This document shows, in pieces, positions 1 to 35,941 of a stretch of 35,941 nucleotides of DNA (positions are counted from its first letter, which is position 1; every line of letters starts with the position of its first letter). The stretch is from the NCBI GenBank assembly GCA_046861395.1, contig JBHHUC010000019.1:1-35941 (forward strand). The letters run 5' to 3'. A program made the position numbers and the translations under genes. Origin of the DNA: Fidelibacterota bacterium (GTDB lineage Bacteria > Fidelibacterota > Marinisomatia > Marinisomatales > JABMOV01). The notes below the pieces were generated by a model. That model was not told the origin of the DNA, ran no database searches, and saw only the letters and a program-made list of their open reading frames with translations.

Positions 1-1
1 C

Positions 2-547
2 CGACTCAACTATACTCTCAGTAAGAATAAAACTTCGTTACGGGTGAAAGGGTTTATGGGGCGTTACTGGTCAGCGGATGATTTACCCCGCCAGGAACAA
101 TTCAATATCGCCGGTGCAAATGCACAAGATCGCTATGCTTATCCTTACACCCGTCATCCGGACAGCTTCTATGGTATCAGTGATTTCAGCAATCATATCT
201 ATGTTCCCGGGGATGGAGGTATTCGGGGACTCACCGGCCAGGCGGCAGTGTTGTCTTCTCAGATCATCAGTGTGAATGTGGATATGAGTTATACAATTGT
301 GAGAACGCCCGTTAAGATTACCGGAGCGATATTTGCCGGTGTCGGCACAATATGGTCCGATCACTACGGTTTAGCGGATGGTGATGCAGCCGGCGCAGGA
401 GGTCTGTCGGTCATCCTCGAAAAATCGGTTTGGGAACGTCCCCTTTACTTGCGGATAGATGTACCGGCCTGGACGGTATGGAGCCGAACTGTATCCGGTG
501 AAGACCAGTCCTACACGTATCTGATCAGTTTTTCCCGGTCAATTTAA
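2..547 (+). CDS. 5'-truncated CDS; C-terminal part of a probable outer-membrane beta-barrel / surface protein
   Basis: Frame is open from base 2 (RLNYTLSKNKTSLRVKGFMG...) to TAA at 545-547. Alternating hydrophobic strands (LYLRIDVP, YTYLISFS) and a Phe near the C-terminus are barrel-like. The family cannot be assigned from this fragment. Confidence 0.5.
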   Translation, partial: RLNYTLSKNKTSLRVKGFMGRYWSADDLPRQEQFNIAGANAQDRYAYPYTRHPDSFYGISDFSNHIYVPGDGGIRGLTGQAAVLSSQIISVNVDMSYTIVRTPVKITGAIFAGVGTIWSDHYGLADGDAAGAGGLSVILEKSVWERPLYLRIDVPAWTVWSRTVSGEDQSYTYLISFSRSI

Positions 548-621
548 CATTTTGGAACCGTACGGAATTCGTCGAAAATGTGATCCAGCTATCCTATGGT
601 AAAAAAACTATCTTTATGATG

Positions 622-649
622 TTGACAAAATAAATGGATGGTGTAAATT
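622..649 (+). promoter_or_regulatory. Putative sigma70-type promoter for the 724..4872 gene
   Basis: Perfect TTGACA (622-627), 16-nt spacer, TAAATT (644-649) in an AT-rich intergenic region; GGAGG SD shortly before ATG 724. Confidence 0.45.
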
Positions 650-723
650 TCGCAGTATATATTCGACATTCAAGTCAATAAAGCATTGCAACGAATCACT
701 GAAAATATAACTAGGAGGGATCC

Positions 724-3700
724 ATGTTGAAAAGTTTGCAGTCCGCTGTGAGTTTGTTCCTTATTGTAACGGGCTCAATGGCATTTGCTCAGAATGCAGA
801 ATTGTGTGCTCCGTTTGGAGTATCCGTTTTTGGTGGAGATTCTGAGACAATCATCACTTGGGCAGAACCAATCGGGAATGTTGGTTGCGGAGACATGGGG
901 ATTCCTTCCCTGCCATTTACTGATGTGAATTCTAATGTTGGTTTATCCGATGACTGGGATGTCTCCGGTTCTGACGGTGCCGACTTTGCTTATACGCTGA
1001 ATGTTGCTTCTCCGGTCGTCTTGACGATCGATTTATGTTCGGCTTCGACGGATTACGATACCAAGCTGGAAGTCTTCACGGCCGATGGGGCCTGTGTGGC
1101 CACTTCCACCGGATACTATGATGATGACGGTCCGTTTGGTACATGCACCGAAAGTCCCGCTCCCTATACTCCCAGTTTACTGGAAAATGTATCTTTAAGC
1201 GCCGGCCAATACTATATTGTAGTTGATGGTTACGGTGGTGCGGAAGGGAATTATGAAATAACCGTTACACAGACCGGTCGTGCCGACCACTTTGATTACA
1301 AAGAAGCCGTAGCTGAGGAAGCAGAAAAAATTCGTTCCCTCGGCGGCGGACGGGAAGAAATTGACGCTCTCTGGGCCGATGCCCGTGATCATGGTGTCAA
1401 TCCAAATCCGACCCGTGATATTCCGCCGGAATGTGGAACCTTCCTTCGTTACAATGTTTATGATGCCGGTACCGGTACTTTAATCGATACGGTTTCCGGT
1501 GGTACCACATCCTACCAGCATACCGGATTAACCAATGGCCAGGAATACTGCTATTTTGTGACCGCCGTTTACTCCGAAGGTGAATCCGCCAACTCGGATA
1601 CGGCCTGTGCTATCCCGGCTCCCTTCGTACCGGATCCACCCACCAATGCCGCCGCTACCATCGGCGATGAAGAACTGACGCTTTCCTGGACCGATCCCTC
1701 CGTTCCTCAATTAGGCGTCGGATATGTGGAAACATTTGAAAATGCCGATTTAGCCGCCCTTTGGACCTGGGAAGGTGAGCGTTGGTCAATTGCAGATGGC
1801 GTTGGCAACCCTGGCTGGGGCGCGCGTTTTTACTGGTCACCTTCAGTTCAGACTTATGACGAAAGTATGTATTCCCCCATGATGCCCATTGGAGATACTA
1901 CCGATATTATCGTTACCTATGATTTATTCTTAAGCGATTTCGGGTCAACCGGTCTGGAACATTTATCGGTCGAAATTATGGTCGACACTGCCTGGGTGAT
2001 TCTGGCAGACTATGATAATTCGACTAACCTTGAATGGGCCACCTATACGCATACAGTTACAGGAATCAGTGGTTCTACCCAATTGCGTCTCCATGCCTAC
2101 GGCGATGATTCATTTGAAATCAACTGGTGGTATGTCGACAATATCGGCATTCTACCATCCACCAGCCGTGAAATCGGTAACAGTTCCATCGTAGCCACCA
2201 GTGATTATTTACCCGGCACTACAATGGATTTGAATTTCCATTTGAATTACGCCTCATCCGATGTTGAATATCTGGACGGTGCTTACCTGGTCCTGCCGGT
2301 AGGGTTTACGGTCAACAGCGCCACGGATATCGGCGGCCTGCTGTATAATGGCTTAACCGGCGATACACTATTCTGGGGCGAATGGAATGATGATGGTTTT
2401 GGCGAACAGTTCGCCGATGCCGATTTCTCCGTCAATGTTACGATTGCCGGTGGAACGGCCGGTCCGCAAACAGCTTATTGGGGCTTATCCGGTGATACCT
2501 GGGGTAGTGATCCTCATGATACGACCGGCACTCTTACCATCAATGAATCCACCTTTAATGAATATGATTTTGTTGGATACAATGTGTACCTGGACGGCGT
2601 ATTGCAGAATACTGCTCCCACAAATCAAACTTTTTGGTTGTTCTCCAATTTAACCAATCTGGTAACCTATGAATTAGGCGTTTCCGCTGTCCATTATCCG
2701 GCCTATGAGAGTGACACGGTGCTCGTTTCTGCAGCTCCGCAGTATCTCTTTGGTGATATTGCTGGATACATTCTTGATCCCAATGGGGATCCACTGGACA
2801 GTGCGGTTGTAACAGCCGGTGGTCTGAGTGATACTACCGGTGCGGACGGATATTATTTCCTTTGGAACCTATTACCGGGAACGTATACCGTCAAGGCAAC
2901 CCGGGATGGGTTTGAATTCACGGAAGATGTTGCCGAAGTGCTGGCCAGTCCCGATCCTACACTGGTCGATCTGACATTGCAACCCGCCCTGGCCCGTGCC
3001 AGTGGCGTTATAGCCATGGGTGGAGATCATCTGGTTGATCTGATCTGGCGTCTGCCCGGCGGTGAAACGGAATACGATCTCTGGTATTATGATGATATCA
3101 TTGAAGCGCAAATCGGTTGTGGAGGAGGATGTGAATTCGGTGTACGCTTTACGCCACCGTCCTATCCCGCTGAATTGCTCAGTTTACTCATCACCGTACA
3201 GGGTGATGCCAGTGTGGTTGACGGAAATATCATTGCCTACATTGATCCGGCCGGTGCCGCTGCTGGTCCGGTAGGAGATTTTGTCACCCTGGCCACGGGA
3301 TTGGATCTATCCAGTCCGGACGGATCAATGACACAATACTTCGTTGATTTAAGCGGTGTAGGTTTTGTGATCCCTTCGGGTGATGCCTACATTATGATTC
3401 AGGAAAACAATTCCGGATTCATGGGTATTGGTAATGACATTGATCCTCAGTCTCCTGAATTTTATGATCGTAACTGGGTATTTGCCGGCGGAGCCTATAC
3501 GACAATTTTTGATGCCGTTGGTGGTGATCCGACATTAACCGGTGATTTCGGAATGCTGGGGACTTTCTTCGGTGCTCCGGGGCGGTCCGTCACGGCCGAT
3601 GCCGGTGGTAATGAAGTTACTTTGCCGGAAATAGACCTGGTCGCAACCGCTCAGCCGGGTGTATTCCTGGTGCAATCCCCCGATCCGGTTGAAAACCGTT

Positions 3701-4872
3701 CCGTGGGATCCAATCCTGAGAATGTCAGTCTGCTGACCGACCCCTATGTCCCGACTCCGGCCGTTGAAACAGCCCGTGAAGACAGCCTGGTCGGCTTTAA
3801 GGTCTTCCAGGTGACTGGCCTCGGTGATACATTGGTGACGCAGACCGTGGGACAGGATACAACAGCGACCATTTTGGTTCCGGAAAATTATGTGGAATAC
3901 TGCTACAATGTGAAAGCAGTCTGGCAAACGGATCTCTACGGTGTGCTGGATTCCAAACCCTCTGGTGAGGCCTGTACCGTACCGTACACGACCGGTGATG
4001 CCGATTTCGACAGTGATGTTGATTTGAGCGATTTGGTGGCAGTGGTTGATTTCATTCTGGAAATCGCTACACCCACGGCTGACCAATTCCGGAATACTGA
4101 TGTTAATATGGATGGAGCAATCAACATTGCCGATGTGGTGATGATTGTGGATATCATTTACGGTGGAAGTGCGAGGATGATGGCCTTTGATGCTGATGCA
4201 CTTGCGACCCTGGAATTGGCTCCAATCGGTACCGACGCTTTCCGCGTTAATCTGGATTATTCCGGAATGGTTCGTGGACTGCAATTCTCCCTGGAGTATG
4301 ACGCCGATCAAATGTCATTACGTTCACCTCAACTGGTAAGAGCGCAGGACGATGTTATCGTATCTGTAAATGAATCGGAAAAAGGTGTAATGAATGTGGT
4401 TTTAATTAATCTTGGCGGTGGTGCACTGGATATTTCCTCCGGTTCCGTTCTGACCATACCGCTTGATTTTACCGGGAATGGCAATAAATCATCGGCTAAA
4501 ATTGCTCTGAGTAATACCGTTCTGGCCGGTCCAACTGGTGAGTTAATTCCCGTGGCCGTAAAATCCGGCACCATTGATGTTGCCGTGATGCCCGGAACAT
4601 TTGCCCTGCATCAGAATTATCCGAATCCGTTTAACCCGGTGACGGAAATTCGCTTTGATTTACCTGATGTCAGCAATGTTACCCTGACGGTATATAACCT
4701 GATGGGTCAGAAAATCCATACGCTGGTAAGTGGCGAACTGGAAGCGGGTTTTCATTCCATCATCTGGAATGGTACAAATGCCATGGGTAACCCGGTGTCT
4801 TCCGGAATGTATTTCTACATGATTGATGCCGAAAACTTCCACGATATGAAGAAGATGGTTTTACTGAAATAG
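724..4872 (+). CDS. Large secreted modular surface protein (FN3 repeats with inserted PPC-like/adhesin-like domains, carboxypeptidase-regulatory-like Ig domain, dockerin, cohesin-like domain, FlgD/T9SS-type C-terminal domain)
   Basis: Signal peptide (MLKSLQ...AFA|Q); FN3 motifs (YQHTGLTNGQEYCYFVTAVY; LTNLVTYELGVSAV); GDIAGYILDPNGDPLDSAVV...PGTYTVKATRDGF; duplicated Ca-binding dockerin motif GDADFDSDVDLSD...DVNMDGAINIADVV; C-terminal FALHQNYPNPFNP...SSGMYFY...KKMVLLK. Confidence 0.85.
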   Translation: MLKSLQSAVSLFLIVTGSMAFAQNAELCAPFGVSVFGGDSETIITWAEPIGNVGCGDMGIPSLPFTDVNSNVGLSDDWDVSGSDGADFAYTLNVASPVVLTIDLCSASTDYDTKLEVFTADGACVATSTGYYDDDGPFGTCTESPAPYTPSLLENVSLSAGQYYIVVDGYGGAEGNYEITVTQTGRADHFDYKEAVAEEAEKIRSLGGGREEIDALWADARDHGVNPNPTRDIPPECGTFLRYNVYDAGTGTLIDTVSGGTTSYQHTGLTNGQEYCYFVTAVYSEGESANSDTACAIPAPFVPDPPTNAAATIGDEELTLSWTDPSVPQLGVGYVETFENADLAALWTWEGERWSIADGVGNPGWGARFYWSPSVQTYDESMYSPMMPIGDTTDIIVTYDLFLSDFGSTGLEHLSVEIMVDTAWVILADYDNSTNLEWATYTHTVTGISGSTQLRLHAYGDDSFEINWWYVDNIGILPSTSREIGNSSIVATSDYLPGTTMDLNFHLNYASSDVEYLDGAYLVLPVGFTVNSATDIGGLLYNGLTGDTLFWGEWNDDGFGEQFADADFSVNVTIAGGTAGPQTAYWGLSGDTWGSDPHDTTGTLTINESTFNEYDFVGYNVYLDGVLQNTAPTNQTFWLFSNLTNLVTYELGVSAVHYPAYESDTVLVSAAPQYLFGDIAGYILDPNGDPLDSAVVTAGGLSDTTGADGYYFLWNLLPGTYTVKATRDGFEFTEDVAEVLASPDPTLVDLTLQPALARASGVIAMGGDHLVDLIWRLPGGETEYDLWYYDDIIEAQIGCGGGCEFGVRFTPPSYPAELLSLLITVQGDASVVDGNIIAYIDPAGAAAGPVGDFVTLATGLDLSSPDGSMTQYFVDLSGVGFVIPSGDAYIMIQENNSGFMGIGNDIDPQSPEFYDRNWVFAGGAYTTIFDAVGGDPTLTGDFGMLGTFFGAPGRSVTADAGGNEVTLPEIDLVATAQPGVFLVQSPDPVENRSVGSNPENVSLLTDPYVPTPAVETAREDSLVGFKVFQVTGLGDTLVTQTVGQDTTATILVPENYVEYCYNVKAVWQTDLYGVLDSKPSGEACTVPYTTGDADFDSDVDLSDLVAVVDFILEIATPTADQFRNTDVNMDGAINIADVVMIVDIIYGGSARMMAFDADALATLELAPIGTDAFRVNLDYSGMVRGLQFSLEYDADQMSLRSPQLVRAQDDVIVSVNESEKGVMNVVLINLGGGALDISSGSVLTIPLDFTGNGNKSSAKIALSNTVLAGPTGELIPVAVKSGTIDVAVMPGTFALHQNYPNPFNPVTEIRFDLPDVSNVTLTVYNLMGQKIHTLVSGELEAGFHSIIWNGTNAMGNPVSSGMYFYMIDAENFHDMKKMVLLK

Positions 4873-4894
4873 TTAAAACCTGACAGAATCCAAG

Positions 4895-4930
4895 TAAAAC
4901 AGCCCCGAACTCCGGGGCTGTTTTATTTTT
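4895..4930 (+). terminator. Rho-independent terminator
   Basis: TAAAACAGCCCCG-AACTC-CGGGGCTGTTTTA perfect 13-bp stem followed by a T-run, about 20 nt after the stop. Confidence 0.9.
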
Positions 4931-4995
4931 AGGGAACAAGACTATCCGTTCAACGTAATGCAGACAAATTATATAACAATGATTTGGAGATTTTC

Positions 4996-6384
4996 ATGAC
5001 TAAAAAGTTCTTCATTTTTTTCATCGCCGCGTTTTCGCTGGCAGTCAGTCAAAACCCTATTGTCAATCAATTCAGCCAGGCCCTGGCCGATATTGCCGAA
5101 CGAGCAAATCCGGCAGTAGTCACGATTAAGATTGAAAAAACCATTCGTATGGATACGTTTCATAATAATTCCCCTTTTGAAGAAAGGTTTATGCCGTTCT
5201 TTCAATTTCCTCGTGAATTCAATAGTAATGCATTGGGATCCGGGGTCATCGTGGACGCGAAAAACGGATACGTCCTGACCAATAATCACGTCGTAGAGGG
5301 AGCCGATGATATTATCATTACCTTAATTGATAAACGGGAATTCAAAGGTGAAATTATCGGTACCGATCCAAAATCAGATCTGGCCGTTGTTAAAATTGAT
5401 GGCGATGATCTTACTGCTCTTCCCCTAGGAAATTCAGATAAAATCCGAGTCGGGGAATGGGTCTTGGCCATTGGCAGCCCTTTCTCTCCAAATTTAAGCC
5501 ATACCGTCACAGCCGGCATTATAAGTGCTCTGGGTCGTAGTAATATCATTTCGAATCAAAACTATGAGGATTTCATTCAAACGGACGCGGCCATTAATCC
5601 CGGAAATAGTGGTGGTGCCTTATTAAATATGAAAGGTGAATTGATTGGTATCAATACCGCGATTGCTTCCGGTGGGGTGGAAAAAGCCAATCGCGGGGTA
5701 GGATTTGCCATTCCTTCCAATATGGCCAAAAAGGTCATGAGTGATTTATTGGAGTACGGGTATGTTGTTCGTTCCTGGTTGGGCGTCATCATTCAACCCA
5801 TTAACCCGAAAGTGGCCAAAGGTCTGGATCTTGATTTCCTGGATGGTGCCCTTGTTGGGAACGTTATGGAAGACAGTCCGGCGGATAAAGCTCGTATCAG
5901 GGAAGGAGATGTCATCATCGAATTCCAGGGTGTACACGTAAAAGATCCGTCTCATCTGAAAAATATTGTTTCGTCAACGCGTCCGGGAACCAAGGCACGG
6001 GTTGTGGTATATCGTGACGGGAAGAAGAAGGAAATTAAAGTCACTCTGGAGGAGCTGGAAAATGAACCACGGGTCTTTGCCGGTAAAATGCCGGGCGGCG
6101 GAAACTATGGTATGCAGGTTCAGGATTTATCACCGTCGATAGCGGAACAGTATGGCTTGGATAATGATGAAAAAGGTGTAATCGTTACCGACGTGAGTCG
6201 CCGCAGTCAGGCCGAAAAAGCTGGTATCATGATTGGCGACCTGATTACTCGGATCGGTCGTAAGAATGTTTCTTCCGTTAAAGAATTCCGGGAACTCATG
6301 GGAACGGCCGCGAAGGATGATACGATTATCCTGTTGGTAAAACGTGACGGCATATCGCGGTTCTACACACTGGATCTTAAGTAG
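4996..6384 (+). CDS. degP: Do/DegQ family (HtrA) serine endopeptidase with two PDZ domains
   Basis: Signal peptide; catalytic triad motifs LTNNHVV, SDLAVVK, QTDAAINPGNSGG; two PDZ domains. ATG 4996 has a GGAGA SD at 4986-4990 and is preferred over TTG 4984. Confidence 0.93.
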   Translation: MTKKFFIFFIAAFSLAVSQNPIVNQFSQALADIAERANPAVVTIKIEKTIRMDTFHNNSPFEERFMPFFQFPREFNSNALGSGVIVDAKNGYVLTNNHVVEGADDIIITLIDKREFKGEIIGTDPKSDLAVVKIDGDDLTALPLGNSDKIRVGEWVLAIGSPFSPNLSHTVTAGIISALGRSNIISNQNYEDFIQTDAAINPGNSGGALLNMKGELIGINTAIASGGVEKANRGVGFAIPSNMAKKVMSDLLEYGYVVRSWLGVIIQPINPKVAKGLDLDFLDGALVGNVMEDSPADKARIREGDVIIEFQGVHVKDPSHLKNIVSSTRPGTKARVVVYRDGKKKEIKVTLEELENEPRVFAGKMPGGGNYGMQVQDLSPSIAEQYGLDNDEKGVIVTDVSRRSQAEKAGIMIGDLITRIGRKNVSSVKEFRELMGTAAKDDTIILLVKRDGISRFYTLDLK

Positions 6385-6408
6385 GATATTTCAATTATTT
6401 CACAGGGT

Positions 6409-6434
6409 AAGGCTCCCGGAAGGGAGCCTTTTTC
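6409..6434 (+). terminator. Rho-independent terminator
   Basis: AAGGCTCCC-GGAA-GGGAGCCTT stem with a GNRA loop followed by T residues, after the degP stop. Confidence 0.85.
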
Positions 6435-6519
6435 TTGTTGTCTATTCATTGGAAAACCTTTTTCCTGCCAGTAATTTCCTGCTCTGAATAATATTTGAAA
6501 ATAGGTATTTACACGAGAA

Positions 6520-9500
6520 ATGACGATCAGGAAAGTTGATCCCAAAGTAGACTTTGTAGCCCTTGAACACCGGATTCTTGAGTTCTGGAAAAAGCACAGT
6601 ATTTTTGAAAAACGGCGGGCCGCCAATGAAGGAAAACAACGCTGGAGTTTTCTGGATGGGCCCATAACCGCCAATAATCCCATGGGCGTTCATCATGCCT
6701 GGGGCAGAACGCTGAAGGATATTTATCAGCGCTACCATGCCATGAAAGGCTATGATTTACGCTACCAGAATGGGTTTGATTGCCAAGGATTGTGGGTGGA
6801 AGTTGAAGTGGAAAAGGAGCTGGGCTTCAAAACCAAGCGCGAAATTGAAGAATTCGGGATTGAGAAATTTGTCAATCTCTGTAAAGCGCGGGTCGAAAAA
6901 TATTCACAGATCCAAACCGAACAATCCATCCGACTGGGATATTGGATGGATTGGGATAATTCCTATTATACCATGTCCGATGAGAATAATTACACCATTT
7001 GGGCTTTTCTGAAAAAATTATTCGACCAGGGGAAAATATACCGGGGAAATGATGTTGTGCCATGGAGTGGAAGATCCGGTACATCGTATTCCCAGATGGA
7101 AATCATCGAAGGCCGGAAGCTGGTGGCCCATGAAGCGGTATTTGTGCGTTTCCCTTTACGAAACCGGACGAAAGAATATTTACTTGTTTGGACTACCACT
7201 CCCTGGACCCTGACTTCCAATGTTGCCGCCGCTGTCAATGTTGATCTGGATTACGTAGCCCTGCGGGCCGTTGACGGATCAATTTATTATTTCGCCAAGG
7301 ATAATCTGAAATATTCCCGCCTGGAAAAACAGTATAAGGAAAAGAAGAACTGGGTGGATGGTGTTCCCAAGTTGAAAACAATTGAACAAATATTCAAGGA
7401 GCACGGCGGTTATACCATTGAACGCACCTTAAAAGGGGCTGAAATGGTTGGTTGGGAATATGAGGGGCCATTTGATCATCTGGATCCCCAGCGATCTCCG
7501 GGTGGCTATCCCTATGTTGATTCGCAGCTGAAGGAACAGGGCATTCGTGGGGTTGATTGCCACCGTGTCATTGATGGGGGAAAGGACCGGGAAGGTAACG
7601 CCATCGTGGTGGCGGGTGAAGGAACGGGTATTGTACACATTGCACCGGGTTGTGGCGACATTGATCATCGTATTGGAAAGCAAAAGGGATTAGTTAATAT
7701 TGCTCCGTTGGACGAAGAATCCAAATATATTGATGGTTTTGGCTGGTTAACCGGCCGACGGGCCACGGATGAAGAAACGAAAAATGCCATCATCAACGAC
7801 TTGAAAGAACGGGGTATTCTGGTCTATGCCGAACAATATCCTCACATCTATCCCCATTGCTGGCGGTCGGGGGATGAACTTGTATTCCGGATTGTCGACG
7901 AATGGTATATCAATATGGACTGGCGGGATAAAATTAAAAAAATTGTCGATGATATCGAATGGAAACCGGAATGGGGCCGGGACCGTGAGCATGAATGGTT
8001 GGATAACATGGGCGATTGGATGATATCCAAAAAACGGTTTTGGGGGTTGGCTCTTCCGATTTGGACCTTTCCGGATGGTAGCTTCTACGTCGTGGGGTCA
8101 AAAGAAGAATTAAAAGAACTGGCGGTGGAAGGCTGGGAAGAATTTGAAGGCCACAGCCCTCACCGACCCTGGATTGATAAAGTCAAGATCCGTCATCCGG
8201 AGACCGGACTGGTCGGCACCCGGATCAAGGATGTGGGGAATCCCTGGCTGGATGCTGGTATTGTCCCTTATTCGACGATGGGATATTTGTCCGATCGAGA
8301 GTATTGGAAAAAATGGTTCCCAGCCGATTTCATTACGGAATGCTTTCCGGGACAATTTCGGAATTGGTTTTACTCTCTGTTGGCCATGAGCGCCTTGCTG
8401 GAAGGAAAAGCGCCATTTAAAACCTTGTTGGGACATGCTCTGGTAAAAGATGAAACCGGCAGGGATATGCATAAGTCCTGGGGGAATGCGATCTGGTTCG
8501 ATGAGGCAGCCGAAAAAATGGGTGTTGATGTTATGCGCTGGATGTATACCAATCAGAACGTGGAACATAATTTACTGTTTGGTTATAAACACGCCGACGA
8601 AGTCCGGAAGAAACTCATCACTCTCTGGAATGTGTATTCCTTTTTTGCCACATATGCTGCCGTGGATGGATTTTCGCCCCGACCGGATGAACTTAAGAAT
8701 CAAAAACTAAATTTACTGGATCGTTGGGTTCTGGCGAAACTGCATAAACTTATTGGGGATGCCGATCGTCACATAAACCACTTCCAGGCTGATCGTTTCA
8801 TGCGGAAAGTGGACCGGTTCATGGAGGACCTTTCCAACTGGTATGTCCGACGCAATCGGCGCCGTTTCTGGAAGAGCGAAGACGACAGCGATAAGCAGGC
8901 CGCTTACTATACCCTGTATGAGGTCCTGGTAAACCTGATCAAACTCCTGGCTCCGGTTTTGCCCTTTGTAACGGAAGAAATATATCAGAATATTGTGCGC
9001 AATGCATTACCCGATGCCCCGGAAAGTGTTCATCTCTGTGATTTCCCCGTCGCTGATGACAGCTGGATTGATGAATCCGTAATAACCAACGTGGATGCAT
9101 TGAAACGTGTGATTGAGCTGGGTCGATCAGCCCGGAATAAAGCCAATCTGAAGATCCGGCAACCCCTGGAGCAAATAACCGTGGTCCTGGATGATGACGC
9201 GGTGGCTGATTTCCTGCTGGAACACAAGGATATACTCCTGGATGAATTAAACGTGAAACATATGAGACGTGGTAAGGACGAATCAGAATTGATCGAACGG
9301 CAGATTAAACCCAATCTTCCGGTTCTTGGTCAGCAATTTGGACGGGAACTGCCGCAGATCAGATTGGCCTTGGCTGAAACTGATTCCAGCCAGCTTATCC
9401 GTGAAATGCAGGAAAATGGCGGATATTCGTTGGAGGTTAACGGGAAAGTAGTTAAGCTTGGACCGGATACCATCATGGTTGAAGTCACTTCCAGACCAGG

Positions 9501-9828
9501 ATATACGGCGGCGGAAAGTAATGGCCTTGTCGTAGGGCTCACGACCGCTCTGTCTGATGCGCTCAAAAGGGAAGGTTTGGTCCGTGATGTGATTCGATTC
9601 GTACAAATCTTGCGAAAGGATGCCGGATTTGCGGTGGAAGATCGCATCATGATTTATGCCGATTTCCCTGCTGAAATTCATTCCGCAATCCAGGACTTTT
9701 ATGATTATTTTTGCACGGAAACGCTAACTGTTGGAATGGATACTTATGCTCCCGGTGAATTTTCACGGGAAATAACGGTTCGTGATCAGTCATTTATGAT
9801 TGGGATGAAACGTGTGAGTGTTAATTGA
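6520..9828 (+). CDS. ileS: Isoleucine--tRNA ligase (type 2, IleRS2)
   Basis: DGPITANNPMGVHH signature, GFDCQGL, WTTTPWT editing motif, GTGIVHIAPG, DWMISKKRFWG, KMSKS equivalent DMHKS, LSNWYVRRNRRRFW; 1102 aa with the long IleRS2 C-terminus. Confidence 0.97.
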   Translation: MTIRKVDPKVDFVALEHRILEFWKKHSIFEKRRAANEGKQRWSFLDGPITANNPMGVHHAWGRTLKDIYQRYHAMKGYDLRYQNGFDCQGLWVEVEVEKELGFKTKREIEEFGIEKFVNLCKARVEKYSQIQTEQSIRLGYWMDWDNSYYTMSDENNYTIWAFLKKLFDQGKIYRGNDVVPWSGRSGTSYSQMEIIEGRKLVAHEAVFVRFPLRNRTKEYLLVWTTTPWTLTSNVAAAVNVDLDYVALRAVDGSIYYFAKDNLKYSRLEKQYKEKKNWVDGVPKLKTIEQIFKEHGGYTIERTLKGAEMVGWEYEGPFDHLDPQRSPGGYPYVDSQLKEQGIRGVDCHRVIDGGKDREGNAIVVAGEGTGIVHIAPGCGDIDHRIGKQKGLVNIAPLDEESKYIDGFGWLTGRRATDEETKNAIINDLKERGILVYAEQYPHIYPHCWRSGDELVFRIVDEWYINMDWRDKIKKIVDDIEWKPEWGRDREHEWLDNMGDWMISKKRFWGLALPIWTFPDGSFYVVGSKEELKELAVEGWEEFEGHSPHRPWIDKVKIRHPETGLVGTRIKDVGNPWLDAGIVPYSTMGYLSDREYWKKWFPADFITECFPGQFRNWFYSLLAMSALLEGKAPFKTLLGHALVKDETGRDMHKSWGNAIWFDEAAEKMGVDVMRWMYTNQNVEHNLLFGYKHADEVRKKLITLWNVYSFFATYAAVDGFSPRPDELKNQKLNLLDRWVLAKLHKLIGDADRHINHFQADRFMRKVDRFMEDLSNWYVRRNRRRFWKSEDDSDKQAAYYTLYEVLVNLIKLLAPVLPFVTEEIYQNIVRNALPDAPESVHLCDFPVADDSWIDESVITNVDALKRVIELGRSARNKANLKIRQPLEQITVVLDDDAVADFLLEHKDILLDELNVKHMRRGKDESELIERQIKPNLPVLGQQFGRELPQIRLALAETDSSQLIREMQENGGYSLEVNGKVVKLGPDTIMVEVTSRPGYTAAESNGLVVGLTTALSDALKREGLVRDVIRFVQILRKDAGFAVEDRIMIYADFPAEIHSAIQDFYDYFCTETLTVGMDTYAPGEFSREITVRDQSFMIGMKRVSVN

Positions 9829-9837
9829 GAGGAAACC

Positions 9838-10266
9838 ATGACTAAGAAAACAAGATATACCAAAGCTGAATTAAGAAAATTTAAAACAGCGATTCTGAAG
9901 AAGATGGACCAGGTAGCTTCCGAAATGGAGGAAATAAAGGATGGTATTACTGATACAGGTCCTTCCGGTAGCCGGATGTCACCGGATTCTATTTACAGTC
10001 TCCACATGGCTGATGCCGGAACCGATTCCCATGAAAGAGAAAAGAATTACCTTCTTATGACGCGGGAGAATAATCATTACCGGAATCTGAGCAATGCACT
10101 GGAGCGGATCGAGGATGGAACTTTCGGAATTTGTGTGGAATGTGCCAATGAACCCAAAAACCTTTGTCCCACGTGTCCCTTGATTCCGGAAGAACGTTTA
10201 CTGGAAGTCCCCAATGCATCGAAATGTGTCGCAGTCAAGGAGCGTGATAAGCTTAACTTATTATGA
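9838..10266 (+). CDS. dksA: TraR/DksA family transcription factor
   Basis: Coiled coil with HMADAGTD tip, ALERIEDGTFGIC..C, IPEERLLEVP; conserved ileS-dksA-lspA order. Confidence 0.88.
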   Translation: MTKKTRYTKAELRKFKTAILKKMDQVASEMEEIKDGITDTGPSGSRMSPDSIYSLHMADAGTDSHEREKNYLLMTRENNHYRNLSNALERIEDGTFGICVECANEPKNLCPTCPLIPEERLLEVPNASKCVAVKERDKLNLL

Positions 10267-10736
10267 TAGTTCTCCTGGTAACCGTCTTTCTGGTAGTGCT
10301 GGACCAGGGGACAAAATACCTGATCCGGAATAATCTTGACTTATTTGAATCGGTTCCGGTAATAGACGGCTTTTTTCACCTGACCTACGTCACCAATGAT
10401 GGTATGGCCTTTGGAATTAATTTCCCCGGTGGATTTTACCTGTTTACCGTAGCATCCATAATTATGTCCATTGTCCTGATTATTTATTTATGGACCGAAC
10501 GGCGTAGTCACATCATGTTACGACTATCTCTGGCGCTAATTCTTAGCGGTGCTCTTGGAAATCTCATAGACCGGTTGTGGTTCCGGTCGGTGGTAGACTT
10601 CCTGGACTTTATTTTTGCCGGTTGGCACTTTTATATCTTTAATATTGCCGATTCCGGTGTTACGGTCGGAATGATTTTGTTTCTTTTTTATTCCTTTATT
10701 ATTGAACCACGTCTCAAACGTTCAGCGTCTCATTGA
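10263..10736 (+). CDS. lspA: Lipoprotein signal peptidase II
   Basis: DQGTK, NDGMAFG, GALGNLIDR, VVDF, FNIAD motifs; four hydrophobic segments. Confidence 0.96.
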   Translation: MIVLLVTVFLVVLDQGTKYLIRNNLDLFESVPVIDGFFHLTYVTNDGMAFGINFPGGFYLFTVASIIMSIVLIIYLWTERRSHIMLRLSLALILSGALGNLIDRLWFRSVVDFLDFIFAGWHFYIFNIADSGVTVGMILFLFYSFIIEPRLKRSASH

Positions 10737-11701
10737 AACGATTGCAATTCCATGATGCGCCGGACGGCGTACGTTTAGATAAATTTCTGGCCGATAGCAT
10801 TTCCGAATTGTCACGGACAAAACTGAATCAACTCATTCGATCGGGGACGGTGCGGGTTAACGGTGCCGTTGAAAAACCAAGCTATCAATTGACTCCGGAT
10901 GATAAAATCACCATCATCTATGACAAGGATGAAGACCATAGCACCCAACCGGAACCACAGGACATTCCACTGGATATTCTGTATGAAGATGATGCGATTA
11001 TTGTTGTGAACAAACCACCGGGACTGGTAGTCCATCCCGGAGCCGGGCAACGTGATAAAACATTGGTGAACGGTCTGCTGTTTCATTTTAAGACTCTGTC
11101 GAACTTGAATGGTGAAAACCGTCCTGGTATTATCCATCGCCTGGATAAGGATACTTCCGGCGTTATACTGGTAGCCAAGACCAACCTGGCCCATCGCAGG
11201 ATTGCCGAACAATTTGAACAGCGGATGGTTGAAAAAGTTTATACAGGAATCACCTGGGGTGAATGGCAGGAAGGGGAAGGGACAATATGTGAACCGATTG
11301 GGAGAAACCGGTCCGACCCCACGACTTTTTCCGTGCAGGAAACAGGACGCAGTGCCATTACGGCCTATAAAGTGGATTTCCAAAGTCGCTATTTGAGTAA
11401 AGTGTTGTTTTATCCCAAGACGGGGAGGACGCATCAGATTCGTGTTCACGCGAATTGGATGCATCACCCCATATTTGGTGATGAAAAATATGGCGGCGGC
11501 CTGAACCGGATAAAAGGATTTATGACTGAAACTGGAAATATTCTAAAAAAGTTAATAAATTATGGTAGAAGACATGCGCTTCATGCGACCACCATATCCT
11601 TTATGCATCCCGACACTGGTGAAAAACTATCTTTTTCAGCTCCGATTCCGAATGACATGAAAATGATCCTAGATACGATGGAGCATGATGGGAAAATCTG
11701 A
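10733..11701 (+). CDS. rluD: RluA-family pseudouridine synthase (RluD-like)
   Basis: N-terminal S4 domain (RLDKFL), NKPPGLVVHP, HRLDKDTSG catalytic Asp, TGRTHQIRVH, ALHA; TTG start overlaps the lspA stop. Confidence 0.92.
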   Translation: MKRLQFHDAPDGVRLDKFLADSISELSRTKLNQLIRSGTVRVNGAVEKPSYQLTPDDKITIIYDKDEDHSTQPEPQDIPLDILYEDDAIIVVNKPPGLVVHPGAGQRDKTLVNGLLFHFKTLSNLNGENRPGIIHRLDKDTSGVILVAKTNLAHRRIAEQFEQRMVEKVYTGITWGEWQEGEGTICEPIGRNRSDPTTFSVQETGRSAITAYKVDFQSRYLSKVLFYPKTGRTHQIRVHANWMHHPIFGDEKYGGGLNRIKGFMTETGNILKKLINYGRRHALHATTISFMHPDTGEKLSFSAPIPNDMKMILDTMEHDGKI

Positions 11702-12599
11702 TAAAGCGATCCTGACGGATTATCTGGGATATTTGGCACAGGAACGAAAATATTCGAACTTTACGATTACCGCCTATCGTAGGGATATTGAACGGTTCAT
11801 TTGTTTTTATGAATCGTATCGCAGTCGGAGCATTGATGATTTTTCGGCGGTTGATAAGACGACCATTCGACATTTTATGGGACATGAATTCGAAGCGGGC
11901 TACAAACCACGTACTGTCGCTCGCCGGCTGGCCTCATTAAAATCATTCTTTAAGTATTTAGTGACCAGCGAGCAATTAAAAACCAACCCGGCGGCAGGTA
12001 TCCGATCGCCCAAGATTGGGCGCACATTACCGTCTTACCACAATGAAACAGTCATCCAACGTTTGATGGAAAGACCGGATCGGGATACGCTTACCGGTAT
12101 CAGAGATCGGGCCATTCTGGAATTGTTTTACAGTACCGGCATGCGTCTGGGAGAACTGGTCTCCCTGACTTTGGGAGATCTTGATATGCAGCGTAAACTA
12201 GTCAAAGTCCGGGGCAAGGGGAATAAGGAACGGTTGATCCCCTTCGGTCAATCGGCCGGGCAGGCCTTGCGGGTGTATTTTTCCAAACGTGGATTGAATG
12301 AAAAGTCGGCCGGTTCATTGCCCGTATTTACTGGACATCATTCCCGACCACTGGCTGCCGTAACGGTGCAACAGCGGGTGCGTCAATATTTAAAGCAGGT
12401 TGCCAGTACCCAACGTTTAGGGCCTCACTCCTTGCGGCACACATTTGCCACTCACCTTCTTGACCACGGGGCGGATATCCGGGCGGTGAAAGAATTATTG
12501 GGGCATAGCAGTTTATCTTCCACACAGGTGTATACCCATATCCAGCCTGAAAAAATGAAAAAAATCTACCAACAAGCTCATCCGCATGGATCAAAATAG
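11688..12599 (+). CDS. xerC: Tyrosine recombinase XerC
   Basis: RDRAILELFYSTGMR, GKGNKER, HSLRHTFATHLL, LLGH...TQVY: complete R-K-H-R-H-Y set, about 303 aa, embedded in a housekeeping operon. Confidence 0.88.
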   Translation: MGKSDKAILTDYLGYLAQERKYSNFTITAYRRDIERFICFYESYRSRSIDDFSAVDKTTIRHFMGHEFEAGYKPRTVARRLASLKSFFKYLVTSEQLKTNPAAGIRSPKIGRTLPSYHNETVIQRLMERPDRDTLTGIRDRAILELFYSTGMRLGELVSLTLGDLDMQRKLVKVRGKGNKERLIPFGQSAGQALRVYFSKRGLNEKSAGSLPVFTGHHSRPLAAVTVQQRVRQYLKQVASTQRLGPHSLRHTFATHLLDHGADIRAVKELLGHSSLSSTQVYTHIQPEKMKKIYQQAHPHGSK

Positions 12600-12607
12600 G
12601 AGATAAT

Positions 12608-14206
12608 ATGGATTTATCGTATGTTGGCATCACCTCAGGGGGTGATATAGAACGGAATATCGCAGTTGAAGCACTCATTGAACAGGCCATCCTGCATGGT
12701 GAAGGATCACTGGGAATGAAGGGAACCCTCCTTGTGGATACTGGGAAATATACCGGTCGTTCGCCCAATGATAAATTTTTTGTCGAAGAGGATTTTTCCA
12801 AAGATAACCTGTGGTGGGGACCGGTAAACCGGCCCGTATCTACGGACGTTTTTGAATTGCTTTCCGCTAAAGTACAGGACTATTACAACCAAAATGCCGA
12901 TGGCCGCGGCCTATTCGTGTTTGACGGTTATTCGGGGGCGGATCCTGAAAACCGATTGAATGTACGCATCATTGCCAAAAAGGCCTGGCAGGCTATTTTT
13001 GCCAACAACATGTTTATCCGACCGGAACGGCAGGAACTCAAGGATTTCAAACCGGAGTTTACGATTATCAATGCGTCCGAAGTCTTTGATGATGACTGGC
13101 AGGAACATGGATTGAATTCACCGACCTTTATCTTCTTTAACCTGGAAAAACGACTGGCCATCATTGGTGGCTCCGAATATGGTGGTGAAATGAAGAAGGG
13201 TATTTTCTCCATCATGCATTACTATTTACCCCTGAAGGGTGTTTTGACGATGCATTGCTCTGCCAACGTGGACAGTGATGGGGAAAACCCGGCTATTTTC
13301 TTCGGTCTGTCCGGTACGGGGAAAACCACCCTCAGTACGGACCCGAAACGTCCGCTGATCGGCGATGATGAGCACGGCTGGTCGGATAATGGGATCTTTA
13401 ATCTGGAAGGCGGCTGTTATGCCAAGGCCATCCATTTGAATCCAGAGTTTGAACCGGAAATCTATGGTGCCATCCGCCATGGCTCTCTCACCGAAAATGT
13501 CGTGTTTGATCCGCAAACACGGGAAATCGATTTTGATGACAATTCCAAAACGGAAAACACACGTGTCTGCTACCCTCTGGAGTTCATTGGGAATTCAGTC
13601 GCTGCCAAAGGAAAACCCAGTATCGCTGGTCATCCCAAAACTATAATTCTCTTGGCCTGCGATGCCTATGGCATTTTGCCACCTGTAGCACGATTAACTC
13701 CGGAACAAACTATGTATCATTTCATCAATGGATATACAGCCCGGGTAGCGGGAACGGAAAGAGGTGTAACCGAGCCGACCGCTGTATTTTCACCCTGCTA
13801 CGGCGGACCTTTTCTGACCCTGCATCCTTTGAAATATGCTGAATTATTACGCGAGAAAATGAAAAAATACAACGTGGCGGCTTATCTGGTCAATACCGGC
13901 TGGGTAGGCGGTGATGCTTCATCCGGGATTAAACGGATCAGTTTGCCCATTACGCGCAGCATTATTGATACCATACTGGACCAGTCAATTCTGAAAGCGG
14001 ATTTTGTAAAGGATCCGGTGTTCGGTTTCGAAACGCCTGTGCGCTTGGGACATTTAACCGATGATGTCCTGCTCCCGGCCAAGGCCTGGAAGAACCAGGC
14101 GGCCTATAAGCGCTCCGCCCGGATACTGGCAGAAAAATTCCGTGAGAATTATGCCATGTACGATATGGGCGACCCTGCCATCAGGGATGCAGGACCCAAA
14201 TTGTAA
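12608..14206 (+). CDS. pckA: Phosphoenolpyruvate carboxykinase (ATP)
   Basis: TGRSPNDK, YGGEMKKG, MHCSAN, FGLSGTGKTTLS (P-loop), LIGDDEHGW, EGGCYAK, TENTR. Confidence 0.97.
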   Translation: MDLSYVGITSGGDIERNIAVEALIEQAILHGEGSLGMKGTLLVDTGKYTGRSPNDKFFVEEDFSKDNLWWGPVNRPVSTDVFELLSAKVQDYYNQNADGRGLFVFDGYSGADPENRLNVRIIAKKAWQAIFANNMFIRPERQELKDFKPEFTIINASEVFDDDWQEHGLNSPTFIFFNLEKRLAIIGGSEYGGEMKKGIFSIMHYYLPLKGVLTMHCSANVDSDGENPAIFFGLSGTGKTTLSTDPKRPLIGDDEHGWSDNGIFNLEGGCYAKAIHLNPEFEPEIYGAIRHGSLTENVVFDPQTREIDFDDNSKTENTRVCYPLEFIGNSVAAKGKPSIAGHPKTIILLACDAYGILPPVARLTPEQTMYHFINGYTARVAGTERGVTEPTAVFSPCYGGPFLTLHPLKYAELLREKMKKYNVAAYLVNTGWVGGDASSGIKRISLPITRSIIDTILDQSILKADFVKDPVFGFETPVRLGHLTDDVLLPAKAWKNQAAYKRSARILAEKFRENYAMYDMGDPAIRDAGPKL

Positions 14207-14231
14207 TTAAAACCATCATAAGGAGGATATC

Positions 14232-14515
14232 TTGAATATCGAATTCACGGCCCGACATTTCCGTGCTCCGAATAACCTGAGACAGTACGCGGAAAATGAA
14301 GTACAACGAAGAAATTTTATGACCGTCCCATTCAATGTCAGGTGATCCTGTATCACGAAAAGGAAGAATTCACGGCTGAGCTGAATCTATCGGTACCGCA
14401 GCGGAAGTTTAATGTAAAGGAAACAACGGATAATATCACCAAGTCCATTGATAAAGCCGTGTCCACCATGATAAGCAGGGTATCAAAATTCAAAGACAAA
14501 CAGCATAATTTCTAG
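14232..14515 (+). pseudogene. hpf: Ribosome hibernation promoting factor (HPF/RaiA) split by a -1 frameshift; not in the ORF track
   Basis: AGGAGG SD then TTG 14232: MNIEFTARHFRAPNNLRQYAENEVQR, stop at 14343-14345. The -1 frame from 14312 reads KFYDRPIQCQVILYHEKEEFTAELNLSVPQRKFNVKETTDNITKSIDKAVSTMISRVSKFKDK to TAG 14513-14515, matching the HPF pattern. Confidence 0.85.
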
Positions 14516-14528
14516 ATCAGGCTTCGCC

Positions 14529-15443
14529 ATGAAAGCTGTCATACCGGTCGCCGGGTATGGAACCCGGCTATTACCCCATACTCGTATCTACAATAAAGCC
14601 TTGTTGCCCGTGGCCGGTAAAGCGGCATTGGACTTCATCCTGGAACCGATGCTGAACAGCGGATTTGCGGACATTACCTTTATTGTGGGACATCTGGGGG
14701 ACCAGATCAGGGAACACATGAAGACCCATTCCGGTTCATTCCGTTTTATTGAACAGAAAGAGCGCCTGGGGTTGGGGCATGCCGTCCTTCAGGGACTGGG
14801 TGACAGCCATGAGCCCGTGCTGGTGCAGTTAGGCGATACCATTTTTCCCCTGGACTATCAGCAGTTCACCGATCGTGATACCAATTGCATTGTCGTCGGG
14901 GAAGTAGATGACCCAAGACGATTCGGGACTATTAATACGGATGGAAAAACAATCAGCGGATTTTACGAAAAAGATCCGCACCCTCCGACCAATCTGGCCA
15001 TTGCCGGTCTGTACTATTTTGCTGATGAATCCCTCTTGAAACACGGGCTTGAAACTTTAATTGCCAGAGAGATAAAAACCGGAGGCGAATATCAATTGAC
15101 TGACGCCATGGCATTAATGCTGGGCGCAGGGCAGCACTTTGAATATCGTAAGGTGGATAGGTGGTACGATGTGGGCGTTCCGGATTCTTACATCCGGGTA
15201 AACCGGGCGCTCTTAACGTCAAACCATGGTGAATATCCTGGTACCACAATTCGAGAACCTGTTCACGTGGGAAACAATTGTCGCATAGAAGATTCCACCA
15301 TTGGACCCTATGTCACAATTATGGATAATTGTACGATAAACAATTGTAAATTGATCGACTGTATTGTGCTGACTGACAGTCAATTGACCAACAAAGAATA
15401 TCAAGAAAAAATCATTGGAAAGGATGGCAGTGATATCTGCTGA
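14529..15443 (+). CDS. Sugar-phosphate nucleotidyltransferase (RmlA/GlmU-like, short left-handed beta-helix tail)
   Basis: MKAVIPVAGYGTRLLPHT, LGLGHAV, GEYQLTDA, WYDVG; hexapeptide-like C-terminal repeats. Confidence 0.9.
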   Translation: MKAVIPVAGYGTRLLPHTRIYNKALLPVAGKAALDFILEPMLNSGFADITFIVGHLGDQIREHMKTHSGSFRFIEQKERLGLGHAVLQGLGDSHEPVLVQLGDTIFPLDYQQFTDRDTNCIVVGEVDDPRRFGTINTDGKTISGFYEKDPHPPTNLAIAGLYYFADESLLKHGLETLIAREIKTGGEYQLTDAMALMLGAGQHFEYRKVDRWYDVGVPDSYIRVNRALLTSNHGEYPGTTIREPVHVGNNCRIEDSTIGPYVTIMDNCTINNCKLIDCIVLTDSQLTNKEYQEKIIGKDGSDIC

Positions 15444-15455
15444 TAGACGTCATAC

Positions 15456-16631
15456 ATGAATATATTTCATTTCACAAGTGAATCGGTCACGGAAGGACAC
15501 CCGGATAAGGTATGTGATGCGATTTCAGATGCAATCTTAGACGATTTATTAACACAGGATCCGGAATCACGGGTGGCCTGTGAAAGTTTGGCGACCAAAG
15601 GCTTGGTTGTGGTGAGCGGCGAAGTAAATACCCGGGGATTTTCCGAAGTGGAACGGATTGTGAAGGAAACGCTGCGGACTATCGGATATACTGATACGGC
15701 CTACGGAATGGACGATGAAACCGTCCGTGTGATTTCTTCTCTCCATCAGCAAAGCAGGGAAATCGCACAGGGCGTGATCGAATCGGAAGATCGTGAACAG
15801 GGAGCTGGAGATCAAGGTCTCATGTTTGGTTTCGCCTGTGATGAAACGCCGCAACTCATGCCGTTACCCATTTTCCTGGCCCACAGGCTGACCGAAAAAC
15901 TGGCGCTAATGCGTAAGAGCAAGGAATTGCCCTGGCTGCGTCCAGATGGCAAATCGCAGGTCTCCGTCGAATATCAGAATGGGCGGCCGGTGAATGTATC
16001 CAAGACCGTAATTGCCACACAGCATGATGACATGCTGGACCGGTTTGGCACGGAAGAAAAGGAACATACGTTCGTGGAAGAGGAAGTGATTCGGCAGATT
16101 ATTACTCCCGTCTTTGAAGAACATAATATTCAGTTCGAGCACAACTTTATTGTCAATGGAACGGGTCGCTTTGTCCATGGTGGACCGGATGCCGATACCG
16201 GCCTGACCGGTCGGAAAATTATTGTGGATACCTACGGAGGATATGCTCCCCACGGTGGGGGTGCTTTCAGTGGCAAAGACCCGTCCAAAGTGGATCGATC
16301 AGCGACCTACATGGCGCGCTATATCGCCAAGAATATTGTGGCGGCTGAATTGGCAACCAAATGCGAAGTTCAGTTATCGTACAGCATCGGTATTGCCGAA
16401 CCCACATCGCTCTATGTCCGCTCCTTTGGTACGGGAAAGGTCTCCGATGAGCAATTGACCACTCTGGTTCGGAAAGTCTTTCCTGTCAAACCGGCTGAAA
16501 TAATCTCCCATCTGAAATTGAAGCATCCCCGGTATTATGAAACATCGGCCTATGGCCACTTTGGTCGGGAAAAGGATTTGTTTACGTGGGAAGCCACCGA
16601 TATGATTGACGAAATTCATAACAATTTATAA
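15456..16631 (+). CDS. metK: S-adenosylmethionine synthetase
   Basis: FTSESVTEGHPDK, GAGDQG, RPDGKSQV, GGGAFSGKDPSKVDRS, YGHFGR. Confidence 0.98.
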   Translation: MNIFHFTSESVTEGHPDKVCDAISDAILDDLLTQDPESRVACESLATKGLVVVSGEVNTRGFSEVERIVKETLRTIGYTDTAYGMDDETVRVISSLHQQSREIAQGVIESEDREQGAGDQGLMFGFACDETPQLMPLPIFLAHRLTEKLALMRKSKELPWLRPDGKSQVSVEYQNGRPVNVSKTVIATQHDDMLDRFGTEEKEHTFVEEEVIRQIITPVFEEHNIQFEHNFIVNGTGRFVHGGPDADTGLTGRKIIVDTYGGYAPHGGGAFSGKDPSKVDRSATYMARYIAKNIVAAELATKCEVQLSYSIGIAEPTSLYVRSFGTGKVSDEQLTTLVRKVFPVKPAEIISHLKLKHPRYYETSAYGHFGREKDLFTWEATDMIDEIHNNL

Positions 16632-16643
16632 GAGAACAACATT

Positions 16644-18089
16644 ATGGAAACCATAAAAACAACAACTCCCATCACAGACGATATTGCCTACAAAATACGG
16701 GATATCGGTCTGGCGGAATCAGGCCGGAAGGCCATCAACATTGCCGAGAAGGAAATGCCCGGTCTAATGTCCGTGCGGAAGAAATACGGTCCCGAAAAAC
16801 CATTGTCAGGGTACCGGATTACCGGATCACTCCACATGACAGTGGAAACGGCCGTACTCATCGAATCGCTCAAGGACCTGGGTGCTGATGTTCGCTGGGC
16901 CAGCTGCAATATTTTTTCCACCCAGGATCATGCCGCAGCCGCCATTGCTGCCACGGGAACCCCCGTGTTTGCCTGGAAAGGCGAATCCCTGGAAGAATAC
17001 TGGTGGTGCACACTGCAGGCCCTGACCTTTCACGGATCTGACGGACCTCAATTAATCGTTGATGACGGTGGAGATGCGACTTTATTGATTCATGAAGGAT
17101 ATACGTTAGAAGAGTACTATGCCAAACATGGTACGGTGCCTGATATCACCACAACGGTGGAAGAGGAAATCATCATTGCCAAAATTCTGCGGGAGGTACT
17201 GGCCAAGAATCCTCTGCACTGGCATCATGTGGTGGAAAATATGATTGGTGCATCGGAAGAAACCACAACCGGGGTAAACCGTCTTCTGCGGATGGAAAAG
17301 AACAATACATTGCTTTTTCCCGTGTATAATGTGAATGACTCGGTGACCAAATCCAAGTTTGATAATGTCTATGGTTGTCGCGAATCACTGGCCGATGGAA
17401 TTAAACGTGCCACGGATGTCATGATTGCCGGCAAGACCGTCCTGGTCTGTGGCTATGGTGACGTGGGCCGCGGTTGTGCCCAGTCCATGCGCGGCTATGG
17501 CGCCCGGGTGCTGGTGACCGAAATCGACCCGATCTGTGCTTTGCAGGCGGCCATGGAAGGATTTGAGGTTGTGACGGTAGAACAAGCCCTGGTTGAGGCT
17601 AATATTTATGTGACGGCCACAGGAAACCGGGATGTCATTACGTTGCAACACATGAAGCAAATGAAAGATCAGACCATTGTGTGTAATATTGGTCATTTTG
17701 ACAATGAAATTCAGGTCAATGAACTGAACACCGATCCTGAGGTCACCAAGGAAACCATAAAACCGCAAGTGGACCGCTACTCCTTTGCCGACGGTCATGC
17801 CATTTATTTGCTGGCGGAAGGCCGGCTGGTAAACCTGGGCTGTGCTACTGGACATCCTAGTTTCGTTATGTCAAATTCGTTTTCCAATCAGGTTTTGGCG
17901 CAGATCGCGCTGGTTCGCGATACACCGCCGGTCGGCGTCTATCGTCTGCCGAAAAAGCTGGATGAAGAAGTGGCCCGGTTGCATTTGGAGCAGTTGGGTG
18001 TCACCCTGACCGAGCTTACGGATGAGCAGGCGGACTACATTGGTGTTGCCAAAGACGGTCCCTATAAACCGGATCATTACCGCTATTAG
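16644..18089 (+). CDS. ahcY: Adenosylhomocysteinase
   Basis: [61 protein letters not shown]-terminus. Confidence 0.98.
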
Positions 18090-18199
18090 GTTATGCCTTT
18101 AATTTTTATCTTTTCCAAATCTATTAATATATTAGGACTTGCTGATCCTGAAATCGTTGCATAAACTCCGAAGTATTTATTGAGGGAAAGGAGACAAAT

Positions 18200-18787
18200 T
18201 TGCCAAAATGCACCTGTGGAACTTTACCATTTACGGTCAATACGGAAAATCCTGATTTTTATTATTCCCTGCCTGATGGTCATGTGCTGCAAGTATTGAT
18301 GCAGGAGCATTTCAATATTCTTCGCTACACTCTGGATCTGGAAATGGCCTTGGACGAATTAAAGGGAATAGATACGATCCCGGATGATAATACACTGATT
18401 CGTGATCTACACAGCCAGGCCGATCATTTATTGTCCACGGAGCGGCATCATATCCGGGAAGAAGTTGCAATCCTGCTATCTCTTGATGAGATCGAAGGGG
18501 CCTCCAACCATTGGAATATCCGGACCGATCATGATGAAATCCGTTTAATTAAACGTCACTTTGCCAAATTGGTACGTAGCCTGTATACTACACCTTTGCC
18601 ATCCATAAAGGATGAAATTAATTCCACCGGCCGGACCATTATTACACGGTTAAAAACCCATATCAAAAATGAAGACAATGAATTGTATCCTTTGGCCTAT
18701 GCACGCATTCCTGCTGAAAACTGGCCGGAACTCAAGGCGAAATGTGATAAAGTAGGCTATTGCTGTTTTACGCCCCCGCCGAATTAA
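18200..18787 (+). CDS. Hemerythrin-like (HHE / DUF438-like) protein
   Basis: H...EH, HHIREE, DHDEI and HIKNEDNELYP metal-ligand pattern; Cys-rich ends (CTC; CDKVGYCCF); AAGGAG SD before TTG. Confidence 0.75.
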   Translation: MPKCTCGTLPFTVNTENPDFYYSLPDGHVLQVLMQEHFNILRYTLDLEMALDELKGIDTIPDDNTLIRDLHSQADHLLSTERHHIREEVAILLSLDEIEGASNHWNIRTDHDEIRLIKRHFAKLVRSLYTTPLPSIKDEINSTGRTIITRLKTHIKNEDNELYPLAYARIPAENWPELKAKCDKVGYCCFTPPPN

Positions 18788-18837
18788 TCGTCGGGTTTTC
18801 TACTCTTTCGCTTTAATTTTCCCTCCAATTTTTCCCT

Positions 18838-19566
18838 ATGGATACCATCGATCTATCGGCCATTTTCCTAATTGGATTCCTGAGCAGTTTCAGTCATTGT
18901 CTGGGCATGTGCGGCGGTTTCGTCATGGCTTACGCAGTAAAGGACACGAGCCGAAAACGGCTGGCATTCCTATGGCCCCATGTGCTGTATAATACCGGCC
19001 GGGTAATCACGTATAGTATGATTGGTGCGGTCCTGGGATGGATCGGTGAAGAATTGAGCGACCGTGTTTCCATGGCCCAGGCCTTATTATTTATACTGGC
19101 CGGTGCTATTATGGTACTGTTGGCAGTGGACATGCTGGGATGGATGAAACGATTCACGTTTGGTAATAATCTGTTTTCTACCGGTTTCAAACGAATACTG
19201 GGAAAATTATTAGGACAAATTTCCGGCCCCAATATGTTTTTCTATGGTCTGATTCTGGGTTTCATTCCCTGCGGACTGGTGGCCGTGGCGGGTGCCAAAG
19301 CCATTGCCACGGGAAGTGTCCCGGGCGGGATGCTGACCATGTTTGTATTTGGACTGGGAACCATTCCGGCTTTGTTTCTGCTGGGATTAGGAACCCGGCT
19401 GTTTACTGTCCGGTTTCGCAATCGGGTTTTCAGGTTGGCGGCCATTTTCATCCTTCTGTTCGGCCTACTGACTGTCATAAAGGGAACCTATAAATTGACG
19501 GGAACACCCATACCGGGAGGACATCATTCCATGCCGCACATTTCACCAATGACTATGCCTGAATGA
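18838..19566 (+). CDS. DsbD_2 / TauE-SafE-like membrane protein (cbb3 maturation-associated)
   Basis: HCLGMCGG, YNTGRVITY, GFIPCGLV, FGLGTIP motifs; His/Met-rich tail; directly upstream of ccoI. Confidence 0.85.
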   Translation: MDTIDLSAIFLIGFLSSFSHCLGMCGGFVMAYAVKDTSRKRLAFLWPHVLYNTGRVITYSMIGAVLGWIGEELSDRVSMAQALLFILAGAIMVLLAVDMLGWMKRFTFGNNLFSTGFKRILGKLLGQISGPNMFFYGLILGFIPCGLVAVAGAKAIATGSVPGGMLTMFVFGLGTIPALFLLGLGTRLFTVRFRNRVFRLAAIFILLFGLLTVIKGTYKLTGTPIPGGHHSMPHISPMTMPE

Positions 19567-21989
19567 TGGCGGAACAACGGACGATATCCTGTTATCATTG
19601 TGGTCTGGATTGCGGCCGTCATCCCGTATATTCCGATCAGAAGGCATTTTGCTGTAAAGGATGCAGAACGGCTTACGATATTCTTTCGGCCAATGACCTT
19701 GCGCAATATTACACTCTGAATGTCCAACCCGGCACCACTCCGGTAGACACCGCCACACTGGAACGATTTGCATTTCTGGATGATGATAAAATCCTGAATC
19801 ATTATCTGAATTTCAAGCAGGGTAATTTTGCCAATACAACACTGCATATTCCCGCAATGCATTGTAGTTCCTGTATCTGGTTGCTGGAGAATCTCTACCG
19901 GATTCAACCCGGCATTACAGTATCAAAGGTAGATTTTCTCAGAAAACAAATCAATATCTCATTTAACACGTCGGTCATTTCCTTCCGCGAAATTATTCAA
20001 CTCCTTACTACCTTGGGATACGAACCAGAGCTCAGTAAATCTACCGTGCCGGACCGCGAGACAAAGACCTATTTCCGCAAACTCTACGTAAAAATCGGCA
20101 TTGCAGGATTTGCTTTTGCCAATATCATGTTGTTGAGTCTGCCGGACTATTTTGCCGGACAGGGAGAAATCCCTGATGGGTTTATCCGATTTTTCGGGTT
20201 TTTGAACATTCTCCTTAGTATTCCTGTCATGGTATTCAGCGCCAGTGAATTCCTTGTTTCCGGCTGGAGGGGATTCAAGAGTAGAACCGCCAATATGGAT
20301 ATTCCCATTTCCATCGGAATTCTGGTTCTGTTTCTCCGTAGTCTGCTGGAAATACTATCAGGAGCCGGGCAGGGATGGATGGACAGCCTGTCGGGACTCG
20401 TCTTTTTTTTGCTGTTGGGAAGATTATTTCAGGAAAAAACCTATCAGGCCTTGTCATTCGACCAGGATTACCGCTCCTACCTGCCTCTGTCGGTGATGAA
20501 AAAGGAGGGAGAGTGGGAAGTGAATATTCCCATCGGAGATTTAACTCCCGGCGACCGTGTTTATATCCGAAATAATGAAATCATACCGGCTGACTCCATT
20601 TTGATGACCGGAGATGCCCAGATTGATTATTCCTTCATTACCGGGGAAGATACATTGCAGAAATTCACAGCGGGCGATATGCTCTATGCTGGGGGTCGCC
20701 AATCCGGGAATCTACTGGAAATGAAAGTGGTGAAACCGGTGGATCAGAGTTATTTGACACAATTATGGGATAATGACACGTATAAACGTGACGCTTCCCG
20801 TAGCATAACAGGCTTGGCGGATACGGTGGCTAAATATTTCACGGCTATTATTCTGACCATCGCGCTGGTAACATTTTTCTATTGGTTCCCGTCCGGCTGG
20901 CAACATGCATTGACCACTAGTACGGCAGTTCTCATCATTGCCTGTCCCTGTGCTCTGGCCCTGACAATTCCCTTTACCTTCGGAACCACCATGCGACTTT
21001 TAGGACGTCATGGCTTCTATTTGAAGAATACCCGGGTGATCGAGTATATGGTTGCCATCGATCGGATCATCTTTGATAAAACAGGAACTCTGACAGAATC
21101 ATCCGGTGTAGCCATTCGGTTTGAACCGGAGCCGGGAGAGAAGGATTTATCCCGGGATGAATTGGTCATGATCCGATCCCTTGTACGCCATTCCACTCAT
21201 CCTCTGAGCCGGAAACTGGTGACCTGGCTGCCGGTACCTACCCACCATTTTACGCCCCGTCAGTTCGAAGAAATTTCCGGCCGGGGATTATCCGGCATTG
21301 TTGACGGCCGGATGGTGAAAATCGGGTCGGCGGAATTCGCCGGGACTCACCGGTCAGCGGACCGTGCCACCGCGAATGTGAGTGTATCCATTGAAGGAAC
21401 ACTCCGCGGCAGTTTTCATATCAAAACACGATATCGTACCGGCCTGCGTCAAACCCTGGAAAAACTGGGACACCATTATAAATTGGATTTATTGTCGGGA
21501 GACAATGACCGGGAAGCCGGAAGACTGCGGGAACTTTTTCCCCATTGGTCGGCCCTGAAATTCTTTCAGTCACCGGAGGAAAAACGAAACCACGTATTTT
21601 TGCGTCAAGAAGCCGGAGAAAAGATCATGATGGTGGGGGACGGGATTAATGATGCCGGTGCCCTGCGGCAAAGCGATGTCGGTATGTCCATTTCAGAAAA
21701 TATCCATGCTTTTTCTCCCGCCAGCGATATTTTGTTCGATGCCCGTCATTTTTCCCTGTTTCCGGAAATGCTGACCCTGACAAACCAATCCATCGCTGTG
21801 GTCAAGGTTGGCTACGGCATTTCGTTTCTGTATAATATCTTTGGAATATCCTTTGCCGTAAAAGGCTATTTATCACCGCTTGTTGCTGCCATCCTGATGC
21901 CCGTGAGTTCTATTACGGTTGTTACTTTTGCCACAGTAAGTATGATCATAATCGGGAAATTTGTATTGTCACGAAAAAGGGGTGATTAA
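19563..21989 (+). CDS. ccoI: Copper-transporting P1B-type ATPase for cbb3 assembly (CcoI/FixI)
   Basis: N-terminal CYHCG...FCCKGC, HCSSC metal-binding domain, TGE, CPC, DKTGT, HP, GDGINDA, YN and MPVSS transmembrane motifs; cco context. Confidence 0.92.
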   Translation: MMAEQRTISCYHCGLDCGRHPVYSDQKAFCCKGCRTAYDILSANDLAQYYTLNVQPGTTPVDTATLERFAFLDDDKILNHYLNFKQGNFANTTLHIPAMHCSSCIWLLENLYRIQPGITVSKVDFLRKQINISFNTSVISFREIIQLLTTLGYEPELSKSTVPDRETKTYFRKLYVKIGIAGFAFANIMLLSLPDYFAGQGEIPDGFIRFFGFLNILLSIPVMVFSASEFLVSGWRGFKSRTANMDIPISIGILVLFLRSLLEILSGAGQGWMDSLSGLVFFLLLGRLFQEKTYQALSFDQDYRSYLPLSVMKKEGEWEVNIPIGDLTPGDRVYIRNNEIIPADSILMTGDAQIDYSFITGEDTLQKFTAGDMLYAGGRQSGNLLEMKVVKPVDQSYLTQLWDNDTYKRDASRSITGLADTVAKYFTAIILTIALVTFFYWFPSGWQHALTTSTAVLIIACPCALALTIPFTFGTTMRLLGRHGFYLKNTRVIEYMVAIDRIIFDKTGTLTESSGVAIRFEPEPGEKDLSRDELVMIRSLVRHSTHPLSRKLVTWLPVPTHHFTPRQFEEISGRGLSGIVDGRMVKIGSAEFAGTHRSADRATANVSVSIEGTLRGSFHIKTRYRTGLRQTLEKLGHHYKLDLLSGDNDREAGRLRELFPHWSALKFFQSPEEKRNHVFLRQEAGEKIMMVGDGINDAGALRQSDVGMSISENIHAFSPASDILFDARHFSLFPEMLTLTNQSIAVVKVGYGISFLYNIFGISFAVKGYLSPLVAAILMPVSSITVVTFATVSMIIIGKFVLSRKRGD

Positions 21990-22037
21990 ACTGAATTACT
22001 GTTTTCCCCGATTCTGATTGCCCGGTAAATTTCGGAC

Positions 22038-22214
22038 GTGAGTGTACTTCCATTTCTCATCCTTGCCAGTCTCTTGGTAGCCATTGGGTTCCTGATTGCT
22101 TTCCTTTGGGCTGTGCGAAACGGCCAATATGAGGACGCGTACACGCCATCCGTGCGGATGCTGCTTGATGATAAACACAAACAACCCGAAGAAGAGGATA
22201 AACATGGGAATTGA
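22038..22214 (+). CDS. ccoS: cbb3 oxidase maturation protein CcoS/FixS (58 aa; not in the ORF track)
   Basis: GTG start: MSVLPFLILASLLVAIGFLIAFLWAVRNGQYEDAYTPSVRMLLDD, with the typical FxWAVxxGQYED motif; lies between ccoI and ccoN. Confidence 0.92.
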   Translation: MSVLPFLILASLLVAIGFLIAFLWAVRNGQYEDAYTPSVRMLLDDKHKQPEEEDKHGN

Positions 22215-24330
22215 ATCCTTCAAGTATGATAATCGAATCGTGAAATACTTTGGATTGGCAACGGTCGTATGGGGACTGGTGGCCTTTCTGGTGGGGGTGA
22301 CAATCGCTCTGCAACTGGTGCATCCAATGTTCAACTTTAAACTATCTTTTCTCACCTTCGGTCGTTTGCGTCCCCTGCACACCAACGCCGCCATTTTTGC
22401 TTTTGTGGGCAACGGTATTTTCATGGGTGTCTATTATTCACTGCAACGTCTGCTGAAAACCCGAATATTCAGCGATGCTCTGAGTTATATTCATTTCTGG
22501 GGTTGGCAACTCATTATCGTTGCTGCGGCACTGACCCTGCCTCTGGGTTATACTGTGGGAAAAGAATATGCCGAACTGGAATGGCCCATCGATATTGCCA
22601 TCACGATTATCTGGGTCATTTTCGGAATCAATATGCTGGGAACCATCATGCGACGTCGGGAACGGCACATGTATGTTGCCGTTTGGTTCTATATTGCCAC
22701 CTTTTTTACCGTCGCATTATTGCATGTCGTTAATTCTCTGGAACTGCCCGTTTCTTTCCTGAAGAGTTATCCGGTATTTGCCGGTGTTCAGGATGCCCTG
22801 GTCCAGTGGTGGTACGGGCATAATGCAGTGGCCTTTTTCCTAACGACACCTTATCTGGGATTGATGTATTACTTTCTGCCCAAGGCGGCCAACCGTCCCG
22901 TGTTTTCCTATCGTTTATCCATTGTCCATTTCTGGGCCCTGATCTTCATTTACATCTGGGCCGGACCGCACCACCTGCTCTACACAGCCTTGCCCGACTG
23001 GGTACAATCCCTGGGGACGACTTTTTCCATTATGCTGATTGCGCCGTCCTGGGGCGGTATGCTGAATGGTTTGCTGACCCTGAGAGGCGCCTGGGATCGC
23101 GTCCGTCAGGATCCCATCCTGAAATTCATGGTCGTGGCGGTGACGGCCTACGGTATGTCAACCTTTGAAGGTCCCATGATGTCTCTGAAAAACGTGAATG
23201 CCCTGACCCACTACACCGACTGGGTCATTGCCCACGTCCACATTGGCGCCCTGGGCTGGAACGGACTACTGACCATCGGAATTCTGTACTGGTTGATTCC
23301 CCGCCTGTGGAATACGAAACTGTATTCCGTGAAAATGGCCAATCTTCACTTCTGGCTGGCGACCATGGGTATTATATTTTACGCTATTCCCCTGTATTGG
23401 GGCGCCGTCACCCAGAGTCTGATGTGGCGGGAATTCAATGATGCCGGCATGTTGACCTATCCCAATTTCCTGGAAACGGTGCGACAGATCATTCCCATGT
23501 ACACCCTGCGGGTTGTGGGGGGGACGCTTTTCCTCACCGGTGGAATTATCATGGTCATAAACCTGGTGAAAACGGCGGCCAGCGGAACCTTTGAAAATGA
23601 TGAAGCGGCCGAAGCACCAGCGCTGGAAAATCTCACGGCCTGGGAATTAGGTAATACTAATGAATATAAACACCGCTGGATTGAACGTCGTCCGGTTCAG
23701 TTCTCCCTATTAGTCTTAGTGGCCGTGCTTATTGGCGGTTTGGTGGAAATTATTCCCATGCAATTGATTAAAAGCAATGTTCCCACAATTGCCAGTGTAA
23801 AACCTTATACACCGCTGGAACTGCAGGGCAGGGATATTTATATCAGTGAAGGATGTTATGTTTGCCATTCACAAATGATTCGTCCTTTCCGCTCTGAAAC
23901 AGAACGATACGGTGAATATTCGAAATCCGGTGAATTTGTCTATGATCATCCCTTCCAATGGGGCTCCAAACGCACCGGCCCTGATTTACATCGCATTGGC
24001 GGAAAATATCCCGATGCCTGGCATTTCAATCATATGCAGGATCCCCAATCCACATCGCCGGGATCCATCATGCCGCCCTATCCCTGGCTCATGAGAAACA
24101 AGATTGACCTGGAATCCACAGCAAAGAAAATTCGCGTCATGCAAACCCTGGGCGTTCCCTACCCCGATGGCTATGATCAACAGGCCGAAGCCGACCTGGA
24201 ACGACAAGCCCGCGCCATTGCAAAAAATCTCAATAATCAGGGCGTATCCAGTGTGGAATGGGATACACGCATCATGGCCCTCATCGCCTACCTGCAGCGG
24301 TTGGGAACAGATATCAAGGTGACGCAATGA
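22204..24330 (+). CDS. ccoNO: cbb3-type cytochrome c oxidase fused subunits I/II (CcoN-CcoO)
   Basis: True start is ATG 22204 (MGIESFKYDN; GAGGA SD). LRPLHTN, WWYGHN, GPHH and HVH ligands; CcoO part has GRDIYISEGCYVCHSQMIRP and WGSKRTGPDL. Confidence 0.97.
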   Translation: MGIESFKYDNRIVKYFGLATVVWGLVAFLVGVTIALQLVHPMFNFKLSFLTFGRLRPLHTNAAIFAFVGNGIFMGVYYSLQRLLKTRIFSDALSYIHFWGWQLIIVAAALTLPLGYTVGKEYAELEWPIDIAITIIWVIFGINMLGTIMRRRERHMYVAVWFYIATFFTVALLHVVNSLELPVSFLKSYPVFAGVQDALVQWWYGHNAVAFFLTTPYLGLMYYFLPKAANRPVFSYRLSIVHFWALIFIYIWAGPHHLLYTALPDWVQSLGTTFSIMLIAPSWGGMLNGLLTLRGAWDRVRQDPILKFMVVAVTAYGMSTFEGPMMSLKNVNALTHYTDWVIAHVHIGALGWNGLLTIGILYWLIPRLWNTKLYSVKMANLHFWLATMGIIFYAIPLYWGAVTQSLMWREFNDAGMLTYPNFLETVRQIIPMYTLRVVGGTLFLTGGIIMVINLVKTAASGTFENDEAAEAPALENLTAWELGNTNEYKHRWIERRPVQFSLLVLVAVLIGGLVEIIPMQLIKSNVPTIASVKPYTPLELQGRDIYISEGCYVCHSQMIRPFRSETERYGEYSKSGEFVYDHPFQWGSKRTGPDLHRIGGKYPDAWHFNHMQDPQSTSPGSIMPPYPWLMRNKIDLESTAKKIRVMQTLGVPYPDGYDQQAEADLERQARAIAKNLNNQGVSSVEWDTRIMALIAYLQRLGTDIKVTQ

Positions 24331-24512
24331 TCCGGGAATTATTATCATCCATCGACGGGGTTGGTATTTATCCCACGATTGCCTTGTTTATATTTATGGG
24401 AATTTTCCTGGCGGCCGTGGTTCATGCCTATCAAATGGATAAAGATTATGCTAAAGAAATGAGTGAATTACCCCTGGACAAATCCAAGGGTGACAACAGG
24501 AGTTCGTCATGA
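24327..24512 (+). CDS. ccoQ: cbb3 oxidase subunit CcoQ
   Basis: ATGA overlap with the ccoNO stop; MIRELLSSIDGVGIYPTIALFIF...MSELPLD, single TM helix, 61 aa. Confidence 0.88.
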   Translation: MIRELLSSIDGVGIYPTIALFIFMGIFLAAVVHAYQMDKDYAKEMSELPLDKSKGDNRSSS

Positions 24513-25147
24513 CAACGAAACAGAAAGATGTTTTACTTTCACATGATTATGATGGTATTCAGGAACTGGACAATGATTTACCCCCGTGGTGGTTATACTT
24601 ATTTTATCTATCCATCATATTTTCGGTCGTATATATGGTACATTATCATGTCACCGGGACCGGTGATTTGATGATTGAGGAATACCGGAAGGAGTTGAAT
24701 CCGGCCGCCTCATCATTCTTTGATATTTCCTATCATTCACCATATTACAAACGGGGTGCGACGGTAGTGAAAGAAACGACAGGCACGACAATGGAGGAAG
24801 CGGTGACGGAGGAAGAACCGGTTCTGGCCCTGTCATCCTTGACCGACGAAGCCAGCCTGGCCAAGGGTAAATCCATTTATACCACAAACTGTGCTGTCTG
24901 CCATGGTCCGCAGGGTGAAGGAGGTATCGGTCCCAACATGACGGATAATTATTATATTCATGGCGGAACCATCAATGATATGGTCAAAATCATCAACGTA
25001 GGCGTGCCGGCCAAGGGTATGATTCCTTGGGACAAAACATTGACGCCGGAACAGATCCTTGAAGTGGCCAGCTATCTGGTGACCTTACGTAATACCAATG
25101 TTCCCAATGGGAAAGCACCTCAGGGTGAAGCCTATCGTGGTGAATAA
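24509..25147 (+). CDS. ccoP: cbb3 oxidase subunit III (CcoP, monoheme)
   Basis: HDYDGIQELDNDLPPWW N-terminal motif, one TM helix, single CAVCH, GIGPNMTD, KGMIPW. Confidence 0.92.
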   Translation: MTTKQKDVLLSHDYDGIQELDNDLPPWWLYLFYLSIIFSVVYMVHYHVTGTGDLMIEEYRKELNPAASSFFDISYHSPYYKRGATVVKETTGTTMEEAVTEEEPVLALSSLTDEASLAKGKSIYTTNCAVCHGPQGEGGIGPNMTDNYYIHGGTINDMVKIINVGVPAKGMIPWDKTLTPEQILEVASYLVTLRNTNVPNGKAPQGEAYRGE

Positions 25148-25171
25148 TTTCCATTCTGCCCCGAATTATCC

Positions 25172-25204
25172 AATGCCATTTCCTGTTGAAATGGCATTTT
25201 CTTT
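25172..25204 (+). terminator. Hairpin / putative partial terminator between ccoP and ccoG
   Basis: AATGCCATTTC-CTGTT-GAAATGGCATT 11-bp stem followed by TTCTTT. Confidence 0.6.
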
Positions 25205-25246
25205 ATCAAATCTTTCTCAGTTACCCCTGGAAAGAATAAGAGCCGT

Positions 25247-26668
25247 ATGAATCGTCCCCCGCATTCAGTCTCTGATTCGGAGATTGCCGACAACGCCGTA
25301 TTCAGAGATCATGTCGCCACCGTAGATGAGGCGGGCAACCGGATCTGGATTTACCCTAAAAAACCAATAGGCAAATTCTACAATGCCCGTACCTATGTGA
25401 GTTGGGTCTTGCTGGCCATACTGTTCCTGGGGCCATTTATTTCCATTAACGGCCGACCCTTACTGTTATTGAATTTCCTGGAACGGAAATTCATTATTCT
25501 GGGTATTGTTTTCTGGCCGCAGGATTTGCATTTATTCGGATTGGCACTGATCACATTTATCGTATTCATCATTCTTTTTACGGCTGCTTTCGGCCGCATT
25601 TTCTGTGGATGGGCCTGTCCACAGACTATATTTATGGAGATGGTATTCCGGAAAATCGAATATCTGATTGATGGCGACGCCAGGGAACAGCGAAAATTGT
25701 CCAAAGCACCGTGGACCATGAAAAAAATCATGAAGCGTGTTATTAAACTATCCGTTTTCTTTACCATTTCGGTGATTATCAGTAATGTTTTTCTGGCCTA
25801 TATCATTGGCAAGGACGCTCTGTTGGATATCATTATGGCACCTCCCAGCGAACATTTAGGCGGTTTTATCGCCATGCTTATTTTCAGTTTATTATTTTTC
25901 GGCGTGTTCGCATGGTTCCGGGAGCAGGCCTGTACCATGGTTTGTCCCTACGGTCGTTTTCAATCGGTATTACTGGATCAAAATTCCATTGTCGTCCATT
26001 ATGATTTTCTGCGGGGAGAACCTCGCGGAAAGGGAAAACGGAAAGAAGGCTCTGCTGGCCTGGGCGATTGCATTGATTGCCACGCCTGCGTGGATGTTTG
26101 TCCCACCGGAATTGACATCCGCAATGGCACTCAGTTGGAATGCGTGAATTGCACGGCTTGTATCGATGCCTGCGATGATATTATGACGAAGGTGAATCGA
26201 CCGACGGGTCTGATTAAATATGCGTCATATAACGGAATAAAATCGGGAACAAAGAAAATCTGGAATGCCAGGGTCCTGGCTTACTCCGGCATTCTGGTGA
26301 CACTGATTGGTTTACTCATCTTTTTACTGTCCACCCGGGTTCCGGTTGAAACCACCATCCTGCGCACACCGGGAGTACTTTACCAGATGGTTGGAGATGA
26401 CGTGGTGCGAAATTTATACAACGTCAAGCTGGTGAATAAAACTTGGGAACCCAAAAACATCGAACTCCGCATTGTGGATCCGCCGGAAGCCCGCATCGTC
26501 ATGATTTCGGCCTTATCCATTCCGCCGGATCATCTGGGACAGTCGGCCTTTTTCATCGATATGGACCGCACCCAGATCACACGGCATAATATACCAGTCC
26601 AACTGGACATCATTGCCAACAGTACTGTAATCGAAACCATAACCACAACTTTTATTGCACCGGAATAA
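25247..26668 (+). CDS. ccoG: Cytochrome c oxidase accessory protein CcoG/FixG (4Fe-4S)
   Basis: GRIFCGWACPQT, CTMVCPYGRFQS, CIDCHACVDVCPTGIDIR, CVNCTACIDAC. Confidence 0.96.
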   Translation: MNRPPHSVSDSEIADNAVFRDHVATVDEAGNRIWIYPKKPIGKFYNARTYVSWVLLAILFLGPFISINGRPLLLLNFLERKFIILGIVFWPQDLHLFGLALITFIVFIILFTAAFGRIFCGWACPQTIFMEMVFRKIEYLIDGDAREQRKLSKAPWTMKKIMKRVIKLSVFFTISVIISNVFLAYIIGKDALLDIIMAPPSEHLGGFIAMLIFSLLFFGVFAWFREQACTMVCPYGRFQSVLLDQNSIVVHYDFLRGEPRGKGKRKEGSAGLGDCIDCHACVDVCPTGIDIRNGTQLECVNCTACIDACDDIMTKVNRPTGLIKYASYNGIKSGTKKIWNARVLAYSGILVTLIGLLIFLLSTRVPVETTILRTPGVLYQMVGDDVVRNLYNVKLVNKTWEPKNIELRIVDPPEARIVMISALSIPPDHLGQSAFFIDMDRTQITRHNIPVQLDIIANSTVIETITTTFIAPE

Positions 26669-26674
26669 GACGGA

Positions 26675-27121
26675 ATGAACTGGACGCAGCGTTATAAATG
26701 GGGTATCATTATCCTCATCCTGGTATTTCTGGCCTTTAACGCCTGGCTTATCAACATGTCATTTTCACAGGATATTTCCCTGGTAGATGATAATTATTAC
26801 GAAAAGGATCTGGCCTATCAGGGAATCATCGAAGAACTACAGCGCACCCAGGTGCTCAATGAAACAATTCGCGTCACACTGGACAAGGATAATATTCAGG
26901 TTATCTTGCCTCAGGATTGGATCACTGACCTCCAATCAGGGACGATACGGTTCTATCGTCCTTCTGATGCAAAAATGGACCGCCAATGGCCGCTTTCACC
27001 TGATGCGGAAGGGTTGCAGAACATCCCGGCCGACGGTTTACGGGCGGGACGTTGGATTGTAAAAATACGCTGGCTGATGAATGATCAATGGTACCGGATG
27101 GAACAGGTGCTGATGTTGTAA
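26675..27121 (+). CDS. ccoH: FixH/CcoH family protein
   Basis: N-terminal TM helix, LVDDNYYEKDLAYQ, FYRPSD, GRWIVKIRW; follows ccoG. Confidence 0.88.
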   Translation: MNWTQRYKWGIIILILVFLAFNAWLINMSFSQDISLVDDNYYEKDLAYQGIIEELQRTQVLNETIRVTLDKDNIQVILPQDWITDLQSGTIRFYRPSDAKMDRQWPLSPDAEGLQNIPADGLRAGRWIVKIRWLMNDQWYRMEQVLML

Positions 27122-27137
27122 CGAATCGGTTTCGCGT

Positions 27138-28148
27138 TTATTCGCGAAACTGGAACAGCAGATATAAGCTGCTGCAAAACAGCAAAACCGCTCCCAGCTG
27201 ATGGAGTAATGCTACCGCAAGTTGAACAGCTGTCAATAGCGTTATGATTCCCAGGGTGAACTGTAGCAGCACAATGGCCAGAATGGCTTGTCGGGCCAGG
27301 GACTGTGGCCGGGTGCGTGTTTCCCTTCTCAATCCCTGATAAATGATGACCACCAGGATGACCAGAACAATGGCCAAGGACCGGTGGATAAATTGTATGG
27401 TCATTTCCGATTGCAGAAGATTCAGCCACCAGGGATCCTGTAGCCAGAGCCCCTCCGGAATGATAGCGCCGTTCATGAGCGGGTAGGTATTCCAGCTAAA
27501 CCCGGCCTTGAGCCCGGCCGTGAAGGCACCGTATAGGATTTGCACCAGTGTCACCACGGGAAGAAGGAAAATGGCGGATCGCAGGAGACGGGAAATTGCC
27601 ACTGTTTCACGCCGGCTGTAATAAGTTAGATAGGTCCAGTAAATATAACCGATGATTATAAATGCCAGCAGGAGGTGAGCCGCTAACCGGTAATGACTGA
27701 CAAACGGTTTATCCACTAATCCGCTTATTACCATATACCAGCCCATGAAACCCTGTCCGGCACCCAGAAGGAACATGATGATGAGATTTCGATCCATGCC
27801 GTGGGGGATGAGTTTCCTGTATTTGAAGAAGCAATAGGGAATAATAAATACCAGCCCGATCAGTCGTCCGATGAGACGATGCAGATATTCCCAGAAAAAT
27901 ATATCCTTGAACTCCGTTACGGTCATATGGCGGTTGAGCAGACGATATTCGGGGTATTGTTGATAATGAGCGAATTCTTCCTGCCATTCTGCATCCGACA
28001 GGGGGGGAATGACACCGTGGATGGGTTTCCAGTCCACAATGGATAAACCGGAATGGGTCAGGCGCGTAATTCCGCCAATGAGAACCATGATAAATACCAG
28101 GATACAAGCTGTCAGCAGCCAATAAGGGATTTGTTTATGGCGGGACAC
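27138..28148 (-). CDS. ctaA: Heme A synthase (COX15/CtaA, type 2)
   Basis: GGITRLTHSGLSIVDWKP, FFWEYLHRLIGR, QGFMGWYMV.SGL, RLAAHL, QFIHR, LHQLGA. Probable start is GTG 28148, just after the Rrf2 stop; the ORF-track extension to 28298 overlaps the Rrf2 gene. Confidence 0.92.
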   Translation of the reverse strand: MSRHKQIPYWLLTACILVFIMVLIGGITRLTHSGLSIVDWKPIHGVIPPLSDAEWQEEFAHYQQYPEYRLLNRHMTVTEFKDIFFWEYLHRLIGRLIGLVFIIPYCFFKYRKLIPHGMDRNLIIMFLLGAGQGFMGWYMVISGLVDKPFVSHYRLAAHLLLAFIIIGYIYWTYLTYYSRRETVAISRLLRSAIFLLPVVTLVQILYGAFTAGLKAGFSWNTYPLMNGAIIPEGLWLQDPWWLNLLQSEMTIQFIHRSLAIVLVILVVIIYQGLRRETRTRPQSLARQAILAIVLLQFTLGIITLLTAVQLAVALLHQLGAVLLFCSSLYLLFQFRE

Positions 28149-28162
28149 GGTGGGGATTGAGG

Positions 28163-28591
28163 TTATTGGTCCGAATTGCGCTTCAGGAAATTCATTTCCT
28201 TCAAATCGGCCAAAGATTTGTTTTGGAAAATTTCTATGATGGGTGCTTTTGTGTCTTTCCAAACGTAATGCACGGGACAAGGATTCCCGGAGCCGCATTC
28301 ACTAAGGCCTAGAATGCATTTATCCAGGAAGTTTTCCCCTTCCATTAGCACGACGATTTCAATCAGTTTGAGATCTTCCGGGCGTTTGATAAGTCGCACA
28401 CCACCGCGCGGGCCGGTGTGTGAAGCAAGGATGTTATTCCGAATGAGTACCTGCGCCAGTTTTGCGGTCTGGAAATAGGGTAGGTTGAGTTCACTGGCAA
28501 TTTCCCGTAAGCGAAAATACCGATCGGTTTCGTGATCCATCAGAAAGAAAATGACTTTAATGGCATTTTCGGAGGCTTTTGATAATAGCAT
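28163..28591 (-). CDS. Rrf2-family transcriptional regulator with Cys-rich C-terminus (putative Fe-S sensor)
   Basis: Winged HTH (LREIASELNLP...LAQVL...TGPRGG), CILGLSECGSGNPCPVH. Confidence 0.9.
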   Translation of the reverse strand: MLLSKASENAIKVIFFLMDHETDRYFRLREIASELNLPYFQTAKLAQVLIRNNILASHTGPRGGVRLIKRPEDLKLIEIVVLMEGENFLDKCILGLSECGSGNPCPVHYVWKDTKAPIIEIFQNKSLADLKEMNFLKRNSDQ

Positions 28592-28669
28592 GAATAATCC
28601 CTGTGATTACAGTACTCAAATGTGAATACACAAGGTAAATTACATAACAATATTACAGGATGAAAAGCT

Positions 28670-29383
28670 GTGGAAAAAAACCGTAACACCTTCTTCCTTG
28701 TCATGCTGTTGCTGGTCCAGACCATCAGTTGGGGACAATCGGGTGTCATTCGTAATTACCGGGACGGAATCAAATTTCTCTTCACCCGATCCGAGAATAT
28801 ATCTCTAATGGGAGGTACGTTATTATTATCCCTGGCGGCCTTGCCTGTTGATCCGGCGGTTAAGCGTTATGCCCAGGACAAGGGTTTAATGTCGGATGAC
28901 CTGGCCCGAGTAGGAGACGGGTTCGGCGGTGCCTACGGTCATTGGATATTACTGGGTGGACAAACCGTGGATTATCTGATTCATTCCCGCTCCCGAACCG
29001 CGTTCCGGGAAGAAATCACCTATTCCCTGGCAGCGCTCAGTTTTAATGGTTTTACCACGGTAGTTCTGAAGGAATTGGTGGGACGGGAGCGTCCCAACGG
29101 CCGGGGGAATCGGTCTTATCCCTCCGGGCATACTTCCCATAGTTTTACCATTGCCACTATCTGTCAGGAATTATATGGCCCGAAAATCGGTTTGCCGGTC
29201 TATGGTATGGCAGTGTTGGTGGCTCTCAGTCGAATTCACGATAATAAACATTATTTATCGGATGTGATCATGGGGGCAGGGTTGGGCACTGCCATCGGGC
29301 GGGGATTTGCGCAAAGTTATCTGAAAGAGAATGTTACCGTGGACGTCACTCCGGTAACAGTGAGGATTTCAATATGGTTATAA
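28670..29383 (+). CDS. PAP2-family phosphatase
   Basis: C1 KELVGRERP, C2 YPSGH, C3 SRIHDNKHYLSD; signal-peptide-like N-terminus. Confidence 0.88.
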   Translation: MEKNRNTFFLVMLLLVQTISWGQSGVIRNYRDGIKFLFTRSENISLMGGTLLLSLAALPVDPAVKRYAQDKGLMSDDLARVGDGFGGAYGHWILLGGQTVDYLIHSRSRTAFREEITYSLAALSFNGFTTVVLKELVGRERPNGRGNRSYPSGHTSHSFTIATICQELYGPKIGLPVYGMAVLVALSRIHDNKHYLSDVIMGAGLGTAIGRGFAQSYLKENVTVDVTPVTVRISIWL

Positions 29384-29411
29384 AAAGGGCTCAGAAATCT
29401 GAGCCCTTCAT
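29382..29411. terminator. Probable bidirectional terminator between convergent PAP2 and trxA genes
   Basis: AAGGGCTCAG-AAAT-CTGAGCCCTT stem; the A-run on the left gives a U-tail on the minus strand. Confidence 0.8.
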
Positions 29412-29768
29412 TTATGCAACATTCAGGACATCATTCATTGTTTTCACAATGCTATCTTTCGGCAAAGCGCCCACCGCCATCTGCGGCTTGTCGTTCAGAG
29501 GAACAAACAACATGGAAGGAATGCTTCGGATACCGAAGGCTCCGGCCAATTCCTGTTCCTTTTCCGTGTCGACTTTATAAATATCCACCTTCCCGGCGTA
29601 TTCTTCAGAAATTTCATCCAGAATCGGTGCAACCATCTTGCATGGTCCGCACCAATCGGCATAAAAATCGATAATGCAAGGACGCTCACCTTCAAATTTC
29701 CAATCCGAATTCTTTTCGTAATCGAATACTTTTTCCTGAAATCTTGTTTTTGTTAAATGTTCAACCAT
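29412..29768 (-). CDS. trxA: Thioredoxin
   Basis: IDFYADWCGPCK, GIRSIP cis-Pro motif. Confidence 0.95.
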   Translation of the reverse strand: MVEHLTKTRFQEKVFDYEKNSDWKFEGERPCIIDFYADWCGPCKMVAPILDEISEEYAGKVDIYKVDTEKEQELAGAFGIRSIPSMLFVPLNDKPQMAVGALPKDSIVKTMNDVLNVA

Positions 29769-29860
29769 TTGATTCTCCGACTTTGTTATTGGTGCTTAAT
29801 GGATGGCAGTGACGGAGAATGGTTACACCGTTTCATAAGATGGGTCTTAGCCATGACATT

Positions 29861-30685
29861 TCATTCGGTTGCTGGAAAGAGATGGACATCGCGTTGCGGA
29901 AAGGGCAGCGTAATCTTTTCCTGATCGAAGCGCAGCTTGATATCTTCATTCAGACGAAACTTCACCGGCCAGTAGTCAGCGGCTTTCACCCAGGGACGCA
30001 CCGTCAATTCGACGCAGCTTTCGCCCAGGTTGGCAACGGCCACTAAAGGAGCCGGGTCTGACAAGATTTCCGGGTACGAAGAAAGGATATCCAGGATGAC
30101 ATCTCTGGCGTTCTGAATCGAATCGTCGTAACTGATCCCGACCGTCAGATTGATTCGGCGCCGGTCTTCGGCGGAATAGTTGGTAATATTATCATTCAGC
30201 AACTTGGAATTGGGAACGATTACCCGTGTATTGTCAACCGTAAGCAGGACGGTATTGAGGACCTGGATTTCCTTGACCGTACCGCCCACGCCGGCGCCCT
30301 GGATATAATCTCCGATCTTGAAGGGACGAAAAATCAGCATGAGAATCCCGGCTGCGAGATTAGAAAGTGATCCCTGGAATGCCAAAGCAATGGCCAGACC
30401 GGCAGCGCCCAGGATGGCGATGAAGGATCCGGTCTGAATCCCCAATTGTCCCAGAGCGGATATCAGTGTGAAAACCAGAACGATTACATAGGCCAGGTTG
30501 GCGGTAAAGGACGTGATGGTTTCATCTATGCGGGATTTTTGCAGGGCGCGCGTTGTTCCTTTTTTCAGCAGGGATGCCACCATCCGCCCCAGAATGATAA
30601 TGATGACGGCCCACAGCAGGTTCAGTCCGTAGCCTGTAATGATTTTTGTCATGGTTATCCCCAATTGCTGGAAATCAACATGCAT
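29861..30685 (-). CDS. mscS: Small-conductance mechanosensitive channel
   Basis: Three TM segments, GAAGLAIALAFQGSLSNLAAG, RPFKIGD, IVPNS, PFPQRDVH. Confidence 0.93.
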   Translation of the reverse strand: MHVDFQQLGITMTKIITGYGLNLLWAVIIIILGRMVASLLKKGTTRALQKSRIDETITSFTANLAYVIVLVFTLISALGQLGIQTGSFIAILGAAGLAIALAFQGSLSNLAAGILMLIFRPFKIGDYIQGAGVGGTVKEIQVLNTVLLTVDNTRVIVPNSKLLNDNITNYSAEDRRRINLTVGISYDDSIQNARDVILDILSSYPEILSDPAPLVAVANLGESCVELTVRPWVKAADYWPVKFRLNEDIKLRFDQEKITLPFPQRDVHLFPATE

Positions 30686-30709
30686 AATGCCTCCCGGTTA
30701 TGATTGGAT

Positions 30710-31858
30710 TTAATACAGTTCGTATTTGACCAGGCGCCCATCAAGCCCGCCGTTCTCCAGTGGGATTTTCCGGTTGGGTCGAAGACCCACCTGTTTTATA
30801 AGGGATCGATCACCGAAATAAATAAAGGCGGTGGAGCCGCTGCATTTCTGCTTCAGAAAATCACCTACGTTGCGGTAAAAGGACACCTTGTCAAAATCTT
30901 TTGCCATGCGCAGACCGTAGGGCGGATTACAAATAATGGTTTTCCCTTTCAGGGCATCATGGCGGAAAAAGTCCTGGGGCTTGACAGTGACGAATTGTTT
31001 CGCAGCCAGTGCTTCCAGATTAACTGCGCTGGCCCGGACGGCCATATGGGACAAGTCGCTGCCAGAGATCAATCCAGCCTTGATGGGTCGAAGCCCGGCG
31101 TCATACTTTTTCTTTACCTTCTGCCAGGTGGCGTCATGAAAGTCCGGCAGCCGCATAAAACCGAAGCGCCGGCGCAAGGTAGCTGCAGGCATCCGGGTGG
31201 CAGCCATGTAAGCTTCACACAGGATGGTACCCGAACCGCAGAAAGGGTCGATGAGAGGTGTAGCCTTATTCCAGCCGGAGAAGGCAATCATGGCAGCCGC
31301 TACCGTTTCCTGCATGGGGGCTTCTACTACTGCTTTGCGGTAGCCGCGCCGATGTAATGATCCCCCGGACGTATCAATACTGAGGGTCGCCTTGTTATTC
31401 ATGATGTAGAGATGGATCCGAACATCGGCTGAGCGAGTATCGACGGATGGTCGTTGGCCCGTTTTACGGCGGAACCGGTCGGCAATGGCATCCTTGACTT
31501 TCAGGGCGGCAAATTGAGAATGGCGTATGGTGCTGTTTCCCACGGAACCATAGACAGCAAAAGTATCGGCCGATGTGAGAAAATCTTCCCAGGGAATGTC
31601 ATAGGCTGTTTTGTACAATATTTTTTCGTCGCGACAATCGAATACAATCAGCGGCGCCAGAATACGATTGATGAGGCGGGTATTATAGTTAATGGCATAC
31701 ATGATGGCCGGGAGAGCCGTAAAGAACAAACCCCGGTAGGTGACCTTGATGTCATCTGCCCCCAGTTGTTGCAATTCCTGCCGGGCCAGTGTTTTAACAT
31801 CCTCACCGGTCTGGGCGAAATAGCGGTTATCGCGCTGATATAAATAGGGTGCTGTCAC
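30710..31858 (-). CDS. THUMP-domain SAM-dependent RNA methyltransferase (RlmL/YpsC-like)
   Basis: THUMP domain, SLHRRGYR, APMQETVAA, DPFCGSGT, NPPYG. Confidence 0.9.
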   Translation of the reverse strand: MTAPYLYQRDNRYFAQTGEDVKTLARQELQQLGADDIKVTYRGLFFTALPAIMYAINYNTRLINRILAPLIVFDCRDEKILYKTAYDIPWEDFLTSADTFAVYGSVGNSTIRHSQFAALKVKDAIADRFRRKTGQRPSVDTRSADVRIHLYIMNNKATLSIDTSGGSLHRRGYRKAVVEAPMQETVAAAMIAFSGWNKATPLIDPFCGSGTILCEAYMAATRMPAATLRRRFGFMRLPDFHDATWQKVKKKYDAGLRPIKAGLISGSDLSHMAVRASAVNLEALAAKQFVTVKPQDFFRHDALKGKTIICNPPYGLRMAKDFDKVSFYRNVGDFLKQKCSGSTAFIYFGDRSLIKQVGLRPNRKIPLENGGLDGRLVKYELY

Positions 31859-31939
31859 CGGGTGGGGCAGGGACGTGAAAATGGGTTCTGTGAAAGAAAT
31901 GGCATGGTGGAATTTAGCGCCGTCCCGGTGCAGGTAGTG

Positions 31940-32596
31940 TTAAAACCGACTGACAATTTCTTCGAGGGGCAAACGGGTCAGGCGGGGTACAACGGTTCCA
32001 TCCGCCGGATAGCCACAAACGAGGATCATGTAGGGGCGTTCGGAAGCGGGACGGTCCAGTATATCGTTGAGAAAGCCCATGGGACTGGGAGTATAGGTGA
32101 GCGTAGCAACACCGGCCAAATGGAGGGCAGTGATCAGGATTCCCGTGGCCAGTCCCACTGATTCAACCGGATAGTAGGTTTTGTGCGGTTGGCCTTTCCA
32201 AAGCACCGCTTTTTTCAGGTTTACTACAATGAGGCAGGGAGCAGAATCGAGGAATGATTTATGTTCATCGGTACCCAGGGGCCGTAAGACGTCAAGCCAT
32301 TCTTCCGGAGCGCGTTCGGAATAAAATTCTCGCTCATTTGCCTCAGCTTGCTGGCGAATTTGCTGGCGAATTTTCGGATCCCTCACGACTACAAAATGCC
32401 AGGGTTGAAGATTAGCACCACTGGGAGCAGTTCCGGCAGCGGCAATAGCATAATCAATGACTTCATTCGGAATCGCATCGGGCGCGAAGGTACGTACGGT
32501 ACGACGGGCGGATACTTTGGTGTAAAATTCCTTGGCGGCCTTGATCATGTCCTGCTCAGGTTTCCTTTTGAACTGTAAGTGTATTGGTGGTTTCAT
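31940..32596 (-). CDS. Nitroreductase-superfamily flavoprotein, iodotyrosine deiodinase (IYD)-like
   Basis: RRTVR, APSGANLQPW, AEANEREFY (ExxxY), WLDVLRPLGTDEHK, YYPVESVG, TLTYTPSPM, VCGYPA. Start ATG 32596 or 32602; the AT-rich extension to 32662 is unlikely. Confidence 0.85.
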   Translation of the reverse strand: MKPPIHLQFKRKPEQDMIKAAKEFYTKVSARRTVRTFAPDAIPNEVIDYAIAAAGTAPSGANLQPWHFVVVRDPKIRQQIRQQAEANEREFYSERAPEEWLDVLRPLGTDEHKSFLDSAPCLIVVNLKKAVLWKGQPHKTYYPVESVGLATGILITALHLAGVATLTYTPSPMGFLNDILDRPASERPYMILVCGYPADGTVVPRLTRLPLEEIVSRF

Positions 32597-32952
32597 AATC
32601 ATCCTAGATATTTCCATGAAATTAAGGAAAAAGAAGAGAAAATAAATCCAGCGGTTTATCAATTTTCATTCTTTTATTCTTTCAAATAGGCCAAGAAATA
32701 GAAAATCAATCTATAAAGAGGGGATGATAAATTCACTTTCTGGAATTCTCCGGTTTTGCTGATCCTATTGTTTGGTCTGTCCGGCATCATGCAAAGGATC
32801 CGTCCAGGAAAGAATTGAAGATTAAAGGACTGGGATTTATAGATGATATCCTTGTTCGGTCGAAATCATCGGATCTCAGGAGGAAGTGGTGGTAGTGAGG
32901 AGGTGTTCGTCAGCGCGGGACAGCGTTCAAATATATTTCAGTTTTTGCTTTT

Positions 32953-33261
32953 TTACTTTGGGGCTGGTAAAGCACGTTCGGTCATTTCCAGTAACATGCT
33001 CAACCAGTCCCTGTCCTCAAGTTTTTCCTCCACCACCAGCGCCGGTTTTCCACCAGGGTAGGGCGGTGCTTCGGGAAGGTTCGGGGCAAACTCTATCCCG
33101 GCCGTTGTCTTTTTGACATAAAGAATATTGGCACAGACCAGAGCCACAACCTTGTTGTTGATATATATGGCATATTCACCAAACATTTTCCGGTAGCGTA
33201 CCGGATAGGGACTTTCGATCTGATCGACAATATAGATCACTGTTTGTTCGTCACTGCCCAT
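32953..33261 (-). CDS. TfoX/Sxy N-terminal domain protein
   Basis: MGSDEQTVIYIVDQI...RKMFGEYAIY...LVCANILYVKKT...PPYPGGKP; overlaps the sulfotransferase stop. Confidence 0.85.
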   Translation of the reverse strand: MGSDEQTVIYIVDQIESPYPVRYRKMFGEYAIYINNKVVALVCANILYVKKTTAGIEFAPNLPEAPPYPGGKPALVVEEKLEDRDWLSMLLEMTERALPAPK

Positions 33262-34381
33262 GGGCGTCCAATCCAATATCTACCACACCGTCAGGTTGAT
33301 AACCCCATCTCCGGATCGATTCACCCCAGGCCTTTTCAATCTTTTCTACTTCTACCGGTGTGAGTGTATAATGATTCTTCTGATAATCCTTTTGGGAATC
33401 CAGATAGGCCGAAAACGCAGGCCGGGCTGTTTCGAACCCCGGCAGGTTCAATGCTTGGTATATTCGCTCAAGTTCAACCAGGGGATGCTTTTCAAAGTTC
33501 TCAAAACGCATTTCGACCAGTTGTTCGGGAGGAATCAGGGATTTATCTTTTTCGTACCGTTTCAAGATCATCCTGTAGATGTCCAGGATTGCCGCATCCA
33601 TTTCCTCGGACGAAATATCCCGAAACTGCCAGTCCCGGATGTAGGCCCGGTAGAAATTCCGGATGGAGGGAAACATGACATAGGGATTACGTGTGATGAA
33701 AATGAATCTGGCATCTGGAAAGAGATCCAGCAGGAGGGGGACCCGGGCGGTATCAGGCGGATTCTTGATAATCAGTGGTTTGCCACCGTTCGCCAGGGTG
33801 CAGGCCTGCAGGAGGGTGCGATAGGCCGGGCCCCAGCGCCGTTGCGCTATTTCTCCGTTGGGACCGTTGAACAGAACCGATTCCTCCACCGTTTCCAATA
33901 AACGGTCGGGCCAACAAAATCCCTGATAAAATCCCAGGGGCAGTTGATTTCCCAGGGCGTGTTCTGGTTCTTCCGGTGATTCCGGAGTGACACGGAGGTT
34001 GTCCATGGGACGTTTGTCATGGAGGAAGAGACTGAACAGGTTCCGAACCGGCCGCCCCAGAAAGAAGAGATCTGGCACCAGGGCTTGGGTGGTGGATAAA
34101 TATCCCCACTGGGAATCCTGCGTGATCACATTCATGAAATGAGTACCACCGCAACGATAGTGTCCAAGGACAAAAATCGGTGGTATAGTTATGGGTGTTT
34201 TATGAATCTGGGAGTTAAAAAGCAGGCGCTGGAGGCCACGCAGCGGGGTAAAAAGCAGGGTCATGAAGGTGACGTAGATCGCCCGCGGCAGATAATGAAC
34301 CTCCACGGGAGGATATTTTGCTAATAACTGCAACCAGCTCCGGAAAGTGCCTCCGGCAAGGGGATTTTCGGCGATTTTCAT
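33251..34381 (-). CDS. Sulfotransferase-family protein (Sulfotransfer_3 / Stf3-like)
   Basis: PIFVLGHYRCGGTH (5'-PSB-like), RPMDN, PEEPE, IIKNPPDTAR, FIFITRNPY...S (3'-PB), RFENF, YQKN. Confidence 0.82.
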   Translation of the reverse strand: MKIAENPLAGGTFRSWLQLLAKYPPVEVHYLPRAIYVTFMTLLFTPLRGLQRLLFNSQIHKTPITIPPIFVLGHYRCGGTHFMNVITQDSQWGYLSTTQALVPDLFFLGRPVRNLFSLFLHDKRPMDNLRVTPESPEEPEHALGNQLPLGFYQGFCWPDRLLETVEESVLFNGPNGEIAQRRWGPAYRTLLQACTLANGGKPLIIKNPPDTARVPLLLDLFPDARFIFITRNPYVMFPSIRNFYRAYIRDWQFRDISSEEMDAAILDIYRMILKRYEKDKSLIPPEQLVEMRFENFEKHPLVELERIYQALNLPGFETARPAFSAYLDSQKDYQKNHYTLTPVEVEKIEKAWGESIRRWGYQPDGVVDIGLDAHGQ

Positions 34382-34887
34382 TTCCTGTCAATTTACAGTG
34401 GTTCCTATCAATTCGAAAAAGAATTAGCGATAAAAAATTGATAAAACCACACGCGATCCGGCAGTCGTGTGATAAACAAAGATGTACATGCATTCCTGCA
34501 GTGGTGGCCGTGCCAGGAAGATCAGCAGGCCATAGAGATGCCTGGAGAAGAAAGAGAAGTGATAAAATCAAAAGATGGTTATTATTCATTTTGACCCCCT
34601 GTCTAACGCGGGCACATAATACTATTTTTTAAGAACAACAATTTCAGGATGAAAAGACGAACCAAATGGTATCAGTGTTGCCTGGATAATTTTCGTTATA
34701 CTCCCACTTTGGAGTGGATTGACCGTGTCAATCCATTCAGTAATATGGTTGGTGGAGTCCATGGCCATTAATACGGTTAATGGAGTCCATAGCAGTGTAT
34801 TATTGGTAATCCGCGAATACGTACTGCAGGTTGTGAACCCCCGCCACTTGTCAAGCACGTAGAGGTTTGAAGTGGACCCCAAAAACT

Positions 34888-34915
34888 ACCTGCCCATCGT
34901 AGGAACGTAGATGGG
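34888..34915 (+). repeat. Short hairpin insert 1 (inside the IS3 left terminal repeat)
   Basis: ACCTG + CCCATC-N11-GATGGG separates AAAAACT from GGACAG; boundaries inferred. Confidence 0.6.
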
Positions 34916-34966
34916 GACAGTGGCTTAGTGTAAATTCTGCTTATTCCAAAATCAAAAGGAATAGCA

Positions 34967-34996
34967 CCTGCCTGCCGGAGCCTTGGCGCAGGCAGG
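34967..34996 (+). repeat. Short hairpin insert 2 (between the orfA SD and start codon)
   Basis: CCTGCCTGC-CGGAGCCTTGGC-GCAGGCAGG, perfect 9-bp stem, 30 nt. Confidence 0.8.
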
Positions 34997-34999
34997 GAA

Positions 35000-35335
35000 A
35001 TGAGTAAGAAAAGACGAAACCATTCAGCCGCATTTAAAGCCAAAGTAGCCCTGGATGCTATCAAAGGTGATAAAACCTTGAGTGAATTGGCTACTCAGTA
35101 TTCACTTCATCCCAACCAAATCCAACAATGCCTGCCTGTCGTAATGACAATGCAGACAGGGAAGAAGAAATTGTTGGAAGGTTCAAAAGATATATTCGGT
35201 TCTTCCGAAAAAGTGCGTAAGGATACCGAATCTGAGATCAAAGAACTCCATGCTAAAATTGGTCAGCTTCCCGATGGGTCGGGAGAACGGGATTTTTTAG
35301 CCACCTGTCCCTTCGGGAAAGCGTTTGGTCGTTAA
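35000..35335 (+). CDS. IS3 transposase OrfA (HTH), carrying three in-frame insertions
   Basis: RRNHSAAFKAKVALDAIKGDKTLSELATQYSLHPNQIQQ, ELHAKIGQL, ERDFLA...KAFGR*; 111 aa, 93 aa after removing the inferred inserts. Confidence 0.9.
   Translation: MSKKRRNHSAAFKAKVALDAIKGDKTLSELATQYSLHPNQIQQCLPVVMTMQTGKKKLLEGSKDIFGSSEKVRKDTESEIKELHAKIGQLPDGSGERDFLATCPFGKAFGR
35131..35160 (+). repeat. Short hairpin insert 3 (splits the Trp codon of the OrfA HTH)
   Basis: CCTGCCTG-TCGTAATGACAATG-CAGACAGG, 7/8-bp stem, 30 nt; removal gives CAA CAA TGG AAG AAG (QQWKK). Confidence 0.85.
35269..35284 (+). repeat. Short hairpin insert 4 (orfA leucine-zipper region)
   Basis: TCCCGA-TGGG-TCGGGA perfect 6-bp stem; gives GQL-PDGSG-ERDFL where IS3 OrfA usually has two residues. 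Confidence 0.65.
35293..35299 (+). other. -1 ribosomal frameshift heptamer joining orfA and orfB
   Basis: T_TTT_TTA is in the orfA register (GAT TTT TTA); the -1 frame is open from here into orfB. Confidence 0.65.
35303..35318 (+). repeat. Short hairpin insert 5 (just after the slippery site)
   Basis: ACCTG-TCCC-TTC-GGGA; removing 15 nt gives ERDFLA-KAFGR*. Confidence 0.75.
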
Positions 35336-35941
35336 GCCTGGAGGAACGCAGAACCATGATACTAGACGATCAAACACTCCCCAAGACGACCAAGTGTGAT
35401 TTGCTATCTGTCAACCGATCCAGTCTGTATTATCATCCCACAAGTAGTTCTCCTGATCCTGAGGAACAAACACTCTGTTTTCTCTTGGACAAATTGCACA
35501 TGAAGTATCCCTGGATGGGGAGTCGCAGTTTACGGGACCAGATAAATCGTAGTGATGAAATAGATATCATTGTCAATCGTAAACGTATTCAACGGTTAAT
35601 GAGGATGATGGGGATTCATTCCACGGCACCAAAACCCAATACCAGTCAACCGGGTAACCAGCATAAGATCTTTCCATATCTTCTCAGGAACGTTACGATT
35701 GATCATCCGAACCAGGTTTGGTGTACCGATATCACATACGTCCCGATGGCCAAAGGATTCCTCTATCTGGTGGCCATTATGGATTGGCATAGCCGTAAGG
35801 TATTAAGTTGGCGGCTATCCAATAGTCTGGACACAGCATTCTGCATTGATGCATTACAGGAAGCATTGGTCAAATACGGAAATCCGGAAATCTTCAATAC
35901 GGATCAAGGTGCTCAGTTTACCAGTGAGGATTTCACCAGCA
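35332..35941 (+). CDS. IS3 transposase OrfB (integrase-core/DDE), 3'-truncated by the window; not in the ORF track
   Basis: LSLEERRTM...CDLLSVNRSSLYY...MGSR...NRKRIQRLMRMMGI...YLLR...PNQVWCTDITY...YLVAIMDWHSRKVLSW...PEIFNTDQGAQFTS; no stop to the window end; ATG 35356 has a GGAGGA SD. Confidence 0.93.

Follow-up and report, generated by a model that had tools for sequence, protein, structure and literature searches.

Hairpin inserts at the left end of a Fidelibacterota IS3-family element are probable copies of miniature palindromic repeats

Five GC-rich hairpins are present in an IS3-family insertion sequence (IS) at the end of the window (the whole 35,941-nucleotide stretch analyzed, contig JBHHUC010000019.1). 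These elements landed in an already complete IS, with one event per site and without target duplication; at one site (W4) the landing included a small replacement of native bases. The five inserts, W1 to W5, are probably copies of several miniature (15–30 nucleotides) GC-rich palindromic repeat families of the REP or SRM kind. These families are dispersed through the phylum of the window, and their 20-nucleotide core palindrome is also carried on viral contigs. The kind (REP, Ssn/SRM) is already known. The features are listed below.

34868..35941, + strand: IS3-family insertion sequence, from its left end to the contig end, approximately the first 1070 nucleotides
34888..34914, + strand: W1, 27 nucleotides in the left inverted repeat (T^GGACAG), absent from all aligned relatives
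34967..34996, + strand: W2, 30-nucleotide palindrome-bounded element in the spacer between Shine-Dalgarno (SD) sequence and ATG, absent from relatives
35000..35335, + strand: orfA, 111 amino acids instead of 93, with W3, W4, and W5 in frame
35131..35160, + strand: W3, 30 nucleotides with a 1-nucleotide ambiguity, in the Trp44 codon (T^GG), absent from relatives
35269..35284, + strand: W4, 16-nucleotide hairpin TCCCGA-TGGG-TCGGGA
35293..35299, + strand: TTTTTTA heptamer, invariant in relatives, with W4 and W5 on either side
35303..35317, + strand: W5, 15 nucleotides, three bases 3' of the heptamer, absent from relatives
35321..35349, + strand: stem GCGTTY...GAACGC, 3' of the heptamer, invariant columns in the relatives' DNA alignments
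35339/35340, + strand: S6, a sixth insertion site (T^GGAGGAA) within the conserved stem, used in another IS variant
35356..35940, + strand: orfB (integrase core), open at its 3' end, visible part without inserts

The outer boundary of the IS was placed at 34868, where Logan contigs with other flanks diverge exactly. The TG at this position is the left terminus and fits the IS3 family, as do the helix-turn-helix (HTH) of orfA and the DDE integrase core of orfB in the −1 frame. A profile search returned rve (2.4e-22) and HTH_21 for orfB, and a weak HTH_Tnp_1 match for orfA. The heptamer is likely the −1 frameshift site of the IS, a slippery role assigned from knowledge of the IS3 family. The right end lies off the contig; the full-length relatives used in the alignment are 1268–1290 nucleotides long. 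No other copy of the IS was found in this genome (G000) by blastn, and Rfam gave no match over 34500–35941 at E values up to 1. An initial annotation, made from the sequence alone, had called the IS otherwise AT-rich. It is not unusually so, with a GC content of 48.3% for the genome and 47.6% for the window. The host is a deep-sea bacterium.

Insert boundaries were taken from DNA alignments with the closest relatives (L081, L080, L001, and L002–L004) and from a 17-sequence alignment of the window with 16 full-length relatives. Set against IS copies with a 94%-identical OrfA, the window alone contains hairpins of 27, 30, 30, net +9, and 15 nucleotides. W1 has AAAAACT to its left and GGACAG to its right, and is composed of ACCTG followed by CCCATC-GTAGGAACGTA-GATGG. 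W5 is composed of ACCTG followed by TCCC-TTC-GGG(A). W3 turns the tryptophan of OrfA into cysteine plus 10 residues. W4 is a replacement and not a clean insertion: approximately 6–7 native bases give way to 15–16, TM becomes PDGSG, and the best single 9-nucleotide deletion still leaves four mismatches. The DNA folding energies of W1 through W5 are −5.0, −9.7, −5.5, −5.5, and −2.0 kcal/mol, respectively, the last of which makes W5 a weak hairpin. Four of the five inserts start with CCTG[CT]C on the + strand. Neither the visible 585 nucleotides of orfB (in the 17-sequence alignment) nor the rest of the contig contains a further hairpin of the W1–W5 types. The initial annotation was accurate on several points: it had placed the five hairpins almost to the base, described the common start and strand of four, noted the lack of target duplication, seen none in orfB or the preceding contig, and predicted that removal of the inserts restores the family consensus, as the alignments with relatives confirm.

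Of the 120 best homologues listed, 108 have an OrfA of 93 amino acids, and the OrfA of P0002, 94% identical to that of the window, has no insert. Among 79 genome loci, gaps of more than one residue in OrfA are found in the window and in L009 only. The coding changes are +30, +9, and +15 nucleotides, frame-preserving as first described, and both the orfA frame and the −1 (orfB) frame are open, the latter from 35257 through W4, W5, and the heptamer. Lengths divisible by three would result from the 30-nucleotide unit size together with selection that keeps the orfA and −1 frames open. With open frames, neither translational bypass elements nor removal at the RNA level is necessary, and both ideas were dropped.

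The hairpins could instead be native regulatory structures of the IS lineage, or an artefact of assembly. The OrfA of P0114, from another data set, shares W3, which fits a native structure; its LPVVTTVQT at the W3 site is the exact translation of the W3 consensus. This explanation is refuted by several observations. All five inserts are covered without differences by independent Logan contigs, which serve here as the read-level support in assembled form and derive from four runs of one sample. The same sample holds empty alleles of S1, S2, and S4 (the sites of W1, W2, and W4), which read CCAAAAACT|GGACAG, GGAATTGCA|GAAATG, and CAGCTT|ACCATGGAACGG, respectively. The 94%-identical OrfA has no insert at all, and both L009 and P0114 belong to assemblies other than this one. 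Within one sample, some IS variants have an individual hairpin and others lack it, and the inserts, absent from relatives, did enter a mobile element secondarily, as had been proposed. At least one of them was apparently inherited within an IS sub-lineage, because P0114 shares W3. A metagenome scan with OrfA returned 80 loci, none with these inserts; the contig of P0114 was not among these.

Filled and empty versions of one site are seldom available for micro-palindromes of the REP or SRM type, and this IS lineage supplies them. It yields at least eight events whose junctions are exact to the base and lack a target duplication, along with positions reused by different elements and presence/absence variants within a sample.

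Independent IS copies were struck at the same positions by different elements. In L009, the decayed remnant of an IS from another metagenome-assembled genome, two hairpins of other sequence (18 and 19 nucleotides) occupy precisely S1 and S3. Other IS variants of the sample have a different loop at S2, an insert at S5 (the W5 site, which reads TTAGCC|AACCTG), and an insert at the new site S6, which runs X2, X3, and X4 show as a loose end, ...ACCTGCCCGACAGTCAGGCGG|GGAGGAAC. At the protein level only, P0009, P0028, and P0062 have a different three-residue peptide added at or near the place of W5, and P0010 and P0016 have an additional five-residue peptide three residues beyond it, after KAFG. Reuse of this kind has a precedent in the recB gene, where different REPs occupy approximately the same site in two Xanthomonas species (excerpts of PMC3733652).

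The sequence T^GGA is found at three of the six distinct insertion sites, while TGGA occurs 10 times in 972 nucleotides, giving a binomial probability of approximately 2e-5 for a motif that was chosen post hoc. These sites provide a concrete target logo, insertion 5' of GGA. The 3' flank of the 30-mer copies described below is GA or GG in 11 of 20 cases, and flanks of the 20-mer on viral contigs start with GA or GG in 7 of 84. A single universal target is unlikely, because the GA/GG flank of the 30-mers fails for the viral 20-mer.

The inserts occupy the inverted repeat, the spacer between SD and ATG, the HTH, and either flank of the frameshift heptamer. Given these positions, their most likely effect on this IS copy is to attenuate or retune it. 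The copy is a natural case of a transposase gene with hairpins at its start of translation and its frameshift site. In our view this effect is incidental and not the purpose of a dedicated system. A host anti-IS system that disables insertion sequences by placing hairpins in critical sites is very improbable. Such a system would account for the sensitive place of every insert (W3 is in the HTH tryptophan), for the repeated strikes on the same sites in independent copies, and for the fact that 2 of the 10 CCTGCC...GGCAGG matches of the genome fall within this 470-nucleotide stretch. However, the elements reside mostly outside IS copies, a comparable insert is present in only 1 of the 16 full-length IS relatives, both reading frames are open, unlike the needs of a silencing device, and no IS-recognizing component is evident. 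Confinement of the five inserts to the first 470 of approximately 1070 visible nucleotides is nevertheless a point against the favored reading, in which they are copies of dispersed repeats.

W2 and W3 are members of conserved 30-nucleotide families with CCTGCCTG...CAGRCAGG arms. Ten W2-like copies (3–4 differences) and ten W3-like copies (1–5 differences) were found with unrelated flanks in other genomes, and together are spread over 18 of these. In the genome of the window the W4 16-mer occurs exactly three times, twice in the D-loops of pseudo-tRNA-Lys genes; W4-type hairpins number 15 versus 3 there, and are partly tRNA-derived. W1 has a relative in genome G242 with the same leader and loop and a compensatory change of the stem from CCCATC/GATGGG to CCCGCC/GGCGGG. 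The initial annotation had envisaged diverse hairpins being written, whereas W2, W3, and W4 copy pre-existing dispersed families and W1 has this structured relative. Nor is an action specific to mobile DNA, as the same annotation saw it, supported: members of these families also lie between genes, in pseudo-tRNA genes, and on viral contigs. On viral contigs the 20-mer palindrome has 42 copies in 40 loci, some within tRNA loops, and the exact W3 consensus gave no match. Integron attC sites were dropped as a candidate, the R' and R'' boxes being absent.

The pattern CCTGCC-N8-30-GGCAGG has a match in 266 of 401 genomes. Against a backwards control it occurs 88 versus 2 times in G303, 71 versus 1 in G115, and 55 versus 5 in G099. 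G303 contains many 20-mers of the form CCTGCCTG(C/A)CG(G/T)CAGGCAGG, and 19 of its 32 hairpin rows lie outside any open frame of at least 100 amino acids. These counts extend the element families to an uncultured marine phylum. In the genome of the window, CCTG-type hairpins are near chance, with observed versus expected numbers of 715 versus 792, 65 versus 49, and 10 versus 6, and an unbiased ranking of hairpin arms in this genome showed no CCTG signal. An excess of the motif over chance, which the initial annotation had made a test of its reading, thus fails for the CCTG type in this genome and holds strongly in relatives that share its order (the 88 versus 2 above is one case). The near-chance number of the CCTG type here speaks against the favored reading, and the IS may therefore have gained W1–W3 in another host.

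That the hairpins arose where they now are, through template-switch or quasi-palindrome errors of replication, has little probability. W4 shows what such errors might leave, since it replaces native bases and has edges with microhomology (left AGCT, right G) in the IS and pseudo-tRNA copy alike, and the 5' arm of W1 partly pairs with native GGACAG. However, near-identical copies of W2, W3, and W4 exist in unrelated contexts and genomes, and neither arm is a reverse copy of flanking IS sequence. Donor copies were found: those of W4 in this genome itself, those of the W2 and W3 families in various genomes. If a template switch went to a further copy of an element, it would be a mode of spread and not a rival origin. 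Excision footprints of a hairpin-forming transposon were dropped as a candidate, the arms not being copies of the flanks.

If W1–W5 are copies of dispersed repeats, the best candidate enzyme is, tentatively, a miniature single-domain GIY-YIG nuclease (Ssn-like, putative) encoded beside tRNA genes; a Y1/RAYT transposase is less likely. The genome of the window contains seven mini GIY-YIG matches besides UvrC, in open frames of 65–110 amino acids (81 and 87 in two examples), and no Y1_Tnp match. A TCCCGA..TCGGGA hairpin lies within 170 nucleotides of five of these seven. Five genomes together gave 23 mini GIY-YIG loci, of which 11 have YCCCGA..TCGGGR hairpins, 17 lie within 900 nucleotides of a tRNA gene, and only 3 are near a CCTG-type hairpin, with one further case by coordinates. 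In G303, CCTG-type hairpins lie within 100 nucleotides of two of nine mini GIY-YIG genes (approximately 0.1 expected), and in G099 a W3-like core, CTGTCG-CTA-CGACAG, is located approximately 85–100 nucleotides upstream of a GIY gene. The initial annotation had suggested a search for RAYT/Y1 or GIY-YIG genes beside the hairpins, and both this and its comparison with REP/RAYT-type single-strand systems were good leads; the Y1 part came to nothing in this genome, and the GIY-YIG part led to W4-type hairpins beside five of the seven genes, but only weakly to the CCTG type. The nearest solved relatives of the mini GIY-YIG proteins are the UPF0213 structures 1ywl and 1zg2 (E approximately 5e-8), and NCBIfam gave no match above cut-off for two of these proteins. 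Neither GIY-YIG nor Y1 was found in five viral records with the 20-mer.

It is quite unlikely that W1–W5 belong to the classical REP elements and owe their movement to a REP-associated tyrosine (Y1/HUH) transposase (RAYT). Y1_Tnp genes are present in 116 of the 199 genomes of the phylum that are at least 90% complete, and are numerous in hairpin-rich genomes (5, 7, 12, and 13). G303 and G115 contain RAYT-like genes of approximately 190 amino acids with hairpins on either side, one of these genes has a CCTGCC hairpin 288 nucleotides upstream, and GTAG occurs twice in the W1 loop. Against this, the genome of the window, which is 94% complete, has no match to Y1_Tnp (PF01797). The hairpins beside RAYT-like genes are CGTC-tagged (CCGTCACAGA...) and not of the CCTG type, which lies within 300 nucleotides of only 2 of 22 Y1 loci in relatives. 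Hairpin excess and Y1 count are correlated (rho 0.48), but with GIY-YIG count and genome size controlled the partial correlation drops to 0.11, while that with GIY-YIG count is 0.27 with size and Y1 controlled (197 genomes); all of these coefficients derive from related genomes and hand-transcribed counts. G181 has 39 hairpins and 7 GIY-YIG matches with no Y1 match; G180 has 28 hairpins and 2 GIY-YIG matches only.

In the favored reading, the elements would spread as folded single strands. Copy-in would be initiated by a nuclease and depend on replication or repair, with the enzyme supplied in trans, perhaps by the mini GIY-YIG (Ssn-like) gene whose flanking hairpins are of the W4 type. The complete proposal, that CCTG-led and TCCCGA-type micro-hairpins are actively mobile, site-selective ssDNA elements copied in trans by mini tRNA-associated GIY-YIG (Ssn-like) nucleases, is speculative and rather unlikely as a whole. 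If true, Ssn/SRM systems would in effect be transposition-like machinery that writes 15–30-nucleotide hairpins into genes. Preferred or selected landing sites would then be the points that control an IS (its inverted repeat, its ribosome-binding spacer, and its frameshift site), and the IS would be retuned. Besides the target logo, this IS lineage gives a candidate enzyme.

The initial annotation had regarded the system as undescribed, and in kind it is not; REP and Ssn/SRM repeats have been described (excerpts of PMC3733652 and PMC11893778). Ssn proteins are single-domain GIY-YIG ssDNA nucleases with flanking 20–50-nucleotide hairpin repeats (NTS/SRM, dRS3 of Neisseria), and their authors note an IS-like architecture of repeat, gene, and repeat (Chenal et al. 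2025, excerpts of PMC11893778). The present families resemble these in part: many-copy inverted repeats lie beside some small single-domain GIY-YIG genes, mainly for the W4 type and only weakly for the CCTG type. The published core is TTCCC-N8-GGGAA (ATTCCC-N8-GGGAAT in dRS3), to which W4 compares as cTTCCC-GATGGGTC-GGGAg, and some CCTG-type copies in G303 have a GTCATTC leader comparable to the NTS CGTCATTC (same excerpts). They differ in that the nuclease genes here adjoin tRNA genes, with pseudo-tRNA debris present, and in that the CCTG-type arms depart from the published SRM pattern; of the few copies checked by hand against HGTCWY..., none fitted. Coding sequence and an IS are prominent landing places in the present case, whereas NTS are rarely intragenic (2% in the excerpts of PMC11893778). 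In a 2026 preprint, Ssn loci serve as a benchmark only.

REP, BIME, and REPIN elements are likewise dispersed 20–40-nucleotide palindromes with several families per genome and mutual clustering, and some REP copies lie entirely within ORFs (Di Nocera et al. 2013, excerpts of PMC3733652). Short repeats of this kind were found in the relatives; in the genome of the window itself they were found for the W4 type only. The GTAG/CGTC end tag of REP superfamilies (same excerpts) is missing from W2, W3, and W5, which begin with CCTG; GTAG is only inside the loop of W1, and W4 is untagged in the IS. The W4 copies in pseudo-tRNAs sit between GTAGCT and GTAGAG, which are bases of the tRNA D-arm. This genome has no RAYT, and the RAYT-like genes of relatives are beside another (CGTC) hairpin family.

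No report of the W1–W5 families was found in print, and the supplementary repeat lists of PMC3733652 and PMC11893778 might include relatives. A literature search for palindromic repeats of the phylum Marinimicrobia gave no mention of the phylum among the matches listed, and among the matches for GIY-YIG, hairpin repeats, and tRNA only the Ssn paper (PMC11893778) was relevant.

Rickettsia palindromic elements (RPE) are in-frame palindromic repeats that leave genes open (excerpts of PMC3733652). The likeness is one of behavior and not of membership; sequence, length class, and host lineage differ. RPEs are several-fold longer, around 100–150 nucleotides, and we know of no link of RPEs to an IS. 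Heterocystous cyanobacteria reportedly contain mobile repeats of approximately 21–27 nucleotides, the SDR elements of Elhai et al. in 2008, that nest inside other mobile elements. These SDRs differ from the present families in sequence and in phylum.

The IS3-family element begins at position 34868, and its first ~1070 nucleotides are visible before the contig ends. The host genome is 2.37 Mb in 136 contigs with 48.3% GC, and the window is the entire contig C25 (35,941 nucleotides). A search with OrfA places the closest relatives in Neomarinimicrobiota MAGs, and BLAST of the host genome identified no second copy. Five hairpin inserts (W1 to W5) were located in the element.

34868 to contig end, + strand: IS3-family element with orfA and orfB domains
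34888-34914, + strand: W1, 27 nucleotides, absent from aligned relatives
34967-34996, + strand: W2, 30 nucleotides, absent from aligned relatives
35000-35335, + strand: orfA, 111 aa, weak HTH_Tnp_1 match
35131-35160, + strand: W3, 30 nucleotides, 1-nucleotide ambiguity, absent from aligned relatives
35269-35284, + strand: W4, 15-16 nucleotides in place of 6-7 native bases, net +9
35303-35317, + strand: W5, 15 nucleotides, absent from aligned relatives
from 35356, + strand: orfB, HTH_21 and rve (2.4e-22)

Protein and DNA alignments show five blocks unique to this element, all within its first 470 nucleotides, where the initial annotation had placed five extra segments. OrfA homologues are 93 aa in 108 of the best 120 proteins from a large protein collection, and the match is 279 nucleotides long in nearly all of the 79 reference and 80 metagenome loci compared. 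Protein P0002, 94% identical to the window OrfA, lacks all five inserts. In agreement with the initial annotation, W1 to W5 show no target duplication. The coding changes had been described as insertions; the net +9 at W4 holds, but a clean insertion does not. W4 is a replacement; the best single 9-nucleotide deletion still leaves four mismatches from the native sequence. DNA folding energies of the five hairpins range from −2.0 to −9.7 kcal/mol.

Read support was taken from Logan contigs of four runs (X1-X4) of one hydrothermal-vent sample. This sample is probably the source of the window's assembly, so the Logan contigs are an independent assembly of what is biologically the same material. 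The initial annotation had suggested a look for filled and empty alleles; both occur, the empty ones at three sites. Each insert is covered with zero differences. The variants are known from contig loose ends, which give presence only. Sites S1 to S5 are those of W1 to W5. Empty S1 joins CCAAAAACT to GGACAG, and empty S2 joins GGAATTGCA to GAAATG, which sets the length of W2 at exactly 30 nucleotides. Empty S4 joins CAGCTT to ACCATGGAACGG, and the same variant reads TTAGCC/AACCTG at S5. Another variant has an S2 element with a different loop, and another contains a hairpin at a sixth site, S6 (35339/35340), reading ...CAGTCAGGCGG/GGAGGAAC at 35340. The main value of the element is this set of exact filled and empty hairpin junctions. 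Other flanks of the element in the sample part from the window exactly at 34868. In all four runs, contigs depart from the window after 35465 with an identical loose end; a different variant or rearranged copy of the element is therefore common in the sample.

W1 splits the left inverted repeat, W2 sets a 9-bp stem between the SD and the ATG, and W3 takes the place of the conserved HTH Trp in OrfA. W4 and W5 bracket a TTTTTTA heptamer (35293-35299), and the orfA and −1 frames are both open across them. S6 lies in the loop of a conserved stem downstream of the heptamer. The inserts may attenuate or retune the element.

The initial annotation proposed a genome-wide test of the CCTG motif. No enrichment was found in the window's own genome: CCTGCC occurs 715 times versus 792 expected, CCTGC..GCAGG 65 versus 49 expected, and the bounded pattern CCTGCC...GGCAGG 10 times versus 6 in a backwards control. 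Some other genomes of the phylum are far above control. Across 401 genomes, CCTGCC-N8-30-GGCAGG was counted against its backwards pattern, giving 88 versus 2 in G303, 71 versus 1 in G115, 55 versus 5 in G099, 42 versus 2 in G242, and 42 versus 4 in G021. G303 is rich in 20-nucleotide palindromes, CCTGCCTG(C/A)CG(G/T)CAGGCAGG, and longer variants; 19 of its 32 hairpin rows lie outside open frames of at least 100 aa.

BLAST of the element against the phylum genomes gave many 30-35-nucleotide matches confined to W2 or W3. Twenty were fetched with flanks: ten W3-like copies with 1-5 differences and ten W2-like copies with 3-4, all in unrelated flanks. W2 and W3 are composed of the 20-mer arms and ~10 additional central bases. 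The W3 consensus translates as LPVVTTVQT, exactly the residues that P0114, a protein of a different data set, has at this place in OrfA. The window reads LPVVMTMQT, two transitions away. W1 has one relative, in G242, sharing an ACC(T/A)G leader and a GTAGG(A/T)ACGTAG loop, with a stem of CCCGCC/GGCGGG versus CCCATC/GATGGG (two compensatory pairs). The W4 16-mer has two further exact copies in the host genome, replacing D-loops of tandem pseudo-tRNA-Lys. W5 is too short for tracing relatives. The hairpins of the element belong to dispersed families, on which nothing in print was found in the literature searched.

The pseudo-tRNA-Lys tandems (C7:39330-39589 and C109:1-330) lie upstream of real tRNA-Lys(UUU). 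Each copy has the W4 16-mer as its D-loop and a CCGCCTGCG...CGGCAGG insert in its anticodon loop.

The 20-mer palindrome is present in 42 copies in 40 IMG/VR loci; one copy falls within a tRNA D-arm (L318) and two fall within a variable loop (L284, L310). Several viral 20-mers, CCTGCCTGCCGGCAGGCAGG, lie between direct repeats of 7-14 nucleotides or in short tandem arrays (L285, L292, L302, and L309, position 301-320). One 29.5-kb viral record contains at least six copies.

A truncated and decayed IS remnant next to gltX in another MAG (L009) contains an 18-nucleotide hairpin exactly at S1 and a 19-nucleotide hairpin exactly at S3, with sequences unlike W1 and W3. Xanthomonas recB is a precedent for such reuse, as described in PMC3733652. 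With the window, L009, and the sample variants, six positions have been struck in this lineage. S1, S3, and S6 are T^GGA; TGGA occurs 10 times in 972 nucleotides, and three of six sites has a binomial chance of ~2e-5 for a motif picked after seeing the data. Among the 20 30-mer copies elsewhere, the next bases are GA or GG in 11 and T in 8, and viral 20-mers show no GA/GG preference (7 of 84 flanks). Given these flanks, the T^GGA-type preference is not universal.

One of 16 full-length relatives has a comparable insert (L081, 33 nucleotides, in orfB, with CCGTC...GACGG arms). Extra OrfA residues at or near S5, seen at the protein level only, are AIRQLADGR in three proteins and KAFGSPRPGR in two. 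L092, a related IS copy on a metagenome contig, has a 103-nucleotide tandem duplication in orfB bounded by TCTGCCTGGAGG (alignment columns 987-1090) and a separate 19-nucleotide GC-rich insert.

In their behaviour the hairpins resemble REP/SRM micro-palindromes, some copies of which lie inside genes. REPs have GTAG or CGTC tags and a RAYT partner; the hairpins lack both and were therefore not classed as REPs. No Y1_Tnp (IS200/RAYT) gene was found in the host genome. Of 199 genomes with a completeness of 90% or more, 116 contain Y1_Tnp. The genes are frequent in hairpin-rich genomes; a CCTG hairpin lies within 300 nucleotides of only 2 of 22 Y1 loci. RAYT-like genes of ~190 aa in G303 and G115 have CGTC-tagged hairpins on both sides, not the CCTG type, and form a candidate CGTC-tagged REPtron. 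Di Nocera et al. 2013 (PMC3733652) wrote that tyrosine transposases with CGTC units at their flanks were not known. The CGTC-tagged hairpins of G303 and G115 read CCGTCACAGA...TCTGTGACGG and CCGTCAGTGA...TCACTGACGG.

L186 (G303:C113:1-4000), 1410-1441, 1577-1609, 2208-2237, 2293-2327: CGTC hairpins beside RAYT-like Y1_Tnp
L193 (G115:C3:61500-65000), 1088-1115, 2213-2244, 2288-2316: CGTC hairpins beside RAYT-like Y1_Tnp

Apart from UvrC, seven mini GIY-YIG matches were identified in the host genome, in open frames of 65-110 aa.

C4:219-425: mini GIY-YIG
C66:113-325: mini GIY-YIG
C31:1898-2107: mini GIY-YIG
C1:155-358: mini GIY-YIG
C68:3493-3702 and 3955-4080: mini GIY-YIG
C77:131-337: mini GIY-YIG

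Two of these matches form a tandem cassette with repeated 38-nucleotide hairpins.

A tRNA gene (Met, Gly, Ser, Ser) directly adjoins four of the seven genes. For five of the seven, a TCCCGA..TCGGGA hairpin lies no more than 170 nucleotides away. Across five genomes, 11 of 23 mini GIY-YIG loci have YCCCGA..TCGGGR hairpins and 17 have a tRNA gene within 900 nucleotides. In G303, two of nine mini GIY-YIG genes have a CCTG-type hairpin within 100 nucleotides, and a W3-like core lies ~85-100 nucleotides upstream of one such gene in G099. Hairpin excess correlates with GIY-YIG, Y1, and genome size in 197 genomes. The partial correlations (GIY-YIG 0.27, Y1 0.11) are only suggestive, because the counts were hand-copied and the genomes are related.

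The mini GIY-YIG and hairpin architecture matches that of Ssn nucleases with NTS/SRM repeats (PMC11893778). A possible link to Ssn-like cassettes fits better than REP, though incompletely. The dRS3 core given in the same source, ATTCCC-N8-GGGAAT, resembles TTCCC-N8-GGGA of W4.
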